This document shows, piece by piece, positions 1 through 64,000 of a DNA stretch of 64,000 nt. This stretch comes from Candidatus Kapaibacterium sp. (GTDB lineage: Bacteria; Patescibacteriota; Patescibacteriia; UBA9934): positions 244,242 through 308,241 of the forward strand of contig JBILHA010000001.1 of NCBI GenBank assembly GCA_044350705.1, given 5' to 3'. A program made the position numbers and the translations under genes. The notes beneath the pieces are model-generated. The model was not told the origin of the DNA, did not search any database, and was given only the letters and a program-made list of their open reading frames with translations. Numbering within the stretch: position 1 is the stretch's first letter; every line of letters starts with the position of its first letter.

Positions 1-260
1 TTCTTGATCAATCGCAATTTGATCGCTTTAACGAAGGTGAAATTTTGGTGACCGGCATGACGCGACCGGAGTTTGTGCCACTCATGAAAAAAGCTGCAGC
101 GATTGTGACCAATGAAGGGGGAGTTACTTGCCATGCGGCAATTGTCTCCAGAGAACTCGGAAAGCCATGCATTATTGGAACAAAAAATGCAACATCGCTT
201 ATTCCCGATGGCGCAACCATTGAAGTGCGTGCAAATCATGGCACGGTTCGAGTATTGTAA
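1..260 (+). CDS. C-terminal fragment of a PEP-utilising enzyme (PEP synthase / rifampin-phosphotransferase-like); only the mobile phosphohistidine domain is in the window
   Basis: Translation ...[45 protein letters not shown]... shows the conserved [17 protein letters not shown] swivel-domain motif. The ORF is open to the window edge (codon phase starts at nt 3). Confidence 0.75.
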   Translation, partial: LDQSQFDRFNEGEILVTGMTRPEFVPLMKKAAAIVTNEGGVTCHAAIVSRELGKPCIIGTKNATSLIPDGATIEVRANHGTVRVL

Positions 261-351
261 TCTCCTATAAACGACAGAGACCCCGCATCTTGTCTCGCGC
301 CCCGATTGGGCGCGGAACAAGGCACGGGGCCACGGTCACCAGACAGGGTGA

Positions 352-948
352 CTAGCTGGAGAGACGCATCTCTCTCTCGAGGGTGGCGTTGCCATCCTCG
401 TCGATGGCCAGCGTGACGCCTTCGCCCGGCTTGAGGGCCGGGATGCTGACGCCGGTCAGCATCTTGATCGCCACCTCGGCGCAGGGCGAGTGACTGGCGA
501 CGAGCGCCATCTCGCCCATGGGGAGGTTGTTGATGATCTCCCGGAAGGTGTGAAGGATGCGGTCTCCGACGCTCTCGATGAAGCTCGGGTAAGCGGCCTC
601 GATCCTTTCGAGGGTCGAGCCCTTGTCGCAGTGGGCGATCCACTCCTCCATCGTGGCACCCATGAGATCCACCGTACGGGTGGCCTCGGCGACATTGAGG
701 TGCCCACCGGCGATCAAGGCCGCGATCATCTGGTGCGTCCGCATCAGCGCCGAGGCATAGCACCGGGTGATGGGCTGACCCAGGAGGTACTCGCCGCCGG
801 TGACCCTCGCGATCTCGATGCCCCGCGGAGACAGCATCTCCGGACGGCCGTTCTCCTCGTCCTTGAGGTCGTGCCGGAAGAGGAAGATGCCACGGCGGTT
901 GGGGTTGGTGGCGATGGGATCGTTCGAGTCGTCCTGAGGGATTGACAT
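352..948 (-). CDS. Histidine phosphatase superfamily protein (phosphoglycerate-mutase-like)
   Basis: N-terminal RHG-type motif (IFLFRHDLKDEENGRPEMLSPRG). Very GC-rich gene with overlapping spurious ORFs on both strands, typical of a high-GC insert in a lower-GC genome. Confidence 0.6.
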   Translation of the reverse strand: MSIPQDDSNDPIATNPNRRGIFLFRHDLKDEENGRPEMLSPRGIEIARVTGGEYLLGQPITRCYASALMRTHQMIAALIAGGHLNVAEATRTVDLMGATMEEWIAHCDKGSTLERIEAAYPSFIESVGDRILHTFREIINNLPMGEMALVASHSPCAEVAIKMLTGVSIPALKPGEGVTLAIDEDGNATLEREMRLSS

Positions 949-1102
949 GGTTGCTCCTTTGAGCGTCTGAGGTACGGGAAGGTTCTTACGAATTATTTAG
1001 TTTTTTGCCGCGTTGGCGCAAACTGATGATTTTTCAGAACGAATAATACAACCATGAACATGCTTCGCGGTCAATGTATTTGTTGTAGTTTTGGCACAAC
1101 AA

Positions 1103-1897
1103 CTAGCGTTTCGTGGGAGCGTTTACCGGAGGTTCGGAGATAGACCAAATGATGTCAAAGAGGCTGTTGAGGGTTTTGAAAACATCTGCAGATTCAAGGA
1201 CTGCAGCATAGGTATGCGTGGGACGTGCACTGATAAAAGCCACCTTCTCATCGTAGAGATAAATGAGTACGGGAAGATCTCCGGGGATGGGTGCATAGCG
1301 ATAGTCACGGAGAAATTCTTTCCCTATGCCAATAAAAAGTTTTGCGGTTTCATTTTGCGTTTCTTTCCAGGCGAGAGGACGGATGGATTGATGATCGACC
1401 CCGCGTGCGATGCGACGTTCAGCCCAGCTCATCATCCATTCTTCGGTGAAAATACGACGGAAGTCTTGCTGATTGAATCCTCCGATATGGCGATAGAATT
1501 TTTGATGTGATTCAAGGATCTCTTCAAGGATGAGTTTTACTCCTGCGGAATCGGTATAGTAACGAAAGGCTGGCTTTGCGGGAGATGCGGTTGCATAAAG
1601 CGTGAGAAGTGCGGGAATAATCATTTCTGATTCCTGCATTTTTTCTTTGATAATTTCTCCTAAAATACCTGGATTTGCAGGACTGAATATGCGCACGCCG
1701 CTCTCAACATTTACGTGCACTAAGCTCCGTTCTACGAGCTCTTCGAGATGACGATAAATAACTGTGCGATGCAGGCCGGCGCTTTTTGCAATGTCATTTG
1801 CTTTGCTCTTACCTAGCTTGAGACAGGCAAGATAGGTATTTGCTGTGTCGCAATCTAGGCCAAATATTGCGAGAGAATCTGCAAGATCTTTTTTCAT
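1103..1897 (-). CDS. TrmB-family transcriptional regulator
   Basis: N-terminal winged-HTH resembling TrmB (…DIAKSAGLHRTVIYRHLEELVERSLV…) followed by a TrmB-like C-terminal domain. Start chosen at MKKDL; the ORF track extends to 1921. Confidence 0.6.
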   Translation of the reverse strand: MKKDLADSLAIFGLDCDTANTYLACLKLGKSKANDIAKSAGLHRTVIYRHLEELVERSLVHVNVESGVRIFSPANPGILGEIIKEKMQESEMIIPALLTLYATASPAKPAFRYYTDSAGVKLILEEILESHQKFYRHIGGFNQQDFRRIFTEEWMMSWAERRIARGVDHQSIRPLAWKETQNETAKLFIGIGKEFLRDYRYAPIPGDLPVLIYLYDEKVAFISARPTHTYAAVLESADVFKTLNSLFDIIWSISEPPVNAPTKR

Positions 1898-1973
1898 ACT
1901 GTTGTGTTTTTGAGACAACAAAATCCTTGTTTTTCATTTATTTATGTGCTATTATGGCATTTAGTATCAATAA

Positions 1974-2924
1974 ATGCAACAGATTTTTATGTTTGTACAG
2001 TCGTTTCAGACGTTGTCAAAACATGACACGCGTCTTGCGGGAGGAAAAGGGGCGAGCTTGGGAGAAATGACGCAGGCGGGCATTCCGGTTCCTCCAGGAT
2101 TCGTTGTTCTCCGTACGGCATTCGATCGCTTTCTTGAAGACGCACAGCTGACTTTGGAAATTGAGGCCGTGCTTGATAAGGTGAATTGCGAAGATGTTGC
2201 TTCAGTTAATCGTGCTTCGCGAGTGATTCATGATCTTATTCATGACGTGTGTTTTCCTGAAGATCTCGAAAAAGAAATTTTATCAGCTTTTGATGAGCTT
2301 GGTTCAGAATTTGTGGCGGTACGTTCCTCTGCTACCGCTGAAGATTCTTCTACGGCAAGCTGGGCGGGCGAGTTAGAAAGTTATTTGAATACTACGCGTG
2401 AAGTACTTTTAGAGCATGTAAAGAAGTGTTGGGCCTCGCTGTTTACGCCTCGTGCCATTGTATACCGTAATGAAAAGGGTATGCGGAGTACGCGTGTTTC
2501 GGTTGCGGTCGTTGTACAGAAAATGGTGCAGTCAGAAATTTCTGGAGTGACGTTTACCGTACATCCGGTTACGCGTGATATGAATCAGATGATTTTAGAA
2601 GCATGTTGGGGGCTAGGAGAATATATTGTAGGGGGAGTGGTAACTCCTGATTCGTATATTTTCGATAAAAAAGACGGAACTATTTTGGATATGTATGTAG
2701 CTGATCAAGATCGCATGTTGATTCGGGGCGAAAAAGGAAATGAGGATGTTCCTGTACCGATTGAGAAAGTGAATGCACAAAAGCTTGATAGCAGACAGAT
2801 ACGTGAGTTTGGAGATATCTGTATACGCATTGAAAAGCATTACGGATTTCCTTGTGATATTGAATGGGCGATGGAGGGTGGGGCGTTTTACGTTGTTCAG
2901 AGTCGACCAATTACTACATTGTAA
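1974..2924 (+). CDS. PEP-utilising enzyme, N-terminal ATP/pyruvate-binding (PPDK_N-like) domain as a stand-alone ORF
   Basis: Hallmark [10 protein letters not shown] motif near the N-terminus. Ends ...[20 protein letters not shown], exactly at the domain boundary. Confidence 0.7.
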
Positions 2925-2932
2925 ATTTTTCT

Positions 2933-4006
2933 ATGCAAAAAGAACTTTCACTTATTTTTACTCGTGATTTTTCAATGTTTACTTGTGATTTTTGGCATAT
3001 ACTCATGACGGATGTTATCGCTCAGGCATATGGTGTTTCATTTTCTGGACAAGTTATTGCATTTAACGGTCGCGCTATAGAATGTTATCGACCTAGCGAT
3101 GAAATGCGTAATATAAAAGAACGCATCATTCATTTGCCTGAAAGTCACGATCTTTTTTCTCAGAAAAATCGCATTGCATTTGAATGTGCGGTGCGTGATG
3201 CCCGCGCAATCATTCAGCGCATAAAAGGATCTTCTCGAGAAGAGTATTTCGATCTTGTTTCTGACTTGCTTGATGCCTGGAAGCGCTTCTATCCGCATTA
3301 TATGCTCGCCAATTTTTTACCTGGACCTTGGCGAGAAGAATTTTTATCAATGGGTGATGCATGGAGAGATACTGTGATAAATGAATTCACGTATGATCGT
3401 CATGCATGTGAAGGGGTATTTGAAGCTGCCGATATTGCCATACGTGAAGCGTTGCGTTTGTGCCTTGAGAAGCTATCTGTTTCTGTAAAGTATGCAGAAT
3501 TTCTTTCTTTCAATGAGGCGATGGCTTTGTTACGAGAAGATCGCGTGCCGAATCTCCCTCATTTAGAAGAGCGGATGCGTGGTTATTTTATGATAGGAGA
3601 CGCGGTACATATGGACACCTCTTTTGATGTATTGATTTCGAAGTTTGGTTATTTTTATCGTGCTCCTGAAGTTGAAAAAGGACAGAGGGAGTTTAAGGGA
3701 GCTGTTGCGTTTTCCCATGCACCTGTTCGAGGTAAAGTATTTTGTATTTTTACTTACGATCAAGTAGGTAATTTTCCTGAAGGCGCAATTCTCGTAGCGC
3801 CGATGACCGCTCCTGAATATTTATCTGCAATGAAACGCGCACGTGCGGTCGTGACTGATGAGGGAGGTGTTACATGCCATGCAGCAATTGTGAGTCGAGA
3901 ACTTCAAATACCTTGTGTTATTGGTACCAAAGTAGCGACTCGGATTCTTAAAGAGGGTGATGAGGTAGAGGTAGATGCAGAGCATGGTATCGTGCGCATT
4001 CTTTAA
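2933..4006 (+). CDS. PEP-utilising enzyme, central domain plus C-terminal mobile phosphohistidine domain (second half of a split PEP synthase / rifampin-phosphotransferase-like enzyme)
   Basis: C-terminus ...[27 protein letters not shown]... is paralogous to the fragment at 1-260. Starts 9 nt after the stop of the preceding PPDK_N ORF, in a different frame. Confidence 0.65.
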
Positions 4007-4090
4007 GATCCGAAAAAGATATTTCATGTCATGATTGAGGAGTGGCGAGTTTGATTGCTTTTTTCTCCAATATTGGTTATCTTTTTGCGC

Positions 4091-5272
4091 ATGTCTGCAA
4101 AGAAAAAAGTACTCTTAGGTATGAGCGGGGGCGTTGACTCGAGTGTCAGCGCAGTTTTGCTTTTGGAGCAGGGGTACGAGGTTATTGGGGGGTTCATGAA
4201 GAATTGGAGTGGGGGGACGGATGGGATGGATGATGACGGATTAGACGGATCAAAAGACTGCGGATGGAAAAATGAGCGACGTGATGCAATGCGCGTTGCT
4301 GCGCAGTTAGGCATTCCGTTTCATACGTTTGATTTTGAAAAAGAGTATCGAGAGCGAGTGTACGAATACATGATCGCCGAGTATAAGGCGGGGCGAACGC
4401 CGAATCCTGATGTGCTTTGCAATAAGTACATGAAATTTGATTTGTTTTTGAAAGCCGCCGATGAACTTCAGTGTGATTTTGTAGCGACTGGTCATTACGC
4501 ACGAAAAACCGTAGATGAACGAGGGATTGCGCATTTACTCCCAGGGGTAGATACAAATAAAGATCAAAGTTATTTCTTGTGTCAGTTGACACAGTCACAG
4601 ATTGCTCGCGCATTGTTTCCGATTGGACACCTGCAGAAAAGCGAGGTGCGTGACATTGCCCGAAAGCATGATTTGTTTGTTGCAGAGAAGAAGGATAGCC
4701 AAGGTATTTGTTTTGTAGGCGCGGTTGCGATGAAAGATTTTCTTGGTGCGCGTATTGCGGAACATCCAGGAAATATTGTGACTACTGATGGAAAAGTGCT
4801 TGGGCAGCATTGCGGATTTGAGTTTTATACGATCGGGCAGCGAGAGGGGTTGGGTGTGGGAGGGAGAGGGAGTGATCCGGCGAGTAGCCGGACGGGAGGG
4901 AGTAAGGGGAGTAGAGGGAGTACGGAACCGCTTTATGTCGTAGAGCGTCGGCCTGAAACAAATGAAATTGTTGTTGCGGTGGGAGATGATGATCCGGCGC
5001 TGTATAAGTCGGTGCTGCGTGCCGGGAATATTACCGAGACGTACACGGGCGCACTTGCTACTTACGAAGGAAAGAACATTTCTGCGCGTATTCGCTATCG
5101 TCAGCCGCTCGCTGAATGCGGATTTGTGATACTTTCTTCGATGCAGGGAGGAGATGCAAAAGACGCGGTGGTTGAAGTGACCTTTTCCTCGCCTCAGCGA
5201 GCGATAGCGCCTGGACAATTTATTGCGTTTTATTACGGAGAAGAGTTGTTAGGCTCGGGGATTATTTCTTAA
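4091..5272 (+). CDS. mnmA: tRNA-specific 2-thiouridylase MnmA
   Basis: PP-loop SGGVDSS and conserved MnmA core (NPDVLCNKYMKFDLFL…ATGHYAR). Carries an in-frame G/S-rich insertion (…[18 protein letters not shown]…) in the linker before the C-terminal domain. Confidence 0.85.
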   Translation: MSAKKKVLLGMSGGVDSSVSAVLLLEQGYEVIGGFMKNWSGGTDGMDDDGLDGSKDCGWKNERRDAMRVAAQLGIPFHTFDFEKEYRERVYEYMIAEYKAGRTPNPDVLCNKYMKFDLFLKAADELQCDFVATGHYARKTVDERGIAHLLPGVDTNKDQSYFLCQLTQSQIARALFPIGHLQKSEVRDIARKHDLFVAEKKDSQGICFVGAVAMKDFLGARIAEHPGNIVTTDGKVLGQHCGFEFYTIGQREGLGVGGRGSDPASSRTGGSKGSRGSTEPLYVVERRPETNEIVVAVGDDDPALYKSVLRAGNITETYTGALATYEGKNISARIRYRQPLAECGFVILSSMQGGDAKDAVVEVTFSSPQRAIAPGQFIAFYYGEELLGSGIIS

Positions 5273-5973
5273 AATTGAGTAATCCATGCGGGTGCGTATT
5301 GCACGAGAAATTTTTCCATACGTTTAAACGTTCCCGTTGCAAGAAAGAGTGCAGTGATAATGAGGAGAGTGCCAAACGCTTTTTTGAGGAGCGGATTGTA
5401 TTTTTGAAATATTTCTTTTCCTTTGAGGACTTTTTGGCCGCCATAGGCAATAAGGAGCATGGGCAGACCGGCGCCGATTGCATAAAGCAAGAAAAGTATT
5501 CCTGCAAAGGGTGCGTTTTTTGCGGTTGAAGAGAGGATGATGATGGAACCAAGAACAGGGCCTGCGCAAGGCGCCCATACAAGACCGAGGAGCGCGCCAA
5601 GAAAGAATGCTTCACTTGGCTGATGTAATGCTGCGGCTTGTGGAGTTTTTTGAGAGAGTTTGGCAAAAAGTTGGCTTGTGAGCGCGGAAATTTTTGTTTC
5701 GAGAGGCGGGATGAGTAATATTACACCCATGAATGCAAGGAGCCAGTATGCGATTGTGTGGAGGATTCTTCTGTCAAAGGGAAGAAGGTCGCTGAAGATG
5801 CCGAAGAGCAATCCAAAGAAGGTGAATGCAGTCGCCATGCCAACTACCGCAATGAGGGGGTAGCGTTTGTCTTGTTTGAGTGCAGACCCGAGAATGATGG
5901 GTACAAGGGGAATGATGCAGGGAGAGGTGACGGTAATGATGCCCGCAAAAAATGCGAGGATGAGCATGTTCAT
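5269..5973 (-). CDS. ccdA: Cytochrome c-type biogenesis / thiol-disulfide transporter CcdA (DsbD transmembrane-domain family)
   Basis: Multi-TM protein with the CcdA signature ...TSPCIIPLVP... and a second Cys (WAPCAGP). Start set at MNMLIL (5973); the ORF track's 108-aa N-terminal extension is unlikely to be real. Confidence 0.7.
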   Translation of the reverse strand: MNMLILAFFAGIITVTSPCIIPLVPIILGSALKQDKRYPLIAVVGMATAFTFFGLLFGIFSDLLPFDRRILHTIAYWLLAFMGVILLIPPLETKISALTSQLFAKLSQKTPQAAALHQPSEAFFLGALLGLVWAPCAGPVLGSIIILSSTAKNAPFAGILFLLYAIGAGLPMLLIAYGGQKVLKGKEIFQKYNPLLKKAFGTLLIITALFLATGTFKRMEKFLVQYAPAWITQF

Positions 5974-6048
5974 AGCGGATGGGTTAATTATAAAAGAAGA
6001 AACCCCATCTAGCCATCGATGCTTTTCTTTGTTAGCATAGATGCGATT

Positions 6049-7848
6049 ATGATTCCTCAAGAGCGACTTCGAAACTTCTGCATTATTGCCCATATTGACC
6101 ACGGAAAGAGCACGCTCTCTGACCGGTTGCTTGAAGTTACGAAAACGGTTGAAACGCGGCAAATGAAGGATCAGTTGCTCGATTCCATGGATATCGAGCG
6201 CGAACGTGGGATTACCATTAAGCTCGCTCCTGCGCGCATGAAATGGACGAAGGACGGGCAGGAATACACGCTGAACCTCATTGATACGCCAGGGCATATC
6301 GATTTTAACTACGAAGTTTCCCGTTCTCTTGCGGCTGTAGATGGGGCAGTGCTTTTGGTGGATTCTACGCAGGGTGTCCAGGCACAGACGGTGGCCAACC
6401 TCTATTTGGCCATGGAAGAGAATTTGGAGATTATTCCCGTTCTTAACAAAATCGATCTTCCTGCTGCGGATGTTCCTCGTCGCAAGGCGGAGCTTGTGAA
6501 ATTGCTCGGATGTAGGGAAGAAGATATTCTCGCGGTTTCAGGAAAGACGGGTGAAGGCGTTCCTGCACTTCTTGATGCGGTAATTGCGCGCATCCCTTCA
6601 CCAAAAGGTGAAGCGCAAGATGCTCCGCGCGCGGTTGTTTTTGACTCCGCGTACGATGATTACAAAGGCGTTGTTGCGTATGTGCGCGTGGTTGATGGTG
6701 TTTTCCGTAAGCGAGAGAAGTTGCACATGATGGCAACTGATGCTGATGGAGAAATTTTAGAATTGGGCGCACTCAAGCCGAAGTTTTCCCCGCTGGACTA
6801 CTTAGAAACCGGACAGATCGGCTATATCGTGACGGGACTTAAGGATATTCGTGCATGTCGTGTGGGTGACACGCTCACGATCGGAAATAATATCGTGACG
6901 CCGCTTGAAGGATATCGTGAAGTGCGTCCGATGGTGTTTGCGGGTATTTTTCCGGCATCCGGCGATGAGTATTCTGCGCTTCGGGATGCGATGGATCGTT
7001 TGAAGCTCAATGATGCGGCGCTTGTATATGAGCCTGAGCATTCGCCTGCGCTCGGTTATGGATTCCGTTGTGGATTCCTCGGCATGCTTCACTTGGAAAT
7101 TCTCAAGGAGCGTTTGAATCGCGAGTACAATATTGATCTTGTCGTCACACTTCCTTCGGTTGCGTACCGTGTATTTAAAATGGGAGAAAGCGAGTATCAG
7201 GTTATTAAAGGCGCGCTTGATCTCCCGGATCCTTCGTTTATCGAAAAGATTGAAGAACCTTGGGCGAAAGTCGACATCATTACGCCTGCGGAATACATCG
7301 GAAACGTTATGCAGTTGTGTCAGGAGCGTCGAGGAACGTATCTCACAACCGAGTATCTTTCTGAAGGTCGTGCAATGCTGCACTACGAATTGCCGCTTTC
7401 TGCGATTATCGTTGATTTTAATGATCGTTTGAAGAGTGCGACGGCGGGGTATGCGTCGCTCACGTATGATGTGTTTGAATATCGCGAAGCGGATATTGTG
7501 AAGCTTGAAATTTCCGTTGCCGATTCTCCGGTTGATGCGTTTGCGTCACTTGTCTATCGCGATGAGGGAGAGCGTGTGGGTCGTCGTATTCTTGAGATTC
7601 TTCAAGAAACCATTCCGCGTACGCAGTTCGTTATTAAGTTGCAGGCATCAGTGGGAGGAAAGATTGTGGCTGGTGAACGTATTTCCGCGATGCGTAAAGA
7701 TGTCACTGGCGGACTCTACGGCGGTGACTATACGCGTAAGCTCAAGTTGTTGCAGAAGCAGAAAAAAGGAAAGGCAAAAATGATGGCGATGGGTGTAGGA
7801 AATGTGGAGATTCCTGGTGATGCGTATCTCAAAGTATTGAAACGGTAA
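6049..7848 (+). CDS. lepA: Elongation factor 4 (LepA)
   Basis: GTPase motifs AHIDHGKST, DTPGH, NKID and a LepA-specific C-terminal domain. An alternative start lies 30 nt upstream (6019). Confidence 0.9.
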   Translation: MIPQERLRNFCIIAHIDHGKSTLSDRLLEVTKTVETRQMKDQLLDSMDIERERGITIKLAPARMKWTKDGQEYTLNLIDTPGHIDFNYEVSRSLAAVDGAVLLVDSTQGVQAQTVANLYLAMEENLEIIPVLNKIDLPAADVPRRKAELVKLLGCREEDILAVSGKTGEGVPALLDAVIARIPSPKGEAQDAPRAVVFDSAYDDYKGVVAYVRVVDGVFRKREKLHMMATDADGEILELGALKPKFSPLDYLETGQIGYIVTGLKDIRACRVGDTLTIGNNIVTPLEGYREVRPMVFAGIFPASGDEYSALRDAMDRLKLNDAALVYEPEHSPALGYGFRCGFLGMLHLEILKERLNREYNIDLVVTLPSVAYRVFKMGESEYQVIKGALDLPDPSFIEKIEEPWAKVDIITPAEYIGNVMQLCQERRGTYLTTEYLSEGRAMLHYELPLSAIIVDFNDRLKSATAGYASLTYDVFEYREADIVKLEISVADSPVDAFASLVYRDEGERVGRRILEILQETIPRTQFVIKLQASVGGKIVAGERISAMRKDVTGGLYGGDYTRKLKLLQKQKKGKAKMMAMGVGNVEIPGDAYLKVLKR

Positions 7849-7857
7849 GTTCCTTGT

Positions 7858-8307
7858 TTACTTTTTCTTTTTTGCTGCGATTGTGGCGGGAAGAATAACG
7901 AAAGCGAATCCTGTCATTTCACCCATAACGCTTGTAAAAAATGGGAGAACGAAAGCTGCTCCTATCCAGTTGGCAACATTTGGGGCAAATGCGCTTGCTA
8001 TGACATATGCGGTCATAGCTGCCCCGAGATGCAGCACGAATGCTTTTGTGAGCGCTATTCCTGCAGGCATATAGTATTCATGGATGGGAAGTATGCGTTT
8101 TTCTTTTAAAAAGAGTTTTCCTTGTATGGCAATGGGAACGAGAAGGCTGTACCAAATGGCTATTGCCGTTCCCGTGTCCAGTTCGTTCATGAAGGAGAAA
8201 TTGTCTTCATGCATGCCGGCGAGGATGAGGAAAGAAAAAAGTATGCGGATGCCATGTTCTATTGCATAGAGTGAGAGGCGAGTGAGGTTTTGTACGGTGT
8301 TGGTCAT
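7858..8307 (-). CDS. Hypothetical integral membrane protein
   Basis: Four predicted TM helices; no recognisable motif. Confidence 0.35.
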   Translation of the reverse strand: MTNTVQNLTRLSLYAIEHGIRILFSFLILAGMHEDNFSFMNELDTGTAIAIWYSLLVPIAIQGKLFLKEKRILPIHEYYMPAGIALTKAFVLHLGAAMTAYVIASAFAPNVANWIGAAFVLPFFTSVMGEMTGFAFVILPATIAAKKKK

Positions 8308-8310
8308 AGC

Positions 8311-8340
8311 GAAAAACCACCCTCGAAAGAGGGTGGTTTT
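8311..8340 (-). terminator. Rho-independent terminator hairpin (ACCACCCTC-GAAA-GAGGGTGGT) flanked by A/T runs
   Basis: Perfect 9-bp stem with GAAA loop lying between two minus-strand genes. Confidence 0.6.
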
Positions 8341-8342
8341 AA

Positions 8343-8582
8343 TTAGGAATTCTTTTTTAGGGCGACGATCAGGGCTGCGATACCGAGTGGAATAGGAATC
8401 CAGAAGAGATCTGCGAGCTCTGAGAGATGTGAGGATCCGGATCCTACGACGTACATTATTCCCGAGGCCACGAACGCAAGGCCTGCGATAAGCGAGGCGA
8501 TATTTTTATTCATACCGCATAAGTATAGCGTTTTTTTGACCTTTGCACAGTCTTTTATTCGCTGCCCTTTTTCTATCTTCAC
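8343..8582 (-). CDS. Small hypothetical membrane protein
   Basis: Two TM helices; the true start is possibly MNKNIASL. Confidence 0.3.
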   Translation of the reverse strand: MKIEKGQRIKDCAKVKKTLYLCGMNKNIASLIAGLAFVASGIMYVVGSGSSHLSELADLFWIPIPLGIAALIVALKKNS

Positions 8583-8622
8583 AAATTTCTTCTTTTTTGG
8601 TATGCTCTTGGCGCTTCATTTT

Positions 8623-8697
8623 GCGCTGGTAGCTCAGTGGTAGAGCAAAGGCCTTTTAAGCCTGTGGTCGTGGGTTCGATCCCCACTCGGCGCACCA
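8623..8697 (+). tRNA. tRNA-Lys (anticodon TTT)
   Basis: Manual cloverleaf: acceptor GCGCTGG/TCGGCGC, D-arm GCTC-AGTGGTA-GAGC, anticodon loop cTTTTaa, T-arm GTGGG-TTCGATC-CCCAC, encoded CCA. Confidence 0.85.
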
Positions 8698-8935
8698 TAA
8701 AAATCTGACAGCATGTCTGTCGGGTTTTTATTTTATCTAAAATAATCGAACCCACGACGGTTCGATGGTCAAGCGAGTGAGTGGAGCTATAAAGCTGAAT
8801 CTATGCGCTTTATAGCTCCCGAACGAGCACCGACTCAATCCGGAGGCGTAGCCGAGATCCCCGCTCGGCGCACCACAAAATCCCGATCGCAGGTCTGTCG
8901 GGTTTTTGTTTTTGAAACAGGTATAATCTTGGTAT

Positions 8936-11413
8936 ATGGAGGAACGAGGGTGGCATGTCATGAGTGCAGAGGACGTTTTGCGGGTCGTACGAGGAACCCG
9001 AGAGGGACTGTCTCTTGCGCAAGTAGAAGAGCGACAGCGTACATATGGAAAAAACGTTTTGCCTGAGCGGGATCGCATTTCTCCCTTGCGTATTTTCTTT
9101 CGCCAATTTCTTTCTCCTTTAGTCGCTCTCTTGTTTATCGCGGGGGGAGTTTCTTTTTTTCTCGGAGACGTTGTTGATGTTATAAGCATTCTTCTCGTGC
9201 TCTTTTTTAATGCCCTTTTAGGATTCTTTCAGGAATATCGTGCTGATCAGCGCATGCGAGCGTTACGTGCAATGGTGGGGACTTTGGCAACGGTTGAACG
9301 TGCCGGACAGGTGCTGCAGATTCCTGCGGAAGAACTTGTGCCCGGAGATGTGCTTTTTTTACGTGCGGGCATGAAGGTAGGTGCTGATGCTCGTCTTTTT
9401 GCGGTGAATGACCTTGCGAGTCATGAAGCGGCGCTTACGGGAGAAAGTCGCGAAGTGGAAAAGCGTACTGAAGTTCTCCCTTCCCCCGTTCCTTTGTTTG
9501 AGCGATCGAATATGGTGTTTATGGGAACGGCGATCTCTCGGGGTACGGGAAAGGCTCTTGTAGTGGCTACTGCTGGACAAACCGTTTTTGCACGTATTGC
9601 GCATGAAACGCAGCAGACAACGGGGGGAGCGAGTGGTTTTGCGAAGGAATTGAAAAAGACGGGCTTTCTTCTCTCTGGCATCGTTCTTTTTCTTTCCGGA
9701 GGACTCTTTTTACTGGGGATACTTCGGGGTGAAGATGTTTTTTCCATGCTGCAAGTCAGTATTGCACTCGCTGTTGCGGCGATTCCTGAGGGTTTATTGA
9801 TCGCTACCACGGTTGCGCTTGCCGTCGCGCTTCAGCGTATGGCAAGGGAGAAGGTGCTTGTGCGTGAGTTGGGAGTCCCTGAACGTATGAGCGCCGTCAA
9901 TGTTCTTTGCGTTGATAAGACCGGTACTTTGACCGAAGGGAATATGAAGGTGGAGGTATGTGATACTTCTCGTCCTGAAACGGTTCGTTTAGCACTTTCT
10001 GCACTGACTGAGCAAAGTAGAAAGCATGCTTCTCTCGCGCTTTCACTTACCGAGCAGGCGTTGGCGCAGTATATTGTTCGTCAAGGTATCGAAGATGTTG
10101 CGGTTATTCAGAGCGTTCCTTTTTCTTCTGCGACAAAGTTCAGTGAAGCCACCATACAGCGCGAGCGTCATGTTCATACGTTTCGACTTGGTGCTCCTGA
10201 AATGCTCCTTGCTTTACTTTCTGAGGAGTCTTCCGTCGTCGTAGCTCTTCGAGAGCGAGCGAGCGCGCTCACACGAAAAGGGTATCGCGTGCTCACGCTT
10301 TTAGAACGTGAATCGGTTTCTGAGCACTTTGCTTTTCTTGCTTTTTTTGGAATCGCAGATCCTTTGCGTGACGATGCTCAAGAAATGGTCGCACGTATAC
10401 AAGAACAAGGAGTGCGTTTGCTTATGCTTACAGGGGATCATCGAGAAACTGCCCAAGCTGTCGCGCGCCGGTTAGGTATGGAAGGCGAGTGTGTTCATGG
10501 AGATGAGTTGCGGGGTTTATCTGACGCCGATCTTGCACGTCTGTTGCGGAAAGTGAGCGTTATTGCGCGTATGGTTCCTCAAGATAAACTTCGTATTGTG
10601 CGTGCTTTGCAGGCAGATGGTGCGGTGGTAGGTATGACCGGTGATGGGGTAAACGATGGCCCCGCGCTTGCGGCTGCGGATGTAGGCATCGCTCTTCACA
10701 GCGGTACCGATGTTGCGCGTGAAGTTGCCGATGTCGTACTTATGGACGATCGGCTTGCCACCATCTCCCATGCGCTGGAAGAGGGACGAGGAACTTTTTT
10801 GGCATTACAACGGATCTCCGCATATCTGCTCATGCTTTCTTTGGCAAAAATGGGCGTTTTTACGTTTGCGCTTTTATTTGGTGTTCCTGTGCCGCTTTCG
10901 CCAGTGCAATTGCTTTGGCTGAATGTCGTGACCGATGGGATTCTTGCGCTTGGGCTTGCCACGTTTGTTTCGTATGATGCGTTGGATGTCGCATTGCCTC
11001 GGAATAAGATGGAGGGTATTTTTTCTCTTCCTTTTCGACGATTCTTGGTTATTGCGGTGGGCATTCTTACGCTCCCCTTGTGTATGATGTTTCTTTTTAC
11101 CCTTTCACTTTCTGGGCCACAAGCTGCGGGAATATTTTTCGCAGCCTTTGTTTTAGATGCGCTTGTGATGCTGTGGTTTTTTGCACGAATCAAGTCGGTG
11201 CATTTGGGGGTTTTTTTGTTCGTTATCTCTTTTCTTTCTCTTGGAGCTTCATTTTTCCCCTACATTCTTTTTTCCCATGACCTGTCTTTTCCTTCGCCGG
11301 GGATATTTCTTCTTCTTTTCTTTATTTCGCTTCTGAAATGCGTTTTCCTCTGGGCTGTTTGGCGCGTTATCCTCGTACGTAAAGCGTCTCTTTCTCCCGC
11401 ACTGGTATCATAG
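8936..11413 (+). CDS. Cation-transporting P-type ATPase (P2-type, Ca2+/Mg2+-like)
   Basis: Motifs DKTGTLT (phosphorylation site), MLTGDH, GDGVNDGPAL, an N-terminal cation-ATPase-N domain and 10 TM helices. Confidence 0.85.
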   Translation: MEERGWHVMSAEDVLRVVRGTREGLSLAQVEERQRTYGKNVLPERDRISPLRIFFRQFLSPLVALLFIAGGVSFFLGDVVDVISILLVLFFNALLGFFQEYRADQRMRALRAMVGTLATVERAGQVLQIPAEELVPGDVLFLRAGMKVGADARLFAVNDLASHEAALTGESREVEKRTEVLPSPVPLFERSNMVFMGTAISRGTGKALVVATAGQTVFARIAHETQQTTGGASGFAKELKKTGFLLSGIVLFLSGGLFLLGILRGEDVFSMLQVSIALAVAAIPEGLLIATTVALAVALQRMAREKVLVRELGVPERMSAVNVLCVDKTGTLTEGNMKVEVCDTSRPETVRLALSALTEQSRKHASLALSLTEQALAQYIVRQGIEDVAVIQSVPFSSATKFSEATIQRERHVHTFRLGAPEMLLALLSEESSVVVALRERASALTRKGYRVLTLLERESVSEHFAFLAFFGIADPLRDDAQEMVARIQEQGVRLLMLTGDHRETAQAVARRLGMEGECVHGDELRGLSDADLARLLRKVSVIARMVPQDKLRIVRALQADGAVVGMTGDGVNDGPALAAADVGIALHSGTDVAREVADVVLMDDRLATISHALEEGRGTFLALQRISAYLLMLSLAKMGVFTFALLFGVPVPLSPVQLLWLNVVTDGILALGLATFVSYDALDVALPRNKMEGIFSLPFRRFLVIAVGILTLPLCMMFLFTLSLSGPQAAGIFFAAFVLDALVMLWFFARIKSVHLGVFLFVISFLSLGASFFPYILFSHDLSFPSPGIFLLLFFISLLKCVFLWAVWRVILVRKASLSPALVS

Positions 11414-11419
11414 GGGCAT

Positions 11420-12874
11420 ATGCAATTGGAACGTATTGAGCAATTTCAGGACGCGGCGGTTACGGTTATGGGTTTAGGAAAATATAAAGAGGGAAGTGGA
11501 TTTGTTACGGCGACTTGGCTCATCAAGCATGGAGCACAGACGGTGGTGACCGATTTAAAGACCGAAGCGGACTTGCAATCATCCTTACAGCTTCTTATGG
11601 AATGGTACCGAGAATATCGTACTGCCCATCCTGAGGCGAATGTCTATCCGCCGGTTTTTGTGTTAGGTGAGCATCGGAAGGAGGATTTTACTGATGTTGA
11701 TTATGTCGTTCAGAATCCAGGTGTTCCGAGCGAGACCGCGTACATGAAGGCTGCGGAAGAAGCTGGCGTCGATATTGAATCTGATACGAGTATTTTCCTT
11801 CGTTTCTACCCCTATAAAACTATTGCGGTCACGGGCACAAAGGGAAAAACGACAACGACAAAACTATTAGGGGAAATGCTTAAAACGCTTCATCCATCCG
11901 CAATTGTGGCAGGAAATGTGAAGGCATCGCCACTGCAGTTTTTAGATGGAGCGCTGGAGAAGAAGGAGGAAATTCCCGTCGTTTTAGAATTTTCTTCTTG
12001 GATGCTGTTAAGTTTGCCCTATGCTCTTCAGGATCTCGGTCGTGGTCCGGATATTGCGGTTTTAACGAATGTATACCCGGATCATATGGATCGTTATCCG
12101 GATTATGAGGCGTATAAAAAGTCTAAAGAGATCATCTTCGCCTACCAGACGCCTGATCAGGTTGCTATTCTCAATAAAGATCATGCAGAAGTACGAGAAA
12201 TGGCTTCCCGAGTTCCTTCTCGACTTCTCTGGTTTAGCACTGCACCCATGGAGGAAGATGGTTGTTTTATAGAAAATGGCATTGTGAAATATCGACGTGA
12301 AGGAGGTATACAAGACCTTTTAGCGGTTGATGATGTTGCCCTCAAGGGGGAGCATAATCTTTCTAATGCACTTGCTGCTGCGTGTGCCGCTTTGGTGCGT
12401 GGCGTGCCATTGGCAGGTGTAGCGGAGGTTCTGAAGCGCTTTTCAGGTATTGCGGATAGACAGGAGGTGGTGCGTGAAGTGGACGAGGTGACCTATGTGA
12501 ATGATACCGCTTCTACGGCACCTGAAGCGCTCAAAGCTGCTTTGGAGACGTTGGGTACTGAAAAGCGCATCGTTCTTCTTGCGGGCGGTGATTCCCGTGG
12601 CGTTTCGTTTGATGCGGTAGCGCCTGTTATTGCGCACATGTGTAAACAAGTGCTTCTTTTTCCTGGTACCGCAACAGAGGCCTTAGAGAAGGCCCTTTTA
12701 GGAAAGGTGATGGTAGATCATGTCCAAACCATGGAAGAAGCGGTGAAAATGGCGAGAAAATTTGCTGCTCGTGGCGATGTGGTGTTGTTTTCTCCTGGAT
12801 GTCCGGTGGGTCAGCCGTTTGCGAATGAATTTGAAGCAGGCGAAGCGTTTCGTGAAGAGGTGAGAAAGATATAG
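11420..12874 (+). CDS. murD: UDP-N-acetylmuramoylalanine--D-glutamate ligase MurD
   Basis: N-terminal Rossmann MurD-like domain, Mur-ligase P-loop VTGTKGKTTTT and a C-terminal Mur ligase domain. Confidence 0.8.
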   Translation: MQLERIEQFQDAAVTVMGLGKYKEGSGFVTATWLIKHGAQTVVTDLKTEADLQSSLQLLMEWYREYRTAHPEANVYPPVFVLGEHRKEDFTDVDYVVQNPGVPSETAYMKAAEEAGVDIESDTSIFLRFYPYKTIAVTGTKGKTTTTKLLGEMLKTLHPSAIVAGNVKASPLQFLDGALEKKEEIPVVLEFSSWMLLSLPYALQDLGRGPDIAVLTNVYPDHMDRYPDYEAYKKSKEIIFAYQTPDQVAILNKDHAEVREMASRVPSRLLWFSTAPMEEDGCFIENGIVKYRREGGIQDLLAVDDVALKGEHNLSNALAAACAALVRGVPLAGVAEVLKRFSGIADRQEVVREVDEVTYVNDTASTAPEALKAALETLGTEKRIVLLAGGDSRGVSFDAVAPVIAHMCKQVLLFPGTATEALEKALLGKVMVDHVQTMEEAVKMARKFAARGDVVLFSPGCPVGQPFANEFEAGEAFREEVRKI

Positions 12875-12890
12875 AGAAAGGATAAGGCGG

Positions 12891-14264
12891 GTGAAGACGG
12901 ATGTGGCGGATAATGGCCTCATTTGTTACTCTGAAAGAAAATGCTTATCTATGCTCCATGCTTTGAAAAAGGCTGTTCCACAGCCTTTGCTCCAGATTTA
13001 TCATGCTAGCCTTGGGTATTTGGCTGGTATGGTGTACCGGCATCCTTCTGATGAAATGGTGGTTATTGGGGTGACGGGGACAAATGGAAAATCCACGACT
13101 GTTCAGTTTATTGCTCAGCTTCTTTGTGAACTAGGTGAAAAAGTGGGATATACCTCTACCGCAGGTTTTTCTATTGCGGGAAGGTCGGTTGAGAATCGTA
13201 TGAAAATGACCATGCCGGGTCGTTTTGTGTTGCAAAAAATGTTGCGGGATATGCGCGATGCGGGCTGCACCTATGCCATTGTTGAAACTTCCTCGCAGGG
13301 ACTCGCGCAGTTTCGTCATGTAAGTATCAACTATGATGTTGCGGTATTTACGAACTTAACCCCTGAGCACATTGAGGCTCACGGAAGTTTTGATGCGTAT
13401 AAGCGCGCAAAGGGTCTTTTATTTTCTCATCTTACCGCTCGTGCGCACAAGGTTCTTGCGGGAAAGCGCATTGCGAAGCAAATCGTGGTGAATCGTGATG
13501 ATGAGCATTCTGCTTTTTATGCGCAGTTTCCCGCGGATCGTCATTGGTCTTTTGGATGGAATGTGCATCCGGAAGAAGGGGTGTATGCAGAAGATATTTC
13601 TGGAGATGGGGAAGGTGCGCGAGTGCGTGTAGCCGGGAAGGAGGTTTCTTGGCAACTTCCCGCGCATTTTTCTCGTCTTAATGCGCTTGCGGCGATTACC
13701 GCGGTGCATGCGTGTGGTTTTCCCCTCGCAGACGTTCTTCAAGCTTCAGAGAAACTCCATGATGTCGCAGGACGATTTGAGCGCATTGCGCTCGGGCAAC
13801 CTTTTACGGTGATTGTGGATTACGCCTATGAGCCGTATGCCTTGCGTGCGCTTCTTGATTCCTTGCCACCTTATACGGGAAAAGTTATTGGTGTTCATGG
13901 TTCAGCGGGGGGAGGGCGTGATAAGGCACGTCGTCCGCTTATTGGAAATTTGGCCGCAGAGCGTGAGGATGTAGTGATCGTAACGAATGAAGATCCGTAC
14001 GATGAAGATCCGCAGGTCATCATTGATGCGGTTGCTGCGGGCGCACGGGAGAAAGGGAAGCGTGAGGGAGAAGATTTGTTCCTTATTTCTGATCGAGGAG
14101 AAGCGATTCGCTTTGCGTTGCAACAGGCTGAGCCAGGGGATGTTGTTCTTATTACCGGAAAGGGGTCGGAGCCGGTTATGGCGGTTGCGGGCGGGAAAAC
14201 CATTCCTTGGGATGACCGACAGGTGGTTCGAAACGTGCTATCATCTTTAGGGTATGGCGCATAA
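12891..14264 (+). CDS. murE: Mur ligase, most like MurE (UDP-MurNAc-tripeptide synthetase)
   Basis: P-loop VTGTNGKSTT; C-terminal GDVVLITGKGSE…IPWDDRQVV resembles the MurE GKGHE…DDR ending. MurF cannot be excluded. Confidence 0.65.
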   Translation: MKTDVADNGLICYSERKCLSMLHALKKAVPQPLLQIYHASLGYLAGMVYRHPSDEMVVIGVTGTNGKSTTVQFIAQLLCELGEKVGYTSTAGFSIAGRSVENRMKMTMPGRFVLQKMLRDMRDAGCTYAIVETSSQGLAQFRHVSINYDVAVFTNLTPEHIEAHGSFDAYKRAKGLLFSHLTARAHKVLAGKRIAKQIVVNRDDEHSAFYAQFPADRHWSFGWNVHPEEGVYAEDISGDGEGARVRVAGKEVSWQLPAHFSRLNALAAITAVHACGFPLADVLQASEKLHDVAGRFERIALGQPFTVIVDYAYEPYALRALLDSLPPYTGKVIGVHGSAGGGRDKARRPLIGNLAAEREDVVIVTNEDPYDEDPQVIIDAVAAGAREKGKREGEDLFLISDRGEAIRFALQQAEPGDVVLITGKGSEPVMAVAGGKTIPWDDRQVVRNVLSSLGYGA

Positions 14265-14679
14265 TGCGCGAACACTTTCTCCTCGTACCTGGCTCACCGT
14301 TGCCGTTGTTGGCCTTCTTTTGTTTGTCGCGTTCGCATTTGTGCGTGAATACGTAAGAAATATCGACATTGCTACTGAGCTTGAGCGTATGGAAGCTGAG
14401 AATGCGGCACTCAATGCCCAGCATCTCGCTTCTCTTGAGCTCATCTCTCAGCTTTCTACTGAAACTGCCGTTGAAGGCGAGGCTCGTACGAAACTGAACC
14501 TCGCAAAGGAAGGAGAGACAATGTATGTCGTGCAAGATGGTGCACAAGAAATTGCCGGAGAAGGCGATGCTTCTGCGGAAGAAGCGCTTACCGTTGCTAC
14601 AGACCCTTCTCTGAGTAACCCTGCAAAGTGGTTTTATTATTTCTTCGCACCTCCTGAACATCGTGAAGGTGCGCTATGA
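14254..14679 (+). CDS. Septum-formation initiator family protein (FtsB/DivIC/FtsL-like)
   Basis: N-terminal TM helix followed by a coiled coil (ELERMEAENAALNAQ) and position after murE. Overlaps the murE stop. Confidence 0.5.
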   Translation: MAHNARTLSPRTWLTVAVVGLLLFVAFAFVREYVRNIDIATELERMEAENAALNAQHLASLELISQLSTETAVEGEARTKLNLAKEGETMYVVQDGAQEIAGEGDASAEEALTVATDPSLSNPAKWFYYFFAPPEHREGAL

Positions 14680-15479
14680 CCGATGCTCGAAAGGTTTGGT
14701 TGCGCCGTAGTGGCATAGGATTTCTTTTTTTGTGGTTTTCTCTCCAATTTGGAGCGATGTTTTTTCACGCAGGTGAAGGATTTTCTCGAAATTTTTCTCA
14801 TTTTGTTTTACCTCCTGCGTGGGTAGGTTTTTCACCGGTTTCCTATCGGCAAGTCGTTGAGACTGCGCATGCATTTGTTGCCCTTCAGATCGCTCCTTCT
14901 TATCAGGAAGCATTTCCCCTCGCTCTTGCTTTTGCGGTGCGTGACGAGCGGCTTCAGCGCCTTTTAGGAGATCGGGCGTTGGAATCTGAGGATGTTTTTA
15001 CAGAAGATGATCATGCGCTTTTGCGTGATGCGGGGCTTTCTCTTCATGAACAGGAGAAGTTTCTTATACTGCCTCTTCTTCGCTTTCGACAATCTTCGAC
15101 GTTACGTAATGAAATTCTCCCCTCCCAAGAAATGCGCATGCAGAGCGTGCTCGAGAAAATTCAACTTGATATGCCATTTGCGGATATCGCGCGCTATTAT
15201 TCGGAAGATAGTTCCGCGATGGATGGGGGGGATCTCGGTGTTTTTCTTCTTTCTGAGCTGCCTGATTGGGCGTGGCAGGTAGGTACCCTGGGGATTGGTG
15301 AGGTGCGATCAGATTTTGTAGGAGCGGATGCGCTTTGGGTGCTTAAGGTGGTGGATAAAGGGGGTATCGGGGATGAGGCTTGGGTGCATATCCGTGGAAT
15401 TGCTATTAATAAGCCGACTTTGGGCGCAATTTTGCGCGCCCATGCTGCGGAGTATCCCGCATGGGTTTTTGTGTGGTAA
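14676..15479 (+). CDS. Parvulin-type peptidyl-prolyl cis-trans isomerase (PpiC/SurA/PrsA-like)
   Basis: C-terminal rotamase motif ...FADIARYYSEDSSAMDGGDLGVF... Confidence 0.55.
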   Translation: MTDARKVWLRRSGIGFLFLWFSLQFGAMFFHAGEGFSRNFSHFVLPPAWVGFSPVSYRQVVETAHAFVALQIAPSYQEAFPLALAFAVRDERLQRLLGDRALESEDVFTEDDHALLRDAGLSLHEQEKFLILPLLRFRQSSTLRNEILPSQEMRMQSVLEKIQLDMPFADIARYYSEDSSAMDGGDLGVFLLSELPDWAWQVGTLGIGEVRSDFVGADALWVLKVVDKGGIGDEAWVHIRGIAINKPTLGAILRAHAAEYPAWVFVW

Positions 15480-15540
15480 AGGTGCTTTACGAAACTTCCT
15501 CTTTATGATTTACTATTTCCGCTTTTGAACGTTCGTTTTT

Positions 15541-15615
15541 GCGGGCGTGGTGTAGCGGTAACATGTTTGCTTCCCAAGCAAAAGATCGCCGGTTCGATCC
15601 CGGTCGCCCGCTCCA
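15541..15615 (+). tRNA. tRNA-Gly (anticodon CCC)
   Basis: Acceptor GCGGGCG/CGCCCGC, anticodon stem TTTGC/GCAAA with loop tTCCCaa, T-loop GGTTCGATCC, encoded CCA. Confidence 0.8.
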
Positions 15616-15666
15616 CGAAAAATTTATCTTCCTTATCCTTTTCTTTGTAAAGAGTGATGATAAGTG

Positions 15667-15793
15667 AAGATGTGCCACTAAGTTTGTTCAGATTCAAGGA
15701 GCCGACGAGCACGGCCGAGGCGTAGGTAAATCCTACGGTGAGGCCGCGCGCAGGAGGCGACGCCGAAGATGGACAAACTTGGGTGGCACATCT
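15667..15793 (+). ncRNA. Candidate structured RNA / long hairpin spacer between tRNA-Gly and tRNA-Thr
   Basis: About 20-bp imperfect inverted repeat (AGATGTGCCACTAAGTTTGT ... ACAAACTTGGGTGGCACATCT) enclosing a GC-rich ~85-nt interior with a perfect hairpin CGTAGG-TAAAT-CCTACG. Ends 2 nt before the tRNA-Thr 5' end. Family unknown. Confidence 0.4.
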
Positions 15794-15795
15794 GT

Positions 15796-15871
15796 GCCGA
15801 TGTAGCTCAGTTGGTAGAGCAGCGGTATCGTAAACCGCAGGTCACCGGTTCGAGCCCGGTCATCGGCTCCA
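15796..15871 (+). tRNA. tRNA-Thr (anticodon CGT)
   Basis: Acceptor GCCGATG/CATCGGC, D-arm GCTC-AGTTGGTA-GAGC, anticodon stem GCGGT/ACCGC with loop aTCGTaa, T-loop GGTTCGAGCC, CCA. Confidence 0.85.
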
Positions 15872-15886
15872 GAAAGATCGTCTGTC

Positions 15887-16612
15887 ATGCACAGGCGATT
15901 TTTCTTTTGTGCGCTATACTATTGGTATGTGATTACGCTTCGTAATGTCACGAAAGTTTATCCTCCTGATGTTCATGCCTTGCGTGGAGTAACTTTTCAT
16001 ATCGAGCCTGGAGAATTCGTGTCTATCGTAGGATCAAGTGGAAGTGGAAAGACGACCATTGCTAAACTTCTTTCGGCTGAAGAAAAGCCCACCGAGGGTC
16101 AAGTTATTATTGGAGAATGGGATATCTCGCGGATTCCTCATTATCAAGTTCCCACGCTTCGTCGTCAATTAGGGATGGTTTTTCAAGATTATAAACTTCT
16201 TCCTAAGAAGACTGCCTTTGAAAATGTTGCCTTTGCATTGGAAGTTGCGGGAGAACATTCAAAGCGTATTCAAGAGATCGTTCCCCAAGTGATGAAAATT
16301 GTTGGACTTGCGGATAAGGCACACCGTTATCCTCGACAGCTTTCAGGAGGTGAGCAGCAGCGTGTCTCGATTGCTCGCGCTTTAGTACATCGTCCAAAGA
16401 TCATGCTTGCGGATGAGCCTACGGGAAATTTGGATGCCGTCACCGCGCGAGAAATCATTGAGCTTCTCAAGCGTATCAATGAATTTGGTACGACGGTTGT
16501 GCTCGTTACGCATGATCGCGATATTGTGAATGCGCTCAACCGTCGAGTGATTACGGTACAAAAGGGGGAGATTGTTTCTGATGTTGCGAAAGGTAAGTAT
16601 CATCTTGGATAG
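15887..16612 (+). CDS. ftsE: Cell-division ABC transporter ATP-binding protein FtsE
   Basis: Walker A GSSGSGKTT, ABC signature LSGGEQQRV, Walker B MLADEPTGNLD. The real start may be the GTG about 40 nt downstream (VITLRNVTKVY). Confidence 0.85.
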   Translation: MHRRFFFCALYYWYVITLRNVTKVYPPDVHALRGVTFHIEPGEFVSIVGSSGSGKTTIAKLLSAEEKPTEGQVIIGEWDISRIPHYQVPTLRRQLGMVFQDYKLLPKKTAFENVAFALEVAGEHSKRIQEIVPQVMKIVGLADKAHRYPRQLSGGEQQRVSIARALVHRPKIMLADEPTGNLDAVTAREIIELLKRINEFGTTVVLVTHDRDIVNALNRRVITVQKGEIVSDVAKGKYHLG

Positions 16613-16615
16613 TCT

Positions 16616-17527
16616 ATGCGCGCTTTTTTTCGCATGGTGAAGTTTGCCTTCCAAGGCATTTTCCGGAATTTCTGGCTGTCGTTTGTTACGACGTCGGTGC
16701 TTTTTTTGACGCTTTTGACGATCAATGCCGTCATTATTCTCAATGTACTTGCTACGGCATCAGTGCGTGCTATTGAAGATCGTGTGCAGGTTGAGCTCTA
16801 TTTTGTACCAGGGACGAGTGAGGATGTTGTGAAATCGGTGCGAGGATATCTTATTGGCTTGCCGCAGGTAAAAGATGTTGCCACAGTTTCTGCCGAGGAA
16901 GCTCTTGTGTCGTTTCGGGAGCGGCATGCGAATGATGCAGAGATTCTCGCGGCACTTGATGAAGTGGAAGGAAATCCCTTCGGAGATGCCCTTCGTGTAC
17001 AGGCTGAAAATCCTGAAGATTTCCCTTTTATTCTTGAAGCGGTGAATAGTCCTGAATTTTCGCAATACATCAAAGACAAGGACTACGCTGACTATCAGAC
17101 GGTTATTGATCGGCTTTCTGTATTTACTGAACGTATCCGTTTAGGAGGCATTGGTCTTGCAGCCTTTTTTGGCTTGATTTCGGTGCTCATCGTCTTTAAT
17201 ACGATTCGTGTTGCTATTTATACGCATCGTGATGAGATTTCGGTCATGAAACTTGTTGGAGCAAAGGATTGGTTTATTCGCGCTCCTTTTTTGCTGGAGG
17301 CGGTTATCTATGCGTTTGCGGCAACGATGATCATGGGTATCGCGTTGGTATTGGTGTTGTTCTCTTTTGAACCTTTTGTTTCTCGATTCTTTTCAGGAGT
17401 TTCAGTAAGCCTTTCCCGTTTTTATTTAGAGAATGGCATCATGCTATTCTTTGCTCAATGGGCTGGCCTTTCATTCTTGGGTGTTATCACTACTGCTGGG
17501 GCGGTTAGAAAGTTCTTGAGAACCTAG
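16616..17527 (+). CDS. ftsX: Cell-division permease FtsX
   Basis: FtsX topology (TM1, large periplasmic loop, three C-terminal TMs) and immediately follows ftsE. Confidence 0.8.
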   Translation: MRAFFRMVKFAFQGIFRNFWLSFVTTSVLFLTLLTINAVIILNVLATASVRAIEDRVQVELYFVPGTSEDVVKSVRGYLIGLPQVKDVATVSAEEALVSFRERHANDAEILAALDEVEGNPFGDALRVQAENPEDFPFILEAVNSPEFSQYIKDKDYADYQTVIDRLSVFTERIRLGGIGLAAFFGLISVLIVFNTIRVAIYTHRDEISVMKLVGAKDWFIRAPFLLEAVIYAFAATMIMGIALVLVLFSFEPFVSRFFSGVSVSLSRFYLENGIMLFFAQWAGLSFLGVITTAGAVRKFLRT

Positions 17528-17599
17528 ATGAGTTGTGGGGTGTTACTTGGCAAAGTAAGGAATGTTTGGCATAGTGTTACGCGTCTTGTTTTTTCAAGA

Positions 17600-17735
17600 T
17601 AAGTCTCGAATTCCTCTTCATTTCGAGGCAGTTTGGACCTACAGAGGGAGGATTGCTGATCCGTACCTAAATGTACGGAGAGGCAACCGGACTGATAGGG
17701 GCTCCAAAATGACCGAAATGAAGAGGAATTCGCTT
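17600..17735 (+). ncRNA. Candidate structured RNA / long hairpin leader immediately 5' of tRNA-Gln
   Basis: Perfect 19-bp long-range helix (CGAATTCCTCTTCATTTCG ... CGAAATGAAGAGGAATTCG) closing a ~95-nt interior with a central hairpin CCGTAC-CTAAAT-GTACGG. The 3' strand of the helix ends 1 nt before tRNA-Gln. Same architecture as the element at 15667-15793. Confidence 0.4.
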
Positions 17736-17809
17736 TCCGAGATCGTCTAAAGGCAGGACAGCGGCCTTTGAAGCCGTGAATCATGGTTCGAATCCATGTC
17801 TCGGAACCA
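17736..17809 (+). tRNA. tRNA-Gln (anticodon TTG)
   Basis: Acceptor TCCGAGA/TCTCGGA, 3-bp D-stem, anticodon stem GCGGC/GCCGT with loop cTTTGaa, T-arm CATGG-TTCGAAT-CCATG, CCA. Confidence 0.8.
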
Positions 17810-17845
17810 AAAAAAGACTAGCTTTTTAGCTAGTCTTTTTTTGTC
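17810..17845 (+). terminator. Rho-independent terminator after tRNA-Gln
   Basis: AAGACTAGC-TTTTT-GCTAGTCTT perfect hairpin followed by a T7 run. Confidence 0.8.
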
Positions 17846-17900
17846 CTGAGCGCGGCATAGAAGTTGCACAAATTGGGATCTTTACGTTCTTTCGGGAGAC

Positions 17901-18827
17901 TTGTATGCTCCGAGTAATTCTATGGCTCATGTTACGTTGATTGCGGGCGAATTACGCCGAAATGCGGTGCGAGAGGCGGTTCACGGATTAGGTGAGGCCT
18001 TTCGTGATCGAGTAAAGATTGCGAAGAATATTTTTATTAAGCCCGATGTAGGGCACTATGAGTTGCAGCTTGCCGCAACCCATGTAGACGCACTCCGTGG
18101 GCTTCTCGATGTTTTGCGAGAGATTACCGATGCTCCTATTGTTATCGCTGATGCAGGTCATTATGGGACGCTTCCGGGTTTCCGCCATTTTGGCTATGAG
18201 CGTCTTTTGGGAGAGTATGCACATGTTACCCTTCGAGACTTACAAGAGGGCGAAACTGTTGAAGGAGAAATTCAAGGTGTGCATGGCCCTATTGTTGTTC
18301 GACGTGCAAAGGAGGCGCTTCAGGCGGATGTAACAATAAGCTTGGGCACGTTGAAGACGCATCGTCTCTATGGTGCATGTCTTTCTCTTGCGAATTGGGT
18401 AGAGGGAACGTGGATCGTTCCTCCTCGACAAACTATTTCTGGACGGGTTTTTACGCGTTCTCCCTGGCTTGCTGCTGATGGGGATCGGGGTGCGCATGAA
18501 ATTATCCGTCAGCTTTATGAGCAACATCCGGTTGACATTGCCGTATTAGATGGGTTTCTCGGGATGGAAGGGGACGGTCCTACAGATGGTACCGCCATTC
18601 ATGTGGGCGTTGCGATTGCAAGCATGGATGCGGTTGCAACGGATGCGATCGGTGCAACGCTTATGGGAATTGATCCTCGAGCGCTTGGATATCTTGATAG
18701 CCTTGCACAGGCGGGAAAGGGTATTATTGATATCGCAGATATGGATGTTCCTCTACAGCTCTTACGAGATCGAAGTCGTATGTTTCAATTACCGTTTGAG
18801 CAACGAGGATTGAGGAATGTTGGTTGA
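17901..18827 (+). CDS. DUF362-domain protein (function unknown)
   Basis: ...IFIKPDVGHYE... and overall resemblance to the DUF362 fold family. No cofactor motifs recognised. Confidence 0.45.
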   Translation: MYAPSNSMAHVTLIAGELRRNAVREAVHGLGEAFRDRVKIAKNIFIKPDVGHYELQLAATHVDALRGLLDVLREITDAPIVIADAGHYGTLPGFRHFGYERLLGEYAHVTLRDLQEGETVEGEIQGVHGPIVVRRAKEALQADVTISLGTLKTHRLYGACLSLANWVEGTWIVPPRQTISGRVFTRSPWLAADGDRGAHEIIRQLYEQHPVDIAVLDGFLGMEGDGPTDGTAIHVGVAIASMDAVATDAIGATLMGIDPRALGYLDSLAQAGKGIIDIADMDVPLQLLRDRSRMFQLPFEQRGLRNVG

Positions 18828-18912
18828 TGATGAACGTGAAGATTCCTCGGTCGACTTGGTCTCTCTCTCGGAATGACACTGAAAGTTTCCTTTATTCCCT
18901 TCCTTTTTTCTT

Positions 18913-19413
18913 ATGCCTACTCCTCTTTTTCCTGGTCGTTTTCAGCCGTTTCATCATGGGCATCTTTTAGTGATACAGGGCATGGTGAAAACGATGGGTG
19001 ATCCTGTTATTGTGATTTGTGATCCTGTAAAGCCCCAACCTGATGGCGATGATCTTTTTACGCTTGAAGAACGTCGAGAAATGATTTCTGCTGCGCTTCT
19101 TTCGGCAGATATCATGGATGCTACTATTGTGGTCGCGAAAGATGCGGGAAATGATGCGGATTGGGTAGAATATGTGCTTGATGCCGCAGAAAAAAAGAGT
19201 GATGTCGTGATGTGGTCTGGAAGAGAGGAGGTGCGCGCAGCGTTTGAGGCAAAGGGCATTGCTACAAAGAAAATCGTTCCTGTGCCGGGTATTGAGGGAG
19301 AAATGCTTCGTTCTCAAATGCGGGAAGGAAATGGAGAGTGGAGAAAGAAAGTACCTGCGGGAGCTCTCGATGTTATAGAAGAAGCACTTGTACGAAAGGG
19401 TATTTCTCAGTAA
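18913..19413 (+). CDS. nadM: Nicotinamide-nucleotide adenylyltransferase, archaeal/NadM-type (cytidylyltransferase fold)
   Basis: N-terminal (T/H)xGH nucleotidyltransferase motif PGRFQPFHHGHL and the expected ~165-aa size. Confidence 0.7.
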   Translation: MPTPLFPGRFQPFHHGHLLVIQGMVKTMGDPVIVICDPVKPQPDGDDLFTLEERREMISAALLSADIMDATIVVAKDAGNDADWVEYVLDAAEKKSDVVMWSGREEVRAAFEAKGIATKKIVPVPGIEGEMLRSQMREGNGEWRKKVPAGALDVIEEALVRKGISQ

Positions 19414-19430
19414 AAAGGTGATCCCTCCTT

Positions 19431-20504
19431 GTGGGATCTGTTATGCATCTTGTTCTCGTTCCGACCTACAATGAATATCAGAATATTCGGACTCTTCTTG
19501 ATGCATTATGTGTCATCCCTGATGTCCATGTTCTTGTTATTGACGACGCTTCACCGGACGGTACTGCTGAGGAAGTGAAATCACATGCGTTTTTTTTGGA
19601 GCGCGTTTTTTTATTAGAGCGAAAGGGGAAGGAGGGGTTGGGATCGGCCTATCGTGCGGGGTTTGCATGGGGGTTTGAGAAGGGGTATCACACACTTACG
19701 CAAATGGATGCAGACTTTTCTCATGATCCACAGGATCTCCCTCGGCTCCTGGCCGAGGTGATGGCAGGTGCTGATGTTGCTATTGGTTCGCGTAAGATTC
19801 CTGGAGGTGAAATTGTCGGATGGGGACCTTGGCGAACATTTTGTAGCTCTGGAGCGATGGGCGCTTCGCGATTATGCTTGGGACTGAAGACGCGTGATGT
19901 TACTGCGGGTTTTCGTACATGGAAGCGGAGTTTTGTTGAGCAGATTCCTGTACTGAGTCTGAAAAGTAATGGCTATGCTTTTCAAGAGGAGATGATTTTA
20001 GTGGCAGAGCTACGCGGTGCCCAGGTGAAAGAGGTGCCTGTCATTTTCCGTGACCGCATTCATGGGACCTCTAAGCTTGGTTTTAAAGATGTGCGCGAAT
20101 TTTTTTATACACTGAGCCGTCTTACGGCGATGCGAAGAAAGCGTTTTCTCGTGTATATCCTTATTGGCGGAGTTGGGGCGCTTATTGATTTGGGAGGATT
20201 TCTTTTTTTGCACCAGGTGGTAGGTCTTTTTCTTCTTCCTGCAAATATTATTGCTACGAGTATTGCCGTCATTCACAATTTTCTTTTTCATCACTATGTC
20301 ACTTTTAAGGAGCATGAGCAGGTGGCATCGGTTGCTTTTGCGCGTTTTGTCGGCGTATCTCTTGTGGGCATTGCCTTAAACTCAATTATTGTTTTGGCGG
20401 GAGTAGGTTCTGGAATGCTTCCTGCGTTTGCTAAAGTCCTGGCTATCGTTTGCGTCACTCTGTGGAATTACCTTATGAATGCACGAGTTACTTTTAAAGT
20501 ATGA
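19431..20504 (+). CDS. Family-2 glycosyltransferase (dolichyl/polyprenyl-phosphate mannosyl/glucosyl-transferase-like) fused to a C-terminal GtrA-like membrane domain
   Basis: GT2 motifs (LVPTYNE…VIDDASPDGT…DAD) and a four-TM GtrA-like C-terminus. Confidence 0.75.
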   Translation: MGSVMHLVLVPTYNEYQNIRTLLDALCVIPDVHVLVIDDASPDGTAEEVKSHAFFLERVFLLERKGKEGLGSAYRAGFAWGFEKGYHTLTQMDADFSHDPQDLPRLLAEVMAGADVAIGSRKIPGGEIVGWGPWRTFCSSGAMGASRLCLGLKTRDVTAGFRTWKRSFVEQIPVLSLKSNGYAFQEEMILVAELRGAQVKEVPVIFRDRIHGTSKLGFKDVREFFYTLSRLTAMRRKRFLVYILIGGVGALIDLGGFLFLHQVVGLFLLPANIIATSIAVIHNFLFHHYVTFKEHEQVASVAFARFVGVSLVGIALNSIIVLAGVGSGMLPAFAKVLAIVCVTLWNYLMNARVTFKV

Positions 20505-21838
20505 AGGAAAAGCAGGCGTGGAGAGATCGCATCTTGTATATTTTTGGAGTGGTGATCGCTGTTCTCTTTTTTGCTTTTCAAGTCCACCAGCTTCTCTCCT
20601 TTAATCCGTATTGGGGATATGACGGAGGCGCGCATGTCCATATTCTTGAGACCCTTCTTTTCGAGCGTCGCATCCCTTCTCTTGAAGAAAATTATCTTGC
20701 GTGGCATGAGCCATTTTACTATCTCGTCCTCGTAGGCTTTGGATTTCTTTCTGTACCTTTTTGGGTATCGCATTTGCTCATTGTTGCCGCGCTTGATGTA
20801 TTGGTATTTACGTTGTGGAGACGCATGGGGTTTTCTGCAGGTTATGCATTAGCTGGTGCTCTTGCGACACTTGGTCTTCCTGCCTTTTTGGAAGTCGGTA
20901 TGTTCTTTACCAATGAGGCGCTTAACTATGTTTTTGTCCTTGCGATCATCCATTTGGCCCTGACGATGTGGAGAGAAGAAAAATGGTCATGGAAATCTGC
21001 AGTTCTTCTAGCGCTGTGCGTGGGGCTGGGAGTGGTAACAAAGATAACGGCATTGGTTGCATTTGGGGTGACGGTTATTCTTTTGATAATAAAGATGATA
21101 CGGATAAGAAAGAAGAAGGCAGAAGTACTGAAATATACGGGAACCGTTCTCTTCACCATTGCGTTTGCAGTGCTTTGCTATATACCCTGGTATGTTGTGC
21201 GCAGCAATGGCCTTTCTCAGGCGTCTATCAACAATTACGACATGCTTCCGGCAAAGCCCTTGATGCTTGATGAGCGTGTGCAGTTCATGACTACTTTTGA
21301 TGCGAACATCTTCCTATTTCCTTTTTGGTATGCAGGGGGAGCGGGATTTTGGAGCATGTTATATGCCGATACGGTGAGCGATTATTTAGGAATTTTTGAA
21401 AATCAAGATCGAAAGAATGCATTGCCAGAAGAAGATCGAGTACTTACGACGCATAATGGAAATTTTGTGAGTGCGTATCGAAAACCACTGGCAACATGGG
21501 CTTTGCGATTAGGATTTATCCCGGTAGGAATCATGATTGTGGGTGTAATTTATGCCTTTGCGCAGCTGATCAAAGAAAAAGGCAAGGCATTTTCTGATGC
21601 TCTGCCCGTGCTTGGATTCTTTTCGGCATTTCTTTTAGCGCTCATGTATTACGCGTATCGCTATCCGTATTACGATCAAGGGGTGGTGAAGTCGATTTTT
21701 ATCGCTCCTGCATTTGTTCTTCCGCTTGCGATGGGTATGCGGGGTATCACGAAGCTCCCTTGGGGGGTGCAGGGAATGCTTTTTGTGGGATGGGGAGCGT
21801 ATATCGTTGTGGTGTTAATGCTCTTTTTTATCAATTAG
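20501..21838 (+). CDS. Polytopic membrane protein, likely glycosyltransferase of the PMT/ArnT (GT-C) type
   Basis: About 12 TM helices. Translationally coupled to the upstream polyprenyl-phosphate GT2 gene. No catalytic motif firmly recognised. Confidence 0.4.
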   Translation: MKEKQAWRDRILYIFGVVIAVLFFAFQVHQLLSFNPYWGYDGGAHVHILETLLFERRIPSLEENYLAWHEPFYYLVLVGFGFLSVPFWVSHLLIVAALDVLVFTLWRRMGFSAGYALAGALATLGLPAFLEVGMFFTNEALNYVFVLAIIHLALTMWREEKWSWKSAVLLALCVGLGVVTKITALVAFGVTVILLIIKMIRIRKKKAEVLKYTGTVLFTIAFAVLCYIPWYVVRSNGLSQASINNYDMLPAKPLMLDERVQFMTTFDANIFLFPFWYAGGAGFWSMLYADTVSDYLGIFENQDRKNALPEEDRVLTTHNGNFVSAYRKPLATWALRLGFIPVGIMIVGVIYAFAQLIKEKGKAFSDALPVLGFFSAFLLALMYYAYRYPYYDQGVVKSIFIAPAFVLPLAMGMRGITKLPWGVQGMLFVGWGAYIVVVLMLFFIN

Positions 21839-21843
21839 AAGTT

Positions 21844-22062
21844 TTACAACGATTTTTCTTCAAATAATGCTTCAACAGGAATACTGAAATAGTCAGCGAT
21901 TTTTAATACCGTTGTGATGCCGGGTTCAGAAATGTTTTTTTCAATCGCGCTGAGTGCTTGTCGTGACACACCTATGGCGTCCGCAAGTTCTTGAAGAGTG
22001 ATGCCATGATCATCACGAACTTCTGCAAGAGTGCAGAGATATACTTTTTCTGTCATAGACAT
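21844..22062 (-). CDS. XRE-family (Cro/cI-type HTH) transcriptional regulator
   Basis: HTH_3 signature ...ITLQELADAIGVSRQALSAIEKN...; 72 aa. Confidence 0.8.
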   Translation of the reverse strand: MSMTEKVYLCTLAEVRDDHGITLQELADAIGVSRQALSAIEKNISEPGITTVLKIADYFSIPVEALFEEKSL

Positions 22063-22151
22063 TGAGATGTCGGTTTAAGAGAAAAGGGAGGCATGATTGT
22101 GGAGAGGATTTTGGGTAATGGCGGGTTATTTATTTTAGTGTGAAAAACATG

Positions 22152-22232
22152 ACGTAAGTATACTTTACATTTTGCATTTCACGACGCAATAAACATTGGC
22201 GTTTTTAAAATGCATGTAAAGTATACTTACGT
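22152..22232. promoter_or_regulatory. Perfect 19-bp inverted repeat pair (ACGTAAGTATACTTTACAT / ATGTAAAGTATACTTACGT) separated by 43 nt; candidate operator upstream of the XRE regulator
   Basis: Read directly from the sequence. Lies between the XRE start (22062, minus strand) and the stop of the upstream minus-strand gene (22284). Confidence 0.5.
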
Positions 22233-22283
22233 TAGTTTTTTGACATAAAAAAGAAGAAGCATTTTCGTGCTTCCTCTCATTTC

Positions 22284-24005
22284 TCACCTCCTTCTTAGGA
22301 GAATCTTCCATTCATTATCTTCATGTGCCACCTCCCAATCTTGTAAACTGATCACTTCTTCTTTAAATCTCAATTCTCTACTTTCAGCACCGTTTGGCCA
22401 GGTATCTTCTTCGTAAAAGAAGGGGTAGTAGGTGTTTCCTTCCTCGTCTCTTGCCTTAAAGAGCAATAGCGCATCTATTCCTCTTTCATCAAAAGCTTGT
22501 GTTACTTTTGTTGCAGAAGAGAGTTCTGAAATACTTTTTATGTTATTCAAGCGCGTTTGCCAGTGTGCAGCAGGGTGGCTGAAGTGCGGATTCCATGCTA
22601 AGTAGTGGGTGAGTGGGAGTATGCCATTTATATCCTGGAGTCCACTCATCAACCATGTCCGTTCTTTATAATCAGGAACAAAAACTCTGATATTTTCTGC
22701 AACGAATGCGCTGGTCTTCTTTATCTTGTTTTGTTCGAGTTGAGCTTGAATTTTTATATCTTCTAAAAAGATTCCCTGAGGAAAGAGAGGTGCAGTGAGC
22801 AGTATTCCTGCTGCGAACATGCGTTGTACCGTTTTGGGATGGGTGACTTGTTTTTTCTCGACCATTTCTGCTATCCATTCAACTGCCGGCAAAAAGAGTG
22901 TCACGGTTCCGAGAAAAAGAAACGGTTTGCTCAGCATTACTGATTTTCCTCCCGTTGCAAGTACGGTCATTTGCACGATGTGCCAGAGAAGAATACTCCC
23001 TCCCAACGCAAGGCTTGCCTTTTGTGCCGACGTAAGTTCTTCTTTTCTGAAGAAAGAAAAAAGGCTCGCAATGATGAGGATCCCGGCGGGAGTAAAGGCC
23101 ATCCAGGGTGCGTAAATATTGATATCCGTGTGATAGAAATACACGGCTTGGAAATTTTCTTGTCCGAGCGTGATGAGATCATGAAGGTAGGGAAGAAGGA
23201 AAGGGGACGAGATGAGGGTAACGATGATACCGATTGAGACAAAGGAGAGAGCGTTTTCTTTCAATGAGCTTCCTGTCAGACGGAGCCATATGATCAGCCC
23301 TATCATTGCAGGGATGAGCAGGACGAACCAGAAATAGTAGAGAAGGAAGATGATCCCTCCCGTCATGCCAAGTATGATTCTGAGACGATGAGTAGGGGAT
23401 TGAAGGAGTTTATAGAATCCCCAGAGCCAGAGGACGCTTAACAGTGCTGCTGCAACCTCATAGGGTTTTAAGAGCAGGGATTCTGTATTCATGCATAGGA
23501 GCGTAGCGACTGAAAGAAAGAGTGCGGTTTTTTGTTCGTTTTGAGGCCATCGACACCATTTTGCAAAAAATACCGAGATCAGCGGAAGCGACGCGTAGGT
23601 AATCATTGTTCCCCATTGCGCTGCAGAAATGCCGTCCCAATTAAAGAGGCGGCCAAGGGTTCCGAAAATCCAGAAGTAGAGCGGGGGATAAAAAACGGAA
23701 AGACCTTCATAGAAGAAATCGCTGAATGGCTGTCCGGCGATAACGCGTTCCATGAATGCGATTTGAAACGTTTCATCGCCTTGGTTTCCCCAGAGAAGGG
23801 TATGTCCTGGAAGGAGAATGATTGCAGCTCCCAGTGACCAGACTAGCCCTATCGCGAGCGCCCAAAAAGAGAGTGCAATTTTCTTTTTATAAAGTGCAAG
23901 AAAGAGCAGAATACCTGTTCCTAAGAAAAGAAGCATGCGTGCAATGGCGATATGTTGAAGAAGATCTGCGGATAACATAAGTGTTCGCTTTTTGTTTGGT
24001 AGCAT
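22284..24005 (-). CDS. Large polytopic membrane protein (possible GT-C-type glycosyl/arabinosyl-transferase)
   Basis: About 13 TM helices plus a soluble C-terminal domain. No firm motif. Confidence 0.3.
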   Translation of the reverse strand: MLPNKKRTLMLSADLLQHIAIARMLLFLGTGILLFLALYKKKIALSFWALAIGLVWSLGAAIILLPGHTLLWGNQGDETFQIAFMERVIAGQPFSDFFYEGLSVFYPPLYFWIFGTLGRLFNWDGISAAQWGTMITYASLPLISVFFAKWCRWPQNEQKTALFLSVATLLCMNTESLLLKPYEVAAALLSVLWLWGFYKLLQSPTHRLRIILGMTGGIIFLLYYFWFVLLIPAMIGLIIWLRLTGSSLKENALSFVSIGIIVTLISSPFLLPYLHDLITLGQENFQAVYFYHTDINIYAPWMAFTPAGILIIASLFSFFRKEELTSAQKASLALGGSILLWHIVQMTVLATGGKSVMLSKPFLFLGTVTLFLPAVEWIAEMVEKKQVTHPKTVQRMFAAGILLTAPLFPQGIFLEDIKIQAQLEQNKIKKTSAFVAENIRVFVPDYKERTWLMSGLQDINGILPLTHYLAWNPHFSHPAAHWQTRLNNIKSISELSSATKVTQAFDERGIDALLLFKARDEEGNTYYPFFYEEDTWPNGAESRELRFKEEVISLQDWEVAHEDNEWKILLRRR

Positions 24006-24091
24006 GATAGTATTGTTGTATTCCCGTATAGAGCGGGTATATACCCCCTAAGAAGGCCATCCTTCTTGGGACGTTTTTGCTGATTAGCCTT

Positions 24092-26155
24092 ATGTCTTCA
24101 TTTGAACTGCAGTCATCATACAAGCCCGCAGGCGATCAGCCAAAAGCGATTCAGGGTTTGGTTGAGGGTCTTCAAAAGAAAGAGCGTTTTCAAACGCTGC
24201 TTGGTGTTACGGGATCTGGAAAGACCTTTACGATGGCAAATGTTATTCAAGAGGTGCAACGCCCAACGCTTGTTATTGCACATAATAAGACGCTTGCCGC
24301 GCAGCTCTGTAATGAGTTTCGTGAATTCTTTCCAAATAACACCGTAGAATATTTCGTTTCGTACTACGACTATTATCAGCCAGAGGCGTATATGCCTCGT
24401 ACCGATACGTACATTGAAAAAGAGGCAACGATTAATGACGAGATTGATCGTTTGCGCCATGCGGCTACACAGGCGCTTCTTTCGCGTCGAGATGTCATTA
24501 TTGTTGCGTCGGTTTCTTGTTTATATAGCTTAGGTTCCCCTGAAGCGTATCAGCGTGAAGTTATTTATCTTCGTGTCGGGGATGGGCAGTCTCGAGAAGA
24601 TATTCTTCGTCGTATGATTGATCTTCATTTTGAACGCACTTCTGCGGATGTTTTCCGAGGCCAACTTCGCGTGCGAGGAGATGTTTTAGAATTCATGCCT
24701 GCAAACGAAGAAATGCTGTATCGGGTAGTTTTTGGTCCTCTCGGAGCAGAAGAAATTTTTCAGCTTGATCCTATTACTCGGTCAATGAAGAAAACGATGA
24801 AAGACGTATGGGTATTTCCGGCCAAGCACTTCATGTCCTCAAGTGATGAACGTGAACGCGCGCTCAAGTCTATTGAATTTGAACTTGAAGAGCGATTAAA
24901 AGAACTTGATAAAGAAGGGAAGATTTTAGAATATGAGCGATTACAGCGTCGGACGAAATACGATCTTGAAATGATTCGCAATATTGGTTTTTGTTCTGGG
25001 ATTGAAAACTATTCTCGTCATTTTGACGGACGCTCGCCAGGTGAGCCTGCATACACACTCCTTTCCTATTTCCCTAAGGATTTCTTAACGATTATTGATG
25101 AAAGCCATGTGACCATTCCTCAAATTGGAGGGATGTATGCAGGAGATCAGGCACGTAAACAAACGTTGATTGATCATGGATTCCGTTTGCCTTCCGCGAA
25201 AGATAATCGTCCGCTCACGTTTGATGAATTTATGGGAACTGTCGGGCAAACCGTGTTTGTTTCTGCGACGCCTGGTCCTTTTGAGAAACAGCATTCTGAT
25301 CGAGTTGTAGAGCAGATTATTCGTCCTACGGGTCTTATTGATCCTGAAACGCTGGTGCTTCCGGTTACCGCTACTGATGAAGGTCCAGATGGAAAGCCTT
25401 TTGACGGCCAGGTTCCCGACATTATTCGTCGTGTCAGAGAACGTATTGCACAAGGTGAGCGCGCACTGATCACTACTCTTACGAAAAAGATGTCTGAAGA
25501 TCTGGCAGAATATCTTAAGCAAGAAGGGGTGAAGGTTGCGTATCTGCACTCAGATGTGGAAACACTCGATCGCATCGCCATTCTTACCGACCTTCGTAAG
25601 GGCGTCTACGACGTAGTAGTTGGTGTCAACTTGTTGCGTGAAGGTCTCGACCTTCCCGAAGTTTCTCTTATTGGTATTTTGGATGCAGATAAAGAGGGAT
25701 TCCTTCGTTCTGAAACGTCGCTTATCCAGACGATTGGTCGTGCAGCGCGCCATCTTCATGGACTTGTTGTGCTTTATGCAGACAATATGACGGGTTCACT
25801 TGAACGCGCCCTTCAGGAAACTGCGCGTCGTCGTGCGATTCAAATTGCGCATAACCAGGAGCACGGTATCACTCCGCAATCAGTGAAAAAGAATATTTCT
25901 GATATTCGTGTCATGCTCGGAGATGATGCGGATCGTACCGAGGAGATTAAGAAAGTGCTTGATATTGAGCTCACTGCTTCTCCCAAAGAACTTGCTGAAG
26001 TCATTAAGGAAAAGAAAGTGGAGATGGAAAAGGCAGCAGAGCTCCTCATGTTCGAGACTGCGGCGATTTTGCGCGATGAAATTAAAGTGCTTGAGGTTGA
26101 ATTGGCGGCAAAGAAATTAGTGAAGGCTGATAAAGTTAAAAAGCGTAAGAAATAA
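24092..26155 (+). CDS. uvrB: Excinuclease ABC subunit B (UvrB)
   Basis: N-terminus [13 protein letters not shown], Walker [11 protein letters not shown], helicase motifs, C-terminal UvrB/UvrC interaction coiled coil. Confidence 0.9.
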
Positions 26156-26156
26156 T

Positions 26157-28736
26157 ATGCGGGATGAAATTGTTATCAAAGGTGCTCGTGAGCACAATCT
26201 CAAAAATATTTCCCTTTCCATTCCTCGAAATAAGCTCGTATGTTTTACGGGACTTTCAGGAAGTGGAAAATCATCGCTTGCGTTCGATACGATTTTCGCG
26301 GAGGGGCAGCGACGTTACGTAGAATCTTTGTCGGCTTATGCGCGACAGTTTTTGGGGAACATGCAAAAGCCTGATGTCGATGAGATTGAAGGTCTTTCTC
26401 CTGCGATTTCTATTGATCAAAAGGCACATGGTCGTAACCCACGTTCCACCATTGCTACGATTACAGAAATTTACGACTACCTCCGTGTGCTTTATGCGCG
26501 TATTGGAAAGCCGCACTGTCCGATTTGTGGGAAGCCTATTGAACGTTTGTCAGTTGATGAGATGGTTGATGTCGTGATGCGGGGATTGAAAGAGGGGAGT
26601 AATCCGGCGAGTAGCCGGACGGGAGGGAGTGAAGGGAGTGGGGGGAGTGGAAGACTCCGACGAAAGGAGGAGTCTCAAGGGAGAGGTGAAGAGGTTTTGG
26701 TTCTTGCGCCGGTTGTTCGAGGAAGAAAGGGGGAGTATTACCAGTTGCTTTATGATTTGTATAATGCGGGGTATGCAAAGGTGCGGGTTGATGGAGAAAT
26801 GCATCGCTTGAGTGAGAAGATTGAGCTCTCTCGTTACAAGCAGCACACGATTGAAGTGGTGATTGATACCATTCCTGTGGTGTTGTTGTCTTCAAAAGAT
26901 GGTCGTCAGCGTTTGGCTGATGCGCTTGAGCAGGCAATTGCGAAAGGAGAGGGAGTTGCACAGGTGGTGACGCCGTACGAAGATCGGACGCTTTCTTCAA
27001 AATTTAGTTGTGCGGATGATGGATTCTCTTTCCCAGAAATTGAACCTCGTTTGTTCTCTTTTAATAGTCCGTATGGGGCATGCCCTGCGTGTTCTGGGTT
27101 GGGAACGGTAGATTTATTCTCCGACAAGCCGTGTGAGGTGTGCCATGGAGATCGCTTACGCAAAGAGGCGTTGCATGTTTTGATTGAAGGGAAGTCCATT
27201 GTTGATGTGGTGAGGTTTTCTGTTGATGAAGCGGTACATTTTTTCTTGTCGATTGAGCTTTCTGACCGCGATAAAGAGATTGCGGCAACGATTCTTAAAG
27301 AAGTAGAAAATCGTCTTGGCTTCATGCTTGATGTAGGTCTTCATTATCTAACGCTCAATCGAACTGCGGGAACCTTGTCTGGAGGTGAGGCGCAGCGTAT
27401 TCGTTTGGCATCTCAGATTGGCTCACATCTTGTAGGAGCGATGTATGTACTTGATGAACCAACGATTGGATTGCATCAGCGAGATAACGAAAAGCTTATT
27501 CGTACGCTTGAAGAGCTTCGTGATCTTGGCAATACGGTTCTTGTGGTTGAGCATGATGAGGATACGATTCGTCGTTCTGATTACATGGTAGAGATTGGTC
27601 CTGGCGCGGGTATTCATGGTGGACATGTTGTGGCGGCAGGAACAACGCCTGAAGTGTTTAAAGATAAAAATTCTCGGACGGGGGCATATCTTCGAGGAGA
27701 TGTAGAAATTGAGGTTCCCAAAGAACGTCGGAATCGCGATGCGGGAGCGATAAAAGTAAAAGGTGCTACGGGAAATAACCTCAAGAATGTTGATGTTGAT
27801 TTTCCGCTGAAGAAATTTGTGTGTGTTACCGGGGTTTCGGGAAGTGGAAAGTCGACGCTTGCGCATGACACGATGTATGTAGCGGTTGCGAAAAAGCTGT
27901 ATGGCAGTTCTGAACAACCTGCGCCGCATCAGGCTATTCTTGGTATTGAATATATTGATAAAGCGATTCTTATCGATCAGTCAGCTATTGGTCGAACGCC
28001 TCGTTCTAATCCTGCTACCTATACGGGTGCATGGGGTCCGATTCGCGAACTCTTTACGCAAACGGAAGAAGCGCGTGTACGCGGTTATAAACCAGGACGT
28101 TTTAGCTTTAACGTTGCGGGAGGTCGTTGTGAACACTGTGAGGGGCATGGCGTGATTGCGATCGAGATGCATTTTTTGCCGACCGTGTATGTAACGTGTG
28201 AGGTATGTAAAGGTAAGCGCTTTAATCGTGAAACCCTTGAGGTGACCTTCAAAGAGAAAAATATTTCTCAGGTGCTTGACATGACGATTGAAGAGGCTGC
28301 TGAATTTTTTGTAGACATTCCTGAAATTCATGTAAAGCTCAGGGCGCTGAATGAGGTAGGATTGGCGTATATTACGTTAGGACAAAGTGCGACAACTCTC
28401 TCGGGAGGTGAGGCGCAGCGTGTAAAACTTGCTTCCGAGCTTTCCAAGCGTCAGACGGGAAAGACGCTGTATCTCCTTGATGAACCTACTACCGGTTTGC
28501 ATTTTGATGATGTGAAGAAACTTTTGGAAGTGCTCCATCGTTTAGTTGATAAGGGAAATTCAATGGTGATCATTGAGCATAACTTAGACGTGATTAAAAC
28601 TGCTGACTGGATTATTGATATGGGTCCCGAAGGAGGAACAGAGGGCGGGACAGTAGTAGTTACCGGTACTCCTGAAGATGTTGCGCGTCATGCGAAGAGT
28701 CATACAGGTCAATATCTCAGAAAATATTTGAAATAG
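26157..28736 (+). CDS. uvrA: Excinuclease ABC subunit A (UvrA), short form with an in-frame G/S-rich insertion
   Basis: Two ABC modules ([14 protein letters not shown] / [14 protein letters not shown]), two LSGGE signatures and zinc-finger cysteines. About 35-aa insertion [31 protein letters not shown] where E. coli UvrA has about 8 aa. Confidence 0.9.
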
Positions 28737-28746
28737 GGATGGAGCT

Positions 28747-30141
28747 ATGATTCCCGAACATATCGTTATTAAAAATAATGAACTCCCTGAATCGCCTGGG
28801 ATTTATTTTTATTACGATCAAGAAGGGAAGTTGCTTTATATTGGAAAGGCGACGAGTTTAAAAAAACGCGTGAGTTCCTATTTTACGAAAGCGCATGATG
28901 CACGGATTGAAGATCTCGTACGGAATATTGCAAAGATTGAGTATATTGAAACGCCGACGGTTATTGAGGCGCTGGTTCTTGAAGCAAATCAAATTCGTGC
29001 GCATCAACCGCCATATAATATTTTGGAAAAGGATGATAAAAGCTTCTTGTATTTTTGTTTGACGAATGAGCAGTATCCGCGTCCACTGTTGCTTCGCGGG
29101 CGAGACTTGGAGCGTTTGGGTATTCAGCCATTTTCTCGGAAATTATCGGATAAAGCGAAGAGATATTTTTTGGCAGTGTATGGACCGTATACCAATGGTC
29201 GCGCGATTAAGCTTGCGCTTGATTTGTTGCGACCCGTGATGCCGTGGTCGGTGTGTACGCCACCGGGAGGATCGAATTTTCCGATTGAATTGTTTACTGG
29301 CCAACGATCATTTGGATTTAAAAAAGGAAATAAAGATGGGAAGCCGTGTTTTGATGCGCAGGTCAAAAAGTGTCCTGGAGTGTGTAGGGGTGAGATGACG
29401 GTTAGGGAATATCGTCGAGGGATTGCGCGACTCATGCGTTTCTTTGAGGGAGAGAAAACGAGTGTGCTTTCTGAGCTTGAGCGCAATATGAAGCGGGCCG
29501 CAAAGAACCATCAGTTTGAAGAGGCGGCTGCATATCGTAATAGAGTTCAAGCACTTGAACATATTAATGATGTTGCGCTTATTTTACGGGATGATGACGT
29601 GCCATCGCTTCCTTTTTCAAAGGTAGAAGGCGTTTCCGGAGCGGATCTCTTGGGCCGCATTGAAGCCTATGATATTGCGCACATCAGTGGCTCTGCCGCA
29701 GTCGCTTCGATGGTGGTTTTTGAAGGTGGACGCCCTGCGAAAGAAAACTATCGTCGATTCCGTATTAAAGTTGCTCAAGGAGGAGATGATGTCGCTTCCA
29801 TGGAAGAGGTGATGCGACGACGTTTGGCACGTGCGCAGCATCAGCCGATCGCGTGGCCTCTTCCTGATTTATTCGTCATTGATGGGGGAGAGGGGCAGGT
29901 GAATCGTGTACAAGATGTTATTGAATCACTTGGCGTGAAGGTGCCGGTTATCGGTATTGCAAAGGGGTTTGATCGAAAGCAGGATCGTTTAGTGAGCGTT
30001 GTTTCACAACCGGAAGTGTTGCGTGCAGCAAATGCGTATAAGGAGGTTTTGCAACGGGCGCGTGATGAAGCGCACCGTTTTGCAGGAGCATATCATCGAA
30101 ATTTGCGCGCGAGACTGAGCGGATTGAAGAAACAGAGGTAG
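28747..30141 (+). CDS. uvrC: Excinuclease ABC subunit C (UvrC), lacking the C-terminal (HhH)2 domain
   Basis: GIY-YIG N-terminus (GIYFYYDQEGKLLYIGKA), UvrC RNase H-like endonuclease domain (YDIAHISG…EAHRFA). Ends right after the endonuclease domain at 464 aa. Confidence 0.8.
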   Translation: MIPEHIVIKNNELPESPGIYFYYDQEGKLLYIGKATSLKKRVSSYFTKAHDARIEDLVRNIAKIEYIETPTVIEALVLEANQIRAHQPPYNILEKDDKSFLYFCLTNEQYPRPLLLRGRDLERLGIQPFSRKLSDKAKRYFLAVYGPYTNGRAIKLALDLLRPVMPWSVCTPPGGSNFPIELFTGQRSFGFKKGNKDGKPCFDAQVKKCPGVCRGEMTVREYRRGIARLMRFFEGEKTSVLSELERNMKRAAKNHQFEEAAAYRNRVQALEHINDVALILRDDDVPSLPFSKVEGVSGADLLGRIEAYDIAHISGSAAVASMVVFEGGRPAKENYRRFRIKVAQGGDDVASMEEVMRRRLARAQHQPIAWPLPDLFVIDGGEGQVNRVQDVIESLGVKVPVIGIAKGFDRKQDRLVSVVSQPEVLRAANAYKEVLQRARDEAHRFAGAYHRNLRARLSGLKKQR

Positions 30142-30155
30142 CTTTCGAAAAACCA

Positions 30156-30191
30156 TAAAAAATCTGCGCGTTTTTCCGCGCAGATTTTTTT
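30156..30191. terminator. Bidirectional rho-independent terminator between uvrC and the convergent helicase gene
   Basis: ATCTGCGCG-TTTTTC-CGCGCAGAT hairpin flanked by an A-run and a T-run. Confidence 0.75.
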
Positions 30192-32004
30192 AGAGAAGAG
30201 ATGAAGCAAGGGTTTTTAGAGGCACTTTTCCGAAGATATAGAGCTCCTCAATGGCACGAGTAAGCGCCACGTAGAGTAAATCTTTTCTTATTTTTTTCAG
30301 ATTTTTTTCTAGTTCCTGTGGGATGTTTTTCTCAGAGATGAGCATTTCTGCTGCTATTCCTACGAGGAATACTCGATCGAATTCTACGCCTTGCGCCTGC
30401 TGTGCGGTCATGATATGGAAATGGGGAATATGTGTGAGTTCTTTTTTGAAGATCTCCAGGTATTCTTCTGAAAATCCGATGATTCCTGTCTGGAGTTTAT
30501 CATCAGGCTCTCGTGATATTTCTTTGATGCGTTGGAGTTCTGATGTTTCGTTTTCGTGATGTTCTTCTTGGACTGCTTGGCCGTCGCGCATTCCGTCGGG
30601 AATGCTCGTCGCAAAGCCGAGGTCGTTGATGAATGAAAGAATGCGCTTCGTGCTCCGATAGACTTTCTCAAGTTCAACTTTTCTTTCAGGGGTGAATGAT
30701 TCGCTTGCTTCTTCCCAGGTGGTAAGCGTTCCTAAAAGTATTTGTTGGCGAAGGTCTCCTACGTAGAGCATGGCGTTCGTATCTTTGCTGATACATGACC
30801 GTAGGATGTTTATTTGTTCTGGAAGGTAGTTTTGAACTTCGTCAATAACGATGAACGCGTATGAAAGGGGGATTTTTCGTTTTTTTCTCATGACTTCGAA
30901 TTCTTTTTTCCTCTCAAAATATTCTTCCTCTTTTTTTAATTTTCCTTCTTGTTTTATGAGTCCATTGAGGAGGAGGGTGATATCGAAACGGTCAAATGTT
31001 TTTGTTCGCTTTTGTTCCTCAAAAAGAAGCATGTCTTCTGGGGAGAAGAAGGGGGCATATGCTTCCCCAAGCGCAGCGAAAGGGTTTTTGTGATTGCAGG
31101 AATGTATCTTGCGAAGTGCGAGAAGTTTATGGTGTTCGTGCGTATCGATGGCGATGTTGGTTCCGTTTTGTCGTCTTACGAAACTTGCATTATTGATGTG
31201 GAGTTGTTCGCATGCCCAAGCAAAAAAAGTCGTAACATTTACTTGGTGAATGCCGAGTTCGGGGAGAAGTTTTGAGAAGTATGCTCGTGTGTTTTCGTCC
31301 TGGACGAAAACGATAATGTTGTCATCTGAAAATTGCGCTGCATGTTCGGGTGATTGTAGGAGGTAGGCAATGCGATGGAATGCGAGGGTGGTTTTTCCTG
31401 ATCCGGCGGGTCCTGAAATGAGAAAAGATCCTTGCGCTTCAGCGCGAATAACGTCATCTTGTGCTCGTTCCATGCGTGCAATAATTTCCGGGAGCATGAA
31501 ATCGGTTTTTCTTTTGGAGAGTTGTTCTTGATAGACGAGGGTTCGTCCCTCTTTTGCCGTTTCGCTGGTCATGAAGCGGATTTCTCCGCCCGCGATCATG
31601 AATTGATCTTTGCGGCTTAAAGTTCCGGACCACGTTCCCTGATCTGGGATTGTGTAGGTAATGGGTCCGAGGTCTGCGAAGCGTAGCCGTGCTGCGGGCG
31701 AAGTCCAGGAAAAAATTCCTTCTGAGATGAGGGGGAATTTTGCAAAGTGGATGGTTTGTATTTTTCCGTCGGTATGCGTGATATCTCCGCGGAAAAAGAA
31801 GGGGCTTGGGAAGAGATGATGTAATTGATCGAGTCGCTCATGAAAATGCGTGAGGAGCTTTTGTTGGACAAATTGATCGGTTTGTCCGGGTTGTTCGTAT
31901 CGCTCGATTGTTTTTTCGGTCGTTTGTATTTCCTGCACGATACTTTTTCGTGCGTTTTCCACGTTTGATTTTGCCTCCCTGAGAAGAATTTCTTTCTTGG
32001 ACAT
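30190..32004 (-). CDS. SF1 DNA helicase, HelD (helicase IV)-like member of the UvrD family
   Basis: Walker A SGPAGSGKTT, motif VI LLYVALTRAIEELYI. The N-terminal domain resembles HelD rather than UvrD/PcrA. Confidence 0.65.
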   Translation of the reverse strand: MSKKEILLREAKSNVENARKSIVQEIQTTEKTIERYEQPGQTDQFVQQKLLTHFHERLDQLHHLFPSPFFFRGDITHTDGKIQTIHFAKFPLISEGIFSWTSPAARLRFADLGPITYTIPDQGTWSGTLSRKDQFMIAGGEIRFMTSETAKEGRTLVYQEQLSKRKTDFMLPEIIARMERAQDDVIRAEAQGSFLISGPAGSGKTTLAFHRIAYLLQSPEHAAQFSDDNIIVFVQDENTRAYFSKLLPELGIHQVNVTTFFAWACEQLHINNASFVRRQNGTNIAIDTHEHHKLLALRKIHSCNHKNPFAALGEAYAPFFSPEDMLLFEEQKRTKTFDRFDITLLLNGLIKQEGKLKKEEEYFERKKEFEVMRKKRKIPLSYAFIVIDEVQNYLPEQINILRSCISKDTNAMLYVGDLRQQILLGTLTTWEEASESFTPERKVELEKVYRSTKRILSFINDLGFATSIPDGMRDGQAVQEEHHENETSELQRIKEISREPDDKLQTGIIGFSEEYLEIFKKELTHIPHFHIMTAQQAQGVEFDRVFLVGIAAEMLISEKNIPQELEKNLKKIRKDLLYVALTRAIEELYIFGKVPLKTLASSLL

Positions 32005-32320
32005 AAGAAAAGAATATCAAGTATTTTGTCATGCAAAGAGAATGACCCCTTGGTGGGGTCATAGAAGGGGCTTTTGGGAAATGGAATTGAGATGATGATA
32101 AAGGAGAAGACGGCTTTTGTGAAGGCATATAGATGAAACACCTTTTTCTCAAGGCTCCTTCTTTTTTACTTGCAGTTGAGTCGGTCTGCAGGGAATGGCA
32201 GATTTATGCACAGATTTCGAGTATTTTCTCGAAAGTGGAAAAAAAGTGGTGTAAAGTGGTTACAAATGGCAAAAAGTGGGGAATTGCCATTTCTCCTCAA
32301 AAATCTCCACCACAACCACC

Positions 32321-32752
32321 ATGTTCATTGGCGAATTTCATCTCACCATCGACGACAAGGGGCGGCTCGCTGTCCCGGTGAAGTTTCGTTCTGCTCTCGC
32401 GACGGGGGCGGTTGTGACGCGAGGGCTGGACACTTCATTATTTGTACTTACGAAAGAGGCTTGGGAACGCTTGGCTGCCAAGATTGCTGAATTACCGCTT
32501 GGGTCTGCAGCGTCCCGTTCATTCGCCCGGTTCATGCTTGCGGGTGCAATGGACGTGACACTGGATGCCCAAGGACGTTTTGTGGTGCCCGAATATCTTC
32601 GGAGCTACGCGAAATTGCAAAAAGATGCCGTGCTTGTTGGCATCAATGATCGTTTGGAGCTTTGGGATAAAGCAACGTGGGATGCATATGCTCGCGAAGC
32701 TGAGCAGAATGCAGAGGCGATTGCTGAATCTTTGGGAGGATTAGGTATATGA
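32321..32752 (+). CDS. mraZ: Transcriptional regulator MraZ
   Basis: Duplicated MraZ motif (MFIGEFHLTIDDKGRLAVP… and …LDAQGRFVVP). Start set at the internal ATG (32321); the ORF track extends to 32276. Confidence 0.85.
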   Translation: MFIGEFHLTIDDKGRLAVPVKFRSALATGAVVTRGLDTSLFVLTKEAWERLAAKIAELPLGSAASRSFARFMLAGAMDVTLDAQGRFVVPEYLRSYAKLQKDAVLVGINDRLELWDKATWDAYAREAEQNAEAIAESLGGLGI

Positions 32753-33606
32753 ACGTCACACACATTCCGGTGCTTGCAAGAGAGGTTATGGATGGGTTGC
32801 ATATTGCTCCTGGCATGACTGTGGTCGATGGAACGTGTGGGCTCGGTGGGCATACCGCACTTTTGGCGGATGCAGTTGGTCCAACGGGAAAGGTGTTTGC
32901 ATTCGATAAAGATGCAAGGAACCTTGCCATTGCGCGTGAACGATTGGCGCCATATCAGGATCGTGCGCAGTTTGTGCATGATTCGTATGTGCATGTTTCT
33001 GAGTATGTTCAGCAGGCTCACGCTGTTCTTTTAGATCTTGGATACTCGTCTGCGCATGTGGATGATCCTTCGCGAGGTTTTTCTTTTCAGGCGGATGGAC
33101 CGTTGGATATGCGGTATGACACTCGAGAAGGGGTTACGGCTGCGGACATCGTGAATAGTTGGTCGCGTGATGACCTTGCGACAATTTTCCGTCGGTATGG
33201 CGAAGAGCCTCGAGCGCCCCAGGTCGCGAAAGCGATTTTTGAAGCGCGAAGAAAGGAGCGCATCACGCGTACCTTGCAGCTCGCGGATATCGTTTCATCG
33301 ATTATCCCCCGCATGGGAAAAATTCATCCTGCAACACGCGTCTTTCAAGCGTTGCGTATTGCGGTCAATGATGAATTCGGTGCAGTCGAGCAAGGTATTC
33401 AGGCAGCGCTTTCCGTGCTTGTTTCTGGAGGGAGGTTGGCGGTTATCACCTTTCATTCTCTTGAGGATCGTTTGGTGAAGCGCGCATTTTTACAAAGTGA
33501 AGGAGCTATTGTACTTACCAAAAAACCGATGATTGCGACGCATGAAGAGCAGCGAGAAAATCCTCGTTCTCGGAGTGCAAAGCTTCGGGTGATAGAAAAA
33601 CAGTAA
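32749..33606 (+). CDS. rsmH: 16S rRNA (cytosine1402-N4)-methyltransferase RsmH (MraW)
   Basis: Conserved HIPVL, VDGTCGLGGH, LDLGYSS and FHSLEDR motifs. Confidence 0.9.
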   Translation: MNVTHIPVLAREVMDGLHIAPGMTVVDGTCGLGGHTALLADAVGPTGKVFAFDKDARNLAIARERLAPYQDRAQFVHDSYVHVSEYVQQAHAVLLDLGYSSAHVDDPSRGFSFQADGPLDMRYDTREGVTAADIVNSWSRDDLATIFRRYGEEPRAPQVAKAIFEARRKERITRTLQLADIVSSIIPRMGKIHPATRVFQALRIAVNDEFGAVEQGIQAALSVLVSGGRLAVITFHSLEDRLVKRAFLQSEGAIVLTKKPMIATHEEQRENPRSRSAKLRVIEKQ

Positions 33607-33930
33607 GTGATTCGTATGGAGGAACGAAGAAACTTTTTTCACCATTCAGCTTCAACCGTGCAACTGATTGTTGCGGGGGGTATTTTTCTCGTCTTGCTCG
33701 CAGGATACATTATGCAAGTCAATGCTTCCTCAACAAAAGCTTATGCGCTGCGTGATGCACAAAATCATCACGAGGAACTTGTTCGGGCGAATGATCGACT
33801 CGCTGCGGAAATTGATCGCTTGCGTTCACTTTCAAGTGTGATGGAGCGGCAAGCGTTTTTAGATCTGGTTCCTGTGCGCGATATTGCTTATATTTTCGAT
33901 GATCAATCGGAAACCGTTGCTATTAAATAG
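33607..33930 (+). CDS. Cell-division protein FtsL-like (single TM helix plus coiled coil)
   Basis: Position after rsmH, N-terminal TM helix and leucine-zipper-like coiled coil. Confidence 0.5.
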   Translation: MIRMEERRNFFHHSASTVQLIVAGGIFLVLLAGYIMQVNASSTKAYALRDAQNHHEELVRANDRLAAEIDRLRSLSSVMERQAFLDLVPVRDIAYIFDDQSETVAIK

Positions 33931-33989
33931 GCCACTTCTCAGTGTAGGTACTCTCTTTTTGGTTTTTTATTCTGCTATACTTTCCTCGT

Positions 33990-35597
33990 ATGGCAGCTGT
34001 TGGTTCTTCAGGAAATACTCGCAGGCCGCGTCCGGCCGTTTTGCTTGTCCTCGATGGATTTGGTATTGCCCCGAATGGAGAGGGGAATGCGATTGCCCGA
34101 GCTCGTACGCCCCATTTGGCGAAATGGACTCAACGCTATCCGGTGGTTACGCTGAAATCTTCGGGAGAAGAGGTGGGTTTGTCGTGGGGGGAAATGGGAA
34201 ATTCTGAAGTGGGGCATTTAGCGATCGGTGCTGGTCGGGTGTATAGCCAGACGCTTCCTCGTATTAACAAAGCAATGACTGATGGTTCGTTTGCGACCAA
34301 CTCCGCGTTTGCTCAGGTCTTCGCCCAGGTGAAAGAATCGGGAGGAACGCTTCATTTACTGGGTATTATTTCTTCAGGAAAAGTACATGGATTTGATGAA
34401 CACGGTATTGCGCTTTTGAAAGCTGCGAAGTCTGCAGGAGTCAAGCGCGTTGCAATACACGGCATCCTTGATGGACGTGATACCTTGTATAACTCGGGGC
34501 GAGAATTCATTGCCTCTTTTGAAGCGAAGATGAAGGAATTGGGGATCGGTTTTTTTGCTTCTCTTTCCGGTCGATACTATGCCATGGATCGAGATAACCG
34601 TTGGGATCGTGTGGAAAAGGCGTATCGAGCGATTGCTGAGGGGGTTTCTCCTCTTACTGCAGAGAGCCCCGACGAGGCGCTTGCGCAGTCGTATGCAAAA
34701 GAGACGTATGATGAAGAATTCATGCCTACGGTTATTGTGCGAAAAGGAAAACCCGTAGCTCCTATAGCATCGGGAGATGGAGTGATTTTTTTCAATTTTC
34801 GTCCTGATCGGGCACGAGAACTCACAAAAGCTTTTGTATTACCTGCATTTGATGCTTTTGAGCGTACGCACATCCCTCGTCTCTCTTTTGTGACCATGAC
34901 TGAGTATGAAAAGAATTTGCCTGTCCTGGTCGCATTTCCTCCCGTTGAGATTACTCGTCCGCTCGCAGAAGTGATCGCAGACGCGGGACTTGTTCAGCTG
35001 CATGTCGCGGAAACAGAGAAATATGCGCATGTCACGTTCTTTTTAAACGGTACCCGTGAAGAGCCTTTTCCCCATGAGGATCGCGTGCTCATTCCTTCGC
35101 CGCATGTTGCTTCTTATGCTGTAAAGCCTGAAATGAGCGCATATGCAGTTGCGGATCGTATTGTGCAAGAAGTACAGCGAGGAAACTACGATGTTATCAT
35201 TGCGAATTTTGCCAATCCAGATATGGTGGCGCATACGGGGAATGTTGACGCAACTATTCGTGCTATTGAAGTTACTGATGAATGCTTAGGACGCATTGTT
35301 GATGCGGTTCTCGAGGAAGACGGGGTTGTATGTATTACCGCTGATCATGGAAACGCTGAGGAGGTACTCAACCTGCAAACGCATGCTATGGATAAAGAGC
35401 ACAGTACGAATCCCGTGCCTTTTTGGATTATTGCTCGTGAGTTTGAGGGAAAGGCCGGTATTTCCGGAGATGTCCCAGAGGGCGATCTCTCCCTTCTTCC
35501 GCCGGTGGGTATGCTTGCTGATGTTGCCCCCACTTTTTTGGCGCTCTTAGGTATTCCTCAGCCGCCTGAAATGACCGGTACCTCCCTTCTTCCTTAA
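33990..35597 (+). CDS. gpmI: 2,3-bisphosphoglycerate-independent phosphoglycerate mutase (iPGM)
   Basis: N-terminus VLLVLDGFG, the catalytic Ser region and C-terminal metal-binding ADHGNAE. Confidence 0.9.
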   Translation: MAAVGSSGNTRRPRPAVLLVLDGFGIAPNGEGNAIARARTPHLAKWTQRYPVVTLKSSGEEVGLSWGEMGNSEVGHLAIGAGRVYSQTLPRINKAMTDGSFATNSAFAQVFAQVKESGGTLHLLGIISSGKVHGFDEHGIALLKAAKSAGVKRVAIHGILDGRDTLYNSGREFIASFEAKMKELGIGFFASLSGRYYAMDRDNRWDRVEKAYRAIAEGVSPLTAESPDEALAQSYAKETYDEEFMPTVIVRKGKPVAPIASGDGVIFFNFRPDRARELTKAFVLPAFDAFERTHIPRLSFVTMTEYEKNLPVLVAFPPVEITRPLAEVIADAGLVQLHVAETEKYAHVTFFLNGTREEPFPHEDRVLIPSPHVASYAVKPEMSAYAVADRIVQEVQRGNYDVIIANFANPDMVAHTGNVDATIRAIEVTDECLGRIVDAVLEEDGVVCITADHGNAEEVLNLQTHAMDKEHSTNPVPFWIIAREFEGKAGISGDVPEGDLSLLPPVGMLADVAPTFLALLGIPQPPEMTGTSLLP

Positions 35598-35608
35598 GGC
35601 GTGCGTGT

Positions 35609-37069
35609 ATGCGATATACGCTGGAGGAATTTGTACGAGCATTTGCCATGCAAGTGGCAGATGAACCCTTGCGCGGAGAACAGCCTCCCCGTGCTTTTTT
35701 TGTGGGAGGGACGGTTCGCGATATGGTGCGGGGAGAGGATGAGGTACGGGATATTGATATAGAGGTATATGGTGTTGAGTCGGTACGCGTGCAGGAAATT
35801 CTTGAAGCGCTTGCGGGAAGACCGGTCGATGTCTTTGGTGCCGCGTTTGGGGTTTATAAGATTTCCTTTGATGAAGGGGTGATCGATGTTGCTTTGCCTC
35901 GGCGAGAGTCGAAAAAAGGGAGGGGGCACAAAGGATTCTCTATTACCGGAGATCCTCATTTGTCGTTTACCGATGCACTTCGTCGTCGAGATTTCACCAT
36001 GAATGCCATGTTGCGCGATGTTCTTACTGATGAACTCATTGATCCTTATCACGGACAGGATGACTTGGTTCAGGGATTATTGCGTGTGGTAGATGAGCGT
36101 ACTTTTCCTGAGGATCCTTTGCGTGTTTATCGAGGCATGCAGTTTGTTGCTCGATTTGGACTTCGGGTTGAAGAAAACAGCAAGAAGCTTTTTGCGCGCA
36201 TGGTGCGATCCGGTGAGCTTGAAACGCTTTCATCGGAACGCGTTACCGAGGAGTGGAGGAAGTTTCTTGCGGGTGCTTATCCTGTTTTTGGATTGCGATT
36301 TCTTGAAGATACGGGACTGATTACGCATTATCCAGAATTGGATGCGCTTCGTGAAATCCCACAGGATCCTCAATGGCATCCAGAGGGTTCGGTATGGGAG
36401 CATACGGTGCGGGCCGTAGAGGCTGCGTCGCAAGAGGCTCTTTCTGCGCATGGGGGAGTTTTGCGGCTTGCACTTTTGCTCCATGATGTTGGCAAGGCTG
36501 TTGCAACGCGAAAGGTGAATGGAAAGATTTTTGATGAGGGGCATGGTCAGGCGGGGGTGCCTCTCGCTCGTTCTTTTTTCCGTCGTTTGCATTTTTCTGA
36601 ACGGGATGAGCGTGATGTGCTTGCATGCGTTGCGCATCACGAGCGCCTTCCAGAGCTCTATAAGAAAGCGAAATACGAAGATTGGACTGAGCAACGCGCT
36701 GCTAACGAGCTTCGTATATTGTGGCGTGACGTCGGGGTTGAGCGAGTGCCTTTTTTCTTAGCGGTTTGCGAAGCAAACGCGCGGGGAAGGGATCTCCCGC
36801 TTGATTATCGAGAATATCCCGTACGGGTATGGGCAGAAGATCTTTCTTCGCGGCATCATCTTTTCCAGGCAGCTTCTGCCCCCTTGCTTTCAGGTCAAGA
36901 TGTCCAGCATATTGCCATGCGCTTGCGTGCGCCTCTGCCTCTTGGTAAAGCATTTGGTATGCTTTTGGAGCGTATTGAAGCAGCTCGAGATCGTGGAGAA
37001 ATTGCGACCCGGAATGAGGCTATTTTATATGCGGAAGGTCTCCTCGAACGGCAGGATGATTGTTCCTAA
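35609..37069 (+). CDS. cca: CCA-adding tRNA nucleotidyltransferase / poly(A) polymerase family with an HD domain
   Basis: PolyA_pol head domain (GGTVRDMV…DIDIEV…RRDFTMNAM) and HD motif LLHDVGK. Confidence 0.8.
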   Translation: MRYTLEEFVRAFAMQVADEPLRGEQPPRAFFVGGTVRDMVRGEDEVRDIDIEVYGVESVRVQEILEALAGRPVDVFGAAFGVYKISFDEGVIDVALPRRESKKGRGHKGFSITGDPHLSFTDALRRRDFTMNAMLRDVLTDELIDPYHGQDDLVQGLLRVVDERTFPEDPLRVYRGMQFVARFGLRVEENSKKLFARMVRSGELETLSSERVTEEWRKFLAGAYPVFGLRFLEDTGLITHYPELDALREIPQDPQWHPEGSVWEHTVRAVEAASQEALSAHGGVLRLALLLHDVGKAVATRKVNGKIFDEGHGQAGVPLARSFFRRLHFSERDERDVLACVAHHERLPELYKKAKYEDWTEQRAANELRILWRDVGVERVPFFLAVCEANARGRDLPLDYREYPVRVWAEDLSSRHHLFQAASAPLLSGQDVQHIAMRLRAPLPLGKAFGMLLERIEAARDRGEIATRNEAILYAEGLLERQDDCS

Positions 37070-38007
37070 TACTCTTCTCTATGTATAACCCTATTCCCCC
37101 TGAGAAAACGACAAAGAAAACGATTGCTTTTGCATTGCTCGCGTGCATCACCTTGGTCAGCGTTATTGCTGCAGGATATTTTGCCTTTTTAGCGAAGGAT
37201 TTACAGGGGAGATTAGATGTACGAGAAATCGTCAAGGCAGTTGAAGGGGATGGCCGCGTTCAGGAAGAAGCGCAGAAAGAGCCTCCTGTCCCTCTTTTTA
37301 CTCACCCTGTCCCTCTCCAAGTTCCTCTCGTAGTTGATGAAGATACTACGACCCTTGGGGCGACGCTTCGCAGTTGGAATCAGGTAAATGCAGAGGCGGG
37401 CATTGAGTACTGCGTTCATCTTCCTCAGTATGCCGCAGATGAAAAGATACGCGCTCATGAGCTTACCTCTTTCTCTTCTTTTATTTCGGATGAAGGAATA
37501 CGACGTGCACTTCTTTCTTATTTCTCAATTTCTTCTGAGAACGAGGCGGTTTTCTTTGCGGATATTGATCAGATTACTGATGAAAATGATTACCTTCACC
37601 CAGGATATACGGCATGTTCAGATGGAAAGGGCAAAAAGTTTCTTCTTCTCGAAGAGGAAATCGCGGTCATGTATCCTGAGACATCTCGCGTTCAGCAGGA
37701 GCACTTCCCCCTGGTTCTTCAGTGGAGTGAGGTTGGTGAAGAATATGCATGGACCGTCTTTCGAGGACAGTATCGCGCGATGGATGGATATGGTTTGATT
37801 CCGGATTGGGAGGGTAACGTTATTCTTACTACGGGATATGGAGATGCGGGGTTTGCGCATTGGCAGCATGAGCAACTTGAGGTACAAGAAGGGGCGGCGG
37901 TCATTACTACCCTTGAAAAATGTACTGTAGTGCCGAATGACATAGAGATTACGGAAGAATATGAATCGCTCCAGGAATGTGAGATTGAATACCAGCGCTC
38001 ATCGTAA
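37060..38007 (+). CDS. Hypothetical protein with an N-terminal signal/TM anchor
   Basis: ORF only; acidic extracytoplasmic domain with no recognised motif. Confidence 0.3.
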   Translation: MFLILFSMYNPIPPEKTTKKTIAFALLACITLVSVIAAGYFAFLAKDLQGRLDVREIVKAVEGDGRVQEEAQKEPPVPLFTHPVPLQVPLVVDEDTTTLGATLRSWNQVNAEAGIEYCVHLPQYAADEKIRAHELTSFSSFISDEGIRRALLSYFSISSENEAVFFADIDQITDENDYLHPGYTACSDGKGKKFLLLEEEIAVMYPETSRVQQEHFPLVLQWSEVGEEYAWTVFRGQYRAMDGYGLIPDWEGNVILTTGYGDAGFAHWQHEQLEVQEGAAVITTLEKCTVVPNDIEITEEYESLQECEIEYQRSS

Positions 38008-38728
38008 ATCAGAAACCATACGAAAGACGCTCGCCATTTTGCGCGAGCGTTTTCCTGAATCGGGTGCTCTGGATATGGGTACCCCGTTTCAGATGCTCGT
38101 CGCGGTAGTACTTTCTGCACGTACCAAGGATGAACAGGTACTTAAGGCACTTCCTGGGCTGTTTGCCGCATATCCTGATGCAGCGCGGCTTGCGAAAGGA
38201 ATCCCTGATGATGTGGGGAGGCACATTTCGAGCATCGGACTTTATAAGAGCAAAGCAAAATATATTATTGCTTTGGCACAAAAGATACGTGATGAGTTTG
38301 ATGGAGAAGTGCCGCGTACTATGGGAGAATTGGTTACCTTGCCAGGAGTAGGGAGAAAGACGGCAAGCGTGCTTTTGGCCGCCCGCTTTTCAATGCCTGC
38401 GATTGCGGTAGATACCCACGTATTTCGGATTGCACAGCGGTTAGGATGGGCAAAGACAGCGTCCGTTTCTCGTCTTGAAGAGGAGCTTTTGCGTCGAGTT
38501 CCTGTTGATATACAAGCTGATGTAAATACCACGATGGTTCCTTTTGGTCGTGCAATCTGCATTCCTCGGACTCCTCGTTGTTGGATGTGTCCAGTTGTTC
38601 ATCTTTGCGCATATCCGAACAAGCTGCTTACTCCTCCGCCAGACGCGAAAGACATTCAGCGAAAGATCGAGATACAGCGAAAAGAAATTGCACGGTTAAA
38701 AGAAGGAGCGACCTATGCAAAGCATTGA
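37961..38728 (+). CDS. nth: Endonuclease III (Nth)
   Basis: HhH-GPD motifs (LPGVGRKTASVLL), the catalytic Lys/Asp region and the 4Fe-4S cluster loop C-x6-C-x2-C-x5-C at the C-terminus. Overlaps the upstream ORF by 47 nt. Confidence 0.85.
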   Translation: MNRSRNVRLNTSAHRKSETIRKTLAILRERFPESGALDMGTPFQMLVAVVLSARTKDEQVLKALPGLFAAYPDAARLAKGIPDDVGRHISSIGLYKSKAKYIIALAQKIRDEFDGEVPRTMGELVTLPGVGRKTASVLLAARFSMPAIAVDTHVFRIAQRLGWAKTASVSRLEEELLRRVPVDIQADVNTTMVPFGRAICIPRTPRCWMCPVVHLCAYPNKLLTPPPDAKDIQRKIEIQRKEIARLKEGATYAKH

Positions 38729-39206
38729 TCATCACATCACCGAGCTGTTACGTAAGCAGGGGAAGCATCGCCTTCATTTTTGGAAAAAGGTTGCTGCGTA
38801 TGGCATGTATCTTTTTGCAATTGTTTGGGTAGGGGTGAGTTTGGCGGGGTGGATGTCTTGGTGGCGTCCGTTGATTCCTTTCCTGCTTAGCTATATTACG
38901 CTTTTGGTGGTTCAGGCAATTATTAAGCGGGAACGACCTAACTTTGAGAAAATTTCGGGATATCGCATGTGGGTGCGCACGTATTCTTTTCCGTCAGGCC
39001 ACTCTACAGAGAGTGCGGCACTGGCGGGAGCACTTCTTTTTTATCCTCTTTATCCTTCCCTTGAAATGATGGTCGTCGCTGGGGTTTTTTTGAGCGTTGT
39101 TGCAGGTATGGTGATGTATTCACGCATTGCGGTTGGGGTGCATTATGTGACTGATGTGATTGCAGGTTTTTGTTTGGGAATTGTGTATGTACTCGCATTC
39201 TTATAA
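38715..39206 (+). CDS. PAP2-family phosphatase (undecaprenyl-diphosphatase-like)
   Basis: PAP2 motifs KRERPNF, PSGHS and SRIAVGVHYVTD; membrane-embedded. Confidence 0.75.
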   Translation: MQSIDHHITELLRKQGKHRLHFWKKVAAYGMYLFAIVWVGVSLAGWMSWWRPLIPFLLSYITLLVVQAIIKRERPNFEKISGYRMWVRTYSFPSGHSTESAALAGALLFYPLYPSLEMMVVAGVFLSVVAGMVMYSRIAVGVHYVTDVIAGFCLGIVYVLAFL

Positions 39207-39221
39207 GATGAGGCTACGTTT

Positions 39222-40316
39222 TTGAGCAACGTAAAAGCATGTATGCGTGTCGTTATTCTTGCGGGTGGGGTCGGAACGCGTTTGTGGCCCATGAGCCGGT
39301 CTACCAAGCCAAAGCAATTTTTTGATGTTCTTTCTGACCAACCACTTTTGCGTGATACCTTCGATCGTGTTGCGCGCGTTTATCCGTTGGAAGATATTTT
39401 TGTTTCCGTTTCACCTACGTTTGCAGAGCATGTGCGAGGTGTTCTGCCAGAGTTGAGTGAAAAGCAGATTATTATCGAACCAGAGCGACGAGATACAGGT
39501 CCGGCGATGGGTTTTGCGGCTGCGGTGCTCTCGCTTGATAAGCCGGATGAGCCCACCATGTTTCTTCCGTCCGATCACTATATTCGAGATACTGAACGTT
39601 TTCTCACTCTTCTTCAGGTAGCTGATGAGCTCATTAAAGAAGAGGGCGTTCTTGTGGATATTGGTGTTCCTCCCACGTTTCCTTCTACTGCGCTTGGATA
39701 CACCAAGGTAGGGAGCGTTGTTGCTGAACGGCGAGCCGTTTCTGTTTTGGCGTTTGCTGGCCATACAGAAAAACCTCCGTATGAGATCGCGAAAAAATAC
39801 GTGGAGGATGGTTCTCATTTATGGCATGCAAATTATTATGCCTGGACTCCTGCAAAGTTTTTAGAAGCTTTTGAGAAATATGCGCCTGATATGTTCGAGA
39901 CGCTTATTGCGCTTCGGGATGCGTATGGAGAGGGGGACCGGGAGCGTGTAGCGGCATTGTTTAGCACTCTTCCGAGTAAAGCGTTTGATTATCTCGTCAC
40001 TGAAAAGATGGATCATGATCGGGTGCGTATTTTGCGAGGAGATTTTGGGTGGAGTGATATTGGAACGTGGGATACCTTGCACGATCGACTTTCTGATCAG
40101 GGAAATAATGTAGTAAAAGGGACGGTCATCGCGAAAAATACCCATGGATCTTTGGTGTATGCCGCTGGAGATCGTTTGGTTGCGGCATTTGGTTTGCAGG
40201 ATGTTATGATAGTCGACACTCCTGATGCGCTTTTGGTGTGTCATAAACGGTCTGCTGAACATTTGAAAGAGTTGCTTGCAGAGATTAAAGAGCAAACGGG
40301 AGAAAAATACTTATAA
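39222..40316 (+). CDS. manC: Mannose-1-phosphate guanylyltransferase (GDP-mannose pyrophosphorylase)
   Basis: N-terminal nucleotidyltransferase motif ILAGGVGTRLWP and a ManC-like C-terminal fold. Confidence 0.75.
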   Translation: MSNVKACMRVVILAGGVGTRLWPMSRSTKPKQFFDVLSDQPLLRDTFDRVARVYPLEDIFVSVSPTFAEHVRGVLPELSEKQIIIEPERRDTGPAMGFAAAVLSLDKPDEPTMFLPSDHYIRDTERFLTLLQVADELIKEEGVLVDIGVPPTFPSTALGYTKVGSVVAERRAVSVLAFAGHTEKPPYEIAKKYVEDGSHLWHANYYAWTPAKFLEAFEKYAPDMFETLIALRDAYGEGDRERVAALFSTLPSKAFDYLVTEKMDHDRVRILRGDFGWSDIGTWDTLHDRLSDQGNNVVKGTVIAKNTHGSLVYAAGDRLVAAFGLQDVMIVDTPDALLVCHKRSAEHLKELLAEIKEQTGEKYL

Positions 40317-40400
40317 AAGTGAGAAAAAGACCTAGACCCCCCAAGGGCCTTACTCGGGAATGCTTTGACATTTCTTTTTAACTTGTGAAAATGGAGGTGT

Positions 40401-41453
40401 ATGTTATTTCGTAAGCAGCAGTATAGTTATCGTCCCCGCCAAAAGCGATCTCGATTGCCGGTTATTGCTGTTCTCTTATTGGTCACCGGAGGACTTTTTG
40501 CGTATCGTCAGTTCCATCAATACTTTTTAGCTTCTTCGGATTTTCCAGAGACTTCTTTCACGATTTCGGAAGGGGAATCACTCGCGAGCATCGCACGGCG
40601 TTTGGAGGAAGCGGAGATCGTTCCGAGTGCATTTTGGTTTCGACTCGCGGCAAAATTTGCAGGTTTAGATGATGATATTCGTTCTGGGACGACTCTTCTT
40701 ATCCCGGGAGATCGCACGGCGGATATTTTAGGAGCGCTCATATATCCTTCGGGAGAAACAGAAGTAAGCGTTACTATCCCGGAAGGATATACGCTTGCAC
40801 AAATCGGTGCCACGATTCGCGCCGCACTTCCTCACATCTCTGAAGAGGATTGGCAGCGGGCGACGGATGCATCTTCTGCTCTTGCGGCTGACCGTTTTGT
40901 AAAGGAAGCGCAAAAACCCGCAGATGTTGATTTAGAAGGATATCTTTTTCCTGATACCTATCGCTTTTACGAACATGCAACTGCGGAAGATGTCGCTTCC
41001 CGCATGCTTCGTACTATGGAAAGTCGTGTGAATACGCTTGGTAAACCCACGGGAGACGCAGAGGGCATGACGATGCACGAACTTCTTACGCTTTCTTCGA
41101 TTATTGAGCGTGAAGTGCGGAAATCTGATGAGATGCGAGAAGTAGCAGATATTTTTTTGAAGCGCTTAGAAATTGGCATGGCATTGCAGTCTGATGCGAC
41201 GGTCAATTACGTGACCGGTGGCAAGGATCCGTCCATTTCTCTTACTGATCGTGATCTTGATTCTCCTTATAACACGTATCAATATCCTGGTCTTCCTCCA
41301 GGACCGATAAGTAATCCTGGCATGAACGCCCTTCGCGCAGTTTGGAATCCTGCCGAGAATCCGTATTACTATTTTCTCACTGATATGCAAGGAAAAGTGT
41401 ATTACGCCGAAACGCATGATGAGCATGTGCTCAATAAGGCAAGATATTTATAA
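40401..41453 (+). CDS. mltG: Endolytic murein transglycosylase MltG (YceG family)
   Basis: N-terminal TM helix, LysM-like region and the YceG catalytic domain (…YYFLTDMQGKVYYAETHDEH). Confidence 0.75.
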   Translation: MLFRKQQYSYRPRQKRSRLPVIAVLLLVTGGLFAYRQFHQYFLASSDFPETSFTISEGESLASIARRLEEAEIVPSAFWFRLAAKFAGLDDDIRSGTTLLIPGDRTADILGALIYPSGETEVSVTIPEGYTLAQIGATIRAALPHISEEDWQRATDASSALAADRFVKEAQKPADVDLEGYLFPDTYRFYEHATAEDVASRMLRTMESRVNTLGKPTGDAEGMTMHELLTLSSIIEREVRKSDEMREVADIFLKRLEIGMALQSDATVNYVTGGKDPSISLTDRDLDSPYNTYQYPGLPPGPISNPGMNALRAVWNPAENPYYYFLTDMQGKVYYAETHDEHVLNKARYL

Positions 41454-41481
41454 AAAAATAGCTTATATTAGCGAAATAATA

Positions 41482-41510
41482 TTGACAAAAAGTCATTTTT
41501 TTGCTATACT
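41482..41510 (+). promoter_or_regulatory. Sigma70-type promoter (TTGACA, 17-nt spacer, TATACT) upstream of uvrD/pcrA
   Basis: Canonical -35/-10 hexamers with 17-nt spacing read directly, about 80 nt before the start codon. Confidence 0.55.
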
Positions 41511-41589
41511 TAATATTGTGTCTTTGCGTATATTCATCCCCAGTATTTTGTCTTCTTTTTAGGAGAATTTTGTTACACTCTGGGGTGCT

Positions 41590-43746
41590 ATGAAAGATTT
41601 TTTCCTGACCGGCATGACCGGAGAAGCCGCGCCTTTTTGCGATTATCGGGCTGAGCTCAATGATGAGCAATATGCGGTCGTTGCCTCAGGAGATGGTCCC
41701 CAGCTTGTTCTTGCGGGGGCGGGAAGTGGAAAGACGCGCGTGGTGACCTATCGCGTTGCATGGCTTTTGGAGCATGGGGTGCAGCCGGAAGAGATTCTTT
41801 TGCTTACGTTTACGAATAAGGCGGCAAAAGAGATGATCACCCGCGTGGAGTCTTTGCTCAAGGTCTATCCTACGGGATTGTGGTCGGGAACGTTTCATTC
41901 TATTGCGAATCGCCTGCTTCGTATGTATGGCGATCGCACGCCGTATGGACGAGATTTCTCTATTTTGGATGAGGAAGATGCGCATGATCTTATTAAACTT
42001 TGCGTAAAAGAAGTAAAAGCGGATTCGTTTGGAAGGAAATTCCCTTCTGCTTCGGTGATTAAATCCGTTACGTCCTTTGCGCAGAATGCCCGTCTTTCTC
42101 TTCAGGAAGCGCTTGAGCGTCGTGCGCCCATGCACGAACCCTTGGCGGGAGAGATCGAGAAAGTGTTAAAAAAATATCAAGAAGAAAAAGTGCGGCAGCG
42201 ATCCATGGATTTTGATGACCTGTTGCTGGAGCTTTACCGTCTTCTTTCAGAAGATGAGCATGTACGGACCTCCCTTGCTCGTCGTTTTCGCTATCTCATG
42301 GTTGATGAGTTTCAAGATACGAATCTCATTCAGGCGGATCTCGTAGACCTTCTCTCTTCACATCACCGGAATATTCTTGCGGTTGGAGATGATGCGCAAA
42401 GCATTTACTCTTTCCGCGCTGCGGAAATTCAAAATATTCTTGATTTTTCCGGACGATATCCCGGTGCCGTGATTCATCGCCTTGTGACGAATTATCGTTC
42501 AACGCCTCAGATTCTTGCGGTTGCGAACGCGGTTATTGCAAATAACCAGGATCAATATGAAAAAGAGTTAGTTGCTGTGGCGCGCGAGGGAGAGCGTCCT
42601 TTTGTTGTTCCTGCGGCTGATGATCGGCAAGAGGCGCAATATGTTGCCGAACAAATTCTTTCTTTACTGAATGAGGGCGTTCGCCTCAGAGACATTGCCG
42701 TTCTTTTTCGTGCGGCGTTTCATTCCCAAGCGCTTGAATTTGAATTGATGCGTCGTGCTATTCCCTATGAGTACCGAGGCGGAATGAAATTCTTTGAGCG
42801 TGCGCATGTGAAGGATGCGTTGGCGCATTTGAGAATTCTGAGAAATGTAAAAGATGGTGTGGCGTGGATGCGGGCGCTCCAGATTCAGCCTGGAATGGGG
42901 CTTGCGACTGCGGCAAAGGTTGCCAATCATGTGAGCACGCAAGATACGGTTGTTGATGCGATCGTCTCTCCTCCAAAACTTGGCGATAAGGCGCAACAAG
43001 GGTGGTCGCGTACGGCAACCCTTTTAGGAGCAATGGCTTCTGAGCAACTTCCTGCACATATGCTTCGAGCGTTTGCGGGGAGTGATATCTATCGAGAATA
43101 CTTAGATGCTGAATATCAGAATTCGCGAGAGCGTCGAGAGGATTTGGAGCAATTTGCGCTCTTTGCTGAGCAATATCAGGATCTGGGAGCGTTTTTAGAT
43201 GCCGTCACGCTCACGGGAGATTTTGGAGGCCTCATGGATCCGGAATTAGAAAAGCGCGATGAAGGATATTCCGAGGAAAAGATGATTCTCTCGACGATCC
43301 ATCAAGCAAAAGGACTTGAGTGGGAGAATGTTTTCGTTATTAACGTTGCTGAAGGGGCGTTTCCGAGTGATAAATCATTTGCCAATCCCAAAGAGATTGA
43401 GGAGGAGCGTCGATTGTTTTATGTGGCAACAACCCGCGCGAAGAAGCGTTTGTTTTTGACGTATGGCATTACTTCGGGATATGAAAATATCACCATTCGC
43501 CAGCCTTCCACCTTCCTCGATGAGATTCCAAAAAATCTTATTGAAGAAATTCGTCTTCGTCACCAGGCTGGATGGGGTGGGGGATATGGGGGTTATGCGG
43601 CTTCTCGGTCCTCTGCCCCCAAGAAACGGCTTCAAGATGAGTGGGGAGACGGATATAATGAGCCCACGATTGTTCTTGATGATTCCGGCGAGTCTTCCTC
43701 GGAGAAGAAGAAGCCGTTTCCTAAATCTTTTCTCATAGACGTATAA
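41590..43746 (+). CDS. uvrD: ATP-dependent DNA helicase PcrA/UvrD
   Basis: Motifs AGAGSGKT, DEFQDTN, VGDDAQSIYSFRAA and a Gly/Tyr-rich disordered C-terminal tail. Confidence 0.9.
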   Translation: MKDFFLTGMTGEAAPFCDYRAELNDEQYAVVASGDGPQLVLAGAGSGKTRVVTYRVAWLLEHGVQPEEILLLTFTNKAAKEMITRVESLLKVYPTGLWSGTFHSIANRLLRMYGDRTPYGRDFSILDEEDAHDLIKLCVKEVKADSFGRKFPSASVIKSVTSFAQNARLSLQEALERRAPMHEPLAGEIEKVLKKYQEEKVRQRSMDFDDLLLELYRLLSEDEHVRTSLARRFRYLMVDEFQDTNLIQADLVDLLSSHHRNILAVGDDAQSIYSFRAAEIQNILDFSGRYPGAVIHRLVTNYRSTPQILAVANAVIANNQDQYEKELVAVAREGERPFVVPAADDRQEAQYVAEQILSLLNEGVRLRDIAVLFRAAFHSQALEFELMRRAIPYEYRGGMKFFERAHVKDALAHLRILRNVKDGVAWMRALQIQPGMGLATAAKVANHVSTQDTVVDAIVSPPKLGDKAQQGWSRTATLLGAMASEQLPAHMLRAFAGSDIYREYLDAEYQNSRERREDLEQFALFAEQYQDLGAFLDAVTLTGDFGGLMDPELEKRDEGYSEEKMILSTIHQAKGLEWENVFVINVAEGAFPSDKSFANPKEIEEERRLFYVATTRAKKRLFLTYGITSGYENITIRQPSTFLDEIPKNLIEEIRLRHQAGWGGGYGGYAASRSSAPKKRLQDEWGDGYNEPTIVLDDSGESSSEKKKPFPKSFLIDV

Positions 43747-43754
43747 TATTTTGT

Positions 43755-44909
43755 ATGAATTATTCTGAAGAAGCATTGAAACAGCATAAAGAGAAGCAGG
43801 GGAAATGGGCGATTACCTCTCTTATGCCACTTGAGACGAAAGATGATTTGTCCGTGGCTTATACGCCGGGTGTTGCTGCGCCTTGTGAGGCAATTGCTGC
43901 GAATCCTGATGACGCGTATCTCTATACCATGAAGGGACGTACGGTTGCGGTCGTTTCTGATGGAACTTCAGTATTGGGTTTGGGAGATATTGGTCCTATG
44001 GCCGGACTTCCTGTTATGGAAGGGAAGGCGGTGCTTTATAAAAAGTATGCCAATATTGATGCAGTGCCGATTGTTCTTGCGAGTAAAGAAGTTGATGATA
44101 TTGTCCAGGCGGTAAAAATGATCGCTCCTACGTTTGGAGGTATTCATTTGGAGGACATCGCTGCACCTGCGTGTTTTGCGGTTGAAGAGCGTCTTTCTCG
44201 AGAATTAGATATACCCGTGATGCATGATGACCAGCATGCAACGGCAATTGTGACGCTTGCGGCGCTTTACAACGCGCTTCGCATTGTAGAGAAAGAAATT
44301 GCGGATATACGAGTAGTTATCAATGGAGTGGGAGCTGCTGGAGTTGCCATTGCAGACCTTCTTCGTGCTGCCGGTGTTGTGCGTATCGATATGGCGGACT
44401 CGAAAGGTATTATTGCGGTTGGTCGTGCAGGTATGAATGCGGAAAAAGATCGTCTTGCACGTCTTCTGAATCCTGCAGGAAAAACAGGCTCTCTTGCTGA
44501 GGTCATGCAGGACGCGGATGTGGTGATTGGGGTGAGTAAGCCAGGCGTCATTACGCGCGAGATGGTGAGCAGCATGGCTTCTCGGGCTATTGTTTTCGCG
44601 CTTGCAAATCCCGTTCCTGAAATCATGCCGGATGAAGCGAAAGCAGCGGGAGCGGCCGTGGTTGCTACGGGACGTTCGGATTTTGCTAACCAAGTGAATA
44701 ACGTTTTGGTATATCCTGGAATTTTTCGAGGTTTGCTCGATGCGCATGCGCATACGCTCACGATGGCTATGAAGCTTGCAGCGGCACGTGCGCTTGCGCA
44801 GATGGTTGATCAGCCTACGGCAGAAAAGATCATCCCCTCAATCCTCGATGTCAATCCTGCGCCTTTTCTTGCGGCTGCCGTTGCTGAGGAGGCGAGGAAA
44901 ATGGCGTAG
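43755..44909 (+). CDS. NAD(P)-dependent malic enzyme (short bacterial form)
   Basis: Malic enzyme N-terminal (…YTPGVA…) and NAD-binding (VINGVGAAGVA) domains. Confidence 0.85.
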   Translation: MNYSEEALKQHKEKQGKWAITSLMPLETKDDLSVAYTPGVAAPCEAIAANPDDAYLYTMKGRTVAVVSDGTSVLGLGDIGPMAGLPVMEGKAVLYKKYANIDAVPIVLASKEVDDIVQAVKMIAPTFGGIHLEDIAAPACFAVEERLSRELDIPVMHDDQHATAIVTLAALYNALRIVEKEIADIRVVINGVGAAGVAIADLLRAAGVVRIDMADSKGIIAVGRAGMNAEKDRLARLLNPAGKTGSLAEVMQDADVVIGVSKPGVITREMVSSMASRAIVFALANPVPEIMPDEAKAAGAAVVATGRSDFANQVNNVLVYPGIFRGLLDAHAHTLTMAMKLAAARALAQMVDQPTAEKIIPSILDVNPAPFLAAAVAEEARKMA

Positions 44910-44915
44910 CCTTGT

Positions 44916-45446
44916 ATGATGCGATCGATTCGTCCACGCTCACGTAGTATGGGTTCCGCTCTTCTTATAGGGGTGGTGGTTCTTGGTGGGGCGGGTGCCT
45001 TTTGGACGGGCCTTCAGGCTTTTCGTGCGCAGGCAAAGAATCGTCAAGCTGAAGAAGCACGGCGTTCGGAGGGCGTGGGTGAGGAGAGTGTGTTTCAGGA
45101 ATTGTCTGCGGTTGCTTCACTTGTTTCAGGGGGAGTAAACGTAGGCAGGGTGACGCGTGTGATGCAGGACGAAGGCGCGGTGCTTGAGGTTTTAGTCACG
45201 CTCCCTCCTCTTGATTCCCAGGTATATGAGTACCATGTGTGGTTGGTAAAAGAGGGTTTGGCTGATGTGGTGGATCTTGGTGCACTTACTGCTCGTGCTG
45301 ATGGTACGTGGACTGGGGTTTTTGTGGCGAGTCCTGCGACGGGTATTATTGATCCGATGCTTTTTTCTCGTGTCGTGATTATGCTCGAGCCTCGTGATGG
45401 TAACCCTGCTCCTTCCGGGAATAAGATTGTTGAGGGATCTTGGTAA
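44916..45446 (+). CDS. Hypothetical protein, N-terminal TM anchor (possibly anti-sigma-factor-like extracytoplasmic domain)
   Basis: ORF only. Confidence 0.25.
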   Translation: MMRSIRPRSRSMGSALLIGVVVLGGAGAFWTGLQAFRAQAKNRQAEEARRSEGVGEESVFQELSAVASLVSGGVNVGRVTRVMQDEGAVLEVLVTLPPLDSQVYEYHVWLVKEGLADVVDLGALTARADGTWTGVFVASPATGIIDPMLFSRVVIMLEPRDGNPAPSGNKIVEGSW

Positions 45447-45452
45447 GAGGGT

Positions 45453-46652
45453 ATGCGTATTCATGTTGTGGGTGCAGGCTGGGTGGGATTGGTGAGTGCG
45501 GGTGCTTTTGCGCAGTATGGACATGAGATTGCGGTTGTAGATGCGAATGAGGAGCGAATCGCACTTCTTACTCGAGGGGAGCTCCCTTTCTTTGAGGCAG
45601 GTCTTGCGGATCTTTTAGGAGAAGGAAAGCGACAGGGGCGTTTTACGGTTTCTTCATATGCGCAGATTCCTTTTGCACCCGAGGTGGTTTTTTGTTGCGT
45701 GGGAACGCCTCAGGGCGTATTGGGACACGCGGATGTTTCCGCGGTTTTTTCTGCCGCAACGTGGTATGCGGAGCATTTTCCTCATACGCTGTTTGTCGTT
45801 AAATCTACGGTTCCTCCGGAAACAGGAAAAAAACTGAGCGAAGCCTTTCCTTCTTTGTTTTTTGCTGCAAATCCAGAATTTCTTGCGGAGGGTACGGCAG
45901 TACGTGATGCGCTTTTTCCTGCGCGTATTGTTTGCGGTGTAGAAGATGAGCAGGCGGCGGAGATGATGAAGCGGGTGTATGCTCCTTGGGTTGCTCGAGA
46001 GGTTCCTCTGCTCATCACCGATCGCGTCACCGCTGAACTTGCCAAGTATGCGGCAAATGCATTCTTGGCTACCAAGATTAGTTTTGTGAATGAGCTTAGT
46101 GAATTTGCAGAATTGCTCGGCGCAAATATGGAAATGGTTTCAAAGAGCATGGGATTTGATCCGCGCATCGGGGCAAAATTTCTTGCGCATGGTATTGGGT
46201 ATGGAGGGAGTTGTTTTCCGAAGGATACCCAGGCGCTTCTTTCGGTTGCTCAGGAACGGGGCATTGATTTGCCCCTTGTGCGTGAAGCTGAAAAAAGAAA
46301 TCTTCGTCAGCGTGATCGTTATGTGCAGAAGATCCTTCAGGCTTATGAGATGCAAGGGGGAAGGGGGCACGTTGCTTTACTTGGGATGGCGTATAAGCCC
46401 GGCACTGATGATACGCGTTCTTCACCGGCGGTAGCGATTTTTCTTCGTTTGCAACAAGAGGGAGTTCCCGTCAAATGGTACGATCCCCGTGTGCACGTTT
46501 ATGAAGGAAGCAGGGGTGAGGAGAGCGTGGATATGGCTTGTAAAGAAGCTGCGGTTGTTTTTGTTGCAACGGACTGGCCGGAGATTGAAATATTTGCAAA
46601 GACTCTTCCCGTTGATCGGGTTCTTTGGGGGCGTGCGCGTGGTACACTATAG
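45453..46652 (+). CDS. UDP-glucose/GDP-mannose dehydrogenase family (likely UDP-glucose 6-dehydrogenase)
   Basis: N-terminal Rossmann VVGAGWVGL and the catalytic Cys motif GGSCFPKD. Confidence 0.8.
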   Translation: MRIHVVGAGWVGLVSAGAFAQYGHEIAVVDANEERIALLTRGELPFFEAGLADLLGEGKRQGRFTVSSYAQIPFAPEVVFCCVGTPQGVLGHADVSAVFSAATWYAEHFPHTLFVVKSTVPPETGKKLSEAFPSLFFAANPEFLAEGTAVRDALFPARIVCGVEDEQAAEMMKRVYAPWVAREVPLLITDRVTAELAKYAANAFLATKISFVNELSEFAELLGANMEMVSKSMGFDPRIGAKFLAHGIGYGGSCFPKDTQALLSVAQERGIDLPLVREAEKRNLRQRDRYVQKILQAYEMQGGRGHVALLGMAYKPGTDDTRSSPAVAIFLRLQQEGVPVKWYDPRVHVYEGSRGEESVDMACKEAAVVFVATDWPEIEIFAKTLPVDRVLWGRARGTL

Positions 46653-46657
46653 CCACT

Positions 46658-47407
46658 ATGCGAAAGTTGTTTGGAGGAGGAAAACAGGATGTGGAGTGTG
46701 TTGATGGTGTGTGCAAAGTTCCCCTTTCTTCTGAAGAAAAGCAGATGTGTAAAGAGGGTGTCCGTGCGCCCCGCATGTCTGATCTTACGTGGCGGATTTT
46801 CCGCATGATGTCTGAATTTGTTGAGGGTTTCCAATTTCTTTCCACCATGAATAAGGAGGTTTCGTTGTTTGGTTCTGCACGCATTCCTCCCACGAGTCCT
46901 TGGTATAAAGAAGCTGAGCGTCTGGGAAAAATGCTTGCGCAGAAAGGATTTACAGTTATTACTGGCGGCGGTCCCGGGATTATGGAAGCGGCAAATAAAG
47001 GGGCGTTTGAGGGAGGAGGGCGTTCGGTGGGATTAAATATTCAGCTTCCGCATGAGCAGCGTCAGAATAAGTATGTGACGCATGGCATTTCTTTCCATTA
47101 TTTTTTCACGAGAAAGGTCATGTTTGCAGCCAGCGCGCAGGCATACGTTTATTTTCCCGGAGGTTTTGGTACGCTTGATGAACTTTTTGAGATTCTCACG
47201 CTTATTCAAACGAAAAAATCCGAGAGTATTCCTGTGGTTTTGGTAGGAAAGGAATATTGGACCCCTCTTGTACAGTTTCTTGAAGAAACTGTGTATGGCA
47301 GGTACGATGCTATCGATCGTATGGATATGCGTTTGTTTACGGTAGTCGATACTGCTGAAGAGGCGTTTACTATTCTCGCAAAATCCACGGAGCGATCACT
47401 CTTCTAG
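46658..47407 (+). CDS. LOG-family protein (cytokinin riboside 5'-monophosphate phosphoribohydrolase-like, TIGR00730)
   Basis: LOG motifs …FGSAR…, GGGPGIMEA and …YFPGGFGTLDELFE…. Confidence 0.75.
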   Translation: MRKLFGGGKQDVECVDGVCKVPLSSEEKQMCKEGVRAPRMSDLTWRIFRMMSEFVEGFQFLSTMNKEVSLFGSARIPPTSPWYKEAERLGKMLAQKGFTVITGGGPGIMEAANKGAFEGGGRSVGLNIQLPHEQRQNKYVTHGISFHYFFTRKVMFAASAQAYVYFPGGFGTLDELFEILTLIQTKKSESIPVVLVGKEYWTPLVQFLEETVYGRYDAIDRMDMRLFTVVDTAEEAFTILAKSTERSLF

Positions 47408-47417
47408 TCTCCGTTGT

Positions 47418-48989
47418 ATGTCTGATGTCCTCAAAAAACTCGCTCCTCAATTACGTGCCCAATTGCCTTTTTCGCAAAGCGTCGGGGATGAGCTTCTTGA
47501 GGTCAGTGTACCCGCTTCTTCTGCGGCGACCGTTTACGAGAAAATTCGTAATACATTTGATTACCAGGAAGATCATCTTCTTCGCCGGAATGCTATTTTG
47601 CGCATTTTGAAACGATACGCAGGGGCTGAGCGTGATCTCTCCACGCATGCTCCTGACTTGCTTCGTGAACTTGTTTGGGCGAAATATTTGCCGAATAAAT
47701 CCATTCCTCTTGCGTTTTCGGAGGTCATTGCAAAAACTATTCAGAAATATGAAGTTCTTCTTGCGGCTGCCGCTCGTCAGCCTGCGCAGGAGCGTGAAGA
47801 GCTTTATCGTTGGATTTTCGATGTTCTTGCAACTGATATTGACCACGTTCTTTCGCCTACCCAGCATGAAGAGGCGCTTGCGGCGTTCATGTATGATGCG
47901 CTTAAAAAGCGTATGGATTGGGATCCTGCGCTCATCATGAATGATGAGGAGAAGGATCTGCGTTTGTATACCGCAGTGCATCGCATTTTGTTGAAATCGG
48001 ATGTTGGCGTTATGCGTTTTCGTCTGCTTACGTTGTATTTTCCTGCATGGACAAAGGATGATGCACAGTGTGTGGAACAGGTTGCTCAGCAGTTGCCGCG
48101 TGTCATTCGTGCTATTGAGCAAGACATTGTTCATCCGCTTGCCGATCGACTCATGCGGCTCATCCGTCGTAAGGCGGGAGTTTTTCGTGTTCTTTTTGAT
48201 GTTCTTCGTGATGCAAAGCCGGACGCTGCGCTTTTTACACATCCCCATGAGCTTGATCGTGCAGTTGCGCGCGCCCTTGAGGCGCGCACGAATGATTTTC
48301 GCGTACGCATTCGGCGATCAGTTATTCGCTCCGTTCTTTTTCTTTTCTTTACAAAAACCATCATTGCTTTGTGTATTGAAGCGCCTTTCGATTACTTTTT
48401 TTACGATGGGCATATTCCCCTTACGCCTCTTCTGGTAAATATTTTCTTCCCCCCCTTTCTCCTCTCTATTATTGGCTTGAGCGTTCGCTTTCCCGGACCT
48501 GATAATGTGGACCATTATAAGGCGGCAATTCGTGCCTTAAGTGTTGGCGCCGATTACCCGTATCTTCATACTCGCGTGAAATATCAGCCGCGAACGTCCT
48601 GGTCTACCGTCTTCGCGGTGCTTTATGCGCTGCTTTTTGTGGCTATTTATGGTATTTTTGCCGCCTTTTTGCATACTGTCGGGTTTAATGGTCTTGCGAT
48701 TGGGCTTTTCCTCTTCTTCCTTTCGTTGGTTACCTTTTTTGGTATTCGTATTCGGTATTCCACTCGTGACATTGTTCTTTCCGATCAACGCGCGGGGATT
48801 CTTGGATCTTTCCTTGATGTCGCGCTTCTTCCTATTGCGCAGGCGGGGTCATGGCTTTCTTCGAAAGTTTCCAAGATTAACGTTTTCATTTATTTCTTTG
48901 ACTTCATTATTGAAGCTCCATTGAAAGTTGCGATTGAATTTGTAGAGGGTTGGTTAACTTTTGTGCGCGAAAAGAAAGAAGAAATTTGA
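47418..48989 (+). CDS. Hypothetical membrane protein (soluble N-terminal half, about 6 TM helices C-terminal)
   Basis: ORF only. Confidence 0.3.
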   Translation: MSDVLKKLAPQLRAQLPFSQSVGDELLEVSVPASSAATVYEKIRNTFDYQEDHLLRRNAILRILKRYAGAERDLSTHAPDLLRELVWAKYLPNKSIPLAFSEVIAKTIQKYEVLLAAAARQPAQEREELYRWIFDVLATDIDHVLSPTQHEEALAAFMYDALKKRMDWDPALIMNDEEKDLRLYTAVHRILLKSDVGVMRFRLLTLYFPAWTKDDAQCVEQVAQQLPRVIRAIEQDIVHPLADRLMRLIRRKAGVFRVLFDVLRDAKPDAALFTHPHELDRAVARALEARTNDFRVRIRRSVIRSVLFLFFTKTIIALCIEAPFDYFFYDGHIPLTPLLVNIFFPPFLLSIIGLSVRFPGPDNVDHYKAAIRALSVGADYPYLHTRVKYQPRTSWSTVFAVLYALLFVAIYGIFAAFLHTVGFNGLAIGLFLFFLSLVTFFGIRIRYSTRDIVLSDQRAGILGSFLDVALLPIAQAGSWLSSKVSKINVFIYFFDFIIEAPLKVAIEFVEGWLTFVREKKEEI

Positions 48990-48997
48990 GACTGAGC

Positions 48998-49978
48998 ATG
49001 CATGGAGGACGATTCATTCGATGTGCGGCAATTTTCAGTGCACTAGGTGCATTCGTGTTGTTTTCTTCTGCCATTTTTCGAGAAGCTACTTCTTCGCCAG
49101 GGGTGGGTTTCACGTTTTCAACGGAGTATGCGCGCTCTTTGGGATTAGAACCGCAAGAGGTGCTTTCTGCGGCTCTTGAAGATTTTGATCCTGCTTTTGT
49201 GCGGGTGCCTCTTTATTGGAAGGATATAGAGCCTGCTCGGGGTGTATTTTCATGGGAAGAGATGGATGAAGTAGTGGAGCTGATTCGTGCAGAGGAGCGC
49301 ACTATTCATATGGTGATGGGGGCGAAAGTGCCTCGATGGCCGGAATGTTTTATTCCTTCCTGGGTGATGACTCATGATCGCCCTGCTTATGAGGAAACGC
49401 TTCTTTCCTCATTTCGTATCATGGTGAGTCGATATGCCTCGTCGGTAGATGTTTGGCAAATCGAGAATGAACCTTTTTTCTCATTCGGTGATTGTCCTGA
49501 GACGTCCTTAGCACTTCTTCGGGAAGAGGTTGCTTTAATTCGGGAGCTTGATCCTTCCGCATCTCTTCAATTTACGGTGAGTGGAGAACAGCAGATGTGG
49601 ACATCGGTCGCTCCGCTTGCGGATCGGGTTGGAGTAAGTATGTATCGCAGCGCACAGAGTGCGTGGTTTGGAGCGTTCACTTTTCCTGTTCCTTCCTGGT
49701 GGTACATTTTGATGCGTTTTCCGCTTTTGCACACGCATGAAGTGGTTATTTCGGAGTTGCAGATGGAGCCTTGGTTTGTGAGCCATCCGCGTTTTATTGA
49801 TCCTGGAGTTGCAGCGTCGTACTTTACTCCTCGTCATGCTCGGGATGCTTTTGCGTATGCGCGCTCAACGGGCTTTTCTGAAATAAGCTTTTGGGGAGTA
49901 GAGTGGTGGTATTATCTGCGTGAGCATGGATATCCTGGCTTGTGGGATGCAATGAAAGATTTGATAGGCGATCTATGA
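48998..49978 (+). CDS. Glycoside hydrolase, TIM-barrel clan GH-A (GH5-like)
   Basis: Signal/TM anchor followed by the conserved acid/base motif WQIENEP and a downstream nucleophile region (ISELQMEPW). Confidence 0.55.
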   Translation: MHGGRFIRCAAIFSALGAFVLFSSAIFREATSSPGVGFTFSTEYARSLGLEPQEVLSAALEDFDPAFVRVPLYWKDIEPARGVFSWEEMDEVVELIRAEERTIHMVMGAKVPRWPECFIPSWVMTHDRPAYEETLLSSFRIMVSRYASSVDVWQIENEPFFSFGDCPETSLALLREEVALIRELDPSASLQFTVSGEQQMWTSVAPLADRVGVSMYRSAQSAWFGAFTFPVPSWWYILMRFPLLHTHEVVISELQMEPWFVSHPRFIDPGVAASYFTPRHARDAFAYARSTGFSEISFWGVEWWYYLREHGYPGLWDAMKDLIGDL

Positions 49979-51306
49979 AGAAAGCGTACGATTATGATGT
50001 GGTAGTGGTAGGGGGTGGATCTGCAGGCATTGCGGCTGCTGAGCGCGCTGCAGAAGCGGGGGTATCCGTTTGTCTTATCGAAGAAGCGCAGCTTGGAGGA
50101 GAATGTTCTTTTTCGGCGTGTACACCCACGAAGGCCTTGCTTCATGCTGCGCGTTTGTACTATTCGCTTCAACACGATGCGCCTCATCTCGGAATCTTTG
50201 CAGATCGTGTGCGATTTGATCTTTCCTCGATGCAGAAGCGTAAAGATGCCCTTCTCGAAACGCTCTATCGGCAAGGATTTCTTGCAAAAAAGTTTTTGCA
50301 AGAGCGAGGGGTAGATGTCGTGAAGGGGCGTGGAAGATTTTTTGATGACCACACGATTTTGGTGGGGGCATCAAAAAAGATTACCGGAAAGGCCTTTGTT
50401 ATTGCTACGGGGGCAGTAGATGCACCTCTTTCTTTTCCTTGTGAAGAAGATGTTCCTGTTTTGCGTTATCGAGATGTGGTAAGCATGAGAACGTTACCTC
50501 GGTCGGTGATCGTCATTGGAGGTGGTCCCATTGGCTGTGAATTTACTACGCTTCTGAATTTCTTAGGGGTGAAGGTTACTTTACTGCAGCATGCTCCGCA
50601 TATTCTTGTACGTGAAGAGGCTGATCTCGCTGCGCTTGCGGAGGCTTCATTGCGCGAGCGGGGAGTGCAGGTTGTATGCGGCGTTCAGGTGCTTGGCGTG
50701 AAAAGAAAAAAGAAGCGCGTTGAAGTGGTGTATCAAGTGGGAGAATCTCCACGATGTCGGGGAGAAGCTGATGCGCTTTTTGTCGCAACTGGACGTATTC
50801 CTCATACGGCAGGACTTCAGCTGGAAGGATTGAAAACACAGAAGCATATTTTTTTTGCGGGAGATGTAACGGGAAGTATGCAATTCACCAGTGTTGCCGC
50901 AACAGAGGGGAGTATTGCGGGATGGAATGCGGCGCATGTAGGGAGCGTAAAGCTTTATGAGACGTTTGATGATCGTGTTACTCCGCGAGTCACGTTTGTG
51001 TTTCCTGAGCTCGCAAGCGTAGGCCTTACCCTCCGTGATGCGAAGAAAAAAGATAAAAAGGCGTTTGCATATTCGGTTCCTGTGCGTACGCTTGCACGTG
51101 CGGCTATTGATGATCGTCGTGGGGGCATGCTGAAGGTCGTGCTTGCAGGAGATGGTGAAAGAATTTTGGGAGCACATTTGCTTGGCGAACGAGCGGGGGA
51201 GGTTATTCATGAGTATGCTCTTGCGATGCGAGCAGGAGTATCGTGGTCAATGATGCGTACCATGCTTCGCGCCTACCCGACCTATTCAGAAATTGTAGGA
51301 ATGTAA
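49975..51306 (+). CDS. Class I pyridine nucleotide-disulfide oxidoreductase (dihydrolipoamide dehydrogenase / glutathione reductase family)
   Basis: FAD motif VVVVGGGSAG, redox-active disulfide GGECSFSACTPTK, NAD motif VIGGGPIG and a C-terminal dimerisation domain. Confidence 0.75.
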   Translation: MKKAYDYDVVVVGGGSAGIAAAERAAEAGVSVCLIEEAQLGGECSFSACTPTKALLHAARLYYSLQHDAPHLGIFADRVRFDLSSMQKRKDALLETLYRQGFLAKKFLQERGVDVVKGRGRFFDDHTILVGASKKITGKAFVIATGAVDAPLSFPCEEDVPVLRYRDVVSMRTLPRSVIVIGGGPIGCEFTTLLNFLGVKVTLLQHAPHILVREEADLAALAEASLRERGVQVVCGVQVLGVKRKKKRVEVVYQVGESPRCRGEADALFVATGRIPHTAGLQLEGLKTQKHIFFAGDVTGSMQFTSVAATEGSIAGWNAAHVGSVKLYETFDDRVTPRVTFVFPELASVGLTLRDAKKKDKKAFAYSVPVRTLARAAIDDRRGGMLKVVLAGDGERILGAHLLGERAGEVIHEYALAMRAGVSWSMMRTMLRAYPTYSEIVGM

Positions 51307-51332
51307 AACATCGGCTCCGTGGAGCCGATGTT

Positions 51333-52001
51333 TTACTTAGGTCGTACGGTGAGTTTTACGAATGCTCCCATCTCTGACGGTGCTTTTCCTGCCATGATTT
51401 GTTTTGCTCCGTAGTCTGCTGGTATAACTGCAGCAACGGTAAGTCGGGCATCGTGGCCGCTCCAGCGTGCTGACTGACTTGTATCGACTTTAAATGTCCA
51501 GCCGTATGCATGGGCATCTCCTGGCATCTTTGCATTGAAACTTTGTTCTTGCACTTTTTTTGCTGCGATTTTCACTTTTTCTTGGAAGCTTCGTTCTTCT
51601 TTATCAGGATGGCTTTCCGGTTTTTTCTCGCGTGATGTTTCGGTTACCAGTCCGATAGCTTCCCGGGTTTGATCTCCCGTGTGCTTTGCGACTAATTCGT
51701 AGGTTGCATCTTCAATGGGGAGATCTTCGAGGTCTGGAAGGGGAATGGAGGATTCTCCTACCTTTTCTCCCTGCTCGTTCACCCAGGCAACGTCGCAGTG
51801 CATTTCGCTATCAGGCGCTGCTTCTACCGTCTGTTCTCGTTCTCCGGCAAATGCAGGCCCTCCTAAAGCGATTGCGGGTCCTAAGATGCACATTACTCGC
51901 TTTCCTTGTTCTCTCAGCGAGTTTTCAAAGCGCTCAAGAGCTTTTCTTACATTAAATTTTCTCGCTTCAACTTCTTCTGGTGATTTTCCACGTTCCATCA
52001 T
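51333..52001 (-). CDS. Hypothetical protein (weak FKBP-like C-terminus)
   Basis: ORF only; Lys/Glu-rich. Confidence 0.25.
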   Translation of the reverse strand: MMERGKSPEEVEARKFNVRKALERFENSLREQGKRVMCILGPAIALGGPAFAGEREQTVEAAPDSEMHCDVAWVNEQGEKVGESSIPLPDLEDLPIEDATYELVAKHTGDQTREAIGLVTETSREKKPESHPDKEERSFQEKVKIAAKKVQEQSFNAKMPGDAHAYGWTFKVDTSQSARWSGHDARLTVAAVIPADYGAKQIMAGKAPSEMGAFVKLTVRPK

Positions 52002-52134
52002 AAAAGATTTTATAATGGATACATTTTACTCTTTTTTCATCTTTTTACATGGGCATAGGGTGGATATCTCTGATTATTCTATCCACGATCTCGCTGTATC
52101 ATTTTTTCATCTTCCTTTATCATCTTTTCACGGT

Positions 52135-52710
52135 ATGAACAATGATGTTGTCCTCGATATTGAAACCCAAAATACATTTGATGATGTAGGGGGTTATTTT
52201 ACTGACAAATTGAAGGTTTCTTTGGTTGGGTGTTATTTTTACGAAACCGATACGTACGAGTCCTTCTTGGAGGCGGATTTGCCTCAGTTATTTGCACGTT
52301 TGGAGAAAAGCGGTCGCATTATTGGGTATAACAGTATTGGTTTTGACATGCCGGTACTGAATAACTACTATGCGGGTGATTTGTTGACTTTGCCTCAACT
52401 CGATATTTTGGATCATGTGGTTCGAGAGCTTGGTTATCGTATTAAGCTCGATGATGTTGCGAAGGCTACCCTTGGCACGCAGAAGTCTGCACATGGATTA
52501 CAGGCGGTTGCGTGGTGGAAAGAGGGGAAGATTGATGAAATCCGAGAGTATTGTCTTCAAGATGTGAAGGTGACGAAGGAAGTGTACGAATTTGGGCTCA
52601 AAAACAACTATATTCTCTTTGATACGAAGCGTGGTGAGCGTCAGGCGGTGAGTGTTGATTTTGCTCCCCAGACAATCAGCCCCGCAGTAAATTTCACCCT
52701 CGGTTTTTAG
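52135..52710 (+). CDS. DEDD-family 3'-5' exonuclease (RNase H-like fold)
   Basis: Exo I motif VVLDIETQN and downstream Exo II/III-like segments (YNSIGFDMPVL…YCLQDV). The ORF track's upstream extension to 51715 overlaps the divergent gene and is rejected. Confidence 0.55.
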   Translation: MNNDVVLDIETQNTFDDVGGYFTDKLKVSLVGCYFYETDTYESFLEADLPQLFARLEKSGRIIGYNSIGFDMPVLNNYYAGDLLTLPQLDILDHVVRELGYRIKLDDVAKATLGTQKSAHGLQAVAWWKEGKIDEIREYCLQDVKVTKEVYEFGLKNNYILFDTKRGERQAVSVDFAPQTISPAVNFTLGF

Positions 52711-52903
52711 GAATTTTGCGACGCAAGAGAAGAATTCCGCGAAGGTTAAAAACAAATTTTACTTACCCACATAAAGATCTGTCGAACACTATCCCTAGTG
52801 GTATGATCTGCAGGCAGCACACAATATGTTGTGTGCATCGTCGATGGTGGGAAGGAGGAGAAAATAGCCTTTCCAACCTGGCTATTTTTTTGTTGTCACA
52901 TTT

Positions 52904-53902
52904 ATGCACCAAACAACGCTCCAAACATTTGTTACTTCCGAAGCAACAATAAAGCAGTCGCGATTGTTAACGCCTCGCGCCGTATTTCGTCCTTTTGAGT
53001 ACCCTCATTTTTATGAGTACTTCCAAAAGCAGAATCAGGCACACTGGCTTCCTACTGAAGTCCCCATGGAGTCCGATATCGCAGACTACCGTTTTCGTCT
53101 TACGGCAGAGGAGTCGAATTTGATTATTCAAATTTTGCGATTCTTCACGCAGGGCGATATTGAGGTGAATAACAACTATAACCAGCATCTTATCCCCGCA
53201 TTCAACAAGCCGGAGATTAAAATGATGCTTTCTGCGTTTGCGGCCATGGAGTCCATTCACGTGTGGGCATATTCCTATCTTAACGATTCCCTCGGACTTC
53301 CAGAGAAAGAATATTCTGCATTCATGGATTACGAAGCCATGCGTGCAAAATACGACTATATTCACAAGTTCAACGTGCATGATATTAAAGATCTTGCGTT
53401 GAACATGGCGGTTTTTGGCGGTTTCCTTGAAGGCGTTTCGCTCTTTTCTTCATTTGCCATTCTCATGAACTTTCCCCGCATGGGCAAAATGAAGGGTGTT
53501 GGGCAGATTGTTACGTGGTCTATCCGCGATGAGTCGTTGCATAGCAAGGGCGTTTGTCACTTATTCCGCGATCTTATTTCCGAGAATAAGTATCTCTGGA
53601 CACCGCAGTTTCAAGATACGCTTCGCTCTGCTTGTGACGATATGGTGAAGCTTGAAGATGCGTTTATCGATACCTGTTTCGCCATGGGTGCGGTTCCTGG
53701 ACTTAAGCCAGAAGAGGTAAAGCAGTACATTCGCTTTATCGCCGATCGACGATTGAATGACCTTGGACTTGATGCGATGTATAACAAGGCAAATCCTCTC
53801 GAATGGCTCGATGTCATGATCAATGCCAAAGAGCATGCAAACTTCTTTGAGACTCGTGCGACGGAATATTCGAAAGGTTCGGTGCTTGAAGATTGGGTGT
53901 AG
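52904..53902 (+). CDS. nrdB: Ribonucleotide reductase class I small (beta) subunit
   Basis: Ferritin-like diiron motifs (…FTQGDIEV…, …MESIHVWAYSY…, …RDESLH…) and the conserved C-terminal tail. Confidence 0.85.
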   Translation: MHQTTLQTFVTSEATIKQSRLLTPRAVFRPFEYPHFYEYFQKQNQAHWLPTEVPMESDIADYRFRLTAEESNLIIQILRFFTQGDIEVNNNYNQHLIPAFNKPEIKMMLSAFAAMESIHVWAYSYLNDSLGLPEKEYSAFMDYEAMRAKYDYIHKFNVHDIKDLALNMAVFGGFLEGVSLFSSFAILMNFPRMGKMKGVGQIVTWSIRDESLHSKGVCHLFRDLISENKYLWTPQFQDTLRSACDDMVKLEDAFIDTCFAMGAVPGLKPEEVKQYIRFIADRRLNDLGLDAMYNKANPLEWLDVMINAKEHANFFETRATEYSKGSVLEDWV

Positions 53903-53907
53903 GGAGT

Positions 53908-54186
53908 ATGTCTGAACTAAATGATAATCATCCTACAGTGCGTCCTGGCGATCAGGTAATAATTGGTCATAGAGCCTTAGGACAGGCGCCGTTAAAGGGT
54001 ATTGTTACTGACAATATTCACGATCATGAAGTGGAGGTGGTTTATTTAGATCATCTGGATAGAGCAATAAATGAAAATATTTATTGGCATAACGATCAGT
54101 GGAATCTGAAAGATGCGTTAGGAGGTGGATATGCTGATCATTTTCCAAGGTTGCGAGATTTTGTTTACATTTTAAGGTCAAAATAG
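53908..54186 (+). CDS. Small hypothetical protein inserted between nrdB and nrdA
   Basis: ORF only; markedly AT-rich relative to its neighbours. Confidence 0.3.
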   Translation: MSELNDNHPTVRPGDQVIIGHRALGQAPLKGIVTDNIHDHEVEVVYLDHLDRAINENIYWHNDQWNLKDALGGGYADHFPRLRDFVYILRSK

Positions 54187-54194
54187 TAATAATT

Positions 54195-56102
54195 ATGCCC
54201 TACTCGACAGTTATTGATGCGCTTTCAGCTAATGATCTCGTCGCTGCACGTGACATTCTTCTTGATGAAATTTTGCAAGATACTGCTGGAAAGGGAAGTT
54301 GGGATTCTGAATATTACATGCAAGAGTATAAGGAGATTCAGCAATCGCTTACGCTCGCTCCAGAACGCAATAAGAATTTTACCTATTTTGGTCTTGAAAA
54401 CTTCCGCGATCGTTATGCGCTTCGCAATGTTGCGGGAGATTCGGTAGAAGATCCGCAGATGTTTTTTGCGCGTATTGCGGTGGGAATGGCACGCGGCGAA
54501 AAAGAACATGCGCAGTTTTTGTACGACATCATGAGTAAGAACTGGTTCCTTCCTTCTTCGCCAACGCTCATGAACATTGGAACGAAAAAGGGACTTCCTA
54601 TTTCTTGTTTCCTCAATACCGTTCCTGATGATCTTGGAGGCATTTTCGATATTTATCGAGAGAACGCCTTCCTCGCGAAGTTCGGGGGAGGTATTGGAAC
54701 GGATTGGTCACAGCTTCGCGGACAGAATGCGCCGCTTATTTCTTCCGGTTTGAAGTCCTCGGGTGTTATTCCGTTCCTCAAGATCATGGATTCTGAAACG
54801 GTGGCTATTGCGCGTAACGGCGTTCGTCGTGGTGCGGCGGCAGCGTACTTGCGTATTGATCACCCAGATATTGAAGACTTTTTGGAAGTTCGCAAGCCAA
54901 CTGGTGGTGACCAAGACCGTAAAACGTTGAACATTAATATTGGTATTACGATTACCGATGAGTTCATGCGTGCGGTAGAAGAGGGAACGACGTATAAGCT
55001 TATTGATCCGCATTTTAAGACAGTCACGAAGGAGCTTGATGCAACAACTATGTGGCGCAAGATTCTTTCCATGCGCGCGGAAACGGGTGAGCCGTACATT
55101 CTTTTTATCGATACCGTCAATCGCGCGATTCCTCCTCACCACCAGGCGAAGGGATTGCAAGTTCGTCAGTCGAATCTGTGTACGGAGATTGTGCTTCCTA
55201 CTGATAATGATCGCACGGCTGTTTGCTGTTTGGCATCGATCAACCTTGAAAAGTGGGATGAATTTGCCGATCAAATTGATGACATTTGTTATGCCGCGGT
55301 AAAGGGATTGGATAACAATTTGGAAACGTTCTGCGACATGGCTGATCCGAAGGAATACAAGAAAGCGGTCTTTTCGGTGAAGAGTGAGCGTTCCATTGGA
55401 TTTGGCACAATGGGATACCACGGTTATCTCATGTCTAAGGGTATTCCGTTTGAAAGTGTTGCGGCACGAACTATCAATAAGACGATTTTCAAAACGTTTG
55501 GCGAGGCGGCGCGTAAGGCGTCGGCACGTTTGGGAGAAGAGCGAGGACTTCCTCTTGATGGTGGAACGCAGCGCAACAGTTATGTGACTTCTATTCAGCC
55601 AACGGCTTCCACGGCGTTCCTTTGTGGTGAGGCAACGCCTGCTATCGAGCCTATTGCGGGAAATGCGTATTTGCAAAAAACCCTTTCCGGAAGCTTCTTG
55701 GTGAAAAATCGTCATTTGGAAAATTTCCTAGAAACGAAGGGCATGAATACATCGGAAGTATGGAAGAAGATTATTGCTGACAAGGGCAGTGTGATGAATC
55801 TCGACTTCCTTACTGAAGAAGAAAAGGCGATTTTCCGTACAGGTTACGAAATGAACATGCGCGAGCTTGTGCAGCAAGCCGCTGATCGTCAGCCCTATAT
55901 CGACCAGGCGCAGAGCTTAAACCTCTTCTTCCAAACTCCGGTTTCTGGAAAATACATGAATGAGGTGCATATGCAGGCGTGGAAGAGCGGGGTAAAGTCG
56001 TTGTACTATTTCCGTTCGAGTGCTCCTATTCAGGCCGATTCTATTGGTGTGGGCACGCAAAAGCGTGATGTTGCGAATGAAGAATGTGCGGTTTGTCAGT
56101 AA
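54195..56102 (+). CDS. nrdA: Ribonucleotide reductase class I large (alpha) subunit, short form without an N-terminal ATP-cone
   Basis: Catalytic motifs …NLCTEIVLPT…, the C-terminal thiyl/cysteine pair region and ~635 aa length. Confidence 0.85.
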   Translation: MPYSTVIDALSANDLVAARDILLDEILQDTAGKGSWDSEYYMQEYKEIQQSLTLAPERNKNFTYFGLENFRDRYALRNVAGDSVEDPQMFFARIAVGMARGEKEHAQFLYDIMSKNWFLPSSPTLMNIGTKKGLPISCFLNTVPDDLGGIFDIYRENAFLAKFGGGIGTDWSQLRGQNAPLISSGLKSSGVIPFLKIMDSETVAIARNGVRRGAAAAYLRIDHPDIEDFLEVRKPTGGDQDRKTLNINIGITITDEFMRAVEEGTTYKLIDPHFKTVTKELDATTMWRKILSMRAETGEPYILFIDTVNRAIPPHHQAKGLQVRQSNLCTEIVLPTDNDRTAVCCLASINLEKWDEFADQIDDICYAAVKGLDNNLETFCDMADPKEYKKAVFSVKSERSIGFGTMGYHGYLMSKGIPFESVAARTINKTIFKTFGEAARKASARLGEERGLPLDGGTQRNSYVTSIQPTASTAFLCGEATPAIEPIAGNAYLQKTLSGSFLVKNRHLENFLETKGMNTSEVWKKIIADKGSVMNLDFLTEEEKAIFRTGYEMNMRELVQQAADRQPYIDQAQSLNLFFQTPVSGKYMNEVHMQAWKSGVKSLYYFRSSAPIQADSIGVGTQKRDVANEECAVCQ

Positions 56103-56235
56103 AGATAATATAAAAAAGAGGCGTAAAATCTGCGCTTCTTTTTTATTTTTTGTGTTTTGTGGACATTCTTTCCCACATACGCTCTTGATAAGGTAAACTG
56201 CGATGTGTTATCAGTTTCCGGTATTTATTTCCTTT

Positions 56236-56661
56236 ATGACTATTGCAGAAGCATTAAAAACACTTCAAGAAGAACGGGCGATTATTGTTCGTGACAAAAC
56301 CTTTGAACCTCAGCGGCTTGATGAAGTCGTATTGGAATCAGGGGAGACGGTTTTTTGGGTGCATGCCAAGGATGGAACGTGGCTCTCTCTTGATGCTGAA
56401 GGTGAAGAGGTTATTCAGTTTGAAGATATCGTAGAGGAATTGGAGCCCGAGGATGATATCGTGGTATATGGTGGACAGGATTACGAATTTTCGTACGAGA
56501 GTAAGATTACTCTTCTTACTGACGATGGAGGCACGATGATGATGATGCGGGAGTTTGAAGGCCCTTCCGCGATTATTCGTCTTATTGAGGATGAAAGTAC
56601 AGGAGATACCACGGCGTCTTATGGTCGTAAGGTGAATGAGGAGGAGCTGCAGGAAGCGTAA
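56236..56661 (+). CDS. Acidic hypothetical protein (DUF1292-like)
   Basis: Highly acidic with a …DYEFSYE… core; an alternative start lies at 56203. Confidence 0.3.
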   Translation: MTIAEALKTLQEERAIIVRDKTFEPQRLDEVVLESGETVFWVHAKDGTWLSLDAEGEEVIQFEDIVEELEPEDDIVVYGGQDYEFSYESKITLLTDDGGTMMMMREFEGPSAIIRLIEDESTGDTTASYGRKVNEEELQEA

Positions 56662-56667
56662 GGCCGT

Positions 56668-58677
56668 ATGGTCGGCGGAGGAATACGCAAAGCTGAACGA
56701 GGAAGCGGACGGCGCTTGCGCATGTTCCGTTTCTTCTTTTTGTTTTTTTGCTCTGCCATTATTTTACGTCTAGCAGTGCTTCAACTTCTTGACGCTGATT
56801 ATTATCGAGCGGTTGCGGAGAGTCAGCATGCGCTTTATGAGGAGCTCGTGCCGCGTCGAGGAACGGTGTATGTTCAGGATTACGGTGATCCTGCATGGTA
56901 TCCCGTCGCAACTACTGAGCCTCGCGCTGCCATTGAGGCAGATCCTCGTAAAATTACCGATCCAGTTGCTGTTGCACGTCAAATTGCCAGTATCGTTCAG
57001 ATGAATGGATTAGAGGAATATGATCGTCTTTCCGCAGCACTTCAATTGCGTGCTTCGGGGCGTATCGAAGAAGCTCAAGCGCTTGAAGCGCTTGTTATTG
57101 CAGCGCGTGCTGAGGATGTGCGAGAGCTTTCTTCGGAAGCAGGTCTCCCCCCTCCCTTAGATGCTGCAGAGGCACTGGTAGAGGGAGAATATGTGCCGTT
57201 AGCGCAGGAAGGAGAGAGCGTAGCGGTCGTTGCTCCCGTGCCTTCGCTGGAAAATAATCCGGTTGCAAAGCTTATTGCTCGTCTTTCGAAGAAAGAAGAT
57301 CCGTGGGAGCCGGTAGCGCAAGGAGTTACCGAAGAGCAGCTTCGTTTAGTGGAAGCATTGAACTTGGAGGGCATTTTTTATCGTATTGAAAATCAGCGTT
57401 CTTATCCGGAGCCTCAATTTGGAGGACAGGTTATTGGTTTTCTCGGTCGTAATGAACGAGGGGAGTTGCATGGAAACTATGGCGTTGAAGGATATTTTGA
57501 TGATTTTCTTTCGGGTACCCCGGGTTCTCTTTATGCGCAAGCAGATGTTACTGGGAGTTGGGTAGGGGTAGGTGATCGAGAATTTACCCCCGCGATTGAT
57601 GGGGGAAATTTGTATCTTACTCTCGATCGTACGCTCCAGATTGTTGCCTGTGGTCTTCTCGAAGAAACGGTGAAGGAACATCAGGCTGATAGCGGTGCCT
57701 TGGTTGTTCTTGAGCCTTCTACGGGGAAAGTACTTGCCATGTGCGGCTCCCCAGATTTTTACCCAGAGGAATATGGAACGGTGGATGATCTAGGCGTGTA
57801 TGTAAATCCAACGATATTTACTCCGTATGAACCGGGTTCTATCTTTAAGCCACTGACTATGGCCGCGGCTATTGATACGGGGGCGGTAACACCCAATTCA
57901 ACGTATTATGATACCGGTTCTCTTGATGTGGGATGGGTTCGTCCTATTAAAAATGCTGCAGATGGGGTGTTTGGAACGGTGACTATGATTCAGGCGTTGG
58001 AAGAATCGGTGAATACTGCCATGGTTTGGGTTATGCGTCAGCTTGGGCAGGGTCGTTTTAAAGAGTATGTGGAAAAATTTGGTTTTGGAAAGTTGACGGG
58101 TATCGAGCTGAACACCGAAGTCGCGGGTACAATTGCTTCTTTAGAAAATAGTGCTGAGGTGTATTCTGCAACAGCGTCTTATGGGCAAGGTATTACTGTG
58201 ACGCCTCTGCAAATTGCAGCAGCATATGCGGCACTGGCAAACGACGGAAAATACATGAAGCCTTATATCGTGGAACGAAAGGAATATCCTGATGGGACGG
58301 TAGAGGATATTGCTCCCACTTTTTTGCATCAAGTGATTACTCCTGAGACTGCCGAAAAAATCGCAGGAATGTTGGTCGCGGTAGTTGAATATGGGCATGG
58401 GAAGCGTGCAGGCGTGCCCGGGTACTATATTGCGGGGAAGACGGGTACTGCACAGATTGCGGAGAATGGCGTCTATTCTGCAACTGCATTTAACGGATCG
58501 TTTGCTGGATTTGGTCCGGTGGAAGATCCTCGTTTTGCCATGGTGGTAAAAATTGAAAATCCGAAGTCGGGAGTGATTTATGCGGAGAGTACCGCTGCGC
58601 CGCTTTTTGGTGAGATTGCGGATTTTTTACTGACGTATTACAACGTTCCTCCTACCCGAGCGATGAAGGCGGAATGA
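56668..58677 (+). CDS. ftsI: Class B penicillin-binding protein (FtsI/PBP2-type transpeptidase)
   Basis: N-terminal TM anchor, dimerisation domain, and transpeptidase motifs SIFK (SxxK), SVN (SxN), KTGTA. Confidence 0.8.
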   Translation: MVGGGIRKAERGSGRRLRMFRFFFLFFCSAIILRLAVLQLLDADYYRAVAESQHALYEELVPRRGTVYVQDYGDPAWYPVATTEPRAAIEADPRKITDPVAVARQIASIVQMNGLEEYDRLSAALQLRASGRIEEAQALEALVIAARAEDVRELSSEAGLPPPLDAAEALVEGEYVPLAQEGESVAVVAPVPSLENNPVAKLIARLSKKEDPWEPVAQGVTEEQLRLVEALNLEGIFYRIENQRSYPEPQFGGQVIGFLGRNERGELHGNYGVEGYFDDFLSGTPGSLYAQADVTGSWVGVGDREFTPAIDGGNLYLTLDRTLQIVACGLLEETVKEHQADSGALVVLEPSTGKVLAMCGSPDFYPEEYGTVDDLGVYVNPTIFTPYEPGSIFKPLTMAAAIDTGAVTPNSTYYDTGSLDVGWVRPIKNAADGVFGTVTMIQALEESVNTAMVWVMRQLGQGRFKEYVEKFGFGKLTGIELNTEVAGTIASLENSAEVYSATASYGQGITVTPLQIAAAYAALANDGKYMKPYIVERKEYPDGTVEDIAPTFLHQVITPETAEKIAGMLVAVVEYGHGKRAGVPGYYIAGKTGTAQIAENGVYSATAFNGSFAGFGPVEDPRFAMVVKIENPKSGVIYAESTAAPLFGEIADFLLTYYNVPPTRAMKAE

Positions 58678-58689
58678 TATACTTTTCCT

Positions 58690-60180
58690 ATGTCTTTGAA
58701 GCGTTCCCCCTGGATTCATCAGTTGCCTTCTCGCGCTCCCTTTTCTTCGTTCGAGAAGTCATTTGACGCTGATGTTGTCGTGGTTGGTGCCGGTATTGCT
58801 GGTGTAAGTACCGCCTATTTTTTACTTACGCAAACATCGCGTTCTGTGGTCGTGCTTGAGGCATCCATGATTGCCCATGGAGCAACTGGGCATAATGCCG
58901 GGCAGGCGGTTCGATATTTTGAGCGATCATTTGCTGACATGATTGAGGAATTCGGTGCTGATGCAGTGGCTGAAGGACAGCGATTGGTCGATGATGCATT
59001 CTTGGATTTAGAGCGCATTGCGCACGATGAGCAGTTGTCGGTACGACTATCCGTAGTCACCGGTTACGCAGGTTTACAAGATCGAGCGACGATTGAGCGC
59101 ATGGCGAGCGATATTCTCGTGCAAAAGCGTCTCGGATTGGAGACCGAGGAACTTTTACTTGCAAAAGGTGTTGCTTCCTTGAGGGGTTTGCCTCGAGAAA
59201 TTCATGATCTTGCAACATGGCTTCCAAAAAAAGATCTTCTCTCTCTCCTGGGAACGACGAATAGTGCCTACATTGGAGCATTGGCGGGAAAGAAGGGCTG
59301 TTTAAATAGCGCGCTGTTTACTGAAGATCTTTTTCACATACTCCTTAAAAAATATCCTCAACGGTTAAAGATTTTTGAACAGTCACCCGTTTCTCGTGTA
59401 TCTATTCACTCGCGTCGTATAGAGCTTGAAGTTGGTAAAAAGAAGATACGTGCGCGTGATGTGGTGTTGTGTACGAACGGATTTGAGCACTTCTCTTTGC
59501 AGGATGGCAATGGTGATGTGCTTAATCGTTGGTTTCATCGAACGGTACGGGGATCGATAGGATATATGGCGGGGTATTTAGAGGAGCGAAGCGCTTCTCC
59601 GGCGATTGTGAGTTTTTTGCCGCCGTATAAGGAATCTTCCAATGTACAGGAAACCGATCCGTACATGTATGTCACTCGGCGTCCCTATGAGTACTCTCCT
59701 GGCGCTCATGCAAATCTTGTATGTGTGGGAGGGCCGGAACGAATTCTTGATAATACCGCTTCGTATAAACGAGAGCATGCCTATCCTGTAGCGGCATCAC
59801 GACAGATATCCTCGTTCTTGCAAGAGACCTGGAGACGTTCGGGGAGAAGAAAGGGTTTTGATTTTTTGTGGCACGGACTCATGGGTTACACGCCGAATGG
59901 TGTTCGTCTGGTCGGTCCTGATATTGAACATCCGCATCTTTGGTATAACTTAGGATGTAATGGCGTAGGTATCCTTACATCTGTCATGGGAGGGAAGCGT
60001 ATTGCATTGCAGATGCGAGGAGATCATCTCGCGCCTTCAATGTTTGATGTAGTTCATGAGAGGGGTTTGCAGAAGCTGCACATTGGTCAGCGAATTTTTG
60101 TCTATACGTTATTTGTTTTTGGCTTGGTATTAGGGTTAGGATTGGGGGGATTTTTATCCATCAGCCTCTTTTTTAGGTGA
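58690..60180 (+). CDS. FAD-dependent oxidoreductase (DAO family) with a C-terminal TM anchor
   Basis: N-terminal dinucleotide motif VVVVGAGIAGVSTAYFL. Confidence 0.55.
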   Translation: MSLKRSPWIHQLPSRAPFSSFEKSFDADVVVVGAGIAGVSTAYFLLTQTSRSVVVLEASMIAHGATGHNAGQAVRYFERSFADMIEEFGADAVAEGQRLVDDAFLDLERIAHDEQLSVRLSVVTGYAGLQDRATIERMASDILVQKRLGLETEELLLAKGVASLRGLPREIHDLATWLPKKDLLSLLGTTNSAYIGALAGKKGCLNSALFTEDLFHILLKKYPQRLKIFEQSPVSRVSIHSRRIELEVGKKKIRARDVVLCTNGFEHFSLQDGNGDVLNRWFHRTVRGSIGYMAGYLEERSASPAIVSFLPPYKESSNVQETDPYMYVTRRPYEYSPGAHANLVCVGGPERILDNTASYKREHAYPVAASRQISSFLQETWRRSGRRKGFDFLWHGLMGYTPNGVRLVGPDIEHPHLWYNLGCNGVGILTSVMGGKRIALQMRGDHLAPSMFDVVHERGLQKLHIGQRIFVYTLFVFGLVLGLGLGGFLSISLFFR

Positions 60181-60562
60181 TCTGTTTTATTATGAGTGTT
60201 GCGATGATGGCGGTAGCGGCGCTGACGAATGTTCCCCATGTGATGTCGACGAGTGTCATTGAGAGCGGCCAATTTTTGAGAGTTGCGTGATTTGTGAGAT
60301 CATAGGTTGCATAGGCGATAAATCCAAAGCAAGCTCCAGTGAACGCAATCTTGCTTAAGGGTTCATCATATTTCTGTATTATGACAAAATAGGTGAGACC
60401 ACCGGCATAGATCGGGTAAAATAGGAGAATGGGCCACCAGGTGGGTTCAGTGGCCATGAGATGGCCGATGCGGGAATTGTAGAAATGTTTCGCAACGAGT
60501 ATGAGCCAGCATGCATCGAGGAGAATGAGCGGAATAAGAGTTGCGAAATAATGGAGAATCAT
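60173..60562 (-). CDS. Small integral membrane protein (DUF2177-like)
   Basis: Four TM helices. Confidence 0.35.
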   Translation of the reverse strand: MILHYFATLIPLILLDACWLILVAKHFYNSRIGHLMATEPTWWPILLFYPIYAGGLTYFVIIQKYDEPLSKIAFTGACFGFIAYATYDLTNHATLKNWPLSMTLVDITWGTFVSAATAIIATLIIKQIT

Positions 60563-60585
60563 ATATTGCTAGCATAGCACTTTTT

Positions 60586-61089
60586 ATGCGACTTCCTACG
60601 CGTAAATCAGAAAAAGAACGCGATCTTCGTGAGGATGATCCGCATATTACTCAAGCTGCGTTCGATCGAATGACGCGCGAGCTTGCTCGACTGCAAAAAG
60701 AGCGTATTCCCGCTGCTGAAGAAGTTGCTCGTACGGCAGCGATGGGGGATTTGTCTGAGAATGCAGCGTATCAATATGCCAAGCAGCAGCTTCGGAGTAT
60801 GCTCAGTCGAATTACTCGGTTGGAGTTGATGCTCGCACGTGCGGTGATTATTCCCGAGAACGTTTCTGAGGATGGGGTGATTCGTTTAGGGAGTACCGTG
60901 ACTGTCCGAACGGGAGAAAAAGAATATACTTGGAAAATTCTGGGAGAACGTGAAGTGCGTCCTGGGGCAGGGCAGATTTCTTATCATTCCCCGGTCGGGA
61001 ATGCCCTTTTAGGGCATCGCGTGGGGGAAGAGGTTCTTGTGCGCCTTGGTGACCGAACGGTTGTTTATTTTGTTCTTTCCGTTTTGTAA
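60586..61089 (+). CDS. greA: Transcription elongation factor GreA
   Basis: Coiled-coil N-terminus with the conserved acidic tip …DLSENAAYQYAKQ… and FKBP-like C-terminal domain …SYHSPVGNALLGHRVGEEV…. Confidence 0.85.
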   Translation: MRLPTRKSEKERDLREDDPHITQAAFDRMTRELARLQKERIPAAEEVARTAAMGDLSENAAYQYAKQQLRSMLSRITRLELMLARAVIIPENVSEDGVIRLGSTVTVRTGEKEYTWKILGEREVRPGAGQISYHSPVGNALLGHRVGEEVLVRLGDRTVVYFVLSVL

Positions 61090-61091
61090 GT

Positions 61092-62030
61092 ATGATCCCC
61101 CCTCCTCTTCAAAGATCTTTGCTCCGTGGTGAAATTGCTGATTATCGATTGTATTGCTCGCTTGAACGGCATGCCGGTCCTGAATTTCAGAAGATGCTTC
61201 GTGGATTTATTGCTACCGAAGAAGCACATATCGCATTTTGGAAAAAACGTTTTGCGCTTGATGTCGTTTCTTTGCGTTTTGAGGATCGGTTTCGTAATGC
61301 GGTTATTTTGTTTTTTGTTCGATGCTTGGGTGATAGGGCGGGATATGTTTTTTTGGAGGCGGTAGAGACGCATGGAATAAAAAAATATTTGGATTTATGG
61401 GCGGGTGTTGAAGATCGCGAAGTTCGAGAGGGATTGCGCTCGATTCTTACTGATGAATTGCTTCACGAAGATGAGGCTGCAACGGGAGGGAAGAGGACGG
61501 TGCGTGCTGACGTTGTACGGAATGCATTTTTAGGCTTTAACGATGGCTCGGTAGAAATTTTAGGTGCGGTTACTGGGCTTGTGGCGGCACTTGGGCGTCC
61601 GGATCTTGTTTTTCTTTCGGCGCTCACGGTTTCTGTGGCGGGAAGTCTTTCCATGGCAGCAGGAGCATTCCTTGCTGCTCACGGAGAGCGTGAAATGCGC
61701 ATTCTCGAACAGCAGAAAGATCTCTTTTTGGGAAATGAAGGCGCGCATGCTGATGACATAGGGTCGCCACTTGGTTCGGCGGCTATTGTTGGCATTGGAT
61801 ATTTGTTTGGCGCCGCAGTGCCGGTATTGCCGTTTGCGTTTGGCGCAGCAACTCCGGTATGGTCAATTTTCTTTTCCGGTGCGCTTATCCTCATTGTTTC
61901 GGCATGTCTCGCTTTTTTGTCGGGCATGAGCATACGTCGTCGTCTTTTTTTGAACGGCATGATTATTGCCGTGACCGTTTGCATTTCTTTGGTTATCGGG
62001 ATGCTTCTTGACCGTTTTTTGGTTGTGTAA
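61092..62030 (+). CDS. VIT1/CCC1-family Fe/Mn transporter with an N-terminal ferritin-like (rubrerythrin-type) domain
   Basis: Ferritin-like EE…H motifs N-terminally, a five-TM VIT family C-terminal half. Confidence 0.65.
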   Translation: MIPPPLQRSLLRGEIADYRLYCSLERHAGPEFQKMLRGFIATEEAHIAFWKKRFALDVVSLRFEDRFRNAVILFFVRCLGDRAGYVFLEAVETHGIKKYLDLWAGVEDREVREGLRSILTDELLHEDEAATGGKRTVRADVVRNAFLGFNDGSVEILGAVTGLVAALGRPDLVFLSALTVSVAGSLSMAAGAFLAAHGEREMRILEQQKDLFLGNEGAHADDIGSPLGSAAIVGIGYLFGAAVPVLPFAFGAATPVWSIFFSGALILIVSACLAFLSGMSIRRRLFLNGMIIAVTVCISLVIGMLLDRFLVV

Positions 62031-62050
62031 GGCTAAAAACAGCGCAGCTT

Positions 62051-62079
62051 GCTTTCTCCTTGCTTCTTTTAGAAAAATA
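62051..62079 (+). promoter_or_regulatory. Candidate sigma70 promoter (TTGCTT, 17-nt spacer, TATAGT) giving a ~170-nt 5' UTR for the DEAD-box helicase gene
   Basis: Hexamers and spacing read from the sequence. Confidence 0.4.
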
Positions 62080-62250
62080 AGCTATAGTAAGCGTAATCTT
62101 GGGACTTCGCGAGAATCTTCTCAAGTACCCGTTTTCTGCAAACCCCGACGTCTTGGATGCGTGTGGTGCCGGAAACGGACCATATTCATCGACGTTTTTT
62201 GTTTTGTCATTTTCAATGATCGTGAGCAAAGGACGTTCTAGTCTTTTTTT

Positions 62251-63615
62251 ATGACGTCTTCTTCGGAAACTACGTTTGGCATGCTTGGCATGCATCCGTC
62301 ACTTCTTACTCATTTAACGGCCATGGGTTTTGTTACTCCCACTCCTATTCAGGCACAGGCTATTCCTGTTGCGCTTACGGGAGTTGATGTCCTCGGCATC
62401 GCTCAAACTGGAACGGGTAAAACGCTTGCGTTTGCGCTTCCCATGATTGAGCGCCTGGCAAAGACCAAGGGTCGTGGCCTTGTCCTTCTTCCTACTCGCG
62501 AACTTGCGGTACAGGTGGAAGAAACCATGCGTAAAGTTGCATCAAAATTCGGTGCGCGTACCGCGCTTCTTATTGGTGGTGTTGCAATGGGTCCTCAAGA
62601 AAAACTTTTGCGTACTAACCCGCATATTATTGTTGCAACTCCTGGTCGCTTAATTGATCATCTTTCACAAAAAACGGTAAAGCTCGATCAGATCGAAGTA
62701 CTGGTTTTCGATGAAGCAGATCGCATGCTTGATATGGGATTCGCTCCTCAGATCGAACGAATTCTTACAACCGTTCCTCCTCAGCGTCAGACCATGCTCT
62801 TTTCTGCAACCATGCCGGTGGAGATTGCGCGTATTGCAAGTAAATATATGCGTCAGCCGGTACGTATTGAAGTAGCTCCCCCTGGACTTACCGTTGATAA
62901 AATTGCACAAGAGATTATTGTTACTGAAAAGCAGAATAAACAGGCCATGCTCGAACAAGTACTTAAAGAGCATGCGGGTACTATTATTGTTTTTTCTCGC
63001 ACCAAGCATGGTGCAAGCCGTATTGCTCGTAACTTAAACGCTGCAGGAATTTCTGCTGCAGAAATGCACTCAGATCGTTCTCAGTCTCAACGCCAGCGTG
63101 CGCTTGATGGATTCAAGCGTGGGCAACACCGTGTGCTTGTCGCGACGGATATTGCTGCGCGTGGTATTGATGTTTCGAATATTACCGTTGTCGTAAACTT
63201 TGATCTTCCTGATAATCCTGAAGATTACGTACATCGTATTGGTCGTACGGGTCGTGCAGGACGTGATGGATTGGCTATTACCTTCGTAGAGCCTCAGCAA
63301 GCACGTGATGTTCAGGTGATCGAACGCCTTATTAAAAAGACGCTTCCTGAACGTGCAGGAACGCCCGTGCTTTCACGAGGTTTCTCATCATCAGCTTCTC
63401 GAGGAGGTTTCCAGAAGCGTGGAGGATTCTCTCGTGGCCCTCGTCATAATGATCGCTTTGGTCGTCGTGATAGTGGTGTCGGTCGTCCGTCACGTGGCTT
63501 TGCTTCTTTTGATGGACGTCCTACGCGCACGCAGCAGCGCTCTGCTCCTGTTGCTCCTTCCTCTTCTGCAGCTTCTGGTGGAGCGCGTCCACGTCGTGTG
63601 CATCTTGATGACTAA
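62251..63615 (+). CDS. DEAD-box ATP-dependent RNA helicase with an RGG/Arg-rich C-terminal tail
   Basis: Q-motif, AQTGTGKT, PTRELA, DEAD, SAT and HRIGRTGRAG motifs. Confidence 0.9.
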   Translation: MTSSSETTFGMLGMHPSLLTHLTAMGFVTPTPIQAQAIPVALTGVDVLGIAQTGTGKTLAFALPMIERLAKTKGRGLVLLPTRELAVQVEETMRKVASKFGARTALLIGGVAMGPQEKLLRTNPHIIVATPGRLIDHLSQKTVKLDQIEVLVFDEADRMLDMGFAPQIERILTTVPPQRQTMLFSATMPVEIARIASKYMRQPVRIEVAPPGLTVDKIAQEIIVTEKQNKQAMLEQVLKEHAGTIIVFSRTKHGASRIARNLNAAGISAAEMHSDRSQSQRQRALDGFKRGQHRVLVATDIAARGIDVSNITVVVNFDLPDNPEDYVHRIGRTGRAGRDGLAITFVEPQQARDVQVIERLIKKTLPERAGTPVLSRGFSSSASRGGFQKRGGFSRGPRHNDRFGRRDSGVGRPSRGFASFDGRPTRTQQRSAPVAPSSSAASGGARPRRVHLDD

Positions 63616-63695
63616 GAATAACCAAAAACGACATGAAAGTGTCGTTTTTGGTTATTGCAGTTTTGTTTCATTTTGATACCATTTTGGTATTTTGT

Positions 63696-64000
63696 ATGCA
63701 GACTCTTCTTGAAAAAGCTACTCGTCATGTCGCGGATGTTATTCGTGACGCGATCAAGCATTCTTCCGGCGCAAAGGCTTTGGTGGTTTTTGATCGTGAT
63801 TCCGGATTATCCTCGCTTCTTGCAGATGCGTATCAGTATGCTCTTCCGCAAGCGCAGATGATGGACTTTCGCGCTACTACTCCTGTAGAGGTACGGCAAA
63901 CTATTGATGCGCTTTCCCCCGGTGACTTAGTGGTTCTCGTGCAGTCGACGAGTTTTCGCTTAAATGAATTTCGTTTTCGTTTAGAGCTTTTTAACCGCAG
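63696..64000 (+). CDS. Hypothetical protein, 5' part only (runs off the window)
   Basis: ORF open to the window end; no motif recognised. Confidence 0.3.
   Translation, partial: MQTLLEKATRHVADVIRDAIKHSSGAKALVVFDRDSGLSSLLADAYQYALPQAQMMDFRATTPVEVRQTIDALSPGDLVVLVQSTSFRLNEFRFRLELFNR

Follow-up and report, generated by a model that had tools for sequence, protein, structure and literature searches.

Rickettsia palindromic elements (RPEs) are reportedly inserted in frame in numerous housekeeping genes, unrelated to one another, of a reduced genome and are said to be translated as extra surface segments of proteins that keep their function. The small dispersed repeats (SDRs) of cyanobacteria are likewise said to be 21–27 nt long and to occur in hundreds of copies per genome, alongside arrays of heptamer repeats (STRRs). 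REPs are GC-rich stem-loops of 20–40 bp which form species-specific families, several of which can be present in one genome, and have been grouped into super-families of palindromic repeats tagged with GTAG or CGTC (Di Nocera, De Gregorio & Rocco, 2013, BMC Genomics 14:522; PMC3733652). The CGTC REPs described so far have an unpaired tag, an 8–9 bp stem starting with A/T pairs, a loop of 4–5 nt and a CCA tail, and RPE-4 and RPE-6 have been classed among them (PMC3733652). Some REPs are located wholly inside ORFs, where they are read in frame and add short peptides; intragenic copies have been reported in uvrA (Thioalkalivibrio, Opitutus terrae), uvrB, pseudouridine synthase and tRNA synthetase genes (PMC3733652). 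In REPIN–RAYT systems hairpin repeats are presumed to owe their mobility to an IS200-like Y1 transposase that acts in trans and is encoded by a single-copy gene (Bertels & Rainey, 2011; PMC3116915, where cyanobacterial SDRs are named and Nunvar et al., 2010, is cited on such systems).

The repeat described here is carried by uvrA in a genome of Candidatus Uhrbacteria, within a stretch of 64 000 nt (the window, meaning the whole of the DNA analysed). The coordinates of all features are given in Table 1. When the translated UvrA was aligned with the solved structure 9gxk, residues 148–176 appeared as a clean insertion of 29 residues with none replaced; the first-pass annotation had proposed about 35 residues in place of a segment of about eight. 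The pLDDT of the UvrA model is below 50 exactly at residues 148–176, which form its sole long low-confidence stretch. The insertion site is a loop flanked by a helix (residues 133–148) and a strand (residues 179–190), and lies within what we take, from the domain map of Bacillus UvrA structure work, to be the UvrB-binding domain rather than at the junction of this region with the signature domain, where it had been annotated. Among 120 orthologous UvrAs from Uhrbacteria the linker is hypervariable, with a length of ∼2 to 40 residues. That a short UvrA linker has been lengthened by a repeat-driven segment was correctly recognized from the outset. The competing description, an ancestral lineage-specific linker with no nucleotide-level copies elsewhere, holds for the linker itself, which is lineage-specific and hypervariable, but not for its G-rich and hairpin layers, which are copied elsewhere. 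Judged by sequence comparison, the segment is composed of three layers of unequal age: an older linker, a 9-nt tandem array and a 21-nt hairpin module, here called W.

Table 1. Features of the uvrA and mnmA loci, numbered from the first letter of the window.
Feature	Positions	Strand	Comment
mnmA, host of the other copy	4091–5272	+	Start possibly 4055; the 393-aa form from 4091 matches database protein P0121
mnmA copy	4868–4921	+	GGGAGTGA + module W (4876–4896) + A GGGAGTAAG GGGAGTAGA GGGAGT
uvrB	24077–26155		Precedes uvrA
uvrA, 859 aa	26157–28736	+	From the ORF list; phmmer against PDB UvrA chains, E = 0
uvrC	28747–30141		Follows uvrA
Spurious antisense ORF, 154 aa	26536–27000	−	From the ORF list
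Second antisense ORF	26550–26846	−	Within the same region
First array unit, GGGAGTAA	26595–26602	+	5′ flank of W; alignment counterpart GGAGATAA in L007
uvrA insert, 29 aa (aa 148–176)	26598–26684	+	Within hypervariable linker; predicted disordered
Hairpin module W, 21 nt, TCCGGCGAGTAGCCGGACGGG	26603–26623	+	Identical to 4876–4896 in mnmA
Hairpin 1 of W, TCCGGC-GAGTA-GCCGGA	26603–26619	+	Stem 26603–26608/26614–26619, loop GAGTA; followed by tail CGGG
Predicted canonical G-quadruplex motif, GGGAGGGAGTGAAGGGAGTGGGGGG	26621–26645	+ (coding strand)	Pattern only
Rest of array, A GGGAGTGAA GGGAGTGGG GGGAGTGGA	26624–26651	+	Encodes GSEGSGGSG; identical in L006
Hairpin 2, AGACTCC–GACGAAAGGA–GGAGTCT	26652–26675	+	Arms 26652–26658 and 26669–26675; 10-nt loop

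The annotated sequence was located at 26594–26690 within the plus-strand uvrA ORF. Positions 26595–26648 match the mnmA copy on the same strand at 49 of 54 nt (91%), including an exact core of 29 nt, so that the claim of a second nucleotide-level copy of the G-rich element, common to uvrA and mnmA, was confirmed. A 28-nt core pattern with up to three mismatches was found in the window at these two sites only (0.00 expected from 100 shuffles), and they are also the window's only sites with three GGGAGT motifs at 9-nt spacing. Both copies are translated in the same frame, each giving an 18-residue peptide; the copy in mnmA falls in a disordered loop (residues 247–276, one of two regions of the MnmA model with pLDDT < 50, the other being residues 43–56). 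An assembly artefact was ruled out by identical sequence in independent assemblies: the core, whose absence on re-sequencing would have spoken against the element, is present in a separate Logan assembly (L009) with an mnmA copy that is 100% identical, and NCBI, JGI and Logan sources record the same two proteins, UvrA and MnmA.

The 54-nt stretch is not, however, a single unit. W is identical in the two genes (21/21 nt), whereas the surrounding arrays disagree at five of nine variable positions, each agreeing with the array of its own orthologue; the shared unit is W, a hairpin module of 21 nt nested in older arrays, and not one element with an added hairpin. W has a GC-rich stem of 6–7 bp and a 5-nt loop and folds at −11.4 kcal mol−1, in keeping with the short stable stem-loops of REPs; it contributes hairpin 1 to every fold. 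Its reverse complement starts with CC-CGTC-CGGC, in which CGTC overlaps the stem (TC being paired), and there is neither an A/T start to the stem nor a CCA tail. On the sense strand its 5′ flank is GTAA or GTGA.

Precise empty sites were found in close relatives. L006 (93.6% nucleotide identity) lacks exactly the 21 nt of W in uvrA, with GGGAGTAA running directly into GGGGAGT, and precisely these 21 nt are missing from mnmA of L008, with GGGAGTGA running into AGGGAGT; neither site has a target duplication or a flanking direct repeat. In 18.9 kb aligned at 93.6% identity, W is the only clean indel of at least 15 nt within well-aligned coding sequence. A sequence that is present in one close relative and cleanly missing from another behaves as expected of a mobile element. 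Simple slippage between the GGGAGT repeats on either side, and bypass of the stem-loop by the polymerase, were rejected, as these would remove 30 or ∼17 nt, not 21. It is improbable that an ancestral 54-nt composite was present in both genes and lost its hairpin independently in the lineages of L006 (uvrA) and L008 (mnmA): palindromes are deletion-prone, and there is no outgroup polarity in uvrA because L007 lacks the whole array, but two deletions with identical repeat-free boundaries, each of 21 nt (the 17-nt stem-loop plus CGGG), would be needed at two loci. The hairpins have moreover remained 21/21 identical though the arrays diverged; with no more than 88% identity in the MnmA of L008, an old hairpin would be expected to show differences as well.

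Our preferred reading, to which we assign a probability of about one half, is that W is a small REP/RPE-like palindromic repeat which spread as DNA and survived in frame in tolerant disordered loops; the array is probably part of this repeat as well. W would be a non-autonomous element that is duplicated at the DNA level, a Y1 (RAYT/IS200-like) transposase most likely acting on it as a single-stranded hairpin, and would have been gained recently in the uvrA array by insertion 3′ of a GTRA motif. Copies would be kept only where their length is divisible by three, no stop codon is introduced and the loop is exposed, and the product would be a neutral, flexible Gly/Ser-rich loop with no required function.

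The GGGAGTNNN array that surrounds W was found at four intragenic sites in the window, L006 and L008, in runs of 3–6 units that are read in two frames (GSx and GVx); the mnmA array has four units in the window versus six in L008. Head-to-tail units of constant period and a unit number that varies among relatives characterize it as an in-frame minisatellite, and by its sequence distribution it is a lineage-restricted dispersed intragenic repeat family. Its presence in two frames at four sites points to an origin at the DNA level and not to selection on the peptide. In uvrA the first array unit looks like native seed sequence, since it has a counterpart in L007. The window contains only three canonical G-quadruplex motifs (by motif pattern), all at the uvrA and mnmA element sites.

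These arrays provide the basis of a tentative alternative in which no dedicated mobility is needed. The hairpin would have been born once in one GGGAGT array, for example by snap-back or a quasi-palindrome template switch in a variant unit like GCGAGTACG. Short-patch gene conversion or a template switch during replication, directed by the similarity of the arrays (8 nt on the 5′ side and, on the 3′ side, ∼25 nt of identity with interruptions), would then have carried it into the other array; the G-quadruplex-prone arrays on the G-rich strand, at which all G-quadruplex motifs of the window lie, would promote the stalling that triggers such a switch. W is present in two copies in 73.6 kb of the genome (the window plus a 9.6-kb extension), both intragenic and both at the same position in similar GGGAGT arrays, with none in another context or in the opposite orientation; REPs typically have many dispersed copies, predominantly extragenic and usually 3′ of genes, and copies of a mobile element would be expected at sites that share no homology. 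No third copy was found in the 9.6 kb beyond the window or in L006, L007 and L008, and four other GGGAGTRA sites are without W. The base after W in uvrA is A, as in the putative mnmA donor, while the empty allele of L006 has G, and the hairpin loop GCGAGTA resembles an array unit, being one mismatch from the array core and equal to a variant unit in the mnmA array of L008. Both features fit array-to-array copying or birth within an array better than transposition, although the A/G difference could be one synonymous change in a Lys codon at 6.4% divergence. The 5′ homology of only 8 nt and a tract of ∼22–30 nt are, on the other hand, very short for RecA-type conversion, and copying between arrays would leave unexplained both the occurrence of GGGAGT arrays at four unrelated sites in two frames and the hairpin families, described below, that occupy the same loops of sister genomes without flanking homology.

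Hairpin 2, which the first-pass annotation had included in the repeat, appears in the centroid fold and is also present in L006 and in L007; as the latter lacks the entire G-rich part, this hairpin belongs to the older linker. In L007 its pairing is kept through a change from C–G to A–T. The proposed check for compensatory changes thus yielded one change on both sides of the stem (P ∼ 0.015 in a simple neutral simulation), which with only three sequences is suggestive only; a covariation control on these three sequences was not significant (169 of 500 shuffles). For hairpin 1 the same check has nothing to compare, because the uvrA and mnmA copies are identical. The mRNA-strand folds are not unusual (z = −1.5 and −0.7). 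Rfam searches (gathering thresholds over the whole window and permissive thresholds over 26450–26850) returned four tRNAs only, and no family at the site. It is very improbable that the segment was selected as a Gly/Ser-rich tether in UvrA and MnmA or that the hairpins act as regulatory mRNA structures. The peptides are indeed Gly/Ser-rich and disordered, and the preserved pairing of hairpin 2 is in line with a structured mRNA, but the fold scores, the covariation control and the Rfam result speak against the latter, and convergence cannot give 49 of 54 identical nucleotides with identical codon choices. A convergent peptide was rejected on this nucleotide identity and on the reading of the array in a second frame, GVx, in L008; in addition, the hairpin is missing from the closest relatives, and the G-rich part as a whole from somewhat more distant ones.

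None of the three antisense frames of the 54-nt repeat contains a stop codon; on the sense strand, stops occur in frame +3 only. This lack of antisense stops keeps the longer minus-strand ORF over this region open, and both minus-strand ORFs of Table 1 are spurious products of the open antisense strand, as had been annotated.

Parallel hairpin families, each 26–33 nt long and common to the same uvrA and mnmA loops, were found in at least three other Uhrbacteria lineages, and the UvrA and MnmA protein sets have five distinct 9-mers in common, versus none in 50 shuffles. In family J (CGTC tag, 8-bp stem) an identical stretch of 32 nt is found in uvrA and mnmA, and a third copy is inverted; family K (GTAG-tagged) has four copies in 37 kb. 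Family K2, also GTAG-tagged, has one copy in unannotated DNA, and family S has one just 3′ of uvrC, outside called genes; all four families were confirmed in DNA. J, K and S occupy sites that share no homology, as mobile elements do; since flanking homology is lacking, gene conversion cannot explain their spread. Annotated genes hold 12 of the 14 copies overall (10 of 12 in sister genomes), each copy within a gene is in frame and falls in a loop, and every copy is a singleton rather than part of an inverted dimer of the REPIN/BIME type.

A gene adjoining uvrA in the sister MAG GCA_964414795.1 encodes a RAYT-like protein that matches Pfam Y1_Tnp with 26.7 bits (cutoff 23); its best NCBIfam hit is the REP-associated tyrosine transposase NF047646 with 54.9 bits, below the cutoff of 80. 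The gene carries an in-frame copy of K inside itself, and a search of its product against PDB sequences gave no transposase match. No Y1 transposase homologue was detected by tblastn in the window or its 9.6-kb extension. A wider generalization, which we consider unlikely as it stands, is that Uhrbacteria, and perhaps CPR bacteria widely, harbour active lineage-specific 21–33-nt hairpin families and G-quadruplex-prone arrays, moved by RAYT-like Y1 enzymes, that repeatedly colonize the same loops of repair and tRNA-modification proteins and are a major source of loop-length variation. If it were true, W would rank with the smallest known units of mobile DNA and would insert preferentially 3′ of GTRA within GGGAGT arrays.

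Further searches were made in larger collections. A scan of species-representative genomes for AGTAGCCGGACGGGAGGGAGT, in a collection from which the source genome is absent, gave no match, and neither did a scan of viral contigs. A codon-degenerate pattern gave five matches in metagenomes, which were rejected as chance hits in unrelated DNA (four at ∼70% GC, none with flanking repeats). With an 18-mer of the hairpin alone the matches, nearly all of them single, were attributed to chance (Streptomyces and other unrelated taxa); no Patescibacteria were among the matches listed. A protein search with five open-frame peptides joined returned nothing at E ≤ 10 and missed the window's own proteins, and is too insensitive for 18-residue matches.

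Should such mini-hairpins be mobile, even small streamlined CPR genomes would carry REP-like selfish DNA, and much of the loop-length variation of conserved CPR proteins would reflect repeat insertion and not adaptation. Such inserts create spurious antisense ORFs and inflate apparent protein divergence; they may also disrupt assemblies (a Logan contig seems to terminate within the W hairpin) and might be useful for telling strains apart at a fine scale. That uvrA is again a host gene recalls the published bias of intragenic REPs towards replication and repair genes, and this clade could help to test that bias.

Compared with the systems described above, families J, K and K2 resemble the GTAG/CGTC REPs in that one of these tags adjoins the stem; W, the fourth of the five families with such a tag, fits less well, its CGTC lying partly within the stem. 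Described REPs are, in contrast, mostly extragenic, high-copy and often paired, unlike the largely genic and unpaired copies found here; W also has a shorter stem than the 8–9 bp of CGTC REPs and a tag that overlaps the stem instead of being unpaired, and it is nested in a 9-nt tandem array. The REP survey covered eight phyla (PMC3733652), Patescibacteria/CPR, the phylum of the present host, not being among them. The RPEs are matched in that the same repeat is in frame in the unrelated genes uvrA and mnmA, at positions tolerated by the fold (pLDDT < 50, hypervariable), but not in length: RPE-1 measures ∼100–150 bp, compared with 21 nt for W (54 nt with the array) and 26–33 nt for the other Uhrbacteria families. 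A RAYT-like gene beside uvrA, together with GTAG-tagged hairpins, recalls REPIN–RAYT systems; REPINs are, however, inverted REP doublets, the RAYT-like gene scores below the NCBIfam cutoff and is interrupted by a repeat, and the window is without a RAYT gene. Like the SDRs (∼21–27 nt), the present repeats are very small, are nested in other repeats within genes and owe their evidence of mobility to presence or absence between relatives, but SDRs belong to another phylum, have other sequences and number hundreds per genome. The GGGAGTNNN array resembles intragenic minisatellites in its 9-nt period, its frame and its varying unit number; ordinary minisatellites are confined to a single locus, whereas the GGGAGTNNN core occurs at four unrelated loci in two frames and hosts a shared hairpin. 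Intragenic REPs, including those in uvrA, have already been published; on the preferred reading the present repeats would be a variant of these in CPR bacteria (Candidatus Uhrbacteria).

The element that the first-pass annotation had quoted within uvrA was found as written in the window, part of a metagenome-assembled genome of Candidatus Uhrbacteria (Patescibacteria/CPR). Self-comparison on both strands and a repeat finder matched 26595–26648 to 4868–4921, inside mnmA, over 49 of 54 nt with an exact core of 29 nt, and the second G-rich copy proposed for the two genes is thus present. In the window, these two sites were the only matches to a 28-nt core pattern at three mismatches or fewer (0.00 expected), and the only places with three GGGAGT hexamers spaced 9 nt apart. 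Both copies lie on the coding strand in an identical frame and encode an 18-residue peptide each. Only one of the six frames of the 54-nt repeat contains stops, which accounts for the antisense ORFs at 26536–27000 and 26550–26846; the spurious minus-strand ORFs had been correctly put down to an open antisense strand. An assembly artefact was ruled out because an independent Logan assembly (L009) matched the window at 100% identity over the mnmA copy, as did two further Logan loci (L132 and L133) at the window's 3′ end, and the identical UvrA and MnmA proteins are on record from NCBI and JGI sources. One Logan contig, SRR27421204_4473 (23,769 nt), starts at window position 2849 and is expected to end at ~26617, inside the uvrA hairpin; strain-level variation or an assembly break caused by the repeat may lie behind this end, which is inferred from coordinates only.

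Three layers were read from the DNA of close relatives, L006 and L007 for uvrA and L008 for mnmA. L007 (UvrA 92% identical) is without the GGGAGT array and keeps the downstream GRIRRKEDSRERG sequence with the second hairpin (26652–26675), so this hairpin belongs to an older linker outside the repeat and is not the extension of the element it had been taken for. All seven of its pairs are kept in L007, one of them by a C-G to A-T change in both arms, and when neutral change at 20.5% divergence was simulated in a simple way, P was ~0.015 for an intact stem with at least one such two-sided change. The compensatory change sought was seen once, but a shuffle control on three sequences only was not significant (169/500) and coding constraints are a confounder; the pairing is suggestive only and could stem from structural selection or from quasi-palindrome correction by template switching. 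In L006 (UvrA 98% identical; 93.6% nucleotide identity across 18.9 kb) the uvrA array reads GGGAGTAAG GGGAGTGAA GGGAGTGGG GGGAGTGGA and is short of exactly 21 nt, TCCGGCGAGTAGCCGGACGGG, the only clean indel of at least 15 nt within well aligned coding sequence of the 18.9-kb alignment. The mnmA of L008 (88% identical) has an empty array, with GGGAGTGA joined directly to AGGGAGTAAG, where the window mnmA carries the 21 nt, placed identically within the 9-nt unit. This hairpin module, W (uvrA 26603–26623, mnmA 4876–4896), is identical at 21 of 21 positions, while the surrounding arrays differ at five of nine variable positions and each agrees with its own orthologue; the arrays are therefore older and locus-specific, and the hairpin is the recent part common to both genes. 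The description of a repeat-driven insert therefore stands for the nucleotide-level repeat, but not for the segment as a whole, which is layered into older linker, array and recent hairpin.

No target duplication or flanking direct repeat was found at the 21-nt indel in the L006 and L008 comparisons. Slippage between flanking GGGAGT repeats was rejected since it predicts 30 nt, and the stem-loop alone was rejected as the indel unit (17 nt). Ancestral presence of W in both genes, followed by two identical deletions, is improbable. Elsewhere in the relatives, short ORFs occupy L006 12986–14706, where the window has a 604-aa UvrD helicase, and in L014 uvrB is in two ORFs (7661–9748); these breaks in NER-associated genes may be pseudogenes or assembly errors.

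Aligned with solved UvrA structures, UvrA residues 148–176 form a clean 29-residue insertion with zero residues replaced, and not a substitute for an ~8-residue segment as annotated. The same residues are exactly the sole long segment with pLDDT <50 in the UvrA AlphaFold model (47 orthologues), looping out between helix 133–148 and strand 179–190. By the domain map of Bacillus UvrA the loop lies within the UvrB-binding domain and not at an inter-domain junction, and the inter-domain site first given is abandoned. In 120 Uhrbacteria UvrAs the linker that follows MVDVVMRGL, up to a defined 17-aa sequence, is hypervariable (~2 to 40 aa). A separate absence of ~115 residues of the solved UvrAs at ~318–320 (query 318–320 aligns to 9gxk 305–422) is common to all ~830–860-aa Uhrbacteria UvrAs; we take the missing part to be the insertion domain, with the UvrB-binding domain retained. 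The mnmA copy adds ~14 aa to a Gly-rich loop, an insert absent in most Uhrbacteria, with variable inserts in the closer clade only. In the MnmA model pLDDT falls below 50 at residues 247–276, which hold the element, and in a second variable loop (residues 43–56) whose site is taken by hairpin families J, K and S in other lineages. Selection at the protein or RNA level as the source of the shared hairpin is the least probable explanation considered.

The GGGAGTNNN array is itself a dispersed repeat at the DNA level: across the window, L006 and L008 it occupies four intragenic sites, read as GSx at three and GVx at one, and none was found in the more distant genomes examined. The 64-kb window contains three canonical G-quadruplex motifs (motif match only), all at the two element sites, and zero on the minus strand. 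Strand asymmetry is strong throughout (GC skew +0.16; GGGAGT 35 times on the plus strand versus 4 on the minus), which points to a single replichore in which gene direction follows replication. Together with its downstream hairpin and T-run, the 3′ end of tRNA-Lys(ttt) is duplicated 178 nt on (8623–8697 and 8678–8734 / 8856–8912; 57 nt, 84% identical), and this looks like an integration-site scar.

Locations of the genes, arrays, motifs and hairpin families (positions in the window unless a locus is named)
Feature	Location	Host or site	Remarks
uvrA	26157–28736, +	between uvrB and uvrC	ORF, 859 aa
MnmA second disordered insert	4200–4262	N-terminal loop, aa 43–56	lineage-variable; WSGGTDGMDDDGLDGSKDCGW
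G-quadruplex motifs	4846–4864, 4894–4918, 26621–26645, +		motif match
GGGAGTNNN array, all sites		uvrA linker; mnmA middle loop; mnmA N-terminal loop; pseudouridine synthase gene	
GGGAGTNNN array	L008 9543–9583	pseudouridine synthase gene	read as GSx
GGGAGTNNN array	L008 10127–10158	mnmA N-terminal loop	read as GVx (different frame)
Family J	L010 10433–10464; L011 10124–10155	uvrA linker; mnmA N-terminal loop	JGI sample 3300014205, two contigs
Family J, third copy	L011 10976–11005	mnmA C-terminal loop	inverted, in frame
Family K	MAG GCA_964414795.1		GTAG-GGGCGGGTTTAAAACCCGCCC-GTAC; four copies in 37 kb
Family K2		pseudouridine synthase gene; unannotated DNA near contig end	GTAG + 8-bp hairpin
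Family S		uvrA; mnmA; just 3′ of uvrC, outside any called gene	
Y1_Tnp/RAYT-like gene	L012 11093–11671 (MAG GCA_964414795.1)	between uvrA and uvrC	192 aa

Parallel hairpin families were found in other Uhrbacteria. Five distinct 9-mers were common to the UvrA and MnmA protein sets (0 in 50 shuffles), and different lineages have different peptides common to the UvrA linker and the MnmA loops, as confirmed by the DNA. Family J consists of 32 identical nt, CGCGCCGTC-GGGTCGGC-TCCTAT-GCCGACCC, forming a CGTC-tagged hairpin; family K resides in uvrA, mnmA, a DUF8128 gene and a Y1_Tnp-like gene; for family S the uvrA and mnmA copies were drawn from different assemblies. Flanking homology between copies was absent for J, K and S, all intragenic copies of the families are in frame and the predicted folding energies lie between -10 and -25 kcal/mol. 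The Y1_Tnp-like gene of L012 scored above the Pfam Y1_Tnp cutoff; its best NCBIfam match, REP-associated tyrosine transposase, was under that model's cutoff, and its protein had no sequence match in the PDB. The gene is broken in frame by a GTAG-tagged family K copy (11384–11412), and the tyrosine expected of RAYT motifs was not seen in its C-terminal motif (WHRSFHERIIRD); judged from sequence, the protein may be inactive. Further perfect palindromes of 24–36 nt lie inside a pseudouridine synthase gene (L011 9124–9149), directly beside a K2 copy near a contig end (L013 17683–17706) and at L010 6467–6502. A fifth common peptide, APSDSSM, occurs in yet another lineage (UvrA linker of P0078, residues ~145–151; MnmA C-terminal loop of P0190, residues ~335–341).

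Transposition-like copying of a single-stranded hairpin into uvrA and mnmA is the preferred reading, with a probability of about one half. The W hairpin would be copied as a single strand and inserted immediately 3′ of GGGAGTRA, where both W copies lie. This reading is preferred because the families are clade-wide and without flanking homology, because the empty sites are precise and repeat-free, as is typical of IS200/IS605-type chemistry, and because of the tags and of a RAYT-like gene in a sister genome. Copying from array to array, without dedicated mobility, is a less probable but credible alternative: both W copies occupy one position in similar arrays and none lies elsewhere in the 73.6 kb formed by the window and its 9.6-kb extension, four other GGGAGTRA sites are empty, an A follows W in uvrA and mnmA alike (L006 has G there in uvrA), and the loop GCGAGTA looks like an array unit and is identical to a variant unit of the L008 array.

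REPs are palindromes of 20–40 bp with an unpaired GTAG or CGTC tag; RPE-4 and RPE-6 are classed as CGTC REPs, and GTAG REPs are linked to RAYT transposases while no dedicated enzyme has been found for CGTC REPs (Di Nocera et al., 2013; PMC3733652). The mobile unit has been argued to be the inverted REP doublet, or REPIN (Bertels and Rainey, 2011; PMC3116915). A reasonable likeness to tagged REPs is seen in K and K2, which carry GTAG, and in J, with CGTC and a stem of 8 bp. W is a poorer fit: its CGTC lies on the complementary strand and overlaps the 6–7 bp stem, and in the 73.6 kb it is neither extragenic, nor present in many copies, nor a dimer. W was for these reasons not assigned to a described REP family; its behaviour resembles that of an intragenic REP or RPE. 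In the literature library searched, no paper tied REPs, RAYTs or palindromic repeats to Patescibacteria or Uhrbacteria. The finding is real and its structure richer than the first-pass annotation had it. Intragenic palindromic repeats of the REP/RPE type, uvrA included among their sites, have been published before, and the finding is of that kind; its novelty lies in the host phylum, in how small the repeat is, in its nesting within a dispersed array of 9-nt units, and in the way that different families in sister lineages return to the same loops of UvrA and MnmA.
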